Of a stretch of 64,000 nucleotides of DNA, positions 1 to 64,000 are shown in pieces. The stretch is taken from NCBI GenBank assembly GCA_043823745.1, contig JBDRAN010000016.1, positions 1,243 through 65,242 on the forward strand, written 5' to 3'. The notes under the pieces were generated by a model. It saw nothing but the letters and a program-made list of their open reading frames with translations. It made no database searches and was not told the DNA's origin. The translations under genes and the position numbers were made by a program. Positions within the stretch are counted from its first letter, which is position 1. Each line of letters starts with the position of its first letter. The DNA is from Candidatus Omnitrophota bacterium. Its GTDB lineage: Bacteria > Omnitrophota > Gorgyraeia > Duberdicusellales > 4484-171.

Positions 1-525
1 AGCCACCCGTACTATAAACTTTCGTGTAAAACGGCGCACCTTTTAACTAAAAAAGGCTACACGATCATCACCGGCGCGGGCCCGGGGATCATGGAGGCGG
101 CGAATAAAGGCGCACTTGCCGCCGGAGGCGTATCGGTAGGCCTTAATATTGTCATTCCTGAGCAGCAGAAACCAAATCCGTACATCAATTATCTTTTAGA
201 ATTTCGTTACTTTTTTGTTCGCAAAGTCATCTTCACGAAATATTCAAAGGCTTTCGTCGTGTTTCCCGGGGGGTATGGCACGCTTGATGAATTATTTGAA
301 GCCCTCGCGCTTATCCAAACCGAGCGGATTGATCCTATCCCGGTGGTATTAGTGGGGAAAAAATTTTGGAACGGTATGCTTTCCTGGTGCAAAGACAAAC
401 TCCTTGGAGAAGGGACATTGATTGAAGAGGACTTAAAGCTTATCTATATCGTTGATACGGCGACTGAGATTGTTTCGGCAATTGAGCGTTTCTACCGCAA
501 GGGTTCTCGTAATCGTAAGGATTGA
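1..525 (+). CDS. LOG-family protein (cytokinin riboside 5'-monophosphate phosphoribohydrolase-like Rossmann-fold protein); 5' end lies outside window
   Basis: Reading frame of the 91..525 ORF stays open back to nt 1 (…LAHLLTKKGYTIITGAGPGIMEAANKGALAAGG…). LOG signatures are present: glycine-rich GxGxxGxMxAxxxGA at the N-terminus and PGGYGTLDELFE in the centre. Confidence 0.75.
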   Translation, partial: SHPYYKLSCKTAHLLTKKGYTIITGAGPGIMEAANKGALAAGGVSVGLNIVIPEQQKPNPYINYLLEFRYFFVRKVIFTKYSKAFVVFPGGYGTLDELFEALALIQTERIDPIPVVLVGKKFWNGMLSWCKDKLLGEGTLIEEDLKLIYIVDTATEIVSAIERFYRKGSRNRKD

Positions 526-827
526 TCGTGAAAGGATTCCTGCGTTCCTGGCAAGAATTTGATCTGGAGGATGTCAAAAAGCATCTTATCGTGGTAGGCG
601 AGCTTTCCTCGGATTGCTTTTGCTGCCGCAAGATAGGGCTTGATTCTCATGCGCGGGCCTGCCCGAGCTGTAAAGCCTATTTTAAATATATGGGGTTTCG
701 TCGGCATGTTGACGGAGGCTATATTCATAAACTTCGCGCCGAACTCCCCAGTATTATTTTTATAGATTTTGATGACTTCAAAAAACTTATCGGGCAGCAA
801 CAAGCGAGGAAACTTTTAGATATTTAG
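522..827 (+). CDS. small Zn-ribbon protein (CxxC…CxxC), hypothetical
   Basis: 101-aa ORF whose TTG/GTG start overlaps the stop of the LOG gene (translational coupling). Has CFCC and CPSC cysteine pairs. No recognisable family. Confidence 0.35.
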   Translation: MIVKGFLRSWQEFDLEDVKKHLIVVGELSSDCFCCRKIGLDSHARACPSCKAYFKYMGFRRHVDGGYIHKLRAELPSIIFIDFDDFKKLIGQQQARKLLDI

Positions 828-904
828 CTGCAAGCCGCAGGCTGCAGGCTTCAAGCTTTTGTATTTTAAGCTTGTAGCATGAAGCGTGCAGCTTGTTTTG
901 CGCC

Positions 905-930
905 TGTGGCTCAATTGGATAGAGCATCTT
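905..930 (+). repeat. tRNA 5'-half (D-arm) fragment duplicating part of tRNA-Arg
   Basis: nt 909..927 (gctcaattggatagagcat) are 19/19 identical to nt 1253..1271 of the intact tRNA-Arg. No anticodon or T arm can be folded from the flanking sequence. Confidence 0.5.
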
Positions 931-1005
931 CAGCCCGAGGCTGATCCGCCTCCTGCGCCTGAGGCGCATCTGCCTCTGGCATGAGGCGGAGGCTTTTGAC
1001 CAAAA

Positions 1006-1266
1006 ATGTGGAGCGTATATGTCATAGAAAGTTTAAGAAATAATAAAAAATACGTGGGTTTTACTTCCAAAGAATCCATCATCAGGCTAAATGAACATAA
1101 TAAGGGATCAAACAGTTGGACGCGACAAAATAGACCTTTTAAGCTTATTTACATCGAAAAGTATAGTCGCGAGCAAGAAGCTAGAGCGCGAGAAAAATTT
1201 TTAAAATCTGGTCAAGGGCGAAAATATTTGGGAAAAGTATTATGCCCCGGTAGCTCAATTGGATAG
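1006..1266 (+). CDS. GIY-YIG nuclease family protein
   Basis: 86-aa ORF with a GIY-YIG core (WSVYVIES…KYVGFT…RLNEHN… spacing typical of the URI/GIY-YIG domain). Its 3' end overlaps the first 23 nt of tRNA-Arg. Confidence 0.55.
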   Translation: MWSVYVIESLRNNKKYVGFTSKESIIRLNEHNKGSNSWTRQNRPFKLIYIEKYSREQEARAREKFLKSGQGRKYLGKVLCPGSSIG

Positions 1267-1317
1267 AGCATTTGGCTTCGGACCAAAGGGTTGCGGGTTC
1301 GATTCCTGCTCGGGGCG
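1244..1317 (+). tRNA. tRNA-Arg (anticodon TCG)
   Basis: Hand-folded cloverleaf: acceptor GCCCCGG/TCGGGGC (one G-U), D-arm GCTC-AATTGGATA-GAGC, anticodon stem TTTGG/CCAAA with loop CTTCGGA (anticodon UCG), T-arm GCGGG-TTCGATT-CCTGC, discriminator G. CCA is not encoded. Confidence 0.8.
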
Positions 1318-1350
1318 TTGGTTGTTTGCTAAAGAGATCTAAAATTTTTC

Positions 1351-1442
1351 GGAGAGGTGCGAGAGCGGTTTAATCGGTACGCCTGGAGAGCGTAAGACCG
1401 CCGAAAAGTGGTCCGAGAGTTCAAATCTCTCCCTCTCCGCCA
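1351..1442 (+). tRNA. tRNA-Ser (anticodon GGA)
   Basis: Acceptor GGAGAGG/CCTCTCC, 3-bp D-stem, anticodon stem TACGC/GCGTA with loop CTGGAGA (anticodon GGA), long variable arm (AGACCGCCGAAAAGTGGTCCG), T-arm GAGAG-TTCAAAT-CTCTC, discriminator G, encoded CCA. Confidence 0.85.
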
Positions 1443-1524
1443 ATTTTTTATTTGCTCTTGAGGCGAGATTTCGGCTATCCCTCTGTAGCGAAATTCACCG
1501 GCGGGCGGTTCGAACTACCTACAC

Positions 1525-2070
1525 ATGAAGCATACGATCCTACCTGTTATAAAAAAACAAGATATTCCTGAGCAATATCGTAATACCCCTATTGGATTAT
1601 TGTTTGAGTATCATAATTTAAAACGCCCCTTTGACGTCTATGTGCAGGCGCAGCTTCTTATCGGCATGTGCATGGATAACCGTAAGCATCTTCATGTGCC
1701 GGATAATTTTGCGTTTATTATACGCTCCGGAGGAGCAAACTTGCGGTATAGTGAATTTAAAGTTTCATACGCGATTGCCGTGGGCAAAGTGAGGCATATC
1801 GCATTGATTGCCCATAATCATTGCGGGATGGTTAATTTGGCTTCACGGAAAGAGGAGTTCATTGACGGCTTAGTCACCAGGGCCGGCTGGAGCAGGGAAT
1901 CGGCCGAGGAGCATTTTATGAATTTGGCTCTTCTGCATGAAATAGGCAATGAAGTAGACTTTATCTTAAGCGAAACAAAGAGATTACGCACGAGATATCC
2001 TAAGATCGAGGTTGCTTCTTTGTATTATCGAGTCGAAGATACTCGGCTCTACGCCATTGTTGAGGGTTAG
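1525..2070 (+). CDS. beta-class carbonic anhydrase-like protein
   Basis: Contains the two beta-CA zinc-ligand motifs C-x-D-x-R (GMCMDNR) and H-x-x-C-G (AHNHCGM) with appropriate spacing. 181 aa. Confidence 0.6.
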   Translation: MKHTILPVIKKQDIPEQYRNTPIGLLFEYHNLKRPFDVYVQAQLLIGMCMDNRKHLHVPDNFAFIIRSGGANLRYSEFKVSYAIAVGKVRHIALIAHNHCGMVNLASRKEEFIDGLVTRAGWSRESAEEHFMNLALLHEIGNEVDFILSETKRLRTRYPKIEVASLYYRVEDTRLYAIVEG

Positions 2071-2129
2071 GAAGGTGGGGGGGGCGTCGTGTTTTTTCTT
2101 TTCAATAATAATGTACATGAAAGGTTAGG

Positions 2130-3026
2130 ATGGGATCATTCAAAAGTGAGTTAACCTGGTCAATTTCGCGCGACAGGCTTTTTCGCGAGTGCAAAAAAGC
2201 TTATTATTTTCACTATTATGCTTCCTGGGGCGGATGGGAGCGCAATGCGCCGGAACTATCCCGAAGAGCGTATCTTCTTCGTAATATTCAGAATATTGAC
2301 GCCTGGATCGGCGATATTGTTCACGAGGTTATTAAATGGGTGCTTACGCAGAAACAGCGAGGCGCGCTCCCGCCGTACGAACAGGCTATCGCCAAAACGA
2401 AACAGATGTTCCTTGCGACGTGGGAGCAGTCGCGAACACAAGCCTGGCGTAATAATGTAAAACACAATTGTAATCTTTTTGAGCATTATTATAAGCGTGA
2501 GCCCACACATGAAGAGCTTAAAGTAAAGTTATCCAAAGCGCAACGCAGCATTACCACCTTTTATGAGTGTGGTTTTCTTGAATCATTAGAGGGTTTATCG
2601 CCTGAGGCGTACGTAGCGGTCGATGAGCTTGATAGTTTTGATTTTGAAGGTATACGAGTTTTTGCGGTTCCTGATTTTGCTGTCCATAAGGATTCGTATG
2701 AATTGTATGATTGGAAAACCGGGAAGCCGAGCGATAACGATGTGCTTCAGCTATCTTGTTATGCTCTCTATGCGCAGGCCAAATGGCAGGCGGTTTTGGA
2801 ACATATACGGATTATTCCTGTTTATTTAGCCCAGGAAGATTTTGCGGTCAGCCCGTCTAGTATCATCGCCCCGGATGAAGTAAAGGTATATATGCGCGGC
2901 AGTATCGGCCAGATGAAGTCCTGTCTTTTTGATATCTCGGCGAATAAGGCCGATGAGCAGAAAATGTTCCGGACCACGGAGGCCTGGCGTTGTAAGAATT
3001 GTAAATTTCAAGAAATATGTCTTTAA
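2130..3026 (+). CDS. PD-(D/E)XK nuclease with Cas4/RecB-like Fe-S cysteine set
   Basis: PD…(D/E)xK core (VPDFAV … ELYDWKTGK). One N-terminal Cys (RECKKAYY) plus the C-terminal C-x2-C-x5-C (CKNCKFQEIC), the arrangement seen in Cas4/AddB-type 4Fe-4S nuclease domains. Confidence 0.6.
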   Translation: MGSFKSELTWSISRDRLFRECKKAYYFHYYASWGGWERNAPELSRRAYLLRNIQNIDAWIGDIVHEVIKWVLTQKQRGALPPYEQAIAKTKQMFLATWEQSRTQAWRNNVKHNCNLFEHYYKREPTHEELKVKLSKAQRSITTFYECGFLESLEGLSPEAYVAVDELDSFDFEGIRVFAVPDFAVHKDSYELYDWKTGKPSDNDVLQLSCYALYAQAKWQAVLEHIRIIPVYLAQEDFAVSPSSIIAPDEVKVYMRGSIGQMKSCLFDISANKADEQKMFRTTEAWRCKNCKFQEICL

Positions 3027-3160
3027 GGCAATAAGCGCGTGTGATATTCAGTTTTCGTTAAAGATCATTAATGCTTCTTCGTGCATGTAATGGAGAAATC
3101 TTTCTTGAGCTCTTCGTTTTCCTACTAAATACTATTTATCCCTGCTATATATAATTAATA

Positions 3161-4399
3161 ATGACTCAACGAATAGTTATTACCGGTCTTGGCGTAGTAA
3201 GTCCCCTTGGCATAGGAAAAGAGGCATTCAGTAAAAACATATGCTCCGGCGTTTCGGGGGTGCGGCCTATCTCCTTGTTTGACACCGCTGATTTTGACGC
3301 TCAAACCGCGGCAGAGATAACGGATTTTGCTCCTGAGCAGTATGTGGGGAAAAAGGGGTTAAGGCTCCTTGATCGTAGCACAAAACTGACCCTTTGTGCT
3401 GCGCACCTTGCCTTGGATGATTCCGGTGTCAGCGTCACGGACGACAATACAAAGGAAATTGGTTTGGTTTTGGCTTCAACGTTTGGGAGCCTTTCCAGTA
3501 TCAGTAACTTTGATCGCGAGGCTCTCTTGGAAGGACCTCAATACGTTAATCCCGCACTTTTTTCAAATACCGTTATTAATTCGCCGGCCAGCCAAGCGTG
3601 TATTAAGTACGGTATTCGTGGTTTTAGCGCGACAATCTCGACCGGTTTTGGCGCAAGCCTTGATGCATTGCACTATGCCGCGTATTCTATACGAGCGGGG
3701 CGCGCCCGCATCGTGCTTGCCGGAGGAGTTGAGGAATTATGTATTCAGATTTTTTTGGGATTCTATAAGAGCGGGCTGCTTTCAATAAAATCTGAAAGAT
3801 TAACGGAAGAGATACGGCCGTTTGATCGAGAACGAAACGGGTTTGTGATAGGAGAAGGGGCGGTATTTTTAGTACTTGAAGAATTAAGGAGCGCCGAGGC
3901 TCGAGGAGCACGCATATACGCGGAGATGTCTGGTTATGGGAGCGGTTTTACGCCGCATTGCACGAGTCGTTATAGCCCGGGCCCTGAAGGATTAAAGCGT
4001 GCGATGCGCCAAGCTCTTGTCCACGGAAAACTTGTTCCGGGCGATATTGATTGCGTTTTTGCGGCGGCAAATGGAAGTCCAAAAGGAGATCGTTTTGAAG
4101 CGGAGGCGATACGCAATGTTTTTAGCAAGGAATCTTCTCGTCCGACAATAACCGCGGTAAAGTCAATGCTTGGAGAAACCTATAGCGCAGGGGGCTCTTT
4201 TGCTGCCGCGGCTGCGTTGTGTGCCCTGGAACGGCAGATGGTTCCGCCCACACTTCATCATGTAACGCCCGACCCCTCATGCACCGTTTCTTCGCTGGCA
4301 ACAGCGCCGCATGCGCACAGCTTGCGGCATGTCCTGGTCAATGCGGCCGGTCCCGGCGGGAACAATTCCAGCCTTGTGTTTTCGAAAGATTTCGGTTAA
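3161..4399 (+). CDS. beta-ketoacyl synthase-like protein lacking the Cys-His-His triad (chain-length-factor / KS-beta-like partner)
   Basis: Thiolase-fold KAS I/II-like sequence (MTQRIVITGLGVVSPLGIGKEAF…NAAGPGGNNSSLVF). The active-site Cys position reads S/T (FSATISTGFGAS), HGTGT is replaced by ANGSPKGD, and GHxxGAAG by GETYSAGG. Confidence 0.75.
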   Translation: MTQRIVITGLGVVSPLGIGKEAFSKNICSGVSGVRPISLFDTADFDAQTAAEITDFAPEQYVGKKGLRLLDRSTKLTLCAAHLALDDSGVSVTDDNTKEIGLVLASTFGSLSSISNFDREALLEGPQYVNPALFSNTVINSPASQACIKYGIRGFSATISTGFGASLDALHYAAYSIRAGRARIVLAGGVEELCIQIFLGFYKSGLLSIKSERLTEEIRPFDRERNGFVIGEGAVFLVLEELRSAEARGARIYAEMSGYGSGFTPHCTSRYSPGPEGLKRAMRQALVHGKLVPGDIDCVFAAANGSPKGDRFEAEAIRNVFSKESSRPTITAVKSMLGETYSAGGSFAAAAALCALERQMVPPTLHHVTPDPSCTVSSLATAPHAHSLRHVLVNAAGPGGNNSSLVFSKDFG

Positions 4400-4450
4400 A
4401 ATAGACGCAGTTTGTGTTAATATAAGATTTTACGTTCAGGAGGATATGCA

Positions 4451-4705
4451 ATGAGCGATATAGAAAAAGAGATACGGGAATTGATCGCGTATGTGCTTGA
4501 GCGAGAGCCATCGGAAATTACACCTGACGTGCGCCTGGTAGAGGATCTAGGAGTTGATTCGATGATGGCTCTTGAAATTCTAGCTGCTACAGAAAAAAAA
4601 TTTAAGATTTCTATTCCGGGAGAGCGTCTTCCTGAAATGAATACGTTGCGCGCAACCGTAGCGATCGCTCAAGAGTACCTGGATGCGAAAGGTCAGTCTC
4701 AATAA
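4451..4705 (+). CDS. acyl carrier protein
   Basis: 84 aa with the phosphopantetheine attachment motif LGVDSMMALE (DSL-type serine). RBS aggagga 7 nt upstream. Confidence 0.85.
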   Translation: MSDIEKEIRELIAYVLEREPSEITPDVRLVEDLGVDSMMALEILAATEKKFKISIPGERLPEMNTLRATVAIAQEYLDAKGQSQ

Positions 4706-4725
4706 CCCATCGTTCCTTTTCTCGC

Positions 4726-5937
4726 ATGAATACACGAATCGTTGCTACCGGCCTCGGGGTTATTTCCTCGTTAGGCATCGGCAAAGATACATTTTGGAAC
4801 GCGGTATGCAAAGGCATGTCGGGTATTTCCCCGGTCACGTCGTTTGATACTTCCGCGTTTCCCACTCACCGCGGCGGAGAAGTCAAGGATTTTAATCCTT
4901 TAGAATTTGTAGGTCAGCGCAAAGCTTCCGCGTTTGGCCGTTCCTCATTGTTTGCGGTCAGTGCTGCCTGTCTTGCCGCCCGTGATGCAAATATTGATTT
5001 TTCCGGAGCGCACGATCGCGCCGGGGTCTGCCTGGGGACCACGATGGGGGAAACAAGGCTTTTTGAGCGTCTTAATGAAGCATGGTCAAAAAAAGGCCAC
5101 CAGAGCATTGAGCCAGGCCTCTTACCGCAGATCCCGCCCTATAGTATGGCTGCTCATGTTGCATCTGAGTTCGGTTTACGGGGTCCGAATTACCTTATCC
5201 CGACAGCATGCGCCGCCGGTAATTACGCCATAGGGTATGCGTGTGATCTCATAAAAGATGGAACGGTTGATCTCATGCTTGCCGGAGGCGTTGACGCTTT
5301 TTCGCGCATAGCCTTTTGCGGTTTTAACCGCCTGTTAGCGGTAGCTCCCGAAGTCTGTCAGCCTTTTGATAAAAATAGAAAGGGGATGATGGTGGGCGAA
5401 GGGGCGGGTATTGTGCTTCTTGAAACTCTTGAACATGCGCGCAGCCGCGGCGCAACTATTTACGCTGAGGTTTTGGGGTACGGCGTCAGCTGTGATGCGT
5501 TCCATATGACCGCGCCCGCGCACCAGGGCATCAAAGAAGCGCTCTGTGCGACGCTGCGCGCGAGCAGCCTGAAGATTGGTGATGTTGATTACCTGAACGC
5601 TCACGGGACAGGTACTCCTGCTAACGACAAAGAAGAGTGCCGCGCGATCAAAGAGGTATTTGGCGATACTTACAAGAAACTGGCGGTAAGCTCTATAAAA
5701 TCGATGCTGGGTCACACCATGGGCGCCGCTTCCGCCCTGGAGGCAATTGCCTGCTGCCTTACGCTTAAATACGGGATTATTCCGCCTACGATTAATTTTT
5801 CAACTCCAGACCCTGACTGCGATATTGATTGCGTGCCGAATATCGCCCGTTGCCGCGACGTGCGCGTTGCGCTTAATAACGCGTTCGCGTTTGGCGGCAA
5901 TAATTCATGCCTTGCGCTTGCGAAATTCCCCTCTTAA
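4726..5937 (+). CDS. beta-ketoacyl-[ACP] synthase (active KS, FabF/FabB-like)
   Basis: Catalytic Cys in PTACAAGNYAIG, His in AHGTGTPANDKEE, His in SMLGHTMGAASALE. Typical KS N-terminus MNTRIVATGLGVISSLG. Confidence 0.85.
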   Translation: MNTRIVATGLGVISSLGIGKDTFWNAVCKGMSGISPVTSFDTSAFPTHRGGEVKDFNPLEFVGQRKASAFGRSSLFAVSAACLAARDANIDFSGAHDRAGVCLGTTMGETRLFERLNEAWSKKGHQSIEPGLLPQIPPYSMAAHVASEFGLRGPNYLIPTACAAGNYAIGYACDLIKDGTVDLMLAGGVDAFSRIAFCGFNRLLAVAPEVCQPFDKNRKGMMVGEGAGIVLLETLEHARSRGATIYAEVLGYGVSCDAFHMTAPAHQGIKEALCATLRASSLKIGDVDYLNAHGTGTPANDKEECRAIKEVFGDTYKKLAVSSIKSMLGHTMGAASALEAIACCLTLKYGIIPPTINFSTPDPDCDIDCVPNIARCRDVRVALNNAFAFGGNNSCLALAKFPS

Positions 5938-6000
5938 ATTTTCTTTCCTTCGGGAAAATATCATGTAACTTTATTTTTTTGTGCTATAATACGTTTTTGT

Positions 6001-6837
6001 ATGGAACCGGTTAATTCAAAAAAATATAATTTTTTTTTCAAAGGGACTAACGGCACAGCGGTCTTGTTGATCCACGGCATTACCGGCACGCCGTCGGAAA
6101 TGAGCTACCTTGGCCGTTCGCTGCATAAGGCCGGTTTTTCAGTCCTCTGTAACGCTCTCCCGAGGCATTGCGCAAGCTTGCATGAGCTTAAAAAGGTTAC
6201 CTGGCAGGAGATTGAGGCAGCGTGTGTTGCTGATTACGAGACCCTCAGCGCGCAGTACCAAAAAGTGTTCATCTGCGGGCTTTCTATGGGGGCGCTTCTG
6301 GCGGTGCATATCGCGCACAAGTTTGCGCACGGGGTAACCGGCATCATCGCGCTTGCACCAACTGTCTTTTATGATGGCTGGGCGCTCCATAAGGGTAAGA
6401 TTTTTCTCGATTTAGCATGGCATATTCCGTATTTGCGCAGGCGCATCAATATCAGGGAAGGCTGGCCGTACGGGCTTAAGGATGAGACAATACGCGGACA
6501 TATTGAACGTTTTTATAAAAGCGCGAACGCCGGCGCTCTTGACGATAAGGTGCTTTTGTTCGGGAGCCCGTTTTTTCCGCTCGCCTGCCTTTATCAGCAT
6601 CATCAGTTTGCCAAAGTAGTCAAAAAGGAATTGTCTGCAGTTTCGACCCCTATCCTTGCGGTTCACGCTCAAGAGGATGATATGGTCAGTATCAAAAACG
6701 CTCAATATCTTCTTGAGCATATCGGTTCGCCGGATAAAAAGTTAGTGACACTCCAGGACAGCTATCATATGATCACCATCGACAAGGAAAAAGACCGCGT
6801 TGCCCGGGAAGTTATCACGTTCATAAATAAATTCTAG
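6001..6837 (+). CDS. alpha/beta-hydrolase fold protein (esterase/thioesterase-like)
   Basis: GxSxG nucleophile elbow (GLSMGALLA), oxyanion-region HGITGT near the N-terminus, C-terminal D/H region. 278 aa. Confidence 0.65.
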   Translation: MEPVNSKKYNFFFKGTNGTAVLLIHGITGTPSEMSYLGRSLHKAGFSVLCNALPRHCASLHELKKVTWQEIEAACVADYETLSAQYQKVFICGLSMGALLAVHIAHKFAHGVTGIIALAPTVFYDGWALHKGKIFLDLAWHIPYLRRRINIREGWPYGLKDETIRGHIERFYKSANAGALDDKVLLFGSPFFPLACLYQHHQFAKVVKKELSAVSTPILAVHAQEDDMVSIKNAQYLLEHIGSPDKKLVTLQDSYHMITIDKEKDRVAREVITFINKF

Positions 6838-6844
6838 TCTAGGG

Positions 6845-8356
6845 ATGGATTACGATGTTGCTGTTATTGGGGCAGGAATCGGAGGGGTTACCGCCGCGTA
6901 TTTTCTTGCGCAGGAGGGTAAGCGGGTAATTCTTTTTGAGCGTGGGCCTCGCGTTGGCGGCTACGCTACAACGTTTAAGCGCAAAGGCTTTACTTTTGAG
7001 TCTTCAATTCATTGTGTTGACGATTTAGCTGATGACGGCGATTTTGCAACACTCCTTGCTGATTCAGGTCTATGGCAGAAAGTAACGTGCCTTCCCGCCA
7101 AGAGTTTTGCCCGCGTTATCTATCCGGAGCACGATTTTATTTTGGATGGCAGTAAAGATACTCTTTTCTCTTATTTTAAATCAACATTTCCCGAGCAGAG
7201 TAAGAACTTTGATAGGCTCAGCAGCGCGCTTGATCGTTTCTATGCTCAATTCGATACCTTCCGCGATTCACGCATCCCGGATTGGATAAATTTTCTTTTA
7301 GCGCCGCTTCGTTTTCCTTCTTTTCTTTCGCTTTCCAAAAAAACAGTTGAGGAATATTTGAGTGCGTACATAACCGATGCTAAAGCACGCGCGTTATTCG
7401 CGAATTTCTGGCATTTCTTAGGGTTACCTCCATCGCAGCTTTCGGCATTTTTTTTCTTTTTGGCCTTCCGGGGGTATTATTGCGATAAGCCGCATTATAT
7501 CCAGGGAGGTTTTAGTAGGCTCCTGGAGGGGATGGTCGAGGGGATAAAAGTAAAGGGTGGCCAGGTTCGTTTTAATACATCAGTGAGTTCTATTATCAGT
7601 GAGGATCAACGGGCGAACGGAGTTCTCACGGAAGCTGGCGAGTGTTTTTTTGTCCCCGCAATAATTTCGAACGTAAATGCTTTGGATACATTAACCAAAA
7701 TGCCCATTGAGGAGTCCATCAAAAAGAATTATCTTGCAAAACTTACCTCTATAGAAAAGTCAATCTCAGGGGTGCAAGTTTACCTTGGCCTTTCGGTTCC
7801 CGCGGCTTCTTTGGGTATGAATAGCCCGATGTTTTTTGTAAATGCAACCTACGATCATGACGCGACCTTTGCCTGCGCGACGAGAGAGGACTATGAGCAT
7901 TGCCTTCTTGAGATCGTCGATCACGCTCAAATCGATTCAACCCTGGCTCCTGTCGGTAAGGGAACCCTTGCGATTATGACGTGCGACCTCTATGAGCATT
8001 GGGCAACGCTCCCGCGGCATGAATATGAAGTAAAGAAGGAGGCTGTTGGTCGTAAGCTCATTGAACGCGTCGAGCGGCTTCTGCCTGGGCTTTCGAAGGC
8101 GATTGAGGTTATCGAGGTTGCCACCCCGCTTACCATGGAGCGCTATACGCGCGCACCGAGCGGCGCGTTGTATGGATTTGCAGCTACGGTTGATCAGGTT
8201 GGGCCGCGGCGTCTTGACCGGAAAACAAAAATGAAAGGTTTGTATCTTGCCGGAGCCTGGACACAGCCGGGTCACGGTGCTCACGCCTGTTTTCTCTCGG
8301 GGTATCTTGCCGCGCAGGAGGTGTGTACCTTTCTGGGGTCGAAAAAAAGATTCTAA
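6845..8356 (+). CDS. FAD-dependent oxidoreductase, phytoene-desaturase (CrtI/CrtD) family
   Basis: N-terminal dinucleotide-binding motif DVAVIGAGIGGVTAAYFLAQEGKRVILFERGPRVGG. Length 503 aa and overall architecture match the CrtI/amine-oxidase superfamily. Confidence 0.7.
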   Translation: MDYDVAVIGAGIGGVTAAYFLAQEGKRVILFERGPRVGGYATTFKRKGFTFESSIHCVDDLADDGDFATLLADSGLWQKVTCLPAKSFARVIYPEHDFILDGSKDTLFSYFKSTFPEQSKNFDRLSSALDRFYAQFDTFRDSRIPDWINFLLAPLRFPSFLSLSKKTVEEYLSAYITDAKARALFANFWHFLGLPPSQLSAFFFFLAFRGYYCDKPHYIQGGFSRLLEGMVEGIKVKGGQVRFNTSVSSIISEDQRANGVLTEAGECFFVPAIISNVNALDTLTKMPIEESIKKNYLAKLTSIEKSISGVQVYLGLSVPAASLGMNSPMFFVNATYDHDATFACATREDYEHCLLEIVDHAQIDSTLAPVGKGTLAIMTCDLYEHWATLPRHEYEVKKEAVGRKLIERVERLLPGLSKAIEVIEVATPLTMERYTRAPSGALYGFAATVDQVGPRRLDRKTKMKGLYLAGAWTQPGHGAHACFLSGYLAAQEVCTFLGSKKRF

Positions 8357-8378
8357 CCGATACGATGCTCTTTCCTTC

Positions 8379-9257
8379 ATGAAGTTCTTTTGGCTGTCAT
8401 TGTTTCTAATTCTTTCCTTATTATTTTTTTCATATCCCTGTTTTGCATTTGACCTGCGTGCGCTCCATGAGGAGGCAGATCGGACTTCATCTGCTGAAGC
8501 TCTTGCCAGGACAGCCCGCAGTAAAAACTCTCCGGATGCCTGGTATGTTTTGGGCCTTACCTATCTTAATGAACATAAGGATGATCTGGCACGTAGTGCA
8601 TTTGGGCGTGTGCACTCGATGAATCCCGCGAGTGTCGCGGGTCGTTGGGGAGAGGCTGAGGTTTTGCGTCGCAAGCATCAACTTAGGGAGAGCGAGAAGA
8701 TTTTGCATGACATTATCGTGCAATCGCCTCAGTTTTCACCAGCCTACATAACCCTTGCCTATATCAAATTCACCAATACCGATTACGCTATCGCAGTATC
8801 GTTGGCGAAGAAGGTCATCGCGCAAGGCAAAGAAAATGTTGATATCAATAATTATACGAGAGCGTATCTTATCGTGGCCGGCAGCCGGGGGATGCTTGCG
8901 CATTACGGAGGGCCGATTGCCAAAGTTACCCAGGGCACTCGCGTATTCAGTATGTTAAAAAAAGCGGAAAGTTTCCAACCTTTCTCAAGCGGAGTTTATT
9001 TTGGTTTGGGTTCATTTTATTTTCTCGCACCCTTTTTTGTCGGGGGTAACATTGATATCGCGGCCGAATATTTTATAAAAGCCATAACCGCTGACCCTTT
9101 ATTTGCCGATTCGTATGCGCGCCTTGCGCAAGTGTATAAACTAAAAAACGATACTGTCCGCTACCACGACCTCATCAAAAAAGCTTTGGATATTGATCCG
9201 GGCAATGAGCTTGCCCTTGATGTACAAAGCGGCCGCTGTAGTTTCATCTGTCCGTAA
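8379..9257 (+). CDS. secreted TPR-repeat protein
   Basis: Signal-peptide-like N-terminus MKFFWLSLFLILSLLFFSYPCFA. TPR-like helical repeats (WYVLGLTYLNEHKDDLARSAFGRV…; AYITLAYIKF…). The ORF-track start at 8247 overlaps the upstream gene, so the internal ATG at 8379 is preferred. Confidence 0.5.
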   Translation: MKFFWLSLFLILSLLFFSYPCFAFDLRALHEEADRTSSAEALARTARSKNSPDAWYVLGLTYLNEHKDDLARSAFGRVHSMNPASVAGRWGEAEVLRRKHQLRESEKILHDIIVQSPQFSPAYITLAYIKFTNTDYAIAVSLAKKVIAQGKENVDINNYTRAYLIVAGSRGMLAHYGGPIAKVTQGTRVFSMLKKAESFQPFSSGVYFGLGSFYFLAPFFVGGNIDIAAEYFIKAITADPLFADSYARLAQVYKLKNDTVRYHDLIKKALDIDPGNELALDVQSGRCSFICP

Positions 9258-10304
9258 TTAAGCCTTCCTTAAGATTATTTCTTCGCTATACGAGATTAGT
9301 TGTTTTCGGTATGGTTCGCGCAGGGGGATGGTTTTGATGGTGCGGCAGGCCTTTTCGACGAATGAGGATATTGTCTGCTCGGCGTACTCAAGGGTTCCCG
9401 CATCGCGTATAATGCGTTGTATTATCAAATGCTCTGCTTGCGTGACGATTTTTGCTTCTAAGATTTTTCGTATGATCGTTTTTGTTTTTGCGCTACTGTG
9501 GCGCCAGGCATGCCAGATAAGAATTGTTTTTTTAGCTTCCTGCAGGTCGGACATCGTTGATTTTCCTATTTTTGTTTCATCTCCAAAAAGGCCTAAAATA
9601 TCATCACGTATCTGAAATGCCCTTCCCCAGAGTATTCCGCAGCGTTCTAATGTATCGAGTGTCCTTCCCGTTGTTCCCGCGAGTATCCCTGCGGTTGTCA
9701 GGGGGCAGACAAAGGTGTAGTGAGCGGTCTTGTAGTCGTATATGTTGGTTACGGTTTTACTCGTTATGTTGTCTATCGCTTCTGCCCCGTAGAGCAACTC
9801 GATAAATTCACCACTTCCCGTAAATACCGCGGCTTCAACTAATTTACGTAACGCTTTTTCCTTGCGTGTGGGGTCCTCATTAATACTGATGAATGCAGCG
9901 ATTGCCATGGCATAGAGGATGTCGCCGATTACTAGACTTAGGTCCTGGCCGTTGAATTTAATATGAGCATACTGCGCTAAGTGATTCCCGAGCTGCGCGT
10001 GCAGCGATGGTTTATCGCGTCTGCGTTCCGCTTTATCAATAATGTCATCGTGGATGAGCATGAAGGTGTGTAATAACTCTATGGCGATAGCGCTGCGATA
10101 AAGCCCCGTTTGCCTGTGGCGTGCTAGGCCTTTGTAGGCAAGGACAAAAAGAGTAGGCCGCAGGCGCTTTCCCGGCCGCAAAACAAATTCTTTGAGGTGC
10201 TTGGCAAGAAGGGGAGAAAGGCGTTTGAGCCGGTAGAGGCGTTCGGCATCGCGCAGGAAACGCGAAAGCTCTTTTTCGATTCTATTTTTTATTTCCAAAA
10301 CCAT
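9258..10304 (-). CDS. polyprenyl diphosphate synthase (trans-isoprenyl diphosphate synthase family)
   Basis: First aspartate-rich motif LIHDDIIDKAERRR and second motif FQIRDDILGLFGDETKIGKS. 348 aa. One of only two minus-strand genes in the window. Confidence 0.8.
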   Translation of the reverse strand: MVLEIKNRIEKELSRFLRDAERLYRLKRLSPLLAKHLKEFVLRPGKRLRPTLFVLAYKGLARHRQTGLYRSAIAIELLHTFMLIHDDIIDKAERRRDKPSLHAQLGNHLAQYAHIKFNGQDLSLVIGDILYAMAIAAFISINEDPTRKEKALRKLVEAAVFTGSGEFIELLYGAEAIDNITSKTVTNIYDYKTAHYTFVCPLTTAGILAGTTGRTLDTLERCGILWGRAFQIRDDILGLFGDETKIGKSTMSDLQEAKKTILIWHAWRHSSAKTKTIIRKILEAKIVTQAEHLIIQRIIRDAGTLEYAEQTISSFVEKACRTIKTIPLREPYRKQLISYSEEIILRKA

Positions 10305-10357
10305 AGTGCTTTATGGTATCATAATCCTAATATTCCGACAAACAAAATATAGGTGTT

Positions 10358-11299
10358 ATGGCTCACCATGAGAATCGCACAACTCCCGGAATTACTGCTT
10401 ATCTGCGCGCCTTGCGCCTCCCTTTTGCCACCGCAAGCATCTTTCCTTTTTTAGCCGGTTCTTTCTTGCCGCATAGTGCTTTTCGCGGTATCAAGTGTAT
10501 GTTGGGCCTGGGTGCGGCTCTTTTTACACATTTGGCAGCTAATCTGATCAATGATTACGCTGATTCAAAATCAGGCGCTGACTGGCAGGACGTCAATTTT
10601 TATAAATTTTTTGGCGGTTCAAAGCTGATACAAGAGGGTGTTTTTTCTGAAAAGTTCTATCTGCGTTTTGCTATAGCCTGCGGTAGTTTTGCAACTCTCT
10701 GCGTGATATTGTTGGCTGTTCTGCTCAGCAATGCTTCAATTGTTATTTTTTATGGCATTATCGTGTTCTTAGGTTTTTCATATTCCCATAAGCCTCTGCA
10801 ATTTTCGTACCGGCGCATGGGAGAGTTTATTATTTTCATTCTTTTTGGCCCGACTCTGGTTATGGGTGGATATTTTATACAGACCGGAAAATTTCCCGCC
10901 ATCGAAAGTTTTTTGGTTTCCCTTCCCTTTGCTTTTTTTACCACGGCAATTTTGTTTTCTAATGAAATACCGGATTACGAGACTGACATAAAGGTAAAAA
11001 AATTTACCTGGGTGAGCATTACCGGAAAATCTTCGGCGTTTATTCTGTACGGCGTGCTGATGGCCGCCGGATTCATCTCTATAGCTAGTAATATCGCGCG
11101 CGGGAATCTGAGCCTGATTTCTTTGTGTTCGTATCTGGCCCTCGTGCCTGCCGTGAAGGCATTCTCCATCTTAAAAGGGCACTACAACGATAAAGTGCAA
11201 TTAATGCGCTCATCACAGTTGACCATTGGAGTGCAAGTCTTAACGAGTATCATCATGATAATCGATATAATAAAGGGACAGGTTCATTTAATTTATTGA
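10358..11299 (+). CDS. UbiA-family aromatic prenyltransferase (MenA/UbiA-like)
   Basis: Polytopic membrane protein with the UbiA Asp-rich motif NLINDYADSKSGAD and a second D-rich region (EIPDYETD). 313 aa. Confidence 0.75.
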   Translation: MAHHENRTTPGITAYLRALRLPFATASIFPFLAGSFLPHSAFRGIKCMLGLGAALFTHLAANLINDYADSKSGADWQDVNFYKFFGGSKLIQEGVFSEKFYLRFAIACGSFATLCVILLAVLLSNASIVIFYGIIVFLGFSYSHKPLQFSYRRMGEFIIFILFGPTLVMGGYFIQTGKFPAIESFLVSLPFAFFTTAILFSNEIPDYETDIKVKKFTWVSITGKSSAFILYGVLMAAGFISIASNIARGNLSLISLCSYLALVPAVKAFSILKGHYNDKVQLMRSSQLTIGVQVLTSIIMIIDIIKGQVHLIY

Positions 11300-11330
11300 C
11301 AGGCTATTCACTGCGTCATACAATGCTGGC

Positions 11331-12026
11331 ATGCCACGAGTAGCCCGGAGCATTCTTTCCGATATACCATATCACATCATTCATAGAGGCAATAACCGTC
11401 AAAAGATATTTTTTTCCGACTCTGATCACCTCTATTTTTTATCATTGATGCACGAAGCTAAGAAGAAGCATCCATGCAAGATATACTCGTATGCCTTAAT
11501 GCCAAATCATGTTCATTTTCTTTTAGAGTCTTTCCAGCAAGTCGAAAATCTTGCCAAATTTGTTAAATTAGTAGCGCAGAAATACGCGCAATATATAAAT
11601 AAAGCTCAGAGAAGAACAGGTACGTTATGGGAGGGCAGGTTCAAGAGTTCGCCCGTATCCCAGGATAGCTATTTATTGGCCTGTACCAGATATATAGAGC
11701 TGAATTCCGTAAGAGCAAATATTATTAACGATCCTGCTGATTATAAATGGAGCAGCTATAGATTCAAAACAGGTGATAGAAACTTTTGTTCATTGCTAGA
11801 TATGGATCCGCTCTATACAGACTTAGGCAGCGATGAAAAGGAGAGGCAGGCTAATTACAAGAAATGGTTCAGTCAGAGCATCCCGGAGGAAGAATGGGAT
11901 CTTATACGTAAAGCAGTGAATAAAGGAGGCGTTTTTGGAAATATTCAATTTAAGGAAAAACTGGAAAGACTGCTTGGGAGAAAGCTCGATATAAGAAAGA
12001 GGGGAAGGCCTGAAAAGAATGATTAA
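11331..12026 (+). CDS. IS200/IS605-type Y1 (HUH) transposase, REP-associated tyrosine transposase (RAYT)-like
   Basis: HUH motif HVHFLLE, catalytic Tyr region GTLWEGRFKSSPVSQDSYLLACTRYIELNSVRANI. 231 aa. No tnpB partner and no obvious terminal hairpins. Confidence 0.7.
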   Translation: MPRVARSILSDIPYHIIHRGNNRQKIFFSDSDHLYFLSLMHEAKKKHPCKIYSYALMPNHVHFLLESFQQVENLAKFVKLVAQKYAQYINKAQRRTGTLWEGRFKSSPVSQDSYLLACTRYIELNSVRANIINDPADYKWSSYRFKTGDRNFCSLLDMDPLYTDLGSDEKERQANYKKWFSQSIPEEEWDLIRKAVNKGGVFGNIQFKEKLERLLGRKLDIRKRGRPEKND

Positions 12027-12112
12027 AATGAACCCGTCGCGGTTTTTCGTCCCGGTTTTTATGATCGTAGAATGCGATAACGTTCATAATCAAAGTAACT
12101 AGGTAAGGGGGT

Positions 12113-12742
12113 ATGATGAAGAAATTACTACATATTATCGCGACCCCGCGTGCTGAAGCGTCAGCAACGCTTAAGATTTCCGGAGAATTTCTTACATGTT
12201 GTGCCGATGAGCGTAGGGATTGGAAAATAGAAACACTGAATCTTTTTGATAAAAAGTTGCCGGCATTGACTGTTCAGCACATAGAGGGGAAATTCCATTT
12301 GTTGGGAGGGGAAGATTTGCCTGATGAGTTAAAGGAAGCTTGGAGGGAGCTCATCGTCTATATTGAACAATTTTCTTTTACGGACGAGTATTTAATCTCC
12401 TGCCCGATGTGGAATTTTAGCATTCCTTATGTTTTGAAGCACTATCTTGATATCATTGTTCAACCGAAATATTTATTTCGCTACACTCCGAACGGCCCCG
12501 AAGGCCTTATGAAGAATAAAAAAATGGTGATAATCACATCCCGCGGCGGCGATTATTCCGGCGAACCGGCCCGGTCATATGACCATCAAATCCCGTACTT
12601 AAAGGCTATTTTCAATTTTGTAGGCATTACCGATATCCGGTTTATCAACGCGCAACCCATGGATGCCATGGGGCCCGATATCCGGAGAGCAAAGATTGAA
12701 ACCGCGTCGTCAGAGGCGAAGACAATAGCTTTGCGATTTTAG
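12113..12742 (+). CDS. FMN-dependent NADH-azoreductase / flavodoxin-like (AzoR/AcpD family)
   Basis: N-terminus MKKLLHIIATPR…S.S and the family motif CPMWNFSIPYVLKHYLD. About 200 aa. Confidence 0.65.
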   Translation: MMKKLLHIIATPRAEASATLKISGEFLTCCADERRDWKIETLNLFDKKLPALTVQHIEGKFHLLGGEDLPDELKEAWRELIVYIEQFSFTDEYLISCPMWNFSIPYVLKHYLDIIVQPKYLFRYTPNGPEGLMKNKKMVIITSRGGDYSGEPARSYDHQIPYLKAIFNFVGITDIRFINAQPMDAMGPDIRRAKIETASSEAKTIALRF

Positions 12743-12753
12743 CGCATCACGCG

Positions 12754-13485
12754 ATGAAAAAGATTTCTCTTAAACTACAATTATCGTTAGCTCTTTTTTT
12801 ATATGCGATAGTTTTGTCTGCGCAGGAACATAGTTTATCCTTTTTAGGAAAATGTATAATAGCGGTTGCCTCGTGCGCGTTTTTTGACTCACTCTATTCT
12901 TTTATTAAATCGAAGAAGTTCCGCATAACCGAAAGTTCCTTAATTACCGGGCTCATTATCGGGTTTGTGTTGGTATCCTCAGCTTCATGGTGGTTTTTTG
13001 TATTGGCGGGATTCTTGGCAATTAATTCAAAGTATTTCATCCGGTTTAAAGAAAAGCACATTTTCAATCCCGCTGCCGCGGGAATCTTTTCAGTTGTGCT
13101 TATCGGTAATCAAGCTACGCAGTGGCACGGGGCATTTGCCAGCTATTTCATTATACCTTTCGGGTTGTATATAGCTTGGCGGATACGAAAAATCTCTATT
13201 GTCTGCGCTTACTTTTTAATGTCTATTTTTTTATCGGCAATGTACGCCTATTGTTCGAAGCGGCCGTTTATCGATCAGATACAATACGCCAACTACTTTT
13301 TTATGTTTGTCATGCTTATCGAACCAAAAACATCGCCCTTTGGTTCCCGGCAAAAGGTGGTATTCGGTTTATTGGTCAGCCTAAGCGCTTTTATTTTATA
13401 TACTGTAAAATTTGCCTATGATGCGGATTTACCCGCGCTCTTAATCGGTAATTTATTATTTGTGTTATTCGGTAGAAAAGGGTAG
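12754..13485 (+). CDS. hypothetical polytopic membrane protein
   Basis: 243 aa, several hydrophobic segments. No recognisable catalytic motif. Confidence 0.4.
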   Translation: MKKISLKLQLSLALFLYAIVLSAQEHSLSFLGKCIIAVASCAFFDSLYSFIKSKKFRITESSLITGLIIGFVLVSSASWWFFVLAGFLAINSKYFIRFKEKHIFNPAAAGIFSVVLIGNQATQWHGAFASYFIIPFGLYIAWRIRKISIVCAYFLMSIFLSAMYAYCSKRPFIDQIQYANYFFMFVMLIEPKTSPFGSRQKVVFGLLVSLSAFILYTVKFAYDADLPALLIGNLLFVLFGRKG

Positions 13486-13500
13486 AAAGGGAGGGCGGGT

Positions 13501-13941
13501 ATGGATAAAAAAATCAGCAGGCGCGAGTTTCTAAAAAAGGGAACGCAGATTGTAGCGGGTGCGGTTGCTCTGAGCGCGTGTGGCGATTTGTTTTCCATGG
13601 ATCTATTCACCAAGAGGAACATTAATGAGGTAGCTGCCGGGGACGATAACTTTGTTGTTTATTTGAGCGTCTTGGAAAAAGACAAGGCAGTAAATTTTAT
13701 GTATAAGGAAAAAAAAGCGATCGTACTTTATAACGGCGGGGACGTAAAAGCTTTCGAAAATATCTGTACGCATAAGGGTGGATTGACTAAATTGGTGAGC
13801 GATAAACTCGTTTGTCAATGGCATGGCGCCCTTTTTGATCCGGTAACAGGTATTGCCCTGAAGGGGCCTGCTCCTAGCGGGTCAAGACTTCCCTCGATAC
13901 CGGTGCGCGTGCGCGATGAAAAAATATATGTGAACGCGTGA
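13501..13941 (+). CDS. Rieske [2Fe-2S] domain protein with Tat signal
   Basis: Twin-arginine motif SRREFLKKG followed by a hydrophobic stretch. Rieske ligand boxes CTHKGG and CQWHGALFD. Confidence 0.7.
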   Translation: MDKKISRREFLKKGTQIVAGAVALSACGDLFSMDLFTKRNINEVAAGDDNFVVYLSVLEKDKAVNFMYKEKKAIVLYNGGDVKAFENICTHKGGLTKLVSDKLVCQWHGALFDPVTGIALKGPAPSGSRLPSIPVRVRDEKIYVNA

Positions 13942-14218
13942 TGAGCCAGCGATAAAAGGGGCGTAGATCGTAAACGTAAGGATGAAAGTTTAGGCGGTAT
14001 GAAGATCGTTTTCGTGCCCGGGAATTTGTTTACTGCATAATGTTGTGGAGTTTTGAGCCCAAAGTTAAGCGATCAGCCTGCCTGGATTCTGTGTCGGCAG
14101 CAGGAATTTTTAGGAAAAATATTTTTTTTGCGGATGAGGCGCGTTCGATTATTCTTCGCGCCTCATAAGAGAAGAGTTTTTTAAAGTAGGTTGGGAAAAG
14201 CGCTATTTACGAAGCCTT

Positions 14219-15745
14219 ATGAATGATGTTCCGGAAAGTAGTATTGTATCGAGCCAGTCCATATCCATTGGGAAGCATTTCTGTGATGATTTACCTACCA
14301 AGTTCCAGCCACACATAGGCAATATTCTCGTAACCGGCGCCTCAGGGTATATCGGCGGAAGGTTAGTGCCTGAGTTATTGGTGCGAGGGTATAAGGTCAG
14401 CGTTATGGTGCGAGGGGCTTCTCCCGAATATCTTACCCTATGGCCCGGCGTCAAAGTAACAGTGGCTGACGCATACGACATAGAGCGTTTAAGAATCGCA
14501 CTTACCGGTATCGATACCGCGTATTATCTCATTCATTCTTTGCGTCTTGGGCCAAAGAAGTTTGCTTCCGCAGACATGCACGCGGCAAAAAATTTTAAGC
14601 AAGCAGCAGAGGAGATGAATACCAAGCGGATTATATATCTCGGAGGCCTTGGTGATATTAGAAGTTCGTTATCATCTCATTTGCGCAGTCGTGCGGAAGT
14701 AGCAGAAATACTCAAAGGAGGGAAGATTCCGGCGACCATTCTTCGCGCTGCGGTAATCGTTGGTTCCGGCAGCGCTTCCTATGAGATCATTCAGGATTTG
14801 GTAAGAAAACTACGAATTATTCTGGTTCCATCTTGGGCAAAGAACAATTGCCAGCCCATAGCTATACGGGATGTTATCAAATATCTCGTTGGAGTACTCG
14901 AAACGCCCCAAACTTCCGGAAAATCATTTGATATCGGAGGAAAAGATATCTTAACATATGAAATAATGCTTGAGGAGTTGGCGAAGATTCTGAGAAAGAA
15001 GATCATCTTTCTGCCGGTCGCTTTTTCAAATATTTCATTTTACGCATATATCGCGAGCCTGGTTACTCGAGTTCCGGCCTCCATAACGGAATGCCTGATG
15101 GAGGGATTAAAAAATGAGGTTATTTGTCATGACGACTCCATTAAAAGCGATATACCTTTTGAAACGTTATCGTACAAAGAGGCAATCGTAAAAGCGATGT
15201 CCCGGGAAGAACAAGACAAAGTCTATACCCGATGGTCTGACGCGTACCCGCCGGCTCACGAATTGGCCATAAAGCTTCACGAACTCAAAAAAAAGCCCGC
15301 GTATACGGCTGGGTACTCGCTTCTTACCGATAAGCCGACTCATGCGCTTTTTAATTCTATTTGTCGGATTGGGGGCAGGGAGGGATGGTTTCACAGTAAT
15401 TGGCTGTGGCGGTTACGAGGTAGTATAGACCGAGTTTTACTTGGCGTAGGGTCGGTCCGCGGGAGAAAGAGTCAAACCAGCGTAAAGATAAATGATGTAA
15501 TAGATTTCTGGCGCATTGAAGATTTAAAGGATAATGAGAGGCTTCTTTTGCGCGCCGAGATGAAAATACCGGGCAGGGCATGGCTTGAGTTTAGGATCGC
15601 GGCAGAGGACAATAAAAAAAGATTAAGCATACAGGCCCATTATGATACCCAAAGTGTTTTTGGCGTAATGTACTGGTATGTATGTTTGCCATTGCATCAT
15701 TTTATTTTTCATAATCTTATTAGGGAGATCGAGAGGCGGAGTTAA
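14219..15745 (+). CDS. NAD(P)-binding (NmrA/SDR-like) protein fused to a DUF2867-type C-terminal domain
   Basis: Rossmann motif ILVTGASGYIGGRLVPELLVRGYKV. The roughly 500-aa length and C-terminal half fit the YbjT-like NAD(P)H-binding plus DUF2867 architecture. Confidence 0.55.
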   Translation: MNDVPESSIVSSQSISIGKHFCDDLPTKFQPHIGNILVTGASGYIGGRLVPELLVRGYKVSVMVRGASPEYLTLWPGVKVTVADAYDIERLRIALTGIDTAYYLIHSLRLGPKKFASADMHAAKNFKQAAEEMNTKRIIYLGGLGDIRSSLSSHLRSRAEVAEILKGGKIPATILRAAVIVGSGSASYEIIQDLVRKLRIILVPSWAKNNCQPIAIRDVIKYLVGVLETPQTSGKSFDIGGKDILTYEIMLEELAKILRKKIIFLPVAFSNISFYAYIASLVTRVPASITECLMEGLKNEVICHDDSIKSDIPFETLSYKEAIVKAMSREEQDKVYTRWSDAYPPAHELAIKLHELKKKPAYTAGYSLLTDKPTHALFNSICRIGGREGWFHSNWLWRLRGSIDRVLLGVGSVRGRKSQTSVKINDVIDFWRIEDLKDNERLLLRAEMKIPGRAWLEFRIAAEDNKKRLSIQAHYDTQSVFGVMYWYVCLPLHHFIFHNLIREIERRS

Positions 15746-15750
15746 GTAAG

Positions 15751-16716
15751 ATGAGAAATAAAATTTTATCACTTTGTTTTATCGGATTCTTTGTATTTTC
15801 TTTTAACGGTTGCGGTCAGCGCGATGGTGCAAAAATGGTTGACTTGAGTAAACGAGAAGAACTCAAAGTCATTTCCCAGGATTCTCCGGTAATAAAAATT
15901 GGGCTTATTCCGGAGCAAGATATCCGCAAGATGGCCGCACGATATGAGCCCCTTGCCGAATACTTGAGCAAAAAAATAAATATGAAGGTAGTCCTGGTAT
16001 ACTTGGACAGTTATAGTGACGTATGCGATAAATTTATTAATAAACAATTAGACGCCGCATTTTTCGGCAGTTTTAGTTATGCGTTGACGCATGCGAAAGC
16101 GCACATTGAGCCCATCGCCCGTCCTGATTATGACGGTACTTCAACATATCGAGGGCTTGTCGTAGTTAAAAAGGTCAGCGCTATAGAAAATCTCGCAGAC
16201 ATGAAAGGTAAACGATTAGTCTTGGTGCATAGGGCAACCTACGCAGGATATTTGTACCCCCTTGTTTACTTTAAGCGTCAAGGGATTGATAACCTTGAGG
16301 AATACTTTTCCAAGGCCATGTTTGTCGGCGGTCACGATAAGGCTCTCTTTGCTCTTTTAAAAGGCGATGCCGATGTTGCTATTATTAAGGACTTAGTATA
16401 TAAGAGGATAGTTAAAGAAAATCCGGATTTAGAAAAACAACTCATTATTTTATCTGTTTCAGCCCCGGTTCCTTCAAATGCTCTCTGCGTGAGCAGGGAT
16501 TTCCCCCCGGACTTAAAAAGTATGATAACCGTGGCTTTATTGGAGTTAGACAAAGATAAAGAGGGTAAGCCTGTTTTGGAAGCACTGGGAGGCGCGACTC
16601 GGTTTATTGCGACTGATGATAGTGAGTATTTTAATCTTTATGAAGCGATAAAAGTATTGGGAGTAGATTTAAGGAGTTACCCCTACTATGATCGTCCGGA
16701 TATGGGATTTAAGTGA
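15751..16716 (+). CDS. PhnD/SsuA-like periplasmic substrate-binding lipoprotein (phosphonate/phosphite-binding family)
   Basis: Lipoprotein signal MRNKILSLCFIGFFVFSFNGC. Type-2 periplasmic binding-fold sequence (KIGLIPEQD…YLDSYSDV…FFGSFSYA). Confidence 0.55.
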   Translation: MRNKILSLCFIGFFVFSFNGCGQRDGAKMVDLSKREELKVISQDSPVIKIGLIPEQDIRKMAARYEPLAEYLSKKINMKVVLVYLDSYSDVCDKFINKQLDAAFFGSFSYALTHAKAHIEPIARPDYDGTSTYRGLVVVKKVSAIENLADMKGKRLVLVHRATYAGYLYPLVYFKRQGIDNLEEYFSKAMFVGGHDKALFALLKGDADVAIIKDLVYKRIVKENPDLEKQLIILSVSAPVPSNALCVSRDFPPDLKSMITVALLELDKDKEGKPVLEALGGATRFIATDDSEYFNLYEAIKVLGVDLRSYPYYDRPDMGFK

Positions 16717-16743
16717 GCGGGGAGGATTGAGGCCAGCGGTATC

Positions 16744-18153
16744 ATGAATAATGTTTCCGGATGCACAGTTAAGCGGTCGTGGAGTTTGCGCAATAAAATA
16801 CTATTGAGCATGACTGCGCTTGTTTTCTTGTTTGGCCTGAGCACAACCTTGATTATCCGGACGATTCTCCTTGGTGTGTTGCGAACGGAATTCCAGCACA
16901 AAGGATTAAGCTCAGCCAGGACCATCGCTGCCAACAGCGTTATGGATATTTTGACTCAGAATACCTCGCGGCTTAAGCTACTGGTGGAAAACGAAAAGAA
17001 ATTGGATCCCGATACCGCCTACGTTTTTATTATCGATGCTTCAGGGCGCATACTCACCCATACGTTTGAGGGGGGGTTTCCGGTAGATCTCATTAATGCA
17101 AATGTTCTTACGAAGAACAAAGATTTTAATATACAGCTCTTAGATACTCAGCGGGGCTTTATTTATGATATCGATGTCCCCATTCTCCTGGATGCAAGCA
17201 TAATCGGCCAGGTGCGTTTGGGAGTTCTTCAAAGTGGTATTCAAAAGACAATTGCGTTGATTGACGTAACTATTGCTATCGTTGCATTGAGCATCATTGT
17301 CGTCAGCATGCTCTTAGCTAATAAGATTTCCGCTCTCATTACCGATCCGATTTCCAGGCTCGTGAAGGCAGTGCAATTAATCAAAAAAGGAGATTTTTCG
17401 ACTCGATTAACGGTTACCAGCAGGGATGAAATAGGGTTCCTGGCAGACGCTTTTAATAGCATGGCGGCTGATCTAAAGCAGCTGATAGGACAGAAGGAAG
17501 AATTTACAAAACTTGAAGAGAGAAAGAAAATCGCTCTAGATTTACACGATAATTGCGCTCAGGATCTTGCCAATTTAATTAAAAGGCTTGAATTCTGTGA
17601 AAGGCTCTTTAAAATAGAACCCATTAAGGCATTTGAAGAATTAGCGATCTTACGAGACAATATTAGGGAGCATCTCGTCAAAACGCGCCAGATTATATAT
17701 GGATTTAAAGGGCAGGGTCACGAAGATTTTATTTTATTGGAAGAAATAAGAGAGTATATAGCGCAGTATGAGCGCTATACTAATATTTACGTTACCTTAA
17801 GCGTTTCAGAATCTATTACTGCGGATATCCTGGCAGACAAATCAAGGAATATTTACTTTATCATCACCGAAGCGCTTACGAATGTTAGAAAGCATGCAAA
17901 TGCTCATAACGTGCAGATACATTTAGACAATACGTCCTTAAATGAATTAAACATAAACATAAAGGATGACGGAAAAGGGTTTAATGTTCGTGAGGTCGAA
18001 TCAACCGCATCGCGCCTGGGAAAATGGGGTTTAATGAGCATGCGCGAGAGGCTGTCATTTCTGAAGGGAAGCATGTCTATAAACTCGACGCCCGGTCAGG
18101 GAACCGAGATTTCTGTCAGGATACCCCTTGGTACATTAGAGTTTGAAATATAA
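16744..18153 (+). CDS. sensor histidine kinase, NarX/LiaS-like (HAMP + HisKA_3 + HATPase_c)
   Basis: TM segments, HAMP-like linker (RLVKAVQLIKKGDFSTRLTVTSRDEIGFLADAFNSMA), H-box LDLHDNCAQDLANL, ATPase G-boxes (DDGKGFN … GQGTEISVRIP). Confidence 0.8.
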   Translation: MNNVSGCTVKRSWSLRNKILLSMTALVFLFGLSTTLIIRTILLGVLRTEFQHKGLSSARTIAANSVMDILTQNTSRLKLLVENEKKLDPDTAYVFIIDASGRILTHTFEGGFPVDLINANVLTKNKDFNIQLLDTQRGFIYDIDVPILLDASIIGQVRLGVLQSGIQKTIALIDVTIAIVALSIIVVSMLLANKISALITDPISRLVKAVQLIKKGDFSTRLTVTSRDEIGFLADAFNSMAADLKQLIGQKEEFTKLEERKKIALDLHDNCAQDLANLIKRLEFCERLFKIEPIKAFEELAILRDNIREHLVKTRQIIYGFKGQGHEDFILLEEIREYIAQYERYTNIYVTLSVSESITADILADKSRNIYFIITEALTNVRKHANAHNVQIHLDNTSLNELNINIKDDGKGFNVREVESTASRLGKWGLMSMRERLSFLKGSMSINSTPGQGTEISVRIPLGTLEFEI

Positions 18154-18168
18154 CAAGAGGGAAGGATT

Positions 18169-18822
18169 ATGCCGGATACTATACGATTATTTATCTGCGA
18201 TGATCATATGTTGTTTCGCCAGGGTATCAGGAAATTACTAGAGTTAGAGCCTGGTATGGTGGTCGTTGGCGAAGCCGGCAGCGGCCAGGTAATGTTGGAT
18301 GCGTTGAAGAAAACTGGGCCTGATGTGATATTGATGGATATCGGCATGCCCGGCATGGACGGCGTTGCCGCCACATTTAAGGTTAGAAAAATATTTCCCA
18401 GTGCAAAAATTATTATTCTTACCGTTTATGAAGATGAGCCGCATATTTTTAAGGCAATTAAAGCGGGGGCCATGGGATATTTGTTAAAGGACGTCTCTTT
18501 CGATGAGTTGTTGGAAGCCATCCGTAGTGTTTATAAAGGAGAGGCATTGATTCAGCCGGCGATAGCTACTAAGGTTTTAAAAGAATTTGCCATGCTGGAT
18601 AAAAGAGAGATTAAAGGAGGGGATAAATTCTATAATGATTTGACCGAAAGGGAAAAAGAAGTCTTGCGCTTGATCGCCCTGGGAGGCTCTAATAAGGAAA
18701 TTGCACAAAAGCTCGCTATTTCCGAAAAGACCGTCAAGAACCATATTGGTAACATATTTCAGACTCTTCACGTAAACAGCCGCACTCAAGCCGCCATCTA
18801 CGTTTTGAGTAAGAAAAGCTAA
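18169..18822 (+). CDS. response regulator, NarL/LuxR family (REC + HTH_LuxR)
   Basis: Receiver Asp region (FICDDHM … VILMDIGMPGMDG) and C-terminal LuxR HTH (LTEREKEVLRLIALGGSNKEIAQKLAISEKTVKNHIGNIF). Confidence 0.85.
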   Translation: MPDTIRLFICDDHMLFRQGIRKLLELEPGMVVVGEAGSGQVMLDALKKTGPDVILMDIGMPGMDGVAATFKVRKIFPSAKIIILTVYEDEPHIFKAIKAGAMGYLLKDVSFDELLEAIRSVYKGEALIQPAIATKVLKEFAMLDKREIKGGDKFYNDLTEREKEVLRLIALGGSNKEIAQKLAISEKTVKNHIGNIFQTLHVNSRTQAAIYVLSKKS

Positions 18823-18852
18823 GTCGATATTTTTTACTGCATCATGGGACTA

Positions 18853-18885
18853 AAGGCCTAGAGAAATCTAGGCCTTTTTATTTTG
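18853..18885 (+). terminator. rho-independent terminator after the two-component operon
   Basis: aaaggcctag-agaaat-ctaggccttt stem-loop followed by tttatttt. Confidence 0.7.
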
Positions 18886-18979
18886 GAAAAATAGGACTTA
18901 CGGCATTTGCGTAAAGCGTAATAAAAAATATAATAAGCTCATTCTAATTCACTTCTATCCTTAATATCTTTAAGTACAG

Positions 18980-19612
18980 ATGAAGTGGTTCATTTCACAG
19001 GATACCATCAAATCGTCTTTCCAAAAAACCCTGCAAGAGCATTGCGGCGAAAAGGTAACCCATTGTTATCAATGCGGCAAGTGTTCCGCGGGCTGCCCTA
19101 TTGCTTACCAAATGGATTATCTTCCCAACCAAATTATTCGAATGGTGCAGTTAGGCATGGAGAAGGAGGTTTTATCCAGTAACACCATGTGGCTGTGCGC
19201 TTCTTGTATTACCTGCACTTCCCGGTGCCCGAGGGAGATTGATATTGCTGAAATCATGGATTACCTACGACGGCGGGCATACAGAAAAGGTATCATGCCT
19301 AAAAGAGATATCGAGATACCTCTTTTTAACAAGATTTTTCTGAAAAACATCGAACTATTCGGAAGGCTTTTCGAGATGGGCCTTATTGGTATGTTTAATA
19401 CCTTAAGCGGAGAGTTTTTTAAAGATGTGCCTTTGGCGCCAACGATGTTTTGGAAGCGTAAAATCGGCGTCTTGCCGCATCGGATCAATAATATCAAAGA
19501 AGTAAAAGAAATTTTTAAGAAAGCGGGAAAACTGGGCCGCGCCCGCAGAGGAAGGTTAGTCTACCCTAACCTGATATTTTTTAATCTATTGCGAAAGTTA
19601 TGGAGAAAATAG
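18980..19612 (+). CDS. hdrC: heterodisulfide reductase subunit C-like protein (2x[4Fe-4S])
   Basis: Two ferredoxin-type motifs CYQCGKCSAGCP and CASCITCTSRCP with HdrC-like spacing. About 210 aa. Confidence 0.7.
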   Translation: MKWFISQDTIKSSFQKTLQEHCGEKVTHCYQCGKCSAGCPIAYQMDYLPNQIIRMVQLGMEKEVLSSNTMWLCASCITCTSRCPREIDIAEIMDYLRRRAYRKGIMPKRDIEIPLFNKIFLKNIELFGRLFEMGLIGMFNTLSGEFFKDVPLAPTMFWKRKIGVLPHRINNIKEVKEIFKKAGKLGRARRGRLVYPNLIFFNLLRKLWRK

Positions 19613-19632
19613 AGAAATTAAAATAGTTTATT

Positions 19633-19742
19633 GAGTTCATAGAGTTTATAGAGTTCATAGGGTTATGAAGAACGCAACGAACTCAAGCAACTCAAAGAAC
19701 TCAAAGAACTCAAAGAACTCAAGCAACTCAACGAACTCAAAT
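19633..19742. repeat. heptamer microsatellite tract (gagttcatag / tttatag then aactcaa[a/g][g/c] x8)
   Basis: Directly visible tandem iteration between hdrC stop and hdrB start. The two halves are reverse-complementary families (ttgagtt vs aactcaa). Confidence 0.8.
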
Positions 19743-20618
19743 ATGAAATACGCCTATTATCCCGGGTGCTCGTTGCATTCAACTGCCAGAGAGTATGATA
19801 TGTCTGCCCGGGCGGTTGCTGAGGCTCTCGGAATAGAACTTTTGGAAATTCCTGATTGGATATGTTGTGGTGCCACTCCCGCGCACATCACGATGCATCT
19901 TTTGTCGATCGCTCTTCCGGTAAAGAATCTCCTAAAGGCAAAAGCTATGGGTTCTTATGAAGTAGCGACTTGCTGCGCTGCCTGTTTTAGCCGTTTGAAG
20001 ATTGCCAATGAATTTATGGAAAATAATCCTGAGCATCGTAAAAAAGTAAATGAGATAGTGGGCGAAGAATATAGGGGAGAGGTTAAGGTACGGCATTTTC
20101 TAGATATAATCGTCAATGAATTTGGATTAAAGAATCTCGAGCAGAAGGTAGTAGATAAGTTAAGCGGATTAAAAGTAGCCTGTTATTACGGTTGCCTTTT
20201 AACCCGTCCGCATGAAGTTACTCAGTTTGATGATCTGGAGGCTCCGCATTCGATGGATGATTTGATGAAAACAATCGGGGTAGAGCCTGTTTCCTGGCCG
20301 TATAAGACCGAATGCTGCGGAGCAAGTTTTTCCCTTACCCGGACCGATATTGTACTTAAGCTCTCGGGCGATATTTTGCAGATGGCGGCCGATGAAGGCG
20401 CAGAAGCTATTGTGGTAGCTTGCCCCTTGTGCCAATCAAATCTGGATTTAAGGCAAGCGGCGATTAATAAGAAGTTTAAGAAGAATTTTCAGATGCCGAT
20501 TTTTTATTTTACCCAATTAGTAGGCTTGAGTTTAGGGATCGATCCTAAAAAATTGGGGTTCAGTAGGCATATTGTTAATCCTATGCCGTTGTTGAGAGAA
20601 AAAATAATAAGTTATTGA
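19743..20618 (+). CDS. hdrB: heterodisulfide reductase subunit B-like protein (CCG domains)
   Basis: Starts MKYAYYPGCS as in HdrB. Two cysteine-rich CCG domains (WICCGATP…CAACF and CYYGCLL…ECCGASF…CPLCQ). The ORF-track start 19665 runs through an upstream microsatellite and is not preferred. Confidence 0.75.
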   Translation: MKYAYYPGCSLHSTAREYDMSARAVAEALGIELLEIPDWICCGATPAHITMHLLSIALPVKNLLKAKAMGSYEVATCCAACFSRLKIANEFMENNPEHRKKVNEIVGEEYRGEVKVRHFLDIIVNEFGLKNLEQKVVDKLSGLKVACYYGCLLTRPHEVTQFDDLEAPHSMDDLMKTIGVEPVSWPYKTECCGASFSLTRTDIVLKLSGDILQMAADEGAEAIVVACPLCQSNLDLRQAAINKKFKKNFQMPIFYFTQLVGLSLGIDPKKLGFSRHIVNPMPLLREKIISY

Positions 20619-20748
20619 GTTATAGGGTTATTGGGTTATAGAGTTAAACCCAAGTAACCCAAGTAACCCAAGTAACTCAAGTAACTCAAGTAACTCAACG
20701 AACCCAATAACTCAATAGACTCAAGTAACCCAAGTAACCCAAGTAACT
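20613..20748. repeat. microsatellite tract (gttatag / ttgggtt then caagtaac[c/t] x10) filling the hdrB-hdrA junction
   Basis: Visible tandem 9-mer cccaagtaa / ctcaagtaa repeats. Begins at the hdrB stop codon and ends at the hdrA ATG. Confidence 0.8.
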
Positions 20749-22773
20749 ATGAAGATAGGCGTATTCATTTGTCATTGCGGTACTAATATCTCCGCAACCG
20801 TGGATGTGGAAAAGGTTGCGCAGGCATTATCCCTCTTTCCAAAAGTTAAATTCTCCACCACCTACAAATATATGTGCTCTGATCCCGGGCAAGGCCTCCT
20901 TCGGCAGTCGATTAAAGAGCACAAATTAGATCGCATTGTTATCTCTTCTTGCAGTCCGCGTCTGCATGAGAAGACTTTTAAGAAGTGCGTTGAGGATGCC
21001 GGAATAAATCCTTACTTAGTGGAAATGGCTAATATTCGCGAACACTGTTCCTGGGTGCATCGTGACAGGGAACAAGCGACTAAAAAGGCAATAGAAATTA
21101 CAAGGATGGCCGTGGCTAAAGTTTCGCGCGACAAGCCTTTGCAGAAGACGTATACATCCATCGAAAAGAAGGTTTTGATTATTGGCGCAGGTATATCCGG
21201 TATACAGTCGGCCATTGATATTTCTTTTGCCCGTTATCCGGTAACTATGATTGAGAAGGAGCCGACCATCGGAGGCAGGATGGCCCGTTTTGATAAGACC
21301 TTTCCTACTCTTGATTGTGCAGCTTGCATTTTGACTCCTAAAATGGTTACCGTGGCTCAGAGTGAATATGTTACTATTCATACTTATTCTGAAGTAGAAG
21401 AGGTTAGCGGCCATATCGGTAATTTTAAAGTTAAATATAGAAAGAAGGCGCGTTCCGTTGATTTACATAAATGCACCGGTTGCGGCGCTTGTTGGAATAA
21501 ATGTCCGGTGAAAGTTGACTCTGAGTTTGATTTGGGTCTAGGAAAAAGGAAAGCAATATACGTACCATTTGCGCAGGCTGTTCCTAATGTCCCGGTGATT
21601 GATAGAAAGAATTGCCTTTGGTTTACCCCGTTAGAGAAAGCCCCGGACAAAGCCGGTGAAAAAAGTTCTCTAACGGGGTTTACGCAGAAGAAATGCGGCC
21701 TGTGTAAAAAAATCTGTTCCTTCGGGGCTATTGATTATGATATGCAGGATGAAATTATTGAAGAAAAATTCGGCGCCATAATTGTCGCTACCGGCTTTGA
21801 GCAATTTGACCATGCGGTTTACGGCGAATACGGCTACGGAAAGTTTAAAGATGTGATTACAGGCTTACATTTTGAACGTATGGCGAATTCTTCCGGGCCG
21901 ACGGAAGGTAAGATTGTCCGGCCTTCAGACGGGAAAGAAGCGCAGGATGTCGTATTTATTCAGTGTGTGGGCTCGCGCGATGAACAGAAAGGCGTGCCCT
22001 ATTGTTCGCGTCTCTGTTGTATGTACACCGCAAAACACGCGCTTTTACTTAAAGAGCATAATAAAGATTCACAGGCCTATGTTTTTTATATTGACATTAG
22101 AGCCGCAGGTAAGAATTATGAGGAGTTTTTAAAAAGAGTCCAGACTGATTATGGTGCGGTTTATTTAAGGGGAAGGGTTTCGCGCATTTTTGAAAAGGGC
22201 GGTAAACTTATTGTCAGGGGCGCTGACACTTTAAGCGGCGGGCAGGTAGAAATAAAGGCAGATTTGGTGGTTTTGGCTACGGGCTTGATTGCCCAGCCGG
22301 ACGCGGTAAAACTTGCTCAGATGCTGCATATCCCGTATGACCAGAATAATTTTTTTACCGAAGCACACCCTAAACTTGCGCCGGTTGAAACCATAACCAG
22401 TGGAATTTATCTTACGGGTGCTTGTCAGTCACCCAAGGATATACCGGATACGGTGGCCACTGCTTCCGCTGCTTCAGTGAAGGCTTTGGGGCTGATGGTA
22501 CAGGATACATTAGAAAGAGAGCCTATCGTGGCTAAGGTTAATCCTGATGCATGTTCCGGATGTCGTGCCTGCATCCAAGCTTGTCCATTTAGTGCTATAG
22601 AGGAAAATGAAATTGAAGATAGAAGACTTAAGCGCAAAAGAATCGTGGCTAAGGTCTTGGAAGGAGTTTGCACTGGCTGTGGCAACTGCACTGCGGTTTG
22701 CCGAATGGCGGCTATAGACTTGGAAGGTTTTACCAATAGGCAGGTTATGGAAGAAATTGAAAGTCTTAGTTGA
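20749..22773 (+). CDS. hdrA: heterodisulfide reductase subunit A-like FAD/Fe-S protein
   Basis: N-terminal Cys cluster (MKIGVFICHCGTNIS). FAD-binding VLIIGAGISGIQSA. Ferredoxin motifs CTGCGACWNKCP, CSGCRACIQACP and CTGCGNCTAVC. C-terminal Cys-rich inserted-ferredoxin arrangement. 674 aa. Confidence 0.8.
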   Translation: MKIGVFICHCGTNISATVDVEKVAQALSLFPKVKFSTTYKYMCSDPGQGLLRQSIKEHKLDRIVISSCSPRLHEKTFKKCVEDAGINPYLVEMANIREHCSWVHRDREQATKKAIEITRMAVAKVSRDKPLQKTYTSIEKKVLIIGAGISGIQSAIDISFARYPVTMIEKEPTIGGRMARFDKTFPTLDCAACILTPKMVTVAQSEYVTIHTYSEVEEVSGHIGNFKVKYRKKARSVDLHKCTGCGACWNKCPVKVDSEFDLGLGKRKAIYVPFAQAVPNVPVIDRKNCLWFTPLEKAPDKAGEKSSLTGFTQKKCGLCKKICSFGAIDYDMQDEIIEEKFGAIIVATGFEQFDHAVYGEYGYGKFKDVITGLHFERMANSSGPTEGKIVRPSDGKEAQDVVFIQCVGSRDEQKGVPYCSRLCCMYTAKHALLLKEHNKDSQAYVFYIDIRAAGKNYEEFLKRVQTDYGAVYLRGRVSRIFEKGGKLIVRGADTLSGGQVEIKADLVVLATGLIAQPDAVKLAQMLHIPYDQNNFFTEAHPKLAPVETITSGIYLTGACQSPKDIPDTVATASAASVKALGLMVQDTLEREPIVAKVNPDACSGCRACIQACPFSAIEENEIEDRRLKRKRIVAKVLEGVCTGCGNCTAVCRMAAIDLEGFTNRQVMEEIESLS

Positions 22774-22826
22774 TGGTTTATAGTCTATAGTTTATAGCTA
22801 TAAACCATACACCATAAACTATAAAC
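22774..22826. repeat. self-complementary tttatag/ctataaac repeat hairpin at hdrA-4HB junction
   Basis: gtttatagtctatagtttatagctataaaccatacaccataaactataaac; the left half is the reverse complement of the right half. Confidence 0.75.
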
Positions 22827-22847
22827 TTGAGGAGCGAAGCGACGAAT

Positions 22848-23201
22848 ATGTTTGGGTTTGAAAAGCTTGAAGTATGGCAAAGAACACGAGAGTTTTTAAA
22901 AGGAATTTATAAAGTTACAACTAATTTTCCAAAAGAAGAACAATTTGGGTTATCGCAACATGTGCGAAAAAGTGCGGTTTCTATTCTTTCTAACATTGCA
23001 GAAGCAACAAGTAGATTTGGCGATGTTGATTTTAAAAGATTTATCGAAATAGCAATAGGTTCTTTATATGAGACCATAAGTCAGTTGTTCATAGCTTTAG
23101 ATAATAATTATTTAGATAAGAAAAATTTTGAAGCTCTTTACAAAGATGCAGAAATTATAGTTAAAATGCTTAGCAAACTTTCAAAATCGCGAGGGATCTA
23201 A
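22848..23201 (+). CDS. four-helix-bundle protein (TIGR02436 / 23S rRNA intervening-sequence protein family)
   Basis: MFGFEKLEVWQRTREFLKGIYKVTTNFPKEEQFGLSQHVRKSAVSILSNIAEATSRFGDVDFKRFIEIAIGSLYET… is the characteristic sequence of this family. RBS gaggag upstream of ATG 22848. Markedly AT-rich relative to the flanking hdrA and mvhD. Confidence 0.75.
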   Translation: MFGFEKLEVWQRTREFLKGIYKVTTNFPKEEQFGLSQHVRKSAVSILSNIAEATSRFGDVDFKRFIEIAIGSLYETISQLFIALDNNYLDKKNFEALYKDAEIIVKMLSKLSKSRGI

Positions 23202-23202
23202 C

Positions 23203-23667
23203 GTGCAGAGCGAATTTAGCCATAAACCATCAACCATCAACCATCAACCAGAAGATTGGGAGCCTAAAATAGTCGGATTCTTATGTAATTGGTGCAGTTA
23301 CGCCGGAGCGGATTTAGCCGGGACTTCACGTATGGAATATCCTCACAATATCAAAATTATCAGGGTTCCCTGCTCCGGAAGAGTGAACCCGCTTTTTGTG
23401 CTTAAGTGCCTCATGAACGGCGCGGATGGAGTATTGGTTTCCGGCTGTCATATTGGTGATTGTCATTATTCAGAAGGCAATTTCTACGCGCGTAGGCGTT
23501 TTGCCGTATTGCAGAAGCTTCTTGAGTACGCGGGGATTGACCCGAGGAGATTTCAGATGTCCTGGGTTTCTGCGTCAGAAGGACAAAAGTGGGCCACGTT
23601 GGTCAAGGGATTAGTGGAGGAGATTAAGCAGGCAGGGCCTAATAAGTTGATAGTTGATAGTGTATAG
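23203..23667 (+). CDS. mvhD: MvhD/FlxD-like hydrogenase delta-subunit-type [2Fe-2S] protein
   Basis: KIVGFLCNWCSYAGADLAG … RVPCSGRVNPLFVLKCLMNGADGVLVSGCHIGDCHY matches the methyl-viologen-reducing hydrogenase delta subunit domain. The GTG start is uncertain because the N-terminal 15 codons run through a ccatcaa microsatellite. Confidence 0.7.
   Translation: MQSEFSHKPSTINHQPEDWEPKIVGFLCNWCSYAGADLAGTSRMEYPHNIKIIRVPCSGRVNPLFVLKCLMNGADGVLVSGCHIGDCHYSEGNFYARRRFAVLQKLLEYAGIDPRRFQMSWVSASEGQKWATLVKGLVEEIKQAGPNKLIVDSV
23216..23250. repeat. ccatcaa / ataaacc heptamer repeat at 5' end of mvhD ORF
   Basis: cataaaccatcaaccatcaaccatcaacca, read in frame as KPSTINHQP. Confidence 0.7.
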
Positions 23668-23706
23668 TTGATGGCTATAAACCATCAACCATAAACCATA
23701 AACGAA
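23660..23706. repeat. ataaacc/ccatcaa repeat hairpin at mvhD-frhB-like junction
   Basis: gtatagttgatggctataaaccatcaaccataaaccataaacg; ttgatgg pairs with ccatcaa. Confidence 0.7.
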
Positions 23707-24588
23707 ATGATTGAAGAAGTAAAGAATAAGGCAAAGGAATTATTAAGAACCAAACAAGTTGATTTGATTATTGGTTATAAAAGAGCATCTGACGGAGTAT
23801 TTGCAATACCTTGTTTTATCTATAAGGAAAAGGAGGCAGATGTCTTAATCTGGGATGCCTATTGCGTGTATAACCTCGCTAATTATTTGAAGGATTTTCC
23901 CGGCAACAAGGTAGGGATAATAGCCAAGGATTGCGATATTAAATCGATTATCGTCCTGTTGCAGGAGAATCAGCTGAAACGGGAAGATGTCTTTATTATT
24001 GGTATCGAATGTATGGGGGTAGTTAATGAGAAGAAGCTGGACAGGCGGAACACAGATGCCGAAGAAATAGGTTACCATGAGAAATGCCGTGCTTGTAAAC
24101 CGGCGATACCGGTTTTTTGTGATGTAGTGATAGCTGGAGAAAAGAAAGAACCAGCTCATCATGCACAGGAGGATGCATACGTCTCGGTGCGTACATTCGA
24201 AGCAAAATCACTCAAAGAAAGATTTAAATTCTGGGAGGAAGAGTTTAAAAGATGTATCCGCTGTTATGCCTGCAGGCAAGTTTGTCCGATGTGTTACTGT
24301 CCGCGCTGTGTGGCGGATCAATCCATGCCGGCATGGTTCTCCAGGGCAACGGATTACAAGGGAAATTTGTCTTGGAACCTTACGCGCGCGATTCATTTGG
24401 CAGGAAGGTGCATTGATTGCGGCGAATGTGAAAGAGTCTGCCCAGTCGGCATTCCTTTGCGGGATATCAATAAAAAGCTGGAGAAAGACGTACAGGAGAT
24501 GTTTAAGTACACGGCAGGGACAAGTATTGAACAGAAACCTCTTCTTGCCGGTTTTGATAAAAATGATCCGGATGAATTCATTAAATGA
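23707..24588 (+). CDS. FrhB/FdhB/FlxC-like iron-sulfur flavoprotein subunit (4Fe-4S dicluster)
   Basis: C-terminal CIRCYACRQVCPMCYC … CIDCGECERVCP ferredoxin-like clusters. N-terminal half resembles the F420-hydrogenase beta-subunit fold. Assignment is by family resemblance only. Confidence 0.5.
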   Translation: MIEEVKNKAKELLRTKQVDLIIGYKRASDGVFAIPCFIYKEKEADVLIWDAYCVYNLANYLKDFPGNKVGIIAKDCDIKSIIVLLQENQLKREDVFIIGIECMGVVNEKKLDRRNTDAEEIGYHEKCRACKPAIPVFCDVVIAGEKKEPAHHAQEDAYVSVRTFEAKSLKERFKFWEEEFKRCIRCYACRQVCPMCYCPRCVADQSMPAWFSRATDYKGNLSWNLTRAIHLAGRCIDCGECERVCPVGIPLRDINKKLEKDVQEMFKYTAGTSIEQKPLLAGFDKNDPDEFIK

Positions 24589-24790
24589 GGCCACAACTTA
24601 CGGAGCCGCCGCTTCAGAAGCAGGCGAACGTAAGTTGTTTGGTCGAATTTATCCCGAGCTTACGCAGAAAATTTCAAAGAAATTTTCAAGTGTTTAAGCG
24701 AGGGGTAGTTGTGGAAGGTGCTAATCCACAAGGGATAGGCCTTCCTGATACCATTAAAGGAAGGGCTTAATCCACCGACTTTAGTCGGTT

Positions 24791-25795
24791 GTGGGGTGCG
24801 GGATGCAAAGAATTATAACCAAAGAAGAGCTTAGCTCTACATTAAAAGAACTCCTGAAGGAGTACGAAGTTATTGCCCCCAAGGACCTGTCTAACAAGGG
24901 CATTTTTTATCAGGAGATTTCAGATGTCGCAGATTTATGCTTGGGGGGCGGATTTGCCATCGAGCCCATAAAGAAATTTTTCCTCGAGCCTTGTTCCCGG
25001 ATTTGTAAGCATAGTCAAGATGATGGAGCAGGAGCTCAGGCCATAGAGCAACCCCAGAAAAAAAGGATTATTATCGGGGCTCGCCCCTGTGAAGCACGCG
25101 GCCTTGAGCTTTTAGACAAGATATTTGATGGTGAGCTCAAAGATAGTTTTTATATCAATAACCGCGCTCGGACCCTTATTGTCGGCCTGGCCTGTAATGA
25201 ACCTGATGGGTGCTGTTTCTGTACTTCTATGAGCGGCTCGCCCGTGGAAACCCGGGGGATGGATGCTCTATTGTTTGATTTTGCAGATACGTATGTCGTA
25301 GCAGTAATTACCGAGAAGGCAAAAAATATATTTGGCTCATTTGGAAAAGAACTCGACGCTCAAACTAAGAGAAGTTGGGAAAAGGATAATGAAAAAAGGA
25401 TTAATTCCTTGCAGAAGAAAATATCCCCCCCCAAGAGCATGGATGATATTTTTCAAAGCGATTATTGGAAAGAAGCTTCTCAATCTTGCTTAAGTTGTGG
25501 GATTTGCACCTTTTTATGCCCGACGTGCCACTGTTTTGATCTTATTGACGAAGAAAGAAAGATGTTTCGGTGTTATGACGGCTGTGCCTTCCCGGATTTT
25601 ACCCTTGAAGCATCAGGTGGAAATCCTCGGCCAGGCAAAAAAGAACGCTACCGCCAGCGGGTTTATCATAAATTTGATTATTTTAAGAAAAATTTCGGCG
25701 AAAATCTTTGTGTTGGCTGCGGAAGATGCATTAGGCATTGTCCGGTTAAGATAGATATAGCAGAAATCGTCGCTAACGCGCCGATTAGCGGATAG
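24791..25795 (+). CDS. AsrA/HydB-like 4Fe-4S subunit (sulfhydrogenase beta / anaerobic sulfite reductase subunit A family)
   Basis: Cys clusters CCFCTSMSGSP, CLSCGICTFLCPTCHC and CVGCGRCIRHCP, with length near 330 aa as in AsrA/HydB. Confidence 0.55.
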   Translation: MGCGMQRIITKEELSSTLKELLKEYEVIAPKDLSNKGIFYQEISDVADLCLGGGFAIEPIKKFFLEPCSRICKHSQDDGAGAQAIEQPQKKRIIIGARPCEARGLELLDKIFDGELKDSFYINNRARTLIVGLACNEPDGCCFCTSMSGSPVETRGMDALLFDFADTYVVAVITEKAKNIFGSFGKELDAQTKRSWEKDNEKRINSLQKKISPPKSMDDIFQSDYWKEASQSCLSCGICTFLCPTCHCFDLIDEERKMFRCYDGCAFPDFTLEASGGNPRPGKKERYRQRVYHKFDYFKKNFGENLCVGCGRCIRHCPVKIDIAEIVANAPISG

Positions 25796-25796
25796 T

Positions 25797-25878
25797 CGAT
25801 GTAGTTTATGGTTTATGGCAGTAATCTTCTCCCAAGCTATAAACCATACACCATCAACTATCAACTAAATTGTAAACT
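25797..25878. repeat. tttatgg/ccataaac repeat hairpin at asrA-like / asrB-like junction
   Basis: gtagtttatggtttatgg … ctataaaccatacaccatcaactatcaact; the two arms are complementary. Confidence 0.7.
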
Positions 25879-26760
25879 ATGCAAAATATTTATTTGCCTC
25901 ATTTAGCTGAAATAATTGATATCAAGCAGGAAACCCCTGATGTAAAGACGTTTAAACTGCACTTTACGGACGAGGCTGTAGCAAAGACATTCGATTATAA
26001 GCCCGGCCAATTCGTAGAATTATCGGTTTTCGGAGAAGGAGAAGCAACATTCTGTATTTCTAACTCTCCTACGCGGGGGATTCTTACCAAATCAACCAAC
26101 TCAACGAACTCAAGTAACTCAACGAACTTTATAAACTCTATAGAATGCAGCGTTAAACGTATGGGGAAGGTTACTCAGGCCCTCCACGAACTAGACGTTG
26201 GGGATATGGTTGGTATTCGGGGTCCCTACGGTAATGGTTTCCCGGTTGCAGACTTAAAGGGTAAAAACCTCGTGTTTGTTGCCGGCGGTATCGGGCTTGC
26301 GCCCCTGCGTTCTTTGATTAATTATGTCCTGGATAAGCGCAGCGATTTTAAGACCATTACCATTGTTAACGGCGCCAAGACCTCCAGGGACTTAGTCTAT
26401 CAAGATGAGTATGAAACGTGGAAGAAAGGAAAAGATACCTTCTTGCATTTAACCGTTGATTGTAATGAAGAAAATTGGACGTGCATGGTGGGGGTAGTGC
26501 CGAAGATTTTAGAAGAAATTAAACCGACGTGTAACGGCAGTGTGGCTATCGTATGCGGCCCCCCGGTCATGATTAAATTTACCATGCCTGTTCTTTTGAA
26601 GCTGGGGTTTTGCCCTGAGGCCATAATTACGACACTAGAAATGAGGATGAAATGTGGTTTGGGTAAATGCGGTAGATGCAATATTGGCAATCTCTATGTT
26701 TGTAAGGATGGCCCGGTTTTTACGTATCAACAGTTAGAGAGCCTCAACTTCGAGTATTAA
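25879..26760 (+). CDS. AsrB/HydG/PyrK-like FAD/NAD(P)-binding [2Fe-2S] oxidoreductase subunit
   Basis: Ferredoxin-reductase-type FAD-binding beta-barrel (KPGQFVELSVFGEGEATFCIS). NAD-binding LVFVAGGIGLAPLRS. C-terminal 2Fe-2S C-x-C-x2-C…C (CGLGKCGRCNIGNLYVC). Carries a roughly 20-aa in-frame STNS-rich insert encoded by an aactcaa microsatellite. Confidence 0.65.
   Translation: MQNIYLPHLAEIIDIKQETPDVKTFKLHFTDEAVAKTFDYKPGQFVELSVFGEGEATFCISNSPTRGILTKSTNSTNSSNSTNFINSIECSVKRMGKVTQALHELDVGDMVGIRGPYGNGFPVADLKGKNLVFVAGGIGLAPLRSLINYVLDKRSDFKTITIVNGAKTSRDLVYQDEYETWKKGKDTFLHLTVDCNEENWTCMVGVVPKILEEIKPTCNGSVAIVCGPPVMIKFTMPVLLKLGFCPEAIITTLEMRMKCGLGKCGRCNIGNLYVCKDGPVFTYQQLESLNFEY
26088..26150. repeat. in-frame aactcaa microsatellite inside the asrB-like CDS
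   Basis: accaaatcaaccaactcaacgaactcaagtaactcaacgaactttataaactctatag encodes TKSTNSTNSSNSTNFINS. Confidence 0.75.
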
Positions 26761-26762
26761 TT

Positions 26763-28013
26763 ATGATTAAAGTTAGTCAAGCGTTACAGATAATCCTGAA
26801 TTCCGTGAAGGCTATCGATTCTGAATGCGTGAGTCTCGTGGATGCGCAGGCTCGGGTGTTATCAGAAGATATTTATGCGGGTGAATGTATTCCGGGGTTT
26901 GATAATTCCGCGATGGATGGATATGCGATTGCGTCAGTTGATAGTAAAGGCGCGTCAAAAGATAGCCCAAAGATTTTAAAAGTGTGCGGTGCTCTTAAAG
27001 CGGGTGATATGCCCACCACCATAGTAAAGCCCAATCAAGCAATGAGGATTATGACTGGTGCGCAATTACCTCGAGGCGTCGATAGCGTAGTAATGGTTGA
27101 AGATACTAAAATAAAATTCCAAATCCAAAATTCCCAACCGCAGAAAAAAGAATATATAGAAATCTTTAAAGAGGTAAAGCCGGGAGAAAATATAAGAAAG
27201 GCAGGTGAAGATGTAAAGAACGGCGAATTAGTGATTTCGAGCGGTACGCTCCTTAAGCCCGCGCACATTGGATTATTAGCTTCGTTAGGCAAAGCAAAGG
27301 TAAAAGTCGCGAGAAGGCCTAAAGTTGCTATCGTGGCTACCGGCGATGAAGTAATGGATGTAAAAGGCAAATTAAAACCCGGAAAGATTAGGAGCTCCAA
27401 TACGTATACCCTATATGCTCAGATAATTAAGAGCGGCGGTATTCCCAAGAATTTAGGTATAGCCAAAGATAGGCTTCTCGAGTTAGAAAAAAAGATAAAA
27501 CGTGGCCTTGATTGTGATATTATTCTTACTTCAGGTGGGGTTTCAGTGGGAGACTATGATTTAGTAAAGGTTGTCTTAGCTAAGATAGGAACTAATATAA
27601 AATTTTGGAAGATAGCTATGCGGCCGGGAAAACCTTTAGTTTTTGGCACGCTTTTCGCCTCAGGCGGAAAGGGAATACTCGTATTTGGCTTACCGGGAAA
27701 TCCCGTTTCCAGTATGGTGAGTTTTGAGATATTTGTAAGGCCGGCAATCTTAAAAATGTTAGGCCAAAAATATAATGATAAAAAAAAGGAGGTGGAAGCG
27801 GTAGTAGAGGAGGATATACAGAAAAAGTCGGGCTTTAGATATTTTTTAAGAGCAAACACACGGTGGGAGCAAGGAAGGTATCGCACAAAGACTACCGGCC
27901 TCCAGGGATCAGGTATATTAAAATCAATGGCTTTGGCCGATAGTTTAATCATCCTTCCTGAAGATAAAGAGTTTGTTGAAAAAGGCGAAAAAGTTACAGT
28001 ACGGTTTTTATAG
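26763..28013 (+). CDS. moeA: molybdopterin molybdotransferase MoeA
   Basis: 416 aa. MoeA N-terminal region (…GFDNSAMDGYAI…) and the MoCF-binding GG(V/T)SVGDYD motif (TSGGVSVGDYDLV). Confidence 0.85.
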   Translation: MIKVSQALQIILNSVKAIDSECVSLVDAQARVLSEDIYAGECIPGFDNSAMDGYAIASVDSKGASKDSPKILKVCGALKAGDMPTTIVKPNQAMRIMTGAQLPRGVDSVVMVEDTKIKFQIQNSQPQKKEYIEIFKEVKPGENIRKAGEDVKNGELVISSGTLLKPAHIGLLASLGKAKVKVARRPKVAIVATGDEVMDVKGKLKPGKIRSSNTYTLYAQIIKSGGIPKNLGIAKDRLLELEKKIKRGLDCDIILTSGGVSVGDYDLVKVVLAKIGTNIKFWKIAMRPGKPLVFGTLFASGGKGILVFGLPGNPVSSMVSFEIFVRPAILKMLGQKYNDKKKEVEAVVEEDIQKKSGFRYFLRANTRWEQGRYRTKTTGLQGSGILKSMALADSLIILPEDKEFVEKGEKVTVRFL

Positions 28014-28054
28014 GGCGTCACAAAAGTTCCGCCCTTGATTATACCAGGAGGTGC

Positions 28055-28606
28055 ATGATGTTTAAATATTTTGACACTTCGACTTTGCTCTCCCCCGACA
28101 AGTTCGGGATTCGCCCTGAGCGAGTGAAACGAGTCGAAAGGCTCAATGTTAATGGTGAGTGGAATCGAACCATTAAATTTATGCTGGTTTTGAGTTTGGT
28201 TTTTGGTTTTACCTTGAGTTCAGTTTCTGCCAAAGAGCATGCACAGGAACATGCTGATGCAGTAACTTCTGCTACGCCTCAATTAAGGCCTGATGAGGTA
28301 GTGATTACAGGCAAGGTTATTTGTTTAGGCTGCCATTTAAAGAAGGAAAAACAGGCAAAGGCCCAATGTTCCATTTATGGACACACCAACGCTTTGAGCG
28401 TAGAAAAAATCATCGACGCCCAAGGCAAGAGCATTAATGAGTTAAAAGGCAAGATATATCAATTTCTGCATAACGAAAAGTCCGACGAATTAATTAAAGA
28501 TCATAGCTACACAGATAAGGTAATCATTGTGGTGGGTAAGGTTTATTTGGAAGCGAATATTGTAGAGGTTAACTTTTTCAAAGAAAAGGAGGGTGGAGAG
28601 AGATGA
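28055..28606 (+). CDS. hypothetical secreted protein
   Basis: Contains a signal-peptide-like stretch MLVLSLVFGFTLSSVSA, so the true start may be the internal Met near 28181. No family recognised. Confidence 0.35.
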   Translation: MMFKYFDTSTLLSPDKFGIRPERVKRVERLNVNGEWNRTIKFMLVLSLVFGFTLSSVSAKEHAQEHADAVTSATPQLRPDEVVITGKVICLGCHLKKEKQAKAQCSIYGHTNALSVEKIIDAQGKSINELKGKIYQFLHNEKSDELIKDHSYTDKVIIVVGKVYLEANIVEVNFFKEKEGGER

Positions 28607-29814
28607 GGAGGATATCTATTTTTATTATAGGTTTCGCGTTTATTTTTTCTTGTGCACCAAAAGGCTTTGCCGCTACCGATGAAGAGATCCAGGCCTTAAA
28701 AGTGCAGGTGGGGGAGTTAATGCAGCGTATTGATAAATTGGAAATTGAGCAAGTGCAATCTAAAGCCGAGGTGGTTAAGGCTAAGGAGCAGCCCAAGGCA
28801 CCGGAAAGCTTAGAAGGCAGAGTGGTTAAGTTAGAGGAGGATATAAAAAAGGTGCCTAAAATTGCCAATTTCCTTAAAGGCGATATGAAAATCGGCGGCT
28901 ATGTCCAGCCACGATATACGGCCGGCGTAGACAAAAAGATAAACGATGCTTTCTCTATTTCAAACACTAAATTAGCCGTATCGGGCCACGTGGTTCCCGA
29001 AGTTGCCTACAAGTTAGAAATCGGGCCGCACCAAAGCCCCGGTACTAGCATACTCTATGACGCTTTTTTGAAGCTCGAATACTTTCCTAAAGTAAAAATT
29101 ACTATGGGCCAGTTCAAGGCGCCGTTTAGCGAAGAATTTATCACATCGAGTTCTGACATTAAAACAGCTGCCCGCGCGCTGTTTCAGGGAACCTTATCTC
29201 ATGAGTACGCTACGGGCGCCATGATCGATGGCGATATACTCGATACCTTATATTACGCTATTGCTGTTACAAACGGCACCGATAGAAGCATTGCCGAAAA
29301 TAACGAAGCGAAGGATAGCTATGGAAGGTTAGTATATTCGCCCTTTAAGAAGTCAGAAAACGCATTGCTTAAAGGCTTACGACTCGGTACCGCTGTCCAG
29401 TATGGCAGGCAACCTCGCAGCGGAAACAATGAAGGAGACAGGCTAAGGAATTTAGGCATGCTGAAACATACTTACAAGGGTTGGACATTTCAATCCGAGT
29501 ATGCGCATCAATCTCAGGAGCAGATACCCGGTGCAGCTGAATCAAGCATTAATGGCAAAGGGTGGTATTCGCTGCTTGCGTACAAATTTCCGTTGAAAGT
29601 CTTTAAGTATGATACTGAGCTTGAACCCGTAGTGAAGGTTGAACAATACAATCCCGATACGTCCTTAGACAAGAATCGGCGAGATATGTATACGGCGGGT
29701 TTGACGTGGTATCTGAATAAATATGTGTATGTTATGGCTAATTATCAGTTTAGGGACGAACAGAATGAGAATTCCGATAATAGATTTATTTTGCAGAGCC
29801 AGGTAAAGTTTTAA
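28603..29814 (+). CDS. outer-membrane porin (phosphate-selective porin O/P-like) with N-terminal coiled coil
   Basis: Signal peptide [23 protein letters not shown]. Coiled-coil segment. Alternating beta-strand pattern. C-terminal …QSQVKF with terminal Phe. Confidence 0.6.
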
Positions 29815-29852
29815 AGACAACAAACAGGAGTAATCCTGGGGGAAGGAGGTGG

Positions 29853-30752
29853 ATGGTGAAGAAAGATCATAAGGAAGAGACTGTTTCTTTCGCGCAAAGT
29901 AAGTTAAGCCGTAAAGGTTTTTTGAAGTTAGGGTCTTTGGTGGGAGTGGCGCTGGTCGCCTCGGGGATACCGAAAGAAGTACTCGCTGCGGGAGAGCATG
30001 AGCAAGAAACGTTTAAAGCTAAGTGGAAAGAAGGTGATGACGTCCTTTTGCGCATGCAGGATGATTTATCTCGTGCTTTACGTAAGCCCAGAGAACAGCG
30101 CGCATGGACAATGGTCATAGACGTGCGCAAATGCGTGGGTTGTTTTGCGTGTACTATTGCTTGCAAGGCTGAGAATGTTTCTCCTCCGGGAGTAGTTTAC
30201 CGCCGCGTGCTTGACCTGGAAACCGGCAAATACCCCGCTCCAAAACGGGATTTTGTGCCGGTACTCTGCAACCACTGTGAAACCCCACCCTGTGTTGCTG
30301 CGTGTCCGGTAAAAGCAACCACCAAGCGTGAAGATGGCATTGTGGATATGGACTATAAAAAGTGTATCGGTTGTCGCGCTTGTCTAAATGCTTGTCCATA
30401 TGGCTCCCGCCAGTCTGACTTTGGCCAGTTTTACACCAAAGATACTCCTGCAATACAGGCTTATGAGCTGCGTCCCGCCTTTGAATACAAGAAAGAATGG
30501 CCGAGGATTAAAGGTCAATCGCCTATCGGCAATGCCCGTAAATGCCATTTCTGCATACATAGGATAGAAAGGGGAGAATTGCCTGCATGCGTGGTTACCT
30601 GTCTGGGAAAGGCTACGTATTTCGGTGACAAAGAAGACAAAGACAGTTTAGTCGTAAGTATCATTAGTCAAAATAAAACCAAAAGACTTAAAGAAAATCT
30701 GGGTACTAAACCCCGAGTTTATTATATCGGCCTTGAGGAGGTGCAATTATGA
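29853..30752 (+). CDS. ttrB: molybdopterin oxidoreductase 4Fe-4S subunit (TtrB/PsrB/NrfC-like), Tat signal with R-K variant
   Basis: Four ferredoxin-type clusters ([57 protein letters not shown]). N-terminal [20 protein letters not shown]. Confidence 0.75.
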
Positions 30753-31717
30753 CACAAATTAGTTTCGCACCCTTTTGTAATTTTAACAGTGCAGTGCCAT
30801 GGGGCTTATGGGTAACAATGTATGTTTGGTTAGTCGGCATCTCTGTCGGAAGCTTTGTTCTCGTGATGTGGGGAAACATTAAAGGAAGCGAGAACCTCAA
30901 AGCCTTGACTAAGCCGGCAACACTACTCTCTATCTCCGCACTTTTAGCCGGGCTTTTAAGCATCCAGATTGATTTAGGGCATATTGAGAGGTTCCCTAAA
31001 TTATTTTTATCCCCTAACTTCAATTCAGTCATGGCTTGGATGGCTTGGCTCTATACCGGCTATGTGGCGGTGCTTTTGGTTTCTTTGCGTTGGCAAAAAA
31101 AAGAAATGCCTAAATTATTTTGTGGCTTTTCCGTAATTTTTGCCATGGTTGCGCTTATTGCGGAAAGCCTTCTTTTTGCGCTGCCGCCCGGGAAAATCTG
31201 GCATTCATTGTTTTTTCCTCTCCATTTCATTACTTCATCTTTTGTCTCAGGTATCGCCGCGTTGATAATTCTTACGGCAATCTTAAAAGTTAGGCAGGCT
31301 CGAGATCAGCTGCTTAAATCCTTGGGGAAAATAGCCCTGCCCTTTGTTATTCTCAATACCTTTGTTGAAATTATTGAGTTAGCAACCCATAAAAGCTTAT
31401 TTCATCCGGCAGGTTTGATTTTACTTTTGGCAAACATCATCATTATAGCGCTTTTACTAAAGTGCAAAACCGGTGGAATTATTAAAGTCGGGTACCTTGG
31501 TTTAATCCAGGTATTATTCTCCAAGTATCACTCCATAATATCTGCCCAGGTCATAGAGCCGTATAAAGGTTTTGCTTTGGCCTATATCGAACCAAGGCTT
31601 AATTACAGTTATGCGCCTTCACTTTTTGAAATTTTTGTAACTGTAGGCTTATTGGTTATGGTGTTGGTAGTTTTTTATTTCCTTTATAAAATCTTTCCTT
31701 TGACTAAGGAGGCATAA
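30749..31717 (+). CDS. ttrC: NrfD/PsrC/TtrC-family integral membrane quinol-interacting subunit
   Basis: 322-aa polytopic membrane protein (about 8 TM) directly between the Fe-S and catalytic subunits. Start overlaps the ttrB stop. Confidence 0.65.
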
Positions 31718-31720
31718 GAG

Positions 31721-34700
31721 ATGAATATCATCCGTAAAATCTCCAAGCAAAAAATATCTCGCAAAGGGTTTTTGAAGACGTCAGCATTTTTAGGGGGTTC
31801 TTTAATTTTATCTCAGCATCTGGAAAAGGCATATGCCGCTATCGCCAAATCAAGCCGGCAGGTTCTTACGCGCGAAGAAGAATATGAACTGGCAAGGCCG
31901 GAGAATATTCTTTACAGCGTCTGCTTGCAGTGTAACACCGGCTGCGGCATCAAGGCCAGGCTGTTGAATGGCCTTTTGGTAAAAATAGAAGGAAACCCTT
32001 TAAACCCCTGGACGCTGACGCCTCATCTGCCGTATAAAACTTCTGTTTTTGATATCACCAAGACAGACGGCACGCTTTGCCCCAAGGGCCACGCAGGTAT
32101 CCAGACTCTGTATGACCCCTATCGGATTGTTAAGGTCTTAAAACGCTCCGGGCCCCGCGGCTCAAACAAATGGAAGACCATTTCTTTTGAACAGGCGATC
32201 ACCGAGGTTGTGGAGGGCGGAAAATTGTTCTCGGATATCGGAGAGGACAGGCATGTTGAAGGTTTTAAAGATGTCTGGGCTTTACGCGATGCCAAGCTTG
32301 CCAAGGCAATGGCGAAAAAAGTAAAAGATATCCAGAATGAAAAAGACAAGGAAAAAAAGAAAGCCCTGATAGAAGAATTTAAAAGCGAATTTAAAGATAG
32401 CCTACACACGCTGATAGATCCAGAGCATCCCGACTTTGGCCCTAAAAACAACCAGTTTACCTTTATGTGGGGGAGAGTGAAAGGAGGCCGTTCTGATTTG
32501 ATTTCTCGTTTTACCAAGGATGCCATTGGTTCGGTAAATGCCCATGGCCACACTACTGTTTGCCAGGGCTCGCTTTATTTTACCGGCAAGGCAATGAGTT
32601 ATCAGTGGGACTATGATGCAAAAGATGAGAAGATGAAATGGACCAAAGAAAAGAAATTTTACTGGCAGTGCGATACGGCAAATTCCGAGTTTATCATCTT
32701 TGTGGGCGCTTCGCCTATGGAAGCAAATTACGGACCCCCGCTGCGCGTCGGTAAGCTTACCGAGAATCTCACGTCCGGTAAAGTTAAATTTGCGGTGATC
32801 GATCCGCGGTTTTCTAAGACTGCCGCTAAGGCCTGGAAATGGATCCCGGCGCTGCCCGGCTCAGAGGGCGCTTTTGCCTTGGGAATGATACGCTGGATTA
32901 TAGAAAACAAACGATACGATAGCAAGTTTCTTTTTAATGCCAATAAGGCTGCCGCGAGCAAAGACAAAGAGCCAACTTGGTGCAACGCAGGTTGGTTGGT
33001 AAAAATGGAAGAAGGTTCACCGGGCGCATTTTTGCGCGGTTCGGATATCGGGATAGCTAAGGAAACGCGTACGTTTGTTGACAAAAAAACCGGAGAAGAA
33101 AAACCGTATGAATTTGATGCTTTTGTGGTTTTTAATGAAAACGCACCCGTAACGTTTGATCCGAACGATGAAAAAAATGCCGTGGAAGGCGATTTATTCG
33201 TAGACACCGAGATTAACGGAATTAAGGCAAAAAGCGTTTTGCAGCTTCTTCGAGAGCAGGCAAATACCCGTTCTATCGAAGAATGGGCCCAGATCTGCGG
33301 CGTAGCGGCGAAGGATATCGAGGAGCTGGCTGCAGAGTTTACCAGCCACGGTAAAAAAGCCGCGGCGGACATTCACCGCGGAGTATCCCAGCATACCAAC
33401 GGTTTCTATAATGTGTATGCCTGGTATTCGTTGAATTTACTCATCGGCAATTTTGATTGGAAGGGCGGCATGGTTCAGCTTACTACGTATAATCACATGG
33501 GAGAAAAAGAAGGCCAGCCGTATAGCCTTAAAGACATGCATCCGGGAAAGGTGTCCGGTTTCGGGGTAGATATTATCAGGCATGGGGAATATGAGAAATC
33601 CACGATCTTCAACGGTTATCCTGCAAAGCGGCCGTGGTATGCGATTGCTTCCGATATCTACGAGGAGATCATCCCTTCCATAGGCGATGCTTACCCATAT
33701 CCGATAAAAATATTAATGTCGTATATGGCGGCACCCACATACTCGCTGCCCGCAGGCCAAACCAATATTGAGATATTGGTTGATACCAGCAAGGTTCCTT
33801 TGTATATTGCCAACGACATTACCGTCGGTGTAACTTCAATGTATGCGGACTATATTTTTCCCGACCTTTCTTATCTGGAGCGTTGGGAATTTCAAGGGTC
33901 GCACCCCTCGATGCCGGGTAAGGTTCAGCCCATACGGCAACCCGTGGTTGCGCCGCTTACCGATACGGTAAAAGTATTCGGCGAAGACGCGCCCTTGTCT
34001 CTTGAAACCCTACTGTTGGGGTTAGCTGAAAAACTTGGGCTTCCCGGTTTCGGTACGGATGGGTTTGGTAAGGGTAAAGACTTTAAAAAAGAGGAGGATT
34101 TTTATCTTAAGATGGCCGCTAATGTCGCTTTTGGCGAGAAGGCCGACGCCAGCGATAGCGTACCGGATACTGACGATAAAGAAAAGGAACTCTTTGCGAG
34201 TTCGCGCCGGCATTTGCCGGACTCGGTTTTTAACATGTCCCGCTGGAAAAATGCCAGCGGTAGTTATTTTGACAAGGTAATCTATGTTTTAAACCGCGGA
34301 GGAAGATTCCAGGATTACGAGAAGTTTTACGACGGGGATCAGCTTAAGAATAAGTATGGCAAATTGGTCAATTTGTACTGCGAAAAAATAGCAAAATCGA
34401 AGAATGCGATGACCGGAAAATATTTTTTAGGCCTGGCAGGTTATTTTCCGATAAGTGACTGTTTAGGAAAGTCTCTCGAGGACGAGAAGCAGGGGTATGA
34501 CATGCATTTGATTACCTATCGGGAAATCAGCCAGTGTAAAACTAGGACCATAACTAATTATTGGCTGGCGGGGCTCCTGCCGGAAAATTTTATTCTCATT
34601 AACGCTTCAGATGCCCGGAAAAAAGGGTTGACGAATGCAAGCCGCGTTAAAGTCGTATCTGTTTCTAACCTCGAAGGAGTCTGGGATTTGAAAAACGGCC

Positions 34701-34972
34701 GGCGGTTGCCAATGATTGGGAAGATAAAGGTTACCGAAGGCATGCGGCCGGGTGTTATCGCTTTTTCTTTAGGCCATGGCAACTGGGCGACCGGTTCAAG
34801 CGATCTTACGGTGGATAACCAGCTCGTCAGGGGAGATAAGCGCCGCGGCAGTGGTGTTCATTGTAATGCCGCGATGCGCATTGACCCGTATCTTAAAAAC
34901 ACCTGCCTGTTGGATTTAGTGGGAGGGAGCGTTTCTTTCTATGATTCTAAAGTTAAATTAGTCAAAGTGTAG
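31721..34972 (+). CDS. ttrA: molybdopterin (bis-MGD) oxidoreductase catalytic subunit, tetrathionate-reductase-like (TtrA-type; substrate not determinable)
   Basis: 1083 aa. Tat-type N-terminus ISRKGFLKTSAFLGG. N-terminal 4Fe-4S motif CLQCNTGCGIKARL…C. Size and B-C-A gene order match the ttrBCA operon rather than psr/phs (A-B-C). Confidence 0.65.
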   Translation: MNIIRKISKQKISRKGFLKTSAFLGGSLILSQHLEKAYAAIAKSSRQVLTREEEYELARPENILYSVCLQCNTGCGIKARLLNGLLVKIEGNPLNPWTLTPHLPYKTSVFDITKTDGTLCPKGHAGIQTLYDPYRIVKVLKRSGPRGSNKWKTISFEQAITEVVEGGKLFSDIGEDRHVEGFKDVWALRDAKLAKAMAKKVKDIQNEKDKEKKKALIEEFKSEFKDSLHTLIDPEHPDFGPKNNQFTFMWGRVKGGRSDLISRFTKDAIGSVNAHGHTTVCQGSLYFTGKAMSYQWDYDAKDEKMKWTKEKKFYWQCDTANSEFIIFVGASPMEANYGPPLRVGKLTENLTSGKVKFAVIDPRFSKTAAKAWKWIPALPGSEGAFALGMIRWIIENKRYDSKFLFNANKAAASKDKEPTWCNAGWLVKMEEGSPGAFLRGSDIGIAKETRTFVDKKTGEEKPYEFDAFVVFNENAPVTFDPNDEKNAVEGDLFVDTEINGIKAKSVLQLLREQANTRSIEEWAQICGVAAKDIEELAAEFTSHGKKAAADIHRGVSQHTNGFYNVYAWYSLNLLIGNFDWKGGMVQLTTYNHMGEKEGQPYSLKDMHPGKVSGFGVDIIRHGEYEKSTIFNGYPAKRPWYAIASDIYEEIIPSIGDAYPYPIKILMSYMAAPTYSLPAGQTNIEILVDTSKVPLYIANDITVGVTSMYADYIFPDLSYLERWEFQGSHPSMPGKVQPIRQPVVAPLTDTVKVFGEDAPLSLETLLLGLAEKLGLPGFGTDGFGKGKDFKKEEDFYLKMAANVAFGEKADASDSVPDTDDKEKELFASSRRHLPDSVFNMSRWKNASGSYFDKVIYVLNRGGRFQDYEKFYDGDQLKNKYGKLVNLYCEKIAKSKNAMTGKYFLGLAGYFPISDCLGKSLEDEKQGYDMHLITYREISQCKTRTITNYWLAGLLPENFILINASDARKKGLTNASRVKVVSVSNLEGVWDLKNGRRLPMIGKIKVTEGMRPGVIAFSLGHGNWATGSSDLTVDNQLVRGDKRRGSGVHCNAAMRIDPYLKNTCLLDLVGGSVSFYDSKVKLVKV

Positions 34973-34982
34973 GGGGTGCGAT

Positions 34983-35369
34983 ATGCCAAAAATTTTGATT
35001 ATCGATGACGACCCCGATATTACCGAGGCGATGCGGGTCGTTTTAGAAAACAAGCAATATCAGGTCGTCGTGGCCGGAAGTGGCGACGAAGGATTGCGCC
35101 GGGTACGAATCGAGAAGCCCGATTTGATTATTTTGGATGTGATGATGGAAACCGGCGACAAAGGGTTTGAGGTAGCGCGAGCGCTTAAGCAGGACAAAGA
35201 TTGTTGTGGTACCCCCATACTGATGCTAACCGCCATCAGGGAAAAAACCGGCTTAGGTTTTGAAAAGGAAGCAGGGGATCCGGATTGGCTTCCGGTAGAT
35301 GACTATTGCGATAAGCCGCTGAAGCCCGATGAGTTGGTGGCGAAAGTAGAAACGTTGTTACGAAAATGA
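34983..35369 (+). CDS. single-domain response regulator (receiver only)
   Basis: ILIIDDDPDITEAM…DLIILDVMM…TPILMLTA; 128 aa with no output domain. Confidence 0.75.
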   Translation: MPKILIIDDDPDITEAMRVVLENKQYQVVVAGSGDEGLRRVRIEKPDLIILDVMMETGDKGFEVARALKQDKDCCGTPILMLTAIREKTGLGFEKEAGDPDWLPVDDYCDKPLKPDELVAKVETLLRK

Positions 35370-35521
35370 GCTATCGGGATCTCTTCACAGACGGCTTTAT
35401 GCCGTAGATATATATACATACTATAATTTACTCCTTGCGTGGACAAGGTGAAATTTTCTAGCGATGATTTCACCGTAAGCTTCGGAGTTAAATTAGCTTC
35501 GTAAATTTAAGGAGGTGCGTG

Positions 35522-35698
35522 ATGCGAATCTTCGGAATAGGGATACAGGAGCTCCTGATAATTTTTCTTATTTGCCTGTTAGTCTTTGGAGCGCGTAAGC
35601 TTCCTGAGATCGGCAAGGCTTTAGGTAGAACCATAAAAGAATTTAAGAAATCCATGAAAGAAATAGGCGCTGAAGGCGAAGACGAAAAGAAAAAATAA
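35522..35698 (+). CDS. tatA: twin-arginine translocase subunit TatA/E (not in supplied ORF track; 58 aa)
   Basis: Manual translation [58 protein letters not shown]. Has the TatA TM helix plus the hinge FGxxKLPExGKxLGxxIKEFK. RBS aggagg 8 nt upstream. Confidence 0.8.
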
Positions 35699-35747
35699 CG
35701 GGTATATCCTTTAATCTCCTCGATTACCGAGCTCAATTGTCTTATCA

Positions 35748-36467
35748 ATGCACATAGATTACAAGTTGACCTTAGTCGAACATCTTGATGAACTAAGGAA
35801 AAGGGTTATCCTTTGCCTGGTTACGCTTGGGCTATGTATGGCATTGAGTTTGCCATTTGCTTCTTCTGTTCTTAAAATTTTAAAACTGCCGGCTTCCGGC
35901 CTCATAGGAAAATTAGCCTTCTTTGGCCCGCAGGAAGCATTCACAATCTATATGAACATCGGTTTTTTTTGCGGCCTGGTCATTTCAATGCCCCTGCTCT
36001 TATACCAGCTTTGGGCATTTGTCGTTCCGGCTCTTGAGGATAGATTTAAAAAGCGTATTGGCCTTTTTATTGTGTTTTGCTTCATTTCGTTTATTGCAGG
36101 ATGCCTTTTCGCTTTTTTTTTGCTCATACCTCCCGCATTAGAATTTTTATTGAACTTCGGTAAGGATGATCTGGAGCCGATAATCTCTGCGCAAACGTAT
36201 ATCTCTTTTGTCATCACGCTTACCGTGGCCTGCGGTTTTATCTTTCAGATGCCCGTCGTAAGCTTAATCTTGACAAAAATCGGAATATTGCATCATCGCA
36301 TCTTAAGAGATAAATACAAATATGCCGTAGCGATTATTTTCGTGATAGCGGCAATAATTACTCCGACTACGGACGCTTTTAATATGCTTATGTTGTCCGT
36401 TCCGATGATTTGCCTCTATGAATTGAGTATCTGGGTTTCATTTTTCGCGAGGTATAAGTCACCATGA
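35748..36467 (+). CDS. tatC: twin-arginine translocase subunit TatC
   Basis: MHIDYKLTLVEHLDELRKRVI… typical TatC N-terminus. 6-TM profile. 239 aa. Confidence 0.85.
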   Translation: MHIDYKLTLVEHLDELRKRVILCLVTLGLCMALSLPFASSVLKILKLPASGLIGKLAFFGPQEAFTIYMNIGFFCGLVISMPLLLYQLWAFVVPALEDRFKKRIGLFIVFCFISFIAGCLFAFFLLIPPALEFLLNFGKDDLEPIISAQTYISFVITLTVACGFIFQMPVVSLILTKIGILHHRILRDKYKYAVAIIFVIAAIITPTTDAFNMLMLSVPMICLYELSIWVSFFARYKSP

Positions 36468-37042
36468 CTGCGATAATCCTTGCGGGCGGGAAAGCTACCC
36501 GCATGAAAGGCCGGGATAAGGCATTCCTGAAAATTAACAATGAGCCGTTCATAGAGCGACAGATAAGGCTGCTTAAGAAAATTTTTAAAAAAATTATCAT
36601 TGTCACTAATTCTAGCGAACGGTACCGCGTCGTACGCGGAGTAACCATCGTGTGCGACATAATTCCACATCTGGGTCCTTTGGGCGGGATATACTCCGGC
36701 CTTACGGCATCAAGTTCTTTTTGTAACTTTGTGGTTGCCTGCGACATGCCGTTTCTCGATACGGGTTTCATTGAACATATGCATAGAGAGTATTATGGTT
36801 ACGACGCGGTTGTTCCCAGGATTAACGGCAAATACGAACCGCTGTTTGCTTTCTATTCTAAACGGTGCCGTATAGTTATTAGGCAATTGCTTGATGAAAA
36901 AATATTTAAAATGAGCGAACTGTGCTCGAGAATAAGGGTGCGGGAAATTACTGAGGAAGAAATCCGGCACTGTGCGGTTGGCGAAAAAATGTTTACGAAT
37001 ATCAATACCGAAAAAGATTTTGCATATGTGTATGCTGGCTGA
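36464..37042 (+). CDS. mobA: molybdenum cofactor guanylyltransferase MobA
   Basis: N-terminal AIILAGGKATRMKGRDKAFL nucleotidyltransferase motif. 192 aa. Confidence 0.8.
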   Translation: MTAIILAGGKATRMKGRDKAFLKINNEPFIERQIRLLKKIFKKIIIVTNSSERYRVVRGVTIVCDIIPHLGPLGGIYSGLTASSSFCNFVVACDMPFLDTGFIEHMHREYYGYDAVVPRINGKYEPLFAFYSKRCRIVIRQLLDEKIFKMSELCSRIRVREITEEEIRHCAVGEKMFTNINTEKDFAYVYAG

Positions 37043-38006
37043 CCACTATAACCGCGTTATCGATTACCTGCGGATATCCATCACGGACCGGTGCAACCTG
37101 CGGTGCATCTATTGCATGCCGGAAGGCGGCGTCGTTCGCAAGGTAGTGTCGGAAATACTTAGCTTTGAAGAAATAATACGAGTCGTAAAGGTTTGCAGTA
37201 CCATAGGCATTCGTAAGATAAAAATAAGCGGAGGCGAGCCTTTGATGCGTAAAGGCTGTTGCAAGCTTTTGGAGTCGCTTATACGCCTTCCTAAGATACA
37301 AGAGGTGTCTCTTACCACAAACGGATTGTTAGTGAGGCAGCATAGTAAAGATTTGAAAGAAGCCGGCCTCAGGAGGATGAACATAAGTATCGATACCTTG
37401 GACGCGCGAAAGTTCAGGCGTATCGCAGGGCAGGGCGAATTAGCGGATGTTTTAGACGGTATAGATGCCGCGATCGAAGATGGTTTTTTTGTTAAATTGA
37501 ACGTCGTGATGATGAAGGGAGTAAACGACAATGAAATAATGGAGTTTATGCATTTTGCAGGCGAGCGGAAGCTGATTGTCAGATTTATCGAATTAATGCC
37601 TATGGTCGAGAGCAGGCTTTTGAATAAAGATTTTTATTTGTCCTGCGATGCGGTTAAGAAGAGGCTCGAATCGCTGGGCAGCTTAAAGCCTATTCGCGTC
37701 AAATCTTTCGGGAATGGCCCGGCGCACTATTTTGAGATAGAAAATCATCCGTGTCCCGTGGGTTTCATTAGTTCGATAAGTTGCAAATTCTGCTCAAGCT
37801 GTAACCGGATACGGCTTACCTCTACCGGGATGCTCATGCCGTGTTTGGCCGGCAGCGATGGGTTTGATTTAAGAGTTCCTTTGCGCCGCAATAAGGAGGA
37901 AGAAATCATGGCTGTGGTACGCACAACGATTCTTGGCAAACCTCCTGCGCATGACTTTGCCTTTTCTTCTCCCCGGCAATACCTGATGTCTCAAATCGGA
38001 GGTTGA
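37032..38006 (+). CDS. moaA: GTP 3',8-cyclase MoaA (radical SAM)
   Basis: YLRISITDRCNLRCIYCMPEGG radical-SAM CxxxCxxC motif. C-terminal second cluster cysteines (CKFCSSCNRIRLTSTG). The start at 37032 (MLADHYNRV) is preferred over the track start 36972. Confidence 0.85.
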   Translation: MLADHYNRVIDYLRISITDRCNLRCIYCMPEGGVVRKVVSEILSFEEIIRVVKVCSTIGIRKIKISGGEPLMRKGCCKLLESLIRLPKIQEVSLTTNGLLVRQHSKDLKEAGLRRMNISIDTLDARKFRRIAGQGELADVLDGIDAAIEDGFFVKLNVVMMKGVNDNEIMEFMHFAGERKLIVRFIELMPMVESRLLNKDFYLSCDAVKKRLESLGSLKPIRVKSFGNGPAHYFEIENHPCPVGFISSISCKFCSSCNRIRLTSTGMLMPCLAGSDGFDLRVPLRRNKEEEIMAVVRTTILGKPPAHDFAFSSPRQYLMSQIGG

Positions 38007-38533
38007 TGATCGTGATATTGTTCAACTTATTTCTTGCTTTTCTAAGGGTTGGGTTATGCGCCGTCGGCGGCGCGTATTCCTTTTTACCTTTAATCGAGAA
38101 AGAGGTTGTACAGCGGTATCACTGGCTTAGCGGCGAGGAATTTTTGGATGTGCAAGGTATAACCCAGGTGTTCCCGGGGGCTATTTCCATTAAGTATGCC
38201 ACCTATACCGGATACAAGATGGGAGGTATTTGGGGGGTAATCCTGGCAAATCTGGGTAATATTTTAGCCCCGACGCTTCTGATAATTTTTGCTTCGGCTC
38301 TTTATGTCCGGTATAAGAATGCCCCGGTGCTTAAAGGTTCTTTTGATGCTATCCGCCTTTGCGCTTTTGCCATGCTTATTGCGGTCGCCTTTCAGACAAT
38401 AAATGTGCGCAGCTTAATACACACAAGAAGCATTCTCATCGTTGTCTTATCGTTTGCTATTTTTATTTTCACCAAGATTCATCCTGCAATAGTCATAATT
38501 GTGGCAGCAATTATAGGGGGGGTCTGGAGATGA
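38003..38533 (+). CDS. chromate-transporter (ChrA) family half-size membrane protein
   Basis: LRVGLCAVGGAYSFLPLIEKEVVQRYHWLSGEEFLDVQGITQVFPGAISIKYATYTGY matches the CHR family signature region. 176 aa. Confidence 0.6.
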   Translation: MMIVILFNLFLAFLRVGLCAVGGAYSFLPLIEKEVVQRYHWLSGEEFLDVQGITQVFPGAISIKYATYTGYKMGGIWGVILANLGNILAPTLLIIFASALYVRYKNAPVLKGSFDAIRLCAFAMLIAVAFQTINVRSLIHTRSILIVVLSFAIFIFTKIHPAIVIIVAAIIGGVWR

Positions 38534-38976
38534 GTAAGGGCGTTCGTATGATCGATATAGGCAAAAAAGCCGTGACCTTACGGGAAGCGTGCGCCGCGGC
38601 GCGCATTCGTCTGAAGCCGCAAACAATAACGCTAATCAGAGAAAAAAAGATTCCTAAGGGTGATATCTTTACCCTGGCCCAATGCGCCGGAATCCTGGCA
38701 GCCAAGAAAGTCGATGAATTAATACCTCTGTGTCATCCCCTGGCTCTTGAGCATACTGATATACGTTTTACCTTAGAGAAGGAAGGGGTTGCAATTCTTG
38801 TCCGATGCAGAACAAGATCAAAAACAGGCGTAGAGATGGAGGCCATGGTTGCCTGTTCCCTTGCGGCTTTAACCATATATGATATGTGTAAGTCGGTTGA
38901 CCGGGGCGCGGTTATCGAAGAGATAAAGCTAATGGAGAAAAAAGGTGGAAAGAGCGGGCACTACAAAAGAAGATAG
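38530..38976 (+). CDS. moaC: cyclic pyranopterin monophosphate synthase MoaC
   Basis: MSKGVRMIDIGKK…LIPLCHPLALEHTDIRF…EMEAMVACSLAALTIYDMCK is the MoaC core. RBS gggggg upstream of ATG 38530. The track ORF start 38359 lies in the upstream gene frame region. Confidence 0.8.
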   Translation: MSKGVRMIDIGKKAVTLREACAAARIRLKPQTITLIREKKIPKGDIFTLAQCAGILAAKKVDELIPLCHPLALEHTDIRFTLEKEGVAILVRCRTRSKTGVEMEAMVACSLAALTIYDMCKSVDRGAVIEEIKLMEKKGGKSGHYKRR

Positions 38977-39418
38977 CGGAAACGCTACGGTCAGAGCGAT
39001 TTGTGTTTCAGGAGAGAAAGGCGTACAAAAACAGAGTGTCGGCACGGGTATTCTTAAAGAAAATTTTGGTATCATAAACGATGCTCATGCCGGGTCGTTG
39101 CGCCAGGTAAGCCTTTTGGCTGAAGAGTCTATAGAGAGAATGAAAGATAAAGGTTTAACCGTAACGTTCGGTGATTTTGCCGAGAATATCGTCACGAGGG
39201 GGATCGATTTAAAAATCTTGGCACTCGCCACAAAGATTAAGATAGGGGGGGGAGCAATTCTGGAAGTAACACAGATCGGCAAAACGTGTGTATCACGGTG
39301 CGCTATTTATTATAAAACAGGAAATTGTATAATGCCAAAGGAAGGCATTTTTGCTAAAGTAACAAAAGGTGGTATAATTAAAGTCGGCGATCGATTGGAG
39401 GTGATAAAAGATGTATAA
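38945..39418 (+). CDS. MOSC-domain protein (YiiM-like)
   Basis: …GILKENFGIINDAHAG…VTFGDFAENIVTRGIDL…GAILEVTQIGKTCVSRCAIY… is the MOSC beta-barrel with conserved Cys. The start is uncertain because it overlaps the moaC 3' end. Confidence 0.6.
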   Translation: MERAGTTKEDSGNATVRAICVSGEKGVQKQSVGTGILKENFGIINDAHAGSLRQVSLLAEESIERMKDKGLTVTFGDFAENIVTRGIDLKILALATKIKIGGGAILEVTQIGKTCVSRCAIYYKTGNCIMPKEGIFAKVTKGGIIKVGDRLEVIKDV

Positions 39419-39887
39419 AGTAGCGGTATTGACAATCAGCGACAAATGTTCCTTGGGGCAGCGGGAAGATAAAAGCGGAAAAATCGTGCAAGAACTTATC
39501 GGGCAACTTCCCGCCGAAATAGTAAGGTATGAGATTATACCCGATGAGCCGGAATTGATTAAGAAAAAATTAATTGATTATTGCGACAACCTTAAGGTGG
39601 ATTTGGTCCTAACCGACGGGGGGACGGGGTTTACCGCCCGAGACTTTACCCCTGAGGCGACAAAAGAGATTATCGAAAGAGAAGTTCCCGGAATACCCGA
39701 GGCAATGCGGACGGAGTGCCTCAAGATTACTAAAAAGGCGATGTTGTCCCGGGGGAGGTCCGGTATTAGAGGAAAGACTTTAATTATCAATCTGCCGGGG
39801 AGTTCTCGCGGCGCACAAGAGTCTCTGGAGGCCATTATGGGCGGTCTTGCCCACGGCCTTGATATGATTGCCGAAAAGCAGCATTGA
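39411..39887 (+). CDS. mogA: molybdopterin adenylyltransferase MogA/MoaB
   Basis: MYKVAVLTISDKCS…DLVLTDGGTGFTARDFTPEATKE…GIPEAMR; MoCF-binding domain, 158 aa. Confidence 0.8.
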   Translation: MYKVAVLTISDKCSLGQREDKSGKIVQELIGQLPAEIVRYEIIPDEPELIKKKLIDYCDNLKVDLVLTDGGTGFTARDFTPEATKEIIEREVPGIPEAMRTECLKITKKAMLSRGRSGIRGKTLIINLPGSSRGAQESLEAIMGGLAHGLDMIAEKQH

Positions 39888-41242
39888 GAGGGATGAAAGA
39901 TCTTAATTCGTGCACGGGGCTTGTTGAAAGGCTTTTCTGGTTGGTGAAGTTACGATGGATTGCGGTAGCCGGCGTGCTATTGACTATCCTATTGACGAGC
40001 AGAGTTTTTAGATTTGTTTTGCCGTTCTTCTCTCTTTTCCTGCTGGCCTTTTTTCTTATTATTTGTAATTTAGTTTATATCGTGCTGCTGAAACGTTATT
40101 CTTCCGTATGTAAACGTTTTGATCCTCATCTGCCGGATGTGTGGTCATTCGGAATCATTAACGGAATTGCCAACATTCAGATTTCCTTCGATTTGCTTAT
40201 TCTTATGGCCCTTATTCATTTCTCCGGGGGCATAGAAAATCCTTTCTTATTTTATTCTATCTTCCACATGACTATTGCTAGTATTCTCCTTTCCCGTTGG
40301 GAAAGTTTTCTACAGGCAACGTTGGCTGTGTCTTTTTTTAGCATTATGGTAGTTTCGGAATATTCGGGGGTCCTGCCGCATTATTCCTTAACAGGATTTA
40401 TGGCTGTTGGTCAGTATAAAAATCTTGGTTACGTTGGAGGAATTTCTTTTGTTTTTGTTACTACTTTGTACATTGCGGTTTACATGGCGACTTCCATTGC
40501 ACGTAGGTTGAGGCAACGCGAAAGGTTACTAAGACAAGCCAATGTGCTGCTTAACGAAAAGGATCGTGCCAAGAGTGAATACGTTGTGCGAGTTTCTCAC
40601 GATATTAAGGAGGACTTGGCTGCGATTCAGAGTTGCCTTGAGCCTGTTGAAGGAGGAATAACAGGGGAGCTTAATTCGCGACAGAAGGATTTGATTTCAA
40701 GGGCCGTGCATAGGACTCAAAAACTTCTTTTTTTTGTCAAAGCGCTCCTGGAGATAACGCGTATCCGGTTGAGCCAAGAAATAAAAATGGACTATTTTTC
40801 TTTTAAGGAGATAGTTTCGGAGGCAGTCGGCCAGATTTCTTCGAAGGCCAAAGCAAAAAATATATCGGTAACTGCGTTTGTGGAGCCTACAATAGATAAA
40901 ATCAGGGGAGCAAAAGAATACTTGCAGGAAACAATCACGAATCTTTTGGCAAATTCGGTAAAATATACACCCAGTGAAGGAAGGATTAATATTCATGTTA
41001 CCGACAAAGGCAATTCAATACTTATGAAGATTGAAGATACCGGTATTGGTATTCCCAAAGACGATATGCCTAAGATATTCGATGAGTTTTACAGGGCTTC
41101 AAATGCAAAAGAGGTGGAGAGAGACGGTACGGGGCTGGGCTTATCCATTGCCAAACAGGTTATAGAAAGACATAACGGAAAGATTTGGGTTGAATCGAAA
41201 GAGGGGCACGGTAGCGCATTTTATATTTTGTTGTCGAAATAG
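39884..41242 (+). CDS. membrane-anchored sensor histidine kinase (HisKA + HATPase_c)
   Basis: Multi-TM N-terminal sensor. H-box VSHDIKEDLAAIQS. ATPase motifs NLLANSVKYT and DTGIGIP…GTGLGLSIAKQV. Confidence 0.8.
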   Translation: MRGMKDLNSCTGLVERLFWLVKLRWIAVAGVLLTILLTSRVFRFVLPFFSLFLLAFFLIICNLVYIVLLKRYSSVCKRFDPHLPDVWSFGIINGIANIQISFDLLILMALIHFSGGIENPFLFYSIFHMTIASILLSRWESFLQATLAVSFFSIMVVSEYSGVLPHYSLTGFMAVGQYKNLGYVGGISFVFVTTLYIAVYMATSIARRLRQRERLLRQANVLLNEKDRAKSEYVVRVSHDIKEDLAAIQSCLEPVEGGITGELNSRQKDLISRAVHRTQKLLFFVKALLEITRIRLSQEIKMDYFSFKEIVSEAVGQISSKAKAKNISVTAFVEPTIDKIRGAKEYLQETITNLLANSVKYTPSEGRINIHVTDKGNSILMKIEDTGIGIPKDDMPKIFDEFYRASNAKEVERDGTGLGLSIAKQVIERHNGKIWVESKEGHGSAFYILLSK

Positions 41243-41368
41243 ATCAGCAAAGCTGGGTATTAAAGTATGAATGTCTGTCTCTTGAAGGCGGACGTTTTGT
41301 ATATAATTATCTTTCAAATAGCTATATCATTGTTGAGGACAGAAGAAACAAGGCTTGCGCGATAATGT

Positions 41369-43036
41369 TTGTCCGTTCTTCTTCCGTTGCTAATTATTGA
41401 GAAGATGAATATTTTAAAAACTGTAGGCACTCGGGGCATAAAAAAAATTTACACCTCGCCGGTAATCCCTATTTTTATATTCTGCGCTGCAATTGTGTAC
41501 TTTTTTCACTTCGATATCTTTTTGAGCAGTGATTCTGCGTGGAGTGGAATTGCCTCAATGCAACTTCTGCGAAGGGGGTTGCAGTACCTGCCGTATCTTG
41601 ATGCGTGGGGGCTTTCGTATTTATTCGGGTATTATCTGATCCAGTATTTTCTTTTAAATTTATTACAGCAGGGTTTATCTTCCAATTTAATGGAAGCATT
41701 AAACCTTATCACGGGAGCAGTTTCGGTGTGCAATGTAACTCTGATTTATGTTATGTTTCGTAAGATCTCTTTTAACAAAATGCTTTCTTCATGTATGGCA
41801 ATATTCTACTTTTTCATCCCCATGGTATTTCAATTATCGTTGTATACAAATCCGAACACATATTCGCTTTTTTTCTTTATTTCATCGAATATTTTTTTCA
41901 TATCGTACTTGTTGGATTCAAAAAAAACCAATCTTGTTCTATTGTTATTCTTTTCGGTTCTTTCTTTGCTGGTTAGGGTCGATACGATTTTATCTTATTG
42001 TTCTTTTCTGTCATGGGCTTTAGTGCTTAATAAGTCATTTAAAAGAGCATTATTTGTCTGTTTTTTTACGATGTTTGTGTCATTCATTATTTTTGTAATA
42101 ATTCAGAAGTTATTGCTTGGTCAAGGCATATTGGATGGAAGAGCATTTACAGGTTTCTCGTCTCTCGATTACGATTTCTTTAACGTTCGCTCGATGGTCG
42201 TAGCAATCGGACACATTTTCTTTTCAGCGGGAATAGGTTTGGTTTGTATAAGCCTTTTTTTTATTGCTCGCTGTCTGTACCTACGTGATTTTAAAATACC
42301 GCTTGCAACGCTAATCTGGATATTCCCTGTATTGGTTTATATAACAATTATGGCTAAATATCATGTTAGCAGGTACTGCGTGATTTCATTTATTGGATTT
42401 TTATTGCCGGTTGGGTTTATCGCGCGGAGCTTTTGCGGAAGCAAAAAGAAACGGATCGTGATCTTTTTTATTATGATCGGCATTATTGTTTTTGGAAGCA
42501 TGCCGTTGTCATATTTTCTTGTGAAGACTCATTATCCGTTGAGGAAGCATTATAAACCAGGAGAAAGAATCGTTGTTGAATACACTCCCTTAGGTAATAT
42601 ATTTACCAATGCTTACAGTCTGCGAGAGGAGAAGCGTCGTGCATGGTATACTGCCGAACAAGTAATCAGAAAATATAATAAAGTTATTGTGGTGGCTGAT
42701 AATACCTGTATATTGCCTTATATTTATTTTTTGTATTATTTATTTGAAAATGTTGGACAAGAAGAAGTCACGGTGCATACTCGTAGATATACGGCTTTTA
42801 ACAGGGAACTTATTTTTATAGATATAGGTTTGGAGCGTGATAGAACAATAGCGCCACGGTATGATCGAAAAATTGTATTGGATTGTTTGAATAACCCTCT
42901 CTACGATCAATTTGTGTTGCTCGTACCACCGTACATCTGCGAGAGGGATCGACAATTGTGTGACGAGATGGAAAAGAAATGTTCACAAGAAAAAAGAATT
43001 TTGGTTAAAGTTAATGACCCTCATCAAGCGCAATGA
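41369..43036 (+). CDS. large polytopic membrane protein, possibly an ArnT/PMT-like (GT-C fold) glycosyltransferase
   Basis: 555 aa with at least 10 hydrophobic segments and a very AT-rich, Phe/Ile-rich composition unlike neighbouring genes. Family assignment is by architecture only. Confidence 0.3.
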   Translation: MSVLLPLLIIEKMNILKTVGTRGIKKIYTSPVIPIFIFCAAIVYFFHFDIFLSSDSAWSGIASMQLLRRGLQYLPYLDAWGLSYLFGYYLIQYFLLNLLQQGLSSNLMEALNLITGAVSVCNVTLIYVMFRKISFNKMLSSCMAIFYFFIPMVFQLSLYTNPNTYSLFFFISSNIFFISYLLDSKKTNLVLLLFFSVLSLLVRVDTILSYCSFLSWALVLNKSFKRALFVCFFTMFVSFIIFVIIQKLLLGQGILDGRAFTGFSSLDYDFFNVRSMVVAIGHIFFSAGIGLVCISLFFIARCLYLRDFKIPLATLIWIFPVLVYITIMAKYHVSRYCVISFIGFLLPVGFIARSFCGSKKKRIVIFFIMIGIIVFGSMPLSYFLVKTHYPLRKHYKPGERIVVEYTPLGNIFTNAYSLREEKRRAWYTAEQVIRKYNKVIVVADNTCILPYIYFLYYLFENVGQEEVTVHTRRYTAFNRELIFIDIGLERDRTIAPRYDRKIVLDCLNNPLYDQFVLLVPPYICERDRQLCDEMEKKCSQEKRILVKVNDPHQAQ

Positions 43037-43206
43037 TAAAATATCACGTTTATGGGTCATAGCTTATGCGGCGTATACATAATTTGCAGTGGAGATGGGA
43101 GAGCCGGTTAGATTATGCGTATTAAGCTTTAATTGCCACACGCGACAGAATTGATGCGTTGATCATTGGGATACTTTTCATATATTTGCGTTATGGAGGT
43201 TGCAGC

Positions 43207-43300
43207 TTGACATGTGCGTCGAGATATGGTATATAGATAACAACAATGAAGTTACAATGAAGGCAATGAAGCCTCAATGTGTTTAGCATTGAGGCTTTTT
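43207..43300 (+). ncRNA. candidate small RNA with its own promoter and terminator; three CAAUGAAG motifs
   Basis: TTGACA (43207..43212), a 17-nt spacer, then TATATA (43230..43235). About 50 nt later comes an intrinsic terminator gcctcaatg-tgtttag-cattgaggc followed by ttttt (43271..43300). The transcribed portion reads aacaaCAATGAAGttaCAATGAAGgCAATGAAGcctcaatg…. Confidence 0.35.
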
Positions 43301-43316
43301 AGTTTATAGGTGCAAT

Positions 43317-43362
43317 GAAGCCCTTTTGTAAGCAGAGTTTTGCTTATGGAAGGGCTTTTTTT
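43317..43362 (+). terminator. second intrinsic terminator
   Basis: gaagccctt … aagggcttc stem enclosing an inner hairpin, followed by ttttttt. Confidence 0.5.
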
Positions 43363-43700
43363 AATGAGCAGATGCTTTTCTGTTTCTTCGAAACAGAAAA
43401 GCATAGTCCCGCGACAAGCGGGGCGTCTGCGAATTAACTCGACGAGCTTCGGTAAATTTTCAGAGAAAATTTACCCGATATACAGGCGAGTCGAAGACGA
43501 GGAGTAACCGTGAGTTTTGAAGAGTTGTTAATGAGCAGATACTTTTCTGTTTCTTCGAAAACAGAAAAATATAGTCCCGCGATAAGCGGGGCGTCTGCGA
43601 ATTAGTTCGACGAGCTTCGGTAAATTTTCAGAGAAAATTTACTCGATATCCAGGCGAGTCGAAGTCAAGGGGTAACCATGAGCTTTGAAGAGTTATTAAC
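43363..43700 (+). repeat. 167-bp tandem direct duplication (2 copies) of the sigma-factor leader plus first 8 codons
   Basis: Copy 1 is 43363..43529 and copy 2 is 43530..43700, at over 90% identity. Each copy contains three perfect or near-perfect hairpins: cttttctgtttc-ttcgaa-gaaacagaaaag, cccgc-gacaa-gcggg, and ggtaaatttt-cagag-aaaatttacc. Copy 2 ends in ATGAGCTTTGAAGAGTTATTAAC (the sigma gene start). Copy 1 ends in the same sequence with a GTG start. Confidence 0.85.
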
Positions 43701-44196
43701 CAGGATTAAGCCAAAACTACGGGGCATTGCCGTTAAGCTTGATGGCCGGTATACGTCTTTTAATGATGATGACCTTTGTCAGGAGGCGCTGTGTGTTCTT
43801 TGGGAAAAGTATCAGAGAGGCGAACTTTCCAATAAGACCGATAGTTATATTCTGCAGGGTTGTCTTTTCTTTCTGAAGAACTACATTCGCAAGGCATACA
43901 CCAGAATCGATTCGCTTTCAATGAGTCTTGAAAAAACGGTTAATGAAAACGAGGATACGCTCGAAGATTTTGTTCCGGCAGAGGAATCGTGCCCGCAGGT
44001 GCGACGCAGCGGGTATCTTGAGCGTGATATTCGAGCCTATTTGGATGAACGGGAAGCAGTAGTGCTTGCGTTGTATATTCGAGATTTTACCACTCGTGAG
44101 ATCGGTTGCCGGCTTGGCATTTCTCACGTCATGGTGGTTAAGATTATTGCTCGAATTAAGGTAAAATGTTCCGCGCTTAAGGAAGAAATTATGTAG
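43678..44196 (+). CDS. small sigma-70-family RNA polymerase sigma factor (ECF-like, regions 2 and 4)
   Basis: C-terminal region-4 HTH (FTTREIGCRLGISHVMVVKIIARIK) and an N-terminal region-2-like segment. 172 aa. Confidence 0.5.
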   Translation: MSFEELLTRIKPKLRGIAVKLDGRYTSFNDDDLCQEALCVLWEKYQRGELSNKTDSYILQGCLFFLKNYIRKAYTRIDSLSMSLEKTVNENEDTLEDFVPAEESCPQVRRSGYLERDIRAYLDEREAVVLALYIRDFTTREIGCRLGISHVMVVKIIARIKVKCSALKEEIM

Positions 44197-44265
44197 ATAG
44201 TGGTTACCAAGAATTCTTTAAAGTTACTTGTATCATTGTAAAACACAGTGTTGTGTATAAAACAA

Positions 44266-44300
44266 AGCCGTTCTCGATGAAAGAACGGCTTCTCTAATTT
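44266..44300 (+). terminator. probable intrinsic terminator after the sigma-factor gene
   Basis: agccgttct-cgatgaa-agaacggct stem-loop followed by a T-rich tract (tctctaatttt). Confidence 0.45.
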
Positions 44301-44367
44301 TAGACAGCGGCGTCTTTATATCCAGAGGTGGATACCGAGACGCCGTCTTAATTTGTGAGGAGTACTA

Positions 44368-44687
44368 TGAAAAAAGTCGAATGTATTATTCGTCCCGAGT
44401 ATTTAAAAAATCTTACAGATGAGTTGCTTTTAGCCGGTATCGGCGGTATGACCGCCAGCGAGGTTAAAGGATTTGGCAGAGAAGTCACAAGGCCAGAGAA
44501 CTACTTGTTTTTACCCAAGACAAAGATTGAACTCTATATCACTGATGATCAGGTCCAGAGTATAGTTGCTGTTATTAGGCGTTGTTGTAATGACGGTAAG
44601 CTTGGTAGCGGGAAGATCGCTATTATTCCGCTTGAGGGTTGCGTGAGGGTTAGGACTGGAGAAAAAGAAGAAGCAGCTTTATTGTAA
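44368..44687 (+). CDS. nitrogen regulatory protein P-II (GlnB/GlnK family), copy 1
   Basis: MKKVECIIRPE… with T-loop region and C-terminal …GDGKIAIIPLEGCVRVRTGE. RBS gaggag. About 106 aa. Confidence 0.8.
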
Positions 44688-44698
44688 AAAAAGGAGGA

Positions 44699-45490
44699 GT
44701 GATGAGGGTGCGTAAAAAAGTTTTGTTGGCTTGTGTGATGACCTTAATGGGTGGTATGTCATTGTCTGATTATTCATACTCTACGCCTTCGACGCACATC
44801 TGGGCACCATCAACGGATGTCCAGAAGTATGGCGTTATGCATGTAACGAGTGATGCCTACTTTGCATCGGAGCGGGATTCTCTCGGTAACAGGCCCGATA
44901 CTGTTACTAATGTGGGCTTAACAACCGGGGTTTTACCGTTTGAAAGGTTTAATATGGAACTGGGTTTTGACCATAAAAGCGGTTTGGGAGACCTTGACGA
45001 TTACCCCATGTATTTTAATGTAAAGCTCGGGGTTCCTGAAGATTCTTTTTGTAAATTCTTTCCTGCGCTTGCAGTTGGAATCTATGATGTGGGTACCGAG
45101 CGCAATAAGACGAATAATGATGTTTTCTATGGCAAGGTGGCTAAAACGATCTCTATAAACGATTTTTCTTTGGGCAAACTCTCGGCGGGTTATTTCAGAG
45201 GAAATTCAAAGTTACTTTTAAATGGTAACGGGGAAAAAGATAATGATGGGGTATTTGCCGCATGGGAAAGGAATATTCCCGAGATATCTGATCGGTTCTG
45301 GATTTGCGTAGAGTATATGGGTTCAGAAAGTTCCTATGGCGCCTGGAGCTATGGTTTTGCCTGGAAGTTTTCGGATAATGTTTCAGCGCTCCTCGGGTAT
45401 AGTCGCTACAACAATTCCAATCTCGCTGATACGGTTACGCTGCAGGTAGATATTGATTTTGATTTGTTTAGCAAAATCTTTAAGAAATAG
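44699..45490 (+). CDS. hypothetical secreted / outer-membrane-like protein between P-II genes
   Basis: Signal-peptide-like N-terminus (KKVLLACVMTLMGGMSLS). Gly/Tyr/Ser-rich beta-strand-like composition. No family recognised. Confidence 0.35.
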   Translation: MMRVRKKVLLACVMTLMGGMSLSDYSYSTPSTHIWAPSTDVQKYGVMHVTSDAYFASERDSLGNRPDTVTNVGLTTGVLPFERFNMELGFDHKSGLGDLDDYPMYFNVKLGVPEDSFCKFFPALAVGIYDVGTERNKTNNDVFYGKVAKTISINDFSLGKLSAGYFRGNSKLLLNGNGEKDNDGVFAAWERNIPEISDRFWICVEYMGSESSYGAWSYGFAWKFSDNVSALLGYSRYNNSNLADTVTLQVDIDFDLFSKIFKK

Positions 45491-45500
45491 GGAGGCTCGT

Positions 45501-45851
45501 ATGAAAAAAATTGAAGCTATTATCCGTTCAGAAAAAGTTGGCCAGATACGCCAAGCTCTTGAGAAAACAAACTGTACGGGGCTAACCTTGATTCAGGTAG
45601 GCGGGCAGGGGTGTCAAAAAGGTATGGTTCAAAAATGGAAAAATTACGAATACAAAGTTGGTATTTTGCCAAAAACAAAAATAGAAATTGTTGTGGATGA
45701 CGATAGCGTGAAAACCATTGTTGCGGTAATTTGTGAAGCTGCAAAGACCGGTGAATGCGGTGACGGAAAGATATTCATTTATCCGGTAGAAGAAGCGATA
45801 CGGGTACGCACCGGAGAAACCGGACTCGCGGTGCTTTCGTCTGATAAGTGA
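45501..45851 (+). CDS. nitrogen regulatory protein P-II, copy 2
   Basis: MKKIEAIIRSEKV…GDGKIFIYPVEEAIRVRTGE. RBS gggagg. The track ORF start 45453 is not preferred. Confidence 0.8.
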   Translation: MKKIEAIIRSEKVGQIRQALEKTNCTGLTLIQVGGQGCQKGMVQKWKNYEYKVGILPKTKIEIVVDDDSVKTIVAVICEAAKTGECGDGKIFIYPVEEAIRVRTGETGLAVLSSDK

Positions 45852-45939
45852 GCCAGGAGCATGCATGCAAAGAAAATTACATATTTTATTGTTTGGGTTT
45901 ACTCGGTTCGATAAACAAACCAATTAAAAGGAGGGTTAC

Positions 45940-47256
45940 ATGAAAAGATTTTTCCTTGTAGTGTTGGCACTGGGTGCGCTGCTGTGTAGCGTGGGTGCGC
46001 CGGTATTTGCGCAGGAGGCTGCGGCCGTGATTGATACCGGCGATACGGCTTGGATCTTGATTTGTTCGGCGCTTGTTCTCCTAATGACTCCGGCGCTGGC
46101 ATTTTTCTATGGTGGTATGGTCAGAAAGAAAAATATGCTGAGTGTTCTGATGCAATGTTTCATTATTATGGGTGTGTTGAGTATTCAGTGGGTACTCATC
46201 GGTTATAGCTTATCTTTTGCTCCCAGTAATGGCTTTTGGGGAGGATTAAAGTGGTTTGGTTTAAACGGAGTAGGACTTACCCCGTATGCGGATTACGCGG
46301 GAACCATTCCACACCAGGCGTTTATGATCTTTCAGGGAATGTTTGCCATTATTACGCCGGCACTTATTATTGGTGCGTTTGCCGAGCGCATGAAGTTTTC
46401 GGCATTCCTGATATTTACGGTCTTATGGGCGACTTTTGTGTACAATCCGTTGTGCCATTGGGTTTGGGGTATCGGCGGCTGGCTGAGGAATTTAGGTGCG
46501 CTTGATTTTGCCGGCGGGACGGTGGTGCATATTAATGCGGGTATTGCCGCCCTGGTTACCGCGTTAGTTATCGGGAGGCGTAAGAATCTTGATACCAATA
46601 CTCCAACGCCGCACAATATTCCCTTTGTCGTGCTGGGTACGGGTCTTTTGTGGTTTGGCTGGTTTGGTTTCAATGCCGGCAGCGCTCTCGGTGCCAACGG
46701 TATTGCGGTGAACGCGTTTGTAGTGACGAACACCGCCGCGGCTGCCGCAGCATTAAGTTGGGCATTCTTAGAGTGGATTCGTAACGGCAAACCGACGATG
46801 TTTGGTGTTGCCTCCGGTGCGGTTGCCGGACTTGTTGCTATCACTCCTGCAGCAGGATTTGTGAGTGTGATCCCGGCTATTGTGATAGGATTATTGGTAA
46901 GCGTTTTTTGTTTTATCGCCGTAAGCATCATAAAACCAAAACTTGGGTACGATGATTCGCTCGATGCGTTCGGTGTCCATTGCGTAGGTGGAATCTGGGG
47001 CGCGCTGGCTACCGGTTTATTTGCCTCCAAGCTCGTCAATCCGGCTGGCGCTGATGGTTTGTTTTTCGGAAACCCTAAACTGTTCCTGATCCAGCTTCTT
47101 ACGGTAGTGATTACTATCGTGTACACCTTTATTGTTACCTTTGCGATCTACAAGTTAATCGACATCTTTATGGGTGTCCGCGTCGGCGAGAAAGATGAGC
47201 TTATAGGCCTCGATCTTACGCAGCACCGGGAGAGGGCGTATACCGTTTTAGAGTAG
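45940..47256 (+). CDS. amt: ammonium transporter (Amt family) with signal peptide
   Basis: Signal peptide, 11 TM helices, and the Amt signature region (…DFAGGTVVHINAGIAALV…). Confidence 0.85.
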   Translation: MKRFFLVVLALGALLCSVGAPVFAQEAAAVIDTGDTAWILICSALVLLMTPALAFFYGGMVRKKNMLSVLMQCFIIMGVLSIQWVLIGYSLSFAPSNGFWGGLKWFGLNGVGLTPYADYAGTIPHQAFMIFQGMFAIITPALIIGAFAERMKFSAFLIFTVLWATFVYNPLCHWVWGIGGWLRNLGALDFAGGTVVHINAGIAALVTALVIGRRKNLDTNTPTPHNIPFVVLGTGLLWFGWFGFNAGSALGANGIAVNAFVVTNTAAAAAALSWAFLEWIRNGKPTMFGVASGAVAGLVAITPAAGFVSVIPAIVIGLLVSVFCFIAVSIIKPKLGYDDSLDAFGVHCVGGIWGALATGLFASKLVNPAGADGLFFGNPKLFLIQLLTVVITIVYTFIVTFAIYKLIDIFMGVRVGEKDELIGLDLTQHRERAYTVLE

Positions 47257-47316
47257 CCGTTGGACGTGAGACGATGGACGTTCGCTCGCACGGCGCTTGT
47301 TGCGCCAGGCTCGCTT

Positions 47317-47386
47317 GGACGAGGGATGAAGGACGAGGGATGATGGACGAGGGACGAAGGACGCAATACTCAATACTCAATACTTT
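47317..47386. repeat. short tandem repeats (ggacgagggatga x3-4 then caatact x3) in the amt-glnK spacer
   Basis: Directly visible: ggacgagggatgaaggacgagggatgatggacgagggacgaaggacg caatactcaatactcaatact. Confidence 0.75.
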
Positions 47387-47413
47387 AACTAATGTTAACA
47401 AAAAGGAGTCATC

Positions 47414-47755
47414 ATGAAACTTATCATTGCTATCATCCAGCCGTACAAATTAGAAGAGGTAAAAGAAGAATTGTATAAATCAGAAGTCAATCTTGTTACG
47501 GTCAATGAAGTTCTTGGTCATGGCCGCCAGAAAGGAGTAACCGAAGTCTATCGCGGTGCCAAGGAGACAGGAAATCTTTTGCGTAAGATTCGCCTTGAGA
47601 TCGCGGTAAACGATAATTTTGTCGAACCAACCGTCAAGGCAATCGTTAAAGGGGCAAAAACAGGGGAGACTGGAGACGGCAAGATCTTCATCCTCGATCT
47701 TAAAGAATGCGTGCGTATCCGCACCGAGGAGCGCGGGTCCGCGGCGATTGGGTAA
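47414..47755 (+). CDS. glnK: nitrogen regulatory protein P-II (GlnK-like), copy 3
   Basis: MKLIIAIIQPYKLEEVKEEL…RGAKE(T-loop)…GDGKIFILDLKECVRIRTEE. 113 aa. Confidence 0.85.
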   Translation: MKLIIAIIQPYKLEEVKEELYKSEVNLVTVNEVLGHGRQKGVTEVYRGAKETGNLLRKIRLEIAVNDNFVEPTVKAIVKGAKTGETGDGKIFILDLKECVRIRTEERGSAAIG

Positions 47756-47817
47756 ATAATCTTGTTCTTTTAAAACTCTTCGCGTGTAGTACAATATTTA
47801 TGAGAGTCGTGTAATCT

Positions 47818-48215
47818 GCGGCACCCGGCTTAATTGGAATAGCCGGTACGCACTTTCTGTGCGGCACCCGGCTGAATCGCACCCGGCGCTTAATATACCT
47901 GGCGCTAAACGGTATGGCGCCAGTATTGCCCTTCTGGGCAAGAATTGCGCCGGTAGCGCACAAAGCGCATACTCGTCCTTCCTTTGAGGCGAGGTATGTA
48001 TGCTTGTGCGTTAGAATAGCCGGTACGCACTTTTTGTGCAGCACCCGGCTTAATCGGTATAGCCGGCACCTTGCCTTTAGTGCACCCGGCATAATCGGAT
48101 ACGCCGGTGTACGCTTTTGCGTTAGATCGGCAAGTGCAGCTTTTCTGGCTAGTGCGCAATTTCTGTGCAGCATCCGGCTTATTTGGAATAGCCGATGCGC
48201 ACTTTCTGTGCAGGG
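47818..48215. repeat. tandem array (about 5 units, several degenerate or interrupted) of a roughly 43-bp double-hairpin element, REP/BIME-like
   Basis: Unit GCACCCGGCTTAATYGGWATAGCCGGTRCGCACTTTYTGTGCR recurs head-to-tail at about 47821, 47864 (split by a roughly 120-bp insertion), 48041, 48086 and 48169. Each unit contains CCGGCT…AGCCGG and GCAC…GTGC inverted repeats. Confidence 0.6.
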
Positions 48216-48225
48216 AGGATTGTGC

Positions 48226-48675
48226 ATGATTGTGGATCGTTTGGAGAACGCGGAGATGTATCTTGGTCTCCATCCTGCTTTTGAAAAAGCCTTTGAGTTT
48301 CTGCGCCGCGCCGGCCTCAGCGCTTATGCTGACGGTCGCTATGAAATAGAAGACGGGCGTATATTTGTTCTTGTTTCATCGAATGAGCCTAAAGGAAAGG
48401 GTAAAGTGTTGCTTGAGGCGCATCGGAAGTACCTTGATATCCAGGTCTCTCTGGATACCCTCGATTGTATCGGGTATAAGCCTTTAAGCGATTGTAGGCA
48501 TTGCGCTCAGGGGTATGATGCGGCGCGGGATTGTGAGTTTTTCTCCGATGCGGTGGTATCATGGTTTGAGCTTGATCGAGGATCCTTTGCTGTCTTTTTT
48601 CCTTCTGATGCCCACGCGCCCCTGGCAGGCGTTGTGCCCGTGCGAAAGGCAGTCATAAAGGTTCCGGTATGGTAG
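48226..48675 (+). CDS. YhcH/YjgK/YiaL-family protein (DUF386, TabA-like)
   Basis: MIVDRLENAEMYLGLHPAFEKAFEFL… typical N-terminus of this family. 150 aa. RBS gggagga. The track ORF start 47914 runs through the repeat array and is rejected. Confidence 0.6.
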   Translation: MIVDRLENAEMYLGLHPAFEKAFEFLRRAGLSAYADGRYEIEDGRIFVLVSSNEPKGKGKVLLEAHRKYLDIQVSLDTLDCIGYKPLSDCRHCAQGYDAARDCEFFSDAVVSWFELDRGSFAVFFPSDAHAPLAGVVPVRKAVIKVPVW

Positions 48676-48874
48676 TATGTTTTCAACCGGCTTCTAAGTA
48701 ATAGTCGTAAGCGCTAATCTCTTTTTTCTAATCATGGCCCGTTTGGCTCTGGGGTTGGGGATAGGGGGGTAACCGTAAAAATTTAAAACAATGCTTTGAT
48801 TTTTTTAAACGTGTGGTAAAATAATAACAATCAACTGAAGTAGGGTATAGCGATACCTCTTTTGAGGATGCGAG

Positions 48875-49051
48875 ATGCCAAAACATAGCAGTAAGTTTGC
48901 TAAATTTTTTAAGAAAAACGGAAAAATGCTAGTGCTTGGACTAATATTTATTATCGTTGGGATAGTAGCTTTTCTTGCCTTTCAGGAAGATAATGCGCTT
49001 AAAAGCCAGAACCAAGAGGAAGCTAAGGTGATTGTTATTCGTAAGTGGTAG
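48875..49051 (+). CDS. possible small membrane protein (58 aa), not in ORF track
   Basis: Manual translation MPKHSSKFAKFFKKNGKMLVLGLIFIIVGIVAFLAFQEDNALKSQNQEEAKVIVIRKW with one TM helix. No RBS is evident. Confidence 0.25.
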   Translation: MPKHSSKFAKFFKKNGKMLVLGLIFIIVGIVAFLAFQEDNALKSQNQEEAKVIVIRKW

Positions 49052-49310
49052 TCTTTACAGGGTGCGGGTTGGTAAAAGTGCCTCGCGTGGTTACCAAACG
49101 CGACCCTTTTTTACTTGTATGGTAAGATGGTAACCGCGGGCACAGAGTAGTGTTTGCGGGAGTAAGGCAGGCAAATGCAAGAACGAAGGCGTTCAGGTAG
49201 CCGTAGGTAAGGCTAAAAGAACGCTTTTTTTATTATGTGGCAACAAGAGTCACGGGGGCAATAAGCCGTCGTAAAGGTAAAAAAAGTTCATTATTTCTAG
49301 GAGGTGTACA

Positions 49311-51506
49311 ATGGCAGTACGACAAGAAGCATTATTCAGGATAAAAAGCACGGATTTAGCAAAAGTAGAGGTGCCTAAAAAAGTTTCGACCTATTATGGT
49401 GAAAATACTTTCAGCGTCGAGACGATGCAGAAGCATATCTCTAAAGAAACGTTTGAGGCGTTTAAGGTTTGGATGGCGGAAGGAAAAACGATCAGCCTGG
49501 AGCAGGCCAACGAAATCGCTGACGCCATGAAAGAGTGGGGTCTTGCGCGGGGCGCAACGTATTATACGCATTGGTTTCAGCCCATGACCGGCCTGACTGC
49601 CGAGAAGCATGATAGTTTTATTTCTGTTACCAGCCAGGGTAAAGTTATCGAAAAATTTTCCGGTAGTAAACTTATTCAGGGTGAGCCCGATGCAAGCAGT
49701 TTTCCTTCAGGCGGTATTCGTGCCACATTTGAAGCGCGCGGGTACACCGCATGGGATCCTTCAAGTCCCGCGTTTATTATCGAGAGTAAACTCGGTAAAA
49801 CGCTCTGCATCCCGACAATTTTCATTTCGTATCATGGAGAAGCTCTTGATCAGAAGCTGCCGCTTCTTCGTTCCGATGACGCGTTGAGCAGGTCAGCCGT
49901 CGAGTTGTTGAGGCTCTTTGGTCATAAGGATGTAACCAAGGTATTTTCCACTTGCGGACCCGAGCAGGAATATTTTTTAATCGACAAGCATTATTACGAT
50001 TTACGTCAGGATCTGGTGATGACGGGTAGGACTTTGATGGGAGCGCCTTCACCGAAGGGCCAGCAACTTGAGGATCAATATTTTGGTACCATCAAGGAGC
50101 GCGTCGTCAATTTCATGTTTGAAGTGGCAGAGGAGGCGTATAAGCTGGGTATTCCGCTGATGACGCGTCACAATGAGGTTGCTCCGCATCAATATGAATT
50201 TGCGCCGATTTTTGAAGAATCAAATCTCGCTGCGGATCATAATCAACTACTTATGGACTTAATGAAGAAAGTCGCTCTTCGTCACAATCTCGTGTGTCTG
50301 TTGCACGAGAAACCATTTGCGGGTATTAATGGAAGCGGAAAGCATTTAAACTGGTCACTTGCGGATAATAACGGCAATAATCTTCTCAATCCCGGTAAAA
50401 CCCCTGAAGATAATCTACAGTTTCTCGCGGTGCTGGTTGCGGTTCTGCGTGCAGTCTACCTGCATGCCGATCTTCTGAGGGCAAGCGTCGCTCTTGCGGG
50501 AAATGAGCATCGCCTTGGCGCTAATGAAGCGCCTCCGGCAATAATCAGCGTGTTTTTGGGCGAGCAGCTTTCGGCAATTTTGGACGTGATTGTCAAAGGC
50601 ACCAAGAAAGAAATCTCTAAACACGGAGTCGTTGACCTGGGCCTGGCGCGTCTTCCGCGGTTCGATAAAGACATGACCGATAGGAATCGCACTTCACCGT
50701 TTGCCTTCACCGGTGCTAAATTTGAATTTCGCGCTGTCGGATCCTCTCAGAATATTTCAACCTCCATTACCGTTATTAACACCATCGTAGCGGAAAGCCT
50801 TGATTATGTAGCGCAAAAAATTCGCAAGAGCTCCGCCGGCAAGAAGAATTTCAATGTAGCGGTTATGCAGGTTATTGCAGAACTTGCCAAGGAGACCGAA
50901 AAGATTCGTTTTGAGGGCAATAACTATGCTCCGGAGTGGGTTACGGAAGCAAAAAAGCGCGGACTTCCCAATGTGGCGTCAACCTGTGAAGCGCTCAAGG
51001 CGCTTATCAAGAAAGAAAATATTGCGCTCTTTGAGAAATGCAAGATTTTCACCGAAGAGGAGGTCGTCGCGCGTTACCACATCTGGTTGCATACCTATGC
51101 GTTGGTCATTGAGATTGAGGCGAGCACGCTCAACGAAATGGTTAATGCCAGTGTCGTGCCTTCGAGTCTTGAGTACGCAAAGTTGCTCGAAGACAATCTT
51201 ACCGCTCTTATCCAGCTGACAAAAAGCGCTAAGCTTAAGATAGAAAAGGGCGCGCTTGATGATCAGCGTGAACATTTATGCGAGGTAGTTTCTAAAATCT
51301 ACTATGTCAGGCGTAATACAAAAGCTCTCATTGCAATGCTTAAGAAAGCCGCAGCATTTGGTGGGGAGGCTAAAGGTAAGCTTTATTTCAGCGAGCTTAA
51401 GCCGCTTATGGAGCATATCAGAAGACACGTTGATGATTTAGAGTGCGTAATTTCTGATGAACACTGGGATTTGCCTAAGTATCGCGAAATGCTCTTTATA
51501 CAGTAA
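49311..51506 (+). CDS. glnN: glutamine synthetase type III (GlnN)
   Basis: 731 aa (GSIII size class) with GSIII N-terminal and catalytic-domain sequence (…NGSGKHLNWSL…). RBS aggagg. Confidence 0.8.
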   Translation: MAVRQEALFRIKSTDLAKVEVPKKVSTYYGENTFSVETMQKHISKETFEAFKVWMAEGKTISLEQANEIADAMKEWGLARGATYYTHWFQPMTGLTAEKHDSFISVTSQGKVIEKFSGSKLIQGEPDASSFPSGGIRATFEARGYTAWDPSSPAFIIESKLGKTLCIPTIFISYHGEALDQKLPLLRSDDALSRSAVELLRLFGHKDVTKVFSTCGPEQEYFLIDKHYYDLRQDLVMTGRTLMGAPSPKGQQLEDQYFGTIKERVVNFMFEVAEEAYKLGIPLMTRHNEVAPHQYEFAPIFEESNLAADHNQLLMDLMKKVALRHNLVCLLHEKPFAGINGSGKHLNWSLADNNGNNLLNPGKTPEDNLQFLAVLVAVLRAVYLHADLLRASVALAGNEHRLGANEAPPAIISVFLGEQLSAILDVIVKGTKKEISKHGVVDLGLARLPRFDKDMTDRNRTSPFAFTGAKFEFRAVGSSQNISTSITVINTIVAESLDYVAQKIRKSSAGKKNFNVAVMQVIAELAKETEKIRFEGNNYAPEWVTEAKKRGLPNVASTCEALKALIKKENIALFEKCKIFTEEEVVARYHIWLHTYALVIEIEASTLNEMVNASVVPSSLEYAKLLEDNLTALIQLTKSAKLKIEKGALDDQREHLCEVVSKIYYVRRNTKALIAMLKKAAAFGGEAKGKLYFSELKPLMEHIRRHVDDLECVISDEHWDLPKYREMLFIQ

Positions 51507-51643
51507 ATACGAGAGACTGCTCCTGGTGCGTCAAGCCATCTTGCATGGGAACCTATGGCACCGGTATTGCTGCAAAGGGTTGACGTGCCAATTCTTTAGA
51601 CGCCCCTACGGACTCCATGGTTTACCATTGGTGATCGATAGCC

Positions 51644-52342
51644 ATGATTCTTTTTTTAAAGCATGCCCTTACGGAAGGACCGGGGTTGTTGGGCGATTTT
51701 TTCGCTCAAACATCGTGGTGCCGGCATACGGTCGAACTTTGGGATAAGCAGCCGTTGCCGGAACTTTCTGAGTGTGAAGCTATTGTAACTCTCGGCGGCC
51801 CCATGAATGTTTACGAAACGAAGAAACTTTCGTTTCTTGCGGCTGAGGAGGTTTTTTTGCGTGATGCGGTTACTCAAAGAATTCCGGTTCTGGGAATTTG
51901 TCTGGGAGCGCAGCTTTTAGCAAAAATAAGCGGCGCCAACGTGATGCGTGCGCCAGAGCAGGAAATTGGCTGGTATAACGTGAGCCGGACCGAGCAGGGA
52001 AGAGCTGACGCGCTTCTTGAGGGTTTACCGGATTCTTTTGAGGTATTCCAGTGGCACGCGGATACTTTTACCATACCGCCGGATGCTTCTTTGATTGTGA
52101 CCGCGGATGTATGTAAGCATCAGGCTTTCCGTGTCGGACATACTGCCTGGGGTTTGCAATTTCATCCGGAAATGACTCAGCCGATGCTTGCCGAGTGGCT
52201 CACCAGGTGTCCTGACGGTTATGACGCGCAATTGATTATGAGTGATTATCTAAGAAAAAAAGATTCTTATCAGCGGTGCGCACAGGTGTTATTTTCTAAT
52301 TTTGCGCGTAGCATCATGCATCGTACCGCGGTTAATAATTAG
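51644..52342 (+). CDS. class-I (type 1) glutamine amidotransferase-like protein
   Basis: Catalytic Cys elbow GICLGAQLLA and a His region (FQWHAD…FHPE). Confidence 0.65.
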   Translation: MILFLKHALTEGPGLLGDFFAQTSWCRHTVELWDKQPLPELSECEAIVTLGGPMNVYETKKLSFLAAEEVFLRDAVTQRIPVLGICLGAQLLAKISGANVMRAPEQEIGWYNVSRTEQGRADALLEGLPDSFEVFQWHADTFTIPPDASLIVTADVCKHQAFRVGHTAWGLQFHPEMTQPMLAEWLTRCPDGYDAQLIMSDYLRKKDSYQRCAQVLFSNFARSIMHRTAVNN

Positions 52343-52377
52343 TTTTTTATCCCACGTTGCTCAATCCATAGGCATTT

Positions 52378-52754
52378 ATGATTACATTGTTAGTCATTGA
52401 AGACGAGCGTCGAGTATATGACCTGCTTTCATCCACGTTGAAGGAGCAGGGATATTCTTTTATTGACCAGCCGCACAGTGGCGGCGTTATTAAGCTGATT
52501 AAAAAACCCAAATGCGCCGAAAGACGCTTATTGGCGAGCGCATGATGGAATTTAAGAATATTGCATTGCAGCAGAGGGGCGCTGAATTATACCGGGCTAC
52601 GATCGAAGATATCGAGAAAACACTGATTGAATCGGCGCTTGAACATACCGAGGGGAATCAACGTAAAGTAGCGCGCACCGTGGGGATAAACCGTAATACG
52701 TTGTGTACGAAAGTAAAAAAATTTGCTATTCAGTCAGAGCAGTGGAGAACGTAA
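52378..52754 (+). pseudogene. remnant of a sigma54-dependent (NtrC-family) response regulator: 55-codon receiver N-terminus then frameshifted Fis-type HTH, central AAA+ domain absent
   Basis: Frame 1 (52378..52544) gives MITLLVIEDERRVYDLLSSTLKEQGYSFIDQ…. The overlapping frame (52512..52754) gives …LIESALEHTEGNQRKVARTVGINRNTLCTKVKKF, which is the NtrC/Fis HTH_8 consensus. No sigma54-activator ATPase motifs (GAFTGA, Walker) lie between them. Confidence 0.5.
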
Positions 52755-52872
52755 TAGTTTGTTAATGAACCGCAAGCTTCAGGTTTCAAGACGCAGGCTA
52801 CGAGATACAGAACGGATGCAAAAACTTTTTAAGCTTTTATCCTGCAGCCTGCAGCAGTAATTTAATAAAACT

Positions 52873-55800
52873 ATGGGCTACAACCATTTCCCCAAACCAC
52901 AAGGCCTATATAACCCTGAATACGAGCATGATTCGTGTGGGGTAGGTTTTTTGTGTAATATTAAAGGCAAAAAAACTAACTATGTGGTGCGGCAGGCGCT
53001 TGAGGTATTACGTCGTCTTTCGCATCGCGGCGCGACCGGAGCTGATCCTAAAACCGGAGACGGCGCCGGCGTGCTCATGCAAATGCCGCATGAGTTTTTT
53101 AAGAACGTATGCGAAGGCGCCCGTATTGATTTGCCGGACTTTGGATTGTACGGAACCGGCCTTATCTTTTTACCCACCGAATCGGGCGAGCGGGAATTGT
53201 GCAAGAAAATTTTTGCACGGATTGTTAAAGAGGAAGCTCAAGAGTTACTCGGTTGGCGCAGCGTGCCGGTTGATAATACTACCATCGGCAAAACAGCGCG
53301 TTCAATCGGGCCGGCTATCGAGCAAGTTTTTATCGCCAGAAACAAGGTGATCCGTGATCAGCTTTCCTTTGAGCGCGTTCTCTATGTTATCCGAAAGAGA
53401 ATAGAAAATGAGGTTCTTGCATTACGAATGTCCCAGCAATCATTTTTTTACATCACTAATCTTTCAAGCCGCACATTCGTATATAAAGGCCTTCTTATGC
53501 CTGATCAGCTTGAGGGTTTTTTCCTTGATTTAAAAGATCCTGCCATAGTCAGCGCTTTGTGTTTGGTGCATTCTCGGTATAGCACCAATACTTTTCCTAC
53601 CTGGAATTTGGCTCAGCCGTTTCGTTTTCTGGCGCATAACGGTGAAATCAACACGCTGCGCGGCAATATCAATTGGATGCGTGCACGAGAAAGCTTGCTT
53701 GCAAGTTCATTGTTCGGCTCCCGTCTTAAAAAGTTGCAGCCTTTCATCGTTCCTGGCGGCAGCGATTCTGCAGCCATCGATAATATTTTTGAGCTTTTAA
53801 CCCTTTCCGGTAAAGATCTTGCTGGAGCAATGATGATGCTTATCCCGGCAGCTTGGGAGCAAAACGATCTTCTTAACAAAAAGGTTCGCGATTTCTACCG
53901 GTATCATGCCTGCTCTATGGAACCCTGGGACGGTCCTGCGGCGATCGCGTTTACCGACGGCACGCGGGTGGGCGCGGTACTTGACAGAAACGGTTTACGT
54001 CCCGCACGATATATTATTACGAAAGATGATTTTGTGGTGATGGCGTCAGAGATGGGAGTGCTTGATATTAAACCGGAGGATATCCTTGTTTCCGGAAGGC
54101 TCCAGCCCGGTAAGATGTTTTTTATTGATACCGAAGACGGCCGTATCATTGAGGATCAAGAAATAAAAAAACGAGTAGCTGCGCGGAATCCTTACGGAGC
54201 GTGGCTTACGGATAACGTTGTTGCACTGGCAACGTTGCCGCCCGCTCCATCCACACTAAAAGTTAAAAACGCGAAAGCCATGCTTGCGGCTTTTGGATAT
54301 ACGCGGGAGGATTTAAAAATTATCATCAAGCCCATGGCAGAAGAAGGTAAAGAACCGATCGGTTCAATGGGCAACGATATTCCGCACGCAGTATTGTCAA
54401 AGAATCCGCAGCTTTTGTATACCTATTTTAAGCAGTTATTTGCGCAGGTGACTAACCCCGCGATTGATCCGATCAGGGAAGAGTTGGTTATGAGCCTTGA
54501 AAGCTATATCGGTGCACAAAAGAATCTTTTGGATGAAACGCCCGAGCATTGCCGGAAATTTTATGTGCGCAACCCTATCTTAAGCAACGCGGATGTTGCT
54601 AAAATAAAACGTATTCGGACTGGGGGATTTAAGACAAAAACAGTTTCCATTTGTTTTGCGGCCAAGCGCTCCGGTGATCTACACCGGGCACTCGTGGGTA
54701 TCTGTCGTCAGGCTACATCGGCGATAAAGGAAGGGTTTACGTTTCTGGTGCTCAGCGACCGCGGTGTTGACGAAAAACATGCGGCGATTCCGACTCTGCT
54801 TGCGCTCTCGGCGCTTCATCAGCACTTAGTACGTAAATCATTGCGTAGTCGCATAGGTATTATTATTGAAAGCGCGGAGCCGCGCGAGGTTCACCATTTC
54901 GCGCTTTTATTTGGATACGGCGCCGGCTGCATTAATCCGTATGGCGCCTACGAAGCAATTAAACTCATGATCACCCAAGGCGATATTTCTGCGGATGGCC
55001 GGGAGGCAGAAGAAAACTATGTCGAGGCCGTTAAGACCGGGATCATGAAGATTTTATCTAAAATGGGTATTTCGACCCTGCAAAGTTACCGCGGCGCGCA
55101 GATATTCGAGGCATTAGGAATCCATCAGGATGTTATCGATGAATGTTTTACCGGTACCGCCTCGCGTATCGGAGGTGTTGATTTTGACATAATTGAGCGT
55201 GAAGCGTTGTTGCGCCATGCCCGGGGGTATGGCATCAAGAATGATGACGAATTCGTAAGTGGCGGACTTTATCAATGGCGCCGTGACGGGGAGTTTCATC
55301 TCTGGAATCCGGAAAGTATCGCATGCCTACAGGATGCTACGCGGCTCAATAGTTTTGCAAAGTACCAGGAGTTTAGCCGGCTCATTAACGATCAATCAAA
55401 AAATCCCACCACCATACGCAGCCTTTTTAATTTTAAGAAACAAACTCCTGTTTCGATCGAGGGTGTAGAACCTTTCGAAGATATTTTTAAGCGTTTTGCC
55501 ACCGGCGCCATGAGCTTCGGTTCAATATCGAAAGCTGCACATGAAACTCTGGCGATCGCGATGAATCAGTTAGGCGGAAAATCGAATACCGGTGAAGGTG
55601 GGGAAGACCCGGCGCGGTTTGTTCCGCTTGCCAGCGGTGATTCGGCGCGCAGCGCGATAAAACAGGTTGCCTCGGGCCGTTTCGGGGTTACCACGAATTA
55701 TCTGGTGAATGCCGACGAGCTGCAGATAAAAATAGCTCAAGGTGCAAAGCCCGGCGAGGGCGGGCAACTTCCGGGGCATAAGGTCAGCGCGATTATTGCG

Positions 55801-57393
55801 CGTACTCGCTATACGACCCCGGGTGTAACGCTCATATCACCGCCGCCGCATCATGATATTTATTCCATTGAGGATTTGGCGCAATTGATTTTTGATTTAA
55901 AGAATGTGAATCCTTCGGCGCGCATCAGCGTGAAGCTTGTTTCCGAGGTCGGCGTGGGCACGGTTGCTGCCGGTGTTGCCAAGGGGCATGCTGATATGAT
56001 CCTTGTTTCGGGTGGTGACGGAGGAACAGGCGCCTCGCCATTAAGTTCTATAAAACACGCGGGACTTCCTTGGGAATTGGGAATTTCCGAGACCCATCAA
56101 ACACTTGTTTTGAACGGACTTCGTTCGCGCGTGCGTCTTCAAACTGACGGACAGATGCGTACCGGAAGGGACGTAGCGATTGCTGCGATGCTGGGGGCGG
56201 AAGAGTTTGGATTTTGTACGGCGGCGCTCGTTATTTCCGGGTGCGTGATGCTGCGGCATTGTCACCTGAACAATTGTTCGGTTGGTGTTGCCACGCAGGA
56301 TGAGTTGCTTGAGCATCGTTTTCGGGGGAAACCGGAATATCTGGTCAATTATTTTAATTTTGTTGCCCGGGAGCTGCGTGAAATCATGGCAAGTCTTGGC
56401 GTGCGCAGCCTTAATGAATTAGTCGGAAGAACCGATTTGCTTTCGGTTAACGAGGCGATTCTCCCGTGGAAGGCTACGGGGATCGATCTTTCAAAACTGC
56501 TCTATCAGCCGCAGTCAAAACGTAATGCAAGCGTTTATTGCACGAGCCTGCAGGAACATGATGTCGATAAGGTACTTGACCGAAAGCTCATTGAGCAGGC
56601 GCGTCAGGTATTTGAGAACCGGCTTCCCGTTAAGCATGAGTTTGTGATTCATAATACCGATAGAGCGACCGGCGCGATGTTAAGCGGCGCGATGGTTAAG
56701 CGTTTCGGTGAGGGCGGTCTTGGCGAGGATACCATTCATTATGTTTTTAGAGGTGTTGCCGGACAAAGTTTCGGCGCGTTTCTGTCAAAAGGAATCACAT
56801 TTGAGCTTGAAGGTATGGCAAATGATTATGTCGGAAAAGGTATTTCAGGCGGAAAAATTATTATATACCCGGATACGCGTAGCACCTTTACGTCTCATAA
56901 AAATATTATCATAGGAAATACGACGTTTTATGGGGCGATTTGCGGCGAGGCTTACATTCGAGGGGTTGCCGGAGAGCGATTTTGTATCCGTAATTCCGGG
57001 CTTCTCGCGGTTGTTGAGGGCGTGGGGGATCATGGATGCGAATACATGACGGGTGGCGTCGTAGTGATCATGGGTGCTGTCGGAAGAAATTTTGCTGCAG
57101 GAATGAGTGGTGGAATCGCGTACGTATATGACGTGAACCGTGATTTTAAGAAGAAATGTAATTTTGAAATGGTGGAGTTAGAGCGTTTGACTTCCGATGA
57201 TGCAGTCCATATTCGTAATTTATTGCACAATCACTATACGTATACCAAGAGTGATGTTTCAAAGAGTGTCTTTGACAATTTTACGAAGGAGCTTAAGCAT
57301 TTTATCAAAGTAATGCCGATTGAATATAAACGGGTTTTGGCAGTGCAAAAGAGTGAGCAGAAAGCAGGGCTGGCGGATGAGTCAGATGGATAA
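52873..57393 (+). CDS. gltB: glutamate synthase large subunit (GltB)
   Basis: 1506 aa. Ntn-amidotransferase start CGVGFL. FMN and 3Fe-4S regions. C-terminal GXGXG beta-helix domain. Confidence 0.9.
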   Translation: MGYNHFPKPQGLYNPEYEHDSCGVGFLCNIKGKKTNYVVRQALEVLRRLSHRGATGADPKTGDGAGVLMQMPHEFFKNVCEGARIDLPDFGLYGTGLIFLPTESGERELCKKIFARIVKEEAQELLGWRSVPVDNTTIGKTARSIGPAIEQVFIARNKVIRDQLSFERVLYVIRKRIENEVLALRMSQQSFFYITNLSSRTFVYKGLLMPDQLEGFFLDLKDPAIVSALCLVHSRYSTNTFPTWNLAQPFRFLAHNGEINTLRGNINWMRARESLLASSLFGSRLKKLQPFIVPGGSDSAAIDNIFELLTLSGKDLAGAMMMLIPAAWEQNDLLNKKVRDFYRYHACSMEPWDGPAAIAFTDGTRVGAVLDRNGLRPARYIITKDDFVVMASEMGVLDIKPEDILVSGRLQPGKMFFIDTEDGRIIEDQEIKKRVAARNPYGAWLTDNVVALATLPPAPSTLKVKNAKAMLAAFGYTREDLKIIIKPMAEEGKEPIGSMGNDIPHAVLSKNPQLLYTYFKQLFAQVTNPAIDPIREELVMSLESYIGAQKNLLDETPEHCRKFYVRNPILSNADVAKIKRIRTGGFKTKTVSICFAAKRSGDLHRALVGICRQATSAIKEGFTFLVLSDRGVDEKHAAIPTLLALSALHQHLVRKSLRSRIGIIIESAEPREVHHFALLFGYGAGCINPYGAYEAIKLMITQGDISADGREAEENYVEAVKTGIMKILSKMGISTLQSYRGAQIFEALGIHQDVIDECFTGTASRIGGVDFDIIEREALLRHARGYGIKNDDEFVSGGLYQWRRDGEFHLWNPESIACLQDATRLNSFAKYQEFSRLINDQSKNPTTIRSLFNFKKQTPVSIEGVEPFEDIFKRFATGAMSFGSISKAAHETLAIAMNQLGGKSNTGEGGEDPARFVPLASGDSARSAIKQVASGRFGVTTNYLVNADELQIKIAQGAKPGEGGQLPGHKVSAIIARTRYTTPGVTLISPPPHHDIYSIEDLAQLIFDLKNVNPSARISVKLVSEVGVGTVAAGVAKGHADMILVSGGDGGTGASPLSSIKHAGLPWELGISETHQTLVLNGLRSRVRLQTDGQMRTGRDVAIAAMLGAEEFGFCTAALVISGCVMLRHCHLNNCSVGVATQDELLEHRFRGKPEYLVNYFNFVARELREIMASLGVRSLNELVGRTDLLSVNEAILPWKATGIDLSKLLYQPQSKRNASVYCTSLQEHDVDKVLDRKLIEQARQVFENRLPVKHEFVIHNTDRATGAMLSGAMVKRFGEGGLGEDTIHYVFRGVAGQSFGAFLSKGITFELEGMANDYVGKGISGGKIIIYPDTRSTFTSHKNIIIGNTTFYGAICGEAYIRGVAGERFCIRNSGLLAVVEGVGDHGCEYMTGGVVVIMGAVGRNFAAGMSGGIAYVYDVNRDFKKKCNFEMVELERLTSDDAVHIRNLLHNHYTYTKSDVSKSVFDNFTKELKHFIKVMPIEYKRVLAVQKSEQKAGLADESDG

Positions 57394-57472
57394 CTGGTAG
57401 CTACCAGCTCTCAGCTCTCAGCTTTCAGCTATCAGCCAGGGAAATACAAAAAGCTGAAGACTGATAGCTGAC

Positions 57473-57600
57473 GACTGTCCCGTTTCCTATAATATTATAA
57501 TAAGGTGCGGGACGCCCCGAACCTTGATAAGCAAATAAAGAAAACGGGTGCTGTCCCGTTTCCTATAATAGTTTATTAAGGTGCGGGACGCCCCGAATCC
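57473..57600. repeat. two copies of a roughly 55-bp direct repeat, each with a GTCCCG…CGGGAC inverted repeat, in the gltB-gltD spacer
   Basis: ctgtcccgtttcctataatattataataaggtgcgggacgccccgaa at 57473..57527, again at 57552..57600 (about 90% identical). Preceded by the palindrome ctggtagctaccag, (cagctnt)n repeats and the inverted repeat cagctatcag / ctgatagctg. Confidence 0.8.
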
Positions 57601-57645
57601 GTGTAATTATTACAGGTAACGGGATTGAAAGCTTATTAAAAAATT

Positions 57646-59091
57646 ATGAGTGATGTAAAAGGATTCCTCAAAGTTAAACGGAAAACGGCAGAATGTCGGC
57701 CTGTCGCCGTGCGTATTAAAGATTATCGTGAGGTGATGAATTTGCATTCGCGCACGGTAACGGTTGAGCAGGCATCGCGCTGCATGGATTGCGGAACCCC
57801 GTTTTGTCATTGGGCGTGTCCGATCGGCAATTATATTCCGGAGTGGAACGATCTTGCATTCCGCAGGCAATGGGAGAAAGCGTTTCGTTTTCTTGATTCT
57901 ACCAATAATTTTCCCGAAATTACCGGAAGGCTGTGCCCGGCGCTCTGTGAGTACAGTTGTGTGCTGGGGATCAACGATGACGCAGTTACGATCAGAGAGA
58001 ATGAGCTTGCGATTATTGAACATGCTTTTAAAAAAGGCTTTATTAAAGCGCGGCCGCCCGCAAAGCGGACCGGGAAAAAAATTGCCGTAATCGGTTCGGG
58101 GCCCGCGGGACTGGCGGCAGCGGCACAGCTTAATCGTGCGGGGCATCATGTGGTTGTTTTTGAACGCGATGACAAGGCAGGAGGAATTCTTCGTTACGGC
58201 ATTCCTGATTTTAAGCTTGAGAAGCGTATTATCGATCGAAGGCTGAAGATTCTTCGTGATGAGGGGATTGAGTTTTGCTGTAGCATCGATGTAGGTGTCG
58301 ATTATACCGCCGCCAGGCTTAGAAAAGAATTTGACGTAATATGTTTATGCGGCGGATCGCGCGTTCCGCGCGATCTTGCTATTGGGGGACGCGAGTTACG
58401 CGGTATTTACTTTGCGATGGATTATCTTGTGCAATCCAATCGCCGCGTTGCAGGTACATTGATTCCCGCAGCTTCTTGTATTGGTGCGAAAAATAAGCGC
58501 GTGATAGTCATCGGAGGAGGAGATACGGGCGCTGATTGCGTAGGTACCGCACATCGTCAAGGAGCACGGAGTGTATCTCAGATTGAAGTCATGCCAAAGC
58601 CGGAGTCATGCCGCAGCATAGAGTATCCGTGGCCAAAGTACCCCTTGTTGCTTAAGACATCGACAAGTCACCAGGAAGGCGGCCAGCGTCAGTGGTCAAT
58701 CTTAACAAAGGAGTTTTCCGGTTCGCACGGTGATGTAAAAAAAATAGTATGCAGCCGCGTTGAGTTTACGCAACAGGCAGGCAATGCGTGTCCGGTTGCA
58801 AAAGAAATTGTTGGTTCCGAATTTGAAATCGACGCGGACATGGTCGTACTCGCGGTCGGTTTTCTCCACCCCGAGCATAGCCCTTTATTATCCAGCCTTG
58901 GTGTTTGTTATGATGGTCGCGGGAATGTTAAAACCGATGAACATTGTATGACGAGTGCCAAGGGGGTATTTAGTGCCGGTGATATGCGTCGTGGCCAATC
59001 CCTTATCGTTTGGGCTATTGCCGAAGGTCGTACCGCCGCGCATGCAATTGATACCTGGCTTATGGGCAGAAGTAACCTTCCGGTGATCTAG
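57646..59091 (+). CDS. gltD: glutamate synthase small subunit (GltD, NADPH-dependent)
   Basis: N-terminal Fe-S cysteines (CMDCGTPFCHWACP), two dinucleotide-binding motifs (VIGSGPAGLAAA; VIGGGDTGADC). 481 aa. Confidence 0.9.
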   Translation: MSDVKGFLKVKRKTAECRPVAVRIKDYREVMNLHSRTVTVEQASRCMDCGTPFCHWACPIGNYIPEWNDLAFRRQWEKAFRFLDSTNNFPEITGRLCPALCEYSCVLGINDDAVTIRENELAIIEHAFKKGFIKARPPAKRTGKKIAVIGSGPAGLAAAAQLNRAGHHVVVFERDDKAGGILRYGIPDFKLEKRIIDRRLKILRDEGIEFCCSIDVGVDYTAARLRKEFDVICLCGGSRVPRDLAIGGRELRGIYFAMDYLVQSNRRVAGTLIPAASCIGAKNKRVIVIGGGDTGADCVGTAHRQGARSVSQIEVMPKPESCRSIEYPWPKYPLLLKTSTSHQEGGQRQWSILTKEFSGSHGDVKKIVCSRVEFTQQAGNACPVAKEIVGSEFEIDADMVVLAVGFLHPEHSPLLSSLGVCYDGRGNVKTDEHCMTSAKGVFSAGDMRRGQSLIVWAIAEGRTAAHAIDTWLMGRSNLPVI

Positions 59092-59205
59092 TAGCCTTAA
59101 AGCGCATAAATACGTTATTCCTTCCGGCGGGCCTACACCCCGAAATATTGACGCCCCACAGAAAAATGGTAAGATACCCCCATATGTATATAGATATATA
59201 AGGAG

Positions 59206-59682
59206 GTGTTTATGGCGCAAGAGGGAATCCAGAAAAAGATGATCGAGTTGCTCGCCCAGAACGAAGAAATTATTTCAGAATTATACCTGCATTGCGCGCG
59301 CAAGAACATTGCGCAGTATAGTTTCTGGAGTACGCTCGCGCAAGAAGAGCTTTTACACGCCAGTTGGCTCCGTAAATTGGGTGCCGATATTGAAAGCGGT
59401 AAGGTTCGCCTTGACGAGAATCGTTTCAGAGCCGACACGATTGAAGAATCAATACGGAGTATTGAGGGTCACCTTGCGCAGTTTCGTCAGAAACCGCCTT
59501 CGTTGAAAGAAGCGATTGCGGTAGCAGAAACCATTGAATCAACGCTTGCTGAAAGTGAATTTTTTAAGGTATTCGCTACTGATGATCCCCTGTTACAGGG
59601 ATTATTACGTGCGCTTGCGCAGGCATGCGTTGAGCATCGCAACCGACTCCTCGAGATGGCGCGTAAGGAAGGCGTTTCGTAA
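59206..59682 (+). CDS. hypothetical helical protein
   Basis: All-helical predicted composition. No diagnostic motif. The start may be the ATG at 59212. Confidence 0.3.
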   Translation: MFMAQEGIQKKMIELLAQNEEIISELYLHCARKNIAQYSFWSTLAQEELLHASWLRKLGADIESGKVRLDENRFRADTIEESIRSIEGHLAQFRQKPPSLKEAIAVAETIESTLAESEFFKVFATDDPLLQGLLRALAQACVEHRNRLLEMARKEGVS

Positions 59683-59736
59683 TACCGAGAGCGCGATTGC
59701 CGGTCGCGATGAGAACAACTCCTGGGCAAGGAGAAG

Positions 59737-60156
59737 ATGCAGTTTAGATTTCGCAAAGAAGATTTATTGATAATTACGTTATTGTCGATATTACTGGTTC
59801 TTGAGCTTTTCATTGTTCTCTCGATCGCTATTTTTCAGAAGCTTACCTTCCTGATCGCTCTTTTTATCGGCACCATAAAAGTTCTTTCCGCTGCGTTTCT
59901 TATTCTTAATATTTTCTTTTTAATTGCGACACTCCTCTTAAAGGAAAAGAAACTGGTCAATGCGTCCTGGCGCGCGTATCTGAAAGAGTCGATGCGGTTT
60001 TCTTTGAGTGCTTCCATCATTGCGATGTTCGCGCTTAGTGCATCAGCGTTTTTGGGAATGGTGCTTTTCGCGGGGATAAGCAGGTTGTACCATCTTTCTG
60101 CACTTGATAATTTTATAGAATCGTTGCGTTTCTGGGTTGCGCGCAATATATATTGA
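59737..60156 (+). CDS. hypothetical membrane protein
   Basis: 139 aa with 3-4 hydrophobic segments. Confidence 0.35.
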   Translation: MQFRFRKEDLLIITLLSILLVLELFIVLSIAIFQKLTFLIALFIGTIKVLSAAFLILNIFFLIATLLLKEKKLVNASWRAYLKESMRFSLSASIIAMFALSASAFLGMVLFAGISRLYHLSALDNFIESLRFWVARNIY

Positions 60157-60665
60157 TAATGCGTATTTTGGTTGCAAGCATTGCCGTCGGTATCGTATGT
60201 GCGACTATTGCGGCTAATCATACCCTTCCATGCCTTTCTCAAGACCTCCTTCGCGTTATTATCAATCAATTGCTCTGTAGTATTGTCGGTTTTTCGTTTG
60301 GAACGTATAGTACCCTTTCCGTGTTTTGTTTGTTTTCGCGGCGCGCCTATGATTTTTCACCCCTGGTGGTTGCGGCAGGCCTCATCGGGGGAGCCATCGC
60401 GGGTTTATTATTTTTTTATTTTGTTCTAGCAGCGGTAAGTTTATTGATGTTGCGTTCGTTGCTTTTTATGCCTTCGTGGGTTTCCAGTCTTGTTCTCAAC
60501 CTGACTCGTTTGGGGAGTATCATCGGGTGCGCGCTTTATGCGGGTAGCCATGCGCTGAGAGTGAAAAAACCATTGCCCAAAAATTTTTTTCTTCGTTTCG
60601 TCAGTTTCGCTATCGGGTCTCTTATTTTGTTTCTTCCCCTCATTTTTCTTTGGACTACCTGCTAA
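60153..60665 (+). CDS. hypothetical membrane protein
   Basis: 170 aa with about 5 hydrophobic segments. Start overlaps the previous stop. Confidence 0.35.
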   Translation: MIMRILVASIAVGIVCATIAANHTLPCLSQDLLRVIINQLLCSIVGFSFGTYSTLSVFCLFSRRAYDFSPLVVAAGLIGGAIAGLLFFYFVLAAVSLLMLRSLLFMPSWVSSLVLNLTRLGSIIGCALYAGSHALRVKKPLPKNFFLRFVSFAIGSLILFLPLIFLWTTC

Positions 60666-60729
60666 AAACCATTGCCCTGCTTATTTTTATCTTGTAATAG
60701 CTCTTTGCTTGTGATAATATTTTTCAGTT

Positions 60730-62259
60730 ATGCAAACATTACTCTACTGTACTGCAAAGGCGGGATCGAAGGTTTCCATGCCTTTTCCTGTTTCTGTCGC
60801 GTCCAAGAAAAAGGCTATCGTGGCAAGCGATAGTGCGCTGGTCATCCTCAGCGAAGAATTCTTAAAGCGCAATAAAGGTTTGCGTGCAGCCCAATACCCC
60901 GGTAAGGTATTCCTTATTCATTGTGCCGCGGAAGGCAAAGGGAACTTAGCACTTCTTAAGATGCACGGATGTTTTGATTATTTTACCGATCATGATTCTG
61001 CAAAAATAATTCTTTTTAAGATTCAGCGTGCGCTTAACACCGTTGATTTTAAAGTTCGTATCGGGAACTTGGAGCGCGAGCTTTCCAGCCGTCATCGTAA
61101 AATAGAAAAAATCGTCTTAACGGACCCTCTTACCGGATGCTATAACTGGAGATATTTTCTTAGGCGCGCGCAACAGGAGCTAAGCCGTGCCCGCAGGCAT
61201 TTAAGCAAGCTTTCCTTTGTCGTTATCGATATCGATCATTTCCGTCAGATTAACGAGATGTATACCGTTAAATTCGCCGATCACGTCATCAAGGAGATGG
61301 CGGGGATTTTGCAGGATAACCTTCGTCAGGAAGATATCCTTGCCCGCTGGCGGGAGGATGAGTTTTTTATTATTTTGCCTTATCAGGGCCGCACGGAGGC
61401 GTATCGTGTAGGGACGCGAATCAGGAATAAGATTTCCGCATATCGGTTTCAGCACAAGAATATAACAGTACGCCTTAAAGTGAGCGTATGCATGGTTTCG
61501 TTCCCCGAGGATAGAATTTTTAGCGTTAAAGATGTCATCAATACTCTTGAGCGTTGCCTGATTGAAGTAAAACGCAGAGGGGGTGACAGCGCGATGCTTT
61601 ATTCTCAGCCGCAGCCGGTTTTGATCGAGAAAGGAGAGAAGAAAGAAACTGTCGGAGAACTTAAGAGTAAGATAGAGCGGCTCAATAGTCTTTTGAGCCG
61701 TGATATTTTGGAAATGATTTTTGGCTTCGCGCGCGCTATCGAAGCTAAAGATTCATACACGGGAAGGCATGTCGAAACAACATCCCTCTTGGCGGAGAAA
61801 ATAGCCAAAGAGTTGCAATTGCCAAGCCAGGAAGCGGAAAATGTCAAGCGCGCCGCGGTTTTGCATGACTTAGGGAAAGTTGGCATTGAGGAGAGCATTC
61901 TTTCTAAAAAAGGTCCGTTGACCTTTAAGGAAAAAGAGGTTATAAAGTCCCACCCGTGGATTGCGGCGGAGATTTTGCGGGAGATACACGGTCTTCGCGG
62001 CGCTATTCCCGCAATTTTGTATCATCACGAGCGCTATGATGGAAAGGGTTATCCGATTGGTCTTAAGGGCGAAGAGATCCCTTTAAGTGCGCGTATCGTG
62101 GCGATATCCGACGTATATCAAGCGCTCGTTAGTGATCGGCCGTATCGGAAGGCTTTCACCAAGCGGCAAGCTTTAAGTATTATTAAGAATGAGTCAGGGA
62201 AGCAATTTGATCCCAAGATCGTTAAGATATTTCTAAAGGTAATTAAGAAAATCGATTAG
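60730..62259 (+). CDS. degenerate-GGDEF domain plus HD-GYP phosphodiesterase domain protein
   Basis: GGDEF-fold region whose signature reads RWREDEFFIILP (REDEF instead of GG[D/E]EF). C-terminal HD-GYP (AAVLHDLGKVGI … HHERYDGKGYP). Confidence 0.75.
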   Translation: MQTLLYCTAKAGSKVSMPFPVSVASKKKAIVASDSALVILSEEFLKRNKGLRAAQYPGKVFLIHCAAEGKGNLALLKMHGCFDYFTDHDSAKIILFKIQRALNTVDFKVRIGNLERELSSRHRKIEKIVLTDPLTGCYNWRYFLRRAQQELSRARRHLSKLSFVVIDIDHFRQINEMYTVKFADHVIKEMAGILQDNLRQEDILARWREDEFFIILPYQGRTEAYRVGTRIRNKISAYRFQHKNITVRLKVSVCMVSFPEDRIFSVKDVINTLERCLIEVKRRGGDSAMLYSQPQPVLIEKGEKKETVGELKSKIERLNSLLSRDILEMIFGFARAIEAKDSYTGRHVETTSLLAEKIAKELQLPSQEAENVKRAAVLHDLGKVGIEESILSKKGPLTFKEKEVIKSHPWIAAEILREIHGLRGAIPAILYHHERYDGKGYPIGLKGEEIPLSARIVAISDVYQALVSDRPYRKAFTKRQALSIIKNESGKQFDPKIVKIFLKVIKKID

Positions 62260-62285
62260 CCTGCCACCGTCGCGCACTCCACCGT

Positions 62286-62777
62286 ATGATTCAATACATT
62301 AAAGATTCGCAGAAAATTACCAAAGACCAATTGTATATGCAGGCTGCGCTAGCGGAAGCCGAAGCTGCAGCTTCTGAGGATGAGGTTCCGGTAGGAGCGG
62401 TTATCGTGCACCGAGAGGGGATTATTGCTCGCGCGCACAATCAAATAGAACGTCTTTGTGACCCCACCGCGCATGCAGAGATACTGGCAGTAACCCAGGC
62501 GGCGGCTTTCTTGAAAAAAAAATGGCTCGTTGATTGTGCCTTGTATGTTACGATTGAGCCTTGTTTAATGTGCGCGGGCGCGCTTGTCCTTGCGCGCTTA
62601 GGAAAGCTTGTGTTTGGGGCATCCGATTCTAAAACCGGCGCCTTCGGCTCAAAAGCTGATATCAATACGCTTGGCCTCAATCACCGTATTCGCGTACGCA
62701 AGGGCGTATTCGGCGAAGAATGCGGCCAGCTTATAAACGGCTTTTTCTTGGCCAAGCGTAAGTTAAAAAAAGTCTAG
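62286..62777 (+). CDS. tadA: tRNA-specific adenosine deaminase TadA
   Basis: CDA zinc motifs HAEILA and PCLMCAGA. About 150-163 aa. Confidence 0.85.
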   Translation: MIQYIKDSQKITKDQLYMQAALAEAEAAASEDEVPVGAVIVHREGIIARAHNQIERLCDPTAHAEILAVTQAAAFLKKKWLVDCALYVTIEPCLMCAGALVLARLGKLVFGASDSKTGAFGSKADINTLGLNHRIRVRKGVFGEECGQLINGFFLAKRKLKKV

Positions 62778-62984
62778 GAAGAATCTTTGCCTTTTTGAAG
62801 CGTTTTTTGATATAATCGGAAAATAATCAAGATAGCAATAATCTTTTGTGCTATGTGGCTCTCATCGCCGCGTCTATATACTCAAAGAATTCCTTCGGCA
62901 TTCTTTGAGAACGCGTCGATATCAGTGAATCTAAGTTTTTTGTACGCTTGCGAACGCAAACTTCAAAAAACTAAGAGTCACTAA

Positions 62985-63205
62985 ATTTTCTGAGAATGTG
63001 TTGAGATAACCAACCCTAAGACTTTTGTTCGCTGAGGCTCCAAAAGCCTAAGGGTTGGTAATCAGTTGTTCTTTCAAGAATTAGTTTATCCCTCAACACA
63101 TCTGAATACTCATAAAATTTATACTAAATTTTATGAGAATGTGTTGAGATAACCAACTCTAAGATTTTTGTTCGCTAAAGCTCCAAAAACCTAAGAGTTG
63201 GTAAG
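62985..63205. repeat. two roughly 78-bp direct repeats immediately upstream of tRNA-Ser(TGA)
   Basis: ttttctgagaatgtgttgagataaccaaccctaagacttttgttcgctgaggctccaaaagcctaagggttggtaa at 62985..63062, again at 63128..63205 (about 90% identical). Each carries an accaaccct…agggttggt inverted repeat. Confidence 0.8.
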
Positions 63206-63294
63206 GAGGAGTGGCAGAGTGGTCGAATGCGGCGGTCTTGAAAACCGTTAGACCCGCAAGGGTCTCGTGGGTTCAAATCCTACCTCCTCCGCCA
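63205..63294 (+). tRNA. tRNA-Ser (anticodon TGA)
   Basis: Acceptor GGAGGAG/CTCCTCC, anticodon stem CGGT/ACCG with loop CTTGAAA (anticodon UGA), long variable arm, T-arm GTGGG-TTCAAAT-CCTAC, discriminator G, encoded CCA. Confidence 0.85.
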
Positions 63295-64000
63295 TTGCAA
63301 CCAATTCGAACCTTTGCGCTCATCATCTAGCAGCGCGAGGGTTCGAATTTTGCTATGTGCGACACAATAAGGCTTAAAATTCTTCTCATCCCCGCTAAAA
63401 AGCTGATAAAAGTCGTTTTCTTTGGTTAAGATCGGCTCTAGACTTATGGGCCCCAGTAGCTCCTTAAGTGCCAGGGAAGAGGAGACGGTGTTCTTATTTA
63501 AGGTTTCTCGTAAGTTTTCCAGTCTGTGCTTGATCCATTCCTTAGGCGGCACTTTAAAGCTATTCTCCTTTTGAAACTCCAAAGATCCAACTTCCTGCTT
63601 TAGTTCATCGCTATTCTTTTCTGCCTCGGTTAAAGCCTCGGATACAGCCTTTGAAACATTACCTAACTTGATAAAGTTAAGGTAGTTTTGTATTTCTTGT
63701 TGGATCTTCTCATATTGAGCATTTTTTTTCTTGACCAGTTCGGGCACTTCGTTAAATCCTTCGGCTGCGATCTTTTCGACGTTCTTGTAGACATATTCGA
63801 GGTTTTCGGTAGTCAATAAATTCTCTTTGAGCTCTTTGATAATGATCTCTTCGATTCTTTTGCGGGGAATAAGGAGCGTGTTATTGCAGGTTTTTCTTCC
63901 GGCATTATAACAGCCATAGTAGCCGGTGCCTTTACCGCTCATAAGAACAATAGCTCCACCGCAGGTGTTACATCTCATCAAACCGGAAAGTAAGTGATTG
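63280..64000 (-). CDS. large serine recombinase, C-terminal part (recombinase zinc-ribbon + coiled-coil); 5' end beyond window
   Basis: …CNTCGGAIVLMSGKGTGYYGCYNAGRKTCNNTLLIPRKRIEEII… is the zinc beta-ribbon of large serine recombinases, followed by a coiled-coil. The reading frame is open to the window edge. The stop at 63280 overlaps the 3' end of tRNA-Ser by about 15 nt. Confidence 0.7.
   Translation of the reverse strand, partial: NHLLSGLMRCNTCGGAIVLMSGKGTGYYGCYNAGRKTCNNTLLIPRKRIEEIIIKELKENLLTTENLEYVYKNVEKIAAEGFNEVPELVKKKNAQYEKIQQEIQNYLNFIKLGNVSKAVSEALTEAEKNSDELKQEVGSLEFQKENSFKVPPKEWIKHRLENLRETLNKNTVSSSLALKELLGPISLEPILTKENDFYQLFSGDEKNFKPYCVAHSKIRTLALLDDERKGSNWLQWRRR

What the first reader, a model, noticed from the sequence alone, without database searches (positions are those of the whole stretch)
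63205..64000. Large serine recombinase ending inside tRNA-Ser(TGA): boundary of an integrated element running off the window
The C-terminal zinc-ribbon and coiled-coil part of a large serine recombinase lies on the minus strand. Its stop codon is about 15 nt inside the 3' end of tRNA-Ser(TGA). A recombinase immediately adjacent to or overlapping a tRNA 3' end is the classic signature of a prophage or integrative element inserted at that tRNA. The element body would lie beyond nt 64000. Two 78-bp direct repeats (62985..63205) immediately upstream of the tRNA add to the unusual architecture of this junction.
Basis: partly seen in the sequence, partly recalled or inferred. Interest (0 to 1): 0.55.

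Follow-up and report, generated by a model that had tools for sequence, protein, structure and literature searches.

The report
Serine-recombinase island junction at tRNA-Ser
The window ends on the left junction of a mobile DNA island inserted at the very 3' tip of a serine tRNA gene by a large serine recombinase; this uncharacterised recombinase family uses any serine tRNA as its landing site and carries anti-phage defence genes in related genomes.

Summary
tRNA-Ser(TGA) lies at 63205-63294 (+). A minus-strand ORF with a recombinase zinc-ribbon domain runs off the window and stops at 63280-63282, 15 nt inside the tRNA. Two 82-nt direct repeats (91% identical) precede the tRNA.

Relatives of this recombinase (58-84% identical) were found in about 30 Omnitrophota, Planctomycetota and Chlamydiales genomes. 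They sit in the same position against tRNA-Ser genes of all four anticodons found (TGA, GCT, GGA, CGA), with different host neighbours and variable defence cargo.

One relative shows both ends of an 18.2-kb island between tRNA-Ser and dnaX. Six unoccupied sites have a gap of only 7-135 nt there.

The site geometry fits serine integrases. A TTCGAA motif lies 16 nt from the centre on the element arm, and the tRNA T-loop lies 11 nt away. The recombinase gene has no stop codon of its own. In the excised form it would continue into a conserved helix-turn-helix (HTH) tail encoded at the island's far end.

The island also supplies a terminator hairpin for the tRNA. The upstream repeats are host-side and unrelated. 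The island body beyond 64000 could not be retrieved.

The parts
63205..63294 (+). tRNA-Ser(TGA). It is intact, with a full 7-bp acceptor stem and an encoded CCA. The part up to about nt 63288 is host DNA; the last few bases are supplied by, or shared with, the element.
   Evidence: ARAGORN. Rfam RF00005 58.2 bits with all stems paired.
63280..64000 (-). 3' part of a large serine recombinase gene (zinc-ribbon domain, coiled-coil region, C-terminal region). The 5' part lies beyond the window. The last three sense codons (R-R-R) and the TAG stop at 63280-63282 are encoded by tRNA sequence.
   Evidence: ORF and translation. PF13408. 137 homologues. Aligns in one frame without stops to residues 322-566 of a full-length relative at 82% identity.
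63272..63310 (.). attL, the hybrid attachment site. The tRNA T-loop TTCAAA (63272-63277) is followed by 11 nt up to the inferred centre at 63288|63289. Then come 16 nt and the element-arm TTCGAA (63305-63310). The core shared with attP-type junctions is TCCG(CCA), 63288-63294.
   Evidence: Read from the sequence. Junction alignment of 28 loci. Motif spacing 27 in 27/27 attL against 32 in 3 attP-like junctions. The 5-bp rule for serine integrases is from PMC3783163.
63303..63353 (+). Element-encoded hairpin (arms 63303-63320 and 63332-63349) followed by TTTT, read in the tRNA's direction. It is a probable intrinsic terminator for the tRNA and lies inside the recombinase's C-terminal coding region.
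   Evidence: Inverted repeat I4. Fold -31.6 kcal/mol, z -6.4. Conserved in 27 loci: 80% of cells paired, 9 pairs with double changes, 0/500 shuffles reach the observed value. The simple terminator scan did not flag it because the loop exceeds its 8-nt limit.
62980..63204 (+). Two 82-nt direct repeats (62980-63061 and 63123-63204). Each holds a 19-23 bp hairpin. They lie in the leader of the tRNA on the host side and are not part of the element.
   Evidence: z -2.8 and -3.2. No other copy in the window or in any fetched locus. Not related to the att model (11 bits, E 1.6). No Rfam family.
62286..62777 (+). tadA (tRNA adenosine deaminase), the host flank. tadA followed by tRNA-Ser is a conserved host arrangement.
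   Evidence: Pfam MafB19-deam and dCMP_cyt_deam_1. 41 of 80 metagenomic tadA loci have a tRNA-Ser within 1.5 kb downstream.

Best explanation
Nt 63272-64000 is the attL end of a genomic island integrated by a large serine recombinase (LSR) at the extreme 3' end of tRNA-Ser(TGA).

Shown:
- The recombinase gene converges on the tRNA and its reading frame runs into it.
- The family always occupies this position, at any tRNA-Ser isoacceptor.
- Empty sites and a complete two-ended island exist in relatives.

Inferred mechanism:
- The recombinase binds an attP that lies in the last codons of its own gene. The two arms each carry TTCGAA 16 nt from the centre.
- It binds an attB whose one good half-site is the tRNA T-loop (TTCGAA/TTCAAA), 11 nt from the centre.
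- It exchanges strands at or next to T70-C71 of the tRNA, inside a shared TCCG core.

Consequences of integration:
- It rebuilds the tRNA's last bases from element DNA.
- It places an element-encoded terminator hairpin behind the tRNA.
- It cuts the recombinase ORF off from a conserved helix-turn-helix tail of about 70 aa, encoded at the other end of the element. The integrated gene therefore ends after a few tRNA-encoded codons (R-R-R-stop here).

By analogy with relatives, the body beyond nt 64000 should hold a small ORF overlapping the recombinase start (a candidate directionality factor), a divergent HTH_3 regulator, and roughly 4-18 kb of variable anti-phage defence genes.
For: Family and position:
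- Zn-ribbon recombinase domain in the window fragment. Full-length relatives have Resolvase + Recombinase + Zn_ribbon domains and conserved R8/S10.
- The recombinase end overlaps a tRNA-Ser 3' end. Counting the species-level loci with an ARAGORN-called tRNA-Ser at the junction, plus this window, the split is TGA 7, GCT 7, GGA 5, CGA 5. The element side of the junction is conserved up to ...ATGG/CGGAG, after which the sequence is tRNA-specific.

Site geometry:
- TTCGAA motif spacing is 27 in 27/27 attL and 32 in attP-like junctions L010, L023 and L032. This matches the 5-bp ZD-motif shift between attP and attB (PMC3783163).

Complete island in a relative (L120):
- attL is centred at 1185|1186. 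attR is GGTTCGAATTGGTTGCAGACGGGT|CCGAAG at 19403-19432. The island is 18,241 bp and lies between tRNA-Ser(GCT) and dnaX.
- Six empty tadA-tRNA-Ser-dnaX sites have gaps of 7-135 nt.

Mobility and cargo:
- Recombinase fragment 79-84% identical where neighbouring TadA is 57-63% identical.
- Defence cargo: type I and type III R-M, Hachiman, Druantia DruE, Shango SngA/B, Mokosh/Hhe-like proteins, AbiE, TIR.

Hairpin and tail:
- Hairpin conserved with covariation.
- ORFs have no stop of their own; the tails are host-coded.
- The reconstructed circular junction continues in frame into ...WR|TRLQPIRTA...LYQKLAKK..EL.LLGMS.RAIAKSL.... The same tail follows the junctions in L010 and L032.
- In database proteins found with the tail query, my pattern classification gave about 20 ORFs that span the junction and about 75 with unrelated leaders that converge at (W)R-TRLQPIRT.
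Against: - The island body, the catalytic domain and the attR of this window's copy are outside the window. They could not be retrieved: an exact 40-mer found no metagenome contig, and the only other contig of this organism ends just after tadA. The copy here may therefore be truncated or inactive.
- About 11 of about 25 assessable relatives carry a nonsense mutation, frameshifts or truncations.
- No full-length recombinase-plus-tail ORF was found among the 120 best tail hits. All junction-spanning ORFs are N-terminally short remnants or contig-cut.
- The exact crossover dinucleotide is inferred from symmetry only. L023's junction has G|T instead of G|A at the inferred centre.
- The attB half-site on the non-tRNA side shows no conserved motif.
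- No activity was tested.
Confidence: 0.85

Rival explanations
1. It is the integrase end of a temperate phage (prophage) inserted at the tRNA. Capsid, tail and lysis genes would lie beyond the window.
For: Recombinase next to a tRNA 3' end. PHROGs assigns the full-length relative to phrog_95 'integrase' (E 5e-88). Defence genes often sit next to prophage integrases (my own knowledge).
Against: No phage structural, packaging or lysis domain appears in 9-18 kb of element DNA in any relative, including the complete 18.2-kb island. There is no relative in IMG/VR viral contigs. The closest cultured-phage recombinases are 28% identical or less.
Confidence: 0.06
2. It is a decayed remnant: an immobile, truncated or frameshifted recombinase left at the tRNA after an old integration.
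For: Many relatives are degraded. There is an in-frame TGA replacing a conserved Trp in the L002 group (31 contigs). Frameshifts occur in L010, L013, L019, L031-L035 and L039, and a C-terminal deletion in L028. C-terminal recombinase stubs fused to tails are common.
Against: The 239 visible codons are uninterrupted and 82-84% identical to intact relatives. This rival concerns present activity only. It does not change what the junction is.
Confidence: 0.3
3. The recombinase is a conserved resident (domesticated) gene that belongs next to tRNA-Ser in this lineage, not a mobile element.
For: The arrangement is found in many Omnitrophota genomes.
Against: The gene sits at four different tRNA-Ser isoacceptors and in different neighbourhoods, and it is absent from most tadA-tRNA-Ser sites. 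It is always accompanied by variable cargo. It is more conserved than the neighbouring housekeeping gene. Both att sites were identified in L120.
Confidence: 0.02

Closest known systems
Phage serine integrases with solved or modelled att recognition (Listeria A118/LI integrase, Bxb1, phiC31, TP901-1)
   Same: Domain order Resolvase-Recombinase-Zn ribbon with a coiled-coil region. Pseudo-palindromic attP. The distal recognition motif is 5 bp closer to the centre in the bacterial half-site than in the element half-site (one search compared with PMC3783163). The shared core is very short.
   Different: Only the catalytic domain is detectably similar to any solved structure (TP901-1 integrase 3bvp, E 6e-13). 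Identity to cultured-phage recombinases is 28% or less. The target is a tRNA gene, not a protein-coding gene. attP lies inside the recombinase's own ORF. There is an extra C-terminal HTH tail. The elements seen are not phages.
Tyrosine-integrase genomic islands in tRNA/tmRNA genes (Islander-type islands, P4-like elements)
   Same: Integration at the 3' end of a tRNA gene, with the tRNA end regenerated from element DNA. The integrase gene abuts the tRNA. Cargo is variable and often defensive. Tandem remnants occur.
   Different: The enzyme family is different. [quoted passage not shown] Only 4-7 nt of the tRNA is duplicated here, instead of tens of nt. One family uses all tRNA-Ser isoacceptors instead of one tRNA.
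SCCmec-type cassettes moved by CcrAB/CcrC large serine recombinases
   Same: Non-phage cargo islands integrated by an LSR at the 3' end of a conserved housekeeping gene. They have a tendency to form composite or tandem arrays with recombinase-less neighbours (compare L032, L010, L015, L023).
   Different: The target is rlmH, a protein-coding gene, and the cargo is resistance genes. The att site is not inside the recombinase ORF. This comparison rests on my own knowledge and on PMC10581047; it was not tested here.
SSV1-type archaeal tyrosine integrases and integration-dependent immunity of mycobacteriophages (attP inside a coding gene)
   Same: The attachment site lies within an element gene, so integration changes the product's C-terminus.
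   Different: Those systems use tyrosine recombinases. In SSV1 the integrase gene is split into two parts, and in the mycobacteriophages the affected gene is the repressor. Here only a tail of about 70 aa of a serine recombinase is detached. The only natural example found in the searchable literature was the archaeal tyrosine case (PMC8371274). The mycobacteriophage case is from my own knowledge.

Membership tests
Large serine recombinase (serine integrase) | N-terminal resolvase-type catalytic domain with the serine nucleophile | not testable with these tools
   This part of the window's gene lies beyond nt 64000. In 15 full-length relatives the domain is present (PF00239, E 2.7e-29) with conserved R8, S10 and the DDLSRLSR motif.
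Large serine recombinase (serine integrase) | Recombinase domain (PF07508) followed by a zinc beta-ribbon domain (PF13408) | tested here: met
   PF13408 is present in the window fragment (E 2.6e-10, above the curated cut-off). PF07508 is seen only in relatives because it lies outside the window.
Large serine recombinase (serine integrase) | Coiled-coil motif embedded in or after the zinc-ribbon domain | tested here: inconclusive
   There are only weak coiled-coil family matches in relatives (PF08826, E 5e-4, below cut-off). No structure was predicted.
Large serine recombinase (serine integrase) | att sites with inverted half-sites, and a distal (ZD) motif 5 bp closer to the centre in attB than in attP | tested here: met
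   TTCGAA-to-TTCGAA spacing is 27 (16+11) in 27/27 attL and 32 (16+16) in 3 attP-like junctions. The rule is taken from PMC3783163.
Large serine recombinase (serine integrase) | Demonstrated recombination with a 2-bp staggered crossover | not testable with these tools
   Needs an experiment. The sequence shows only a shared 4-7 nt core, TCCG(CCA).
Integrated genomic island bounded by attL and attR | A second junction (attR) at the far end, and an empty site in relatives | tested here: inconclusive
   For this window the far end is outside the sequence and could not be fetched. For relative L120 both ends were found, with six empty tadA-tRNA-Ser-dnaX sites.
Prophage | Phage structural, packaging or lysis genes inside the element | tested here: not met
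   None were found in the complete 18.2-kb relative or in 9-10 kb of 12 other relatives. There are no IMG/VR relatives. This was not testable for the window's own copy.
Tyrosine-integrase tRNA island (Islander type) | Tyrosine recombinase (Phage_integrase domain) as the integrase | tested here: not met
   The adjacent gene is a serine recombinase.
Defence island / defence-carrying integrative element | Cargo made of recognised anti-phage systems | tested here: inconclusive
   Met in relatives: PADLOC matches to DruE, HamA/HamB, SngA/SngB and type III MTase, and Pfam matches to type I R-M, AbiEii and TIR_2. The window's own cargo is unseen.

The most novel reading that the evidence does not exclude
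This is the visible end of an undescribed, widespread clade of large serine recombinases found in Omnitrophota, Planctomycetota and Chlamydiales. More distant members at 22-27% identity show the same layout.

The clade uses the T-arm and acceptor 3' end common to all tRNA-Ser isoacceptors as its bacterial attachment half-site. In one locus it may also use an alanine-type tRNA or tmRNA end.

The recombinase gene spans attP. Integration therefore detaches a conserved C-terminal helix-turn-helix domain and leaves a truncated enzyme. This would be a built-in, integration-dependent switch of recombinase form that could help set directionality. It occurs in elements that assemble multi-system defence islands by tandem accretion.
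Probability: 0.45. Interest if true: 0.75.

Novelty: new variant of a known kind. Interest (0 to 1): 0.62.

Why it matters
Serine integrases are the main enzymes used for inserting large DNA, but each needs its own landing site to be present. They are generally held not to use tRNA genes.

A family whose natural site is the near-universal 3' end of serine tRNAs would supply native landing pads in many uncultured bacteria. It tolerates four isoacceptors and phylum-level host differences, and it repairs the tRNA and its terminator on insertion. It would also be a natural case study of half-site recognition.

The gene-spans-attP layout suggests a new way for a serine integrase to differ between its free and integrated states.

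The family also appears to be a main vehicle for defence systems in Omnitrophota, a phylum whose mobile elements are almost undescribed.

Tried and rejected
1. Retrieving the window's own continuation failed. An exact 40-mer from 63941-63980 gave no metagenome contig. The only contig carrying the identical TadA ends 48 nt after tadA. The best recombinase relatives are 84% identical.

2. The first homologue list showed only proteins of 405 aa or less, with no Resolvase domain. This briefly suggested a family without a catalytic domain. I rejected that: the short proteins are split genes (nonsense or frameshift) or contig-cut, and intact genes of about 565 codons exist.

3. The in-frame TGA in the L002 group was considered as possible recoding. 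I rejected that: it replaces a conserved TGG (Trp), and other members have no such stop.

4. Searching 9-10 kb upstream of the Omnitrophota recombinases for the far-end arm found nothing. The reason is that the islands are longer. Stepping out through a cargo protein found attR 18.2 kb away.

5. I considered that the upstream 82-nt repeats might be old att or terminator remnants, because of a loose ACCAA..TC.AA resemblance. I rejected that: 11 bits, E 1.6 with the junction model, and no copies elsewhere.

6. Rfam gave nothing for the tRNA leader region.

7. The small ORF upstream of the recombinase has no Pfam or PHROGs match. Its role as a directionality factor is only a guess.

8. Pfam gives only sub-threshold HTH matches for the tail. 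Its HTH nature rests on those matches, on source annotations and on the sequence pattern.

Full report
**What is in the window**

ARAGORN and Rfam both call an intact tRNA-Ser(TGA) at 63205-63294 on the + strand. On the minus strand an ORF is open from the window edge to a TAG at 63280-63282, 15 nt inside the tRNA's 3' end. Its first 58 visible residues match the recombinase zinc-ribbon domain PF13408 above the curated threshold.

Upstream lie a GGDEF-HD protein gene (60730-62259) and tadA (62286-62777). Then comes a 427-nt spacer holding a promoter-like site (62787-62816), several hairpins, and two 82-nt direct repeats (62980-63061 and 63123-63204, 91% identical). The repeats are 82 nt rather than 78 nt.

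**The recombinase is a complete large serine recombinase in relatives**

A protein search returned 137 relatives, none longer than 405 aa and none with a catalytic domain. The DNA around them explains why. In the closest public group (L002-L009) the gene is split by one in-frame TGA at a conserved Trp codon. In the Parachlamydiales locus L010 it is frameshifted.

A scan of one genome per species found 29 further loci. In 14 of them the gene is one uninterrupted frame of about 565 codons with Resolvase, Recombinase and Zn-ribbon domains and conserved R8/S10.

Only the catalytic domain resembles any solved structure (TP901-1 integrase, E 6e-13). Cultured phages and plasmids hold nothing closer than 28% and 34% identity.

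**Always at a tRNA-Ser, but any tRNA-Ser**

In every locus where the junction is present, the ORF's end overlaps the 3' end of a convergent tRNA-Ser. Among the loci with an ARAGORN-called tRNA-Ser there, counting this window, the anticodon is TGA in 7, GCT in 7, GGA in 5 and CGA in 5. Host neighbours differ. Some loci have the SerRS/RtcB neighbourhood and others have tadA.

Within one syntenic neighbourhood (SerRS-tRNA-Ser TGA-CGA-GGA), different genomes have the element at different members of the tRNA cluster, which leaves the others as empty sites.

Three results together exclude a resident gene and show mobility:
- The window's recombinase fragment is 79-84% identical to relatives in genomes whose TadA is only 57-63% identical.
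- Of 80 metagenomic tadA loci, 41 have a tRNA-Ser within 1.5 kb downstream (38 with it as the first tRNA), yet only two carry a recombinase there.
- Those two recombinases are only 22-27% identical to this family, but their frames also run into the tRNA over the same TGG-CGG codons.

**Anatomy of the attachment sites**

Aligned junctions show the element side conserved up to ...GGTTCGAATTGGTATCAATGG/CGGAG. After that the sequence follows the particular tRNA. Where the tRNA gene lacks an encoded CCA, the three bases after the discriminator vary (AAA, TAT, GTA, AAG), but CGGAG stays.

Three junctions between tandem elements have the attP form. They are L010 3256-3303, L023 10686-10735 and L032 3730-3777. 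In each, two inverted arms carry TTCGAA or TTCGTA, separated by 32 nt (16+16). In all 27 attL sites the element-arm motif and the tRNA T-loop (TTCGAA/TTCAAA on the tRNA strand) are 27 nt apart (16+11).

Rutherford et al. showed that the zinc-ribbon-domain (ZD) motif of a serine integrase site lies 5 bp closer to the centre in attB than in attP (PMC3783163). The numbers here fit that rule exactly. I therefore infer that the T-loop serves as the ZD motif of the bacterial half-site.

The centre then falls between tRNA positions 70 and 71, which is 63288|63289 in the window. This is inside the core shared by all site types, TCCG, extended to TCCGCCA when CCA is encoded. The side of attB beyond the tRNA shows no conserved motif. 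The exact crossover is an inference.

**A complete island and empty sites**

The far end was not within 9-10 kb of any Omnitrophota recombinase. Stepping outward through a cargo protein gave locus L120, which is the same contig as L012.

Its layout is as follows:
- tadA
- tRNA-Ser(GCT) at 1100-1191
- recombinase
- HTH_3 regulator
- a 1624-aa helicase-nuclease
- a DUF2779 protein
- two proteins with no Pfam domain
- AbiEii plus an HTH_17 protein
- an AAA_15/21 ATPase pair
- a TIR protein
- attR, GGTTCGAATTGGTTGCAGACGGGT|CCGAAG, at 19403-19432
- dnaX at 19811

The island is 18,241 bp. In six other loci tadA, tRNA-Ser and dnaX are contiguous, with only 7-135 nt between the tRNA and dnaX. The window holds no dnaX, so it may lie beyond the island.

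In Chlamydiales the elements are smaller. L010 is about 7.9 kb and is bounded by an older recombinase stub. L032 is about 3.9 kb and is preceded by three further far-end-type arms that delimit recombinase-less cassettes.

**Cargo**

Next to the recombinase there is always a small ORF with no known domain that overlaps its start, and a divergent HTH_3 gene.

Beyond these the content varies and is defensive:
- type I R-M with RhuM (L019)
- type III R-M (L011, L025)
- Hachiman HamA/HamB (L023)
- Druantia DruE (L020)
- Shango SngA/SngB (L037)
- Mokosh/Hhe-like helicase-nucleases (L012, L027)
- an Mrr-helicase with an AAA_15/21 ATPase (L010)
- SMODS/SLATT proteins, a reverse transcriptase and an E2/ubiquitin-like set further out

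No phage structural gene was seen, and IMG/VR holds no relative. The prophage reading is therefore unlikely.

**Two further properties**

First, directly after the tRNA the element carries an 18-19 bp hairpin followed by a T-run (window 63303-63353). Its fold is -31.6 kcal/mol with z -6.4. Across 27 loci 80% of cells pair, 9 pairs change on both sides, and no shuffle of 500 reaches the observed value. One pair shows five pair types. The hairpin lies inside the recombinase's coding sequence, which also constrains it. The covariation supports a structural role. The likeliest role is to terminate tRNA transcription before it runs antisense into the recombinase gene, replacing the displaced native terminator.

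Second, the recombinase has no stop codon of its own. After ...GSNW(Y/L)(Q/H)W the frame reads tRNA sequence, and the host-coded tails run from 3 to more than 100 residues.

Joining the two ends of the L120 island in silico continues the frame for 75 more codons: WR|TRLQPIRTAGEIQVKIVIHSLQRTPLYQKLAKKVAELSLLGMSLRAIAKSLKTSKKTV.... The same tail follows the attP-like junctions of L010 and L032.

A database search with this junction found 120 proteins. By my pattern classification of the 115 new ones, about 20 carry the recombinase C-terminus and the tail in one frame. About 75 carry the tail behind unrelated leaders that converge at (W)R-TRLQPIRT, which is the breakpoint predicted from the DNA. 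Pfam matches of the tail to HTH families are below threshold. Some sources annotate these proteins as resolvase-type or NarL-type HTH.

Integration thus separates the recombinase from a conserved C-terminal tail that probably binds DNA. That this acts as a switch between free and integrated forms is my hypothesis. No full-length recombinase-plus-tail gene was among the hits, and the junction-spanning ORFs examined are stubs in tandem arrays.

**The upstream repeats**

The two 82-nt units occur nowhere else in the window or in any fetched locus. They match no Rfam family and are not related to the junction model.

Each folds into a long hairpin. Four of the seven differences between the copies form two compensatory pairs. 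A third hairpin of similar core lies at 62924-62982.

They sit in the presumed tRNA leader on the host side. Their function is unknown. The only other public contig of this organism breaks just before them.

**Comparison with the literature**

The searchable literature has no paper that mentions both Omnitrophota and serine recombinases. [quoted passage not shown] A 2023 survey found tRNA insertions dominated by tyrosine integrases (PMC10484663). The only natural case of attP within the integrase gene that was retrieved concerns archaeal tyrosine recombinases (PMC8371274). I cannot exclude coverage in papers outside the library.

**Verdict**

The window ends on the attL junction of a serine-recombinase island at tRNA-Ser(TGA).

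It works like a serine integrase system. On the features testable here it qualifies as a member of that family. Its target, its gene-spans-attP layout and its cargo make it a new variant.

The main limit is that this copy's body, catalytic domain and far end are outside the window.

Noticed in passing
window 62778-63204: The 427-nt tadA-tRNA spacer holds a promoter-like site (62787-62816) and three related hairpins: 62924-62982, 63005-63063 and 63152-63202, with core CTAAGnTTTTTG...CAAAAnCTAAGnG. Two of them lie in 82-nt direct repeats with two compensatory pair changes. There is no Rfam match and no copy elsewhere. The function is unknown.
   Followed up: partly
L001 (GCA_018827245.1 contig JAHJZK010000194.1), end at window coordinate about 62825: The only other public contig carrying the identical TadA stops 48 nt after tadA, just before the hairpin/repeat region. 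This is probably an assembly break caused by the repeats or by the variable island.
   Followed up: no
L002-L009, L018 (e.g. L002 3246-3248): In this Omnitrophota population (31 contigs from many samples) the recombinase carries a single in-frame TGA where all relatives have Trp (TGG). It is either a fixed nonsense mutation or possibly read-through.
   Followed up: partly
L032 1489, 3764, 5229, 6785 (Chlamydiales MAG): Four far-end-type arms (CTTCGGACGCGGTyGCAACCAATTCGCAC) lie in series upstream of one frameshifted recombinase. They delimit 1.5-2.3 kb recombinase-less cassettes, an integron-like or accretion array. The tRNA at this junction is truncated.
   Followed up: partly
L027 10686-10775 (Candidatus Gygaella obscura): Here the recombinase abuts a 3' end reading ...GGGGTTCGATTCCCCGCACCTCCACCA, with discriminator A and an alanine/tmRNA-like acceptor, not tRNA-Ser. 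The contig ends before the gene can be identified.
   Followed up: no
L040 6500-8191 and L045 1790-2531: Recombinases only 22-27% identical to this family also end inside tRNA-Ser(GCT) next to tadA, with the frame reading W-R over TGGCGG and a hairpin behind the tRNA. The layout is therefore much older and broader than the family studied.
   Followed up: partly
L120 10001-11344 (P0121): This 447-aa island protein with no Pfam domain has more than 3,500 relatives at 50-90% identity across Omnitrophota, Bacteroidota and Melioribacteraceae, mostly on short contigs. It is a very widespread uncharacterised cargo or mobile gene.
   Followed up: no
L015 6522-6620; L031 1918-2173; L021 975-1146: These are irregular junctions. 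L015 has a decayed attP-like joint followed 46 nt later by a second element arm and the tRNA. L031 has a 35-nt tRNA 3' fragment about 130 nt before the real tRNA. L021 has an insertion of about 80 nt of GGGACAGTCCC repeats inside the hairpin.
   Followed up: no
L002 6784-9789: The host-side RtcB RNA ligase gene (1001 aa) carries an intein (Pfam Intein_splicing between two RtcB segments).
   Followed up: no
L081 about 3107-3260: An unoccupied-looking tRNA-Ser(GCT) is followed about 110 nt later by a duplicated tRNA 3' fragment (GAATCCCGACCTCTCCG). This is the signature of a different, probably tyrosine-integrase, element or of its scar.
   Followed up: no
window 1243-1442: tRNA-Arg(TCG) and tRNA-Ser(GGA) are adjacent. 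This tRNA-Ser ends ...CTCTCCGCCA and is unoccupied, so it is a potential second landing site for the same recombinase family in this genome.
   Followed up: partly
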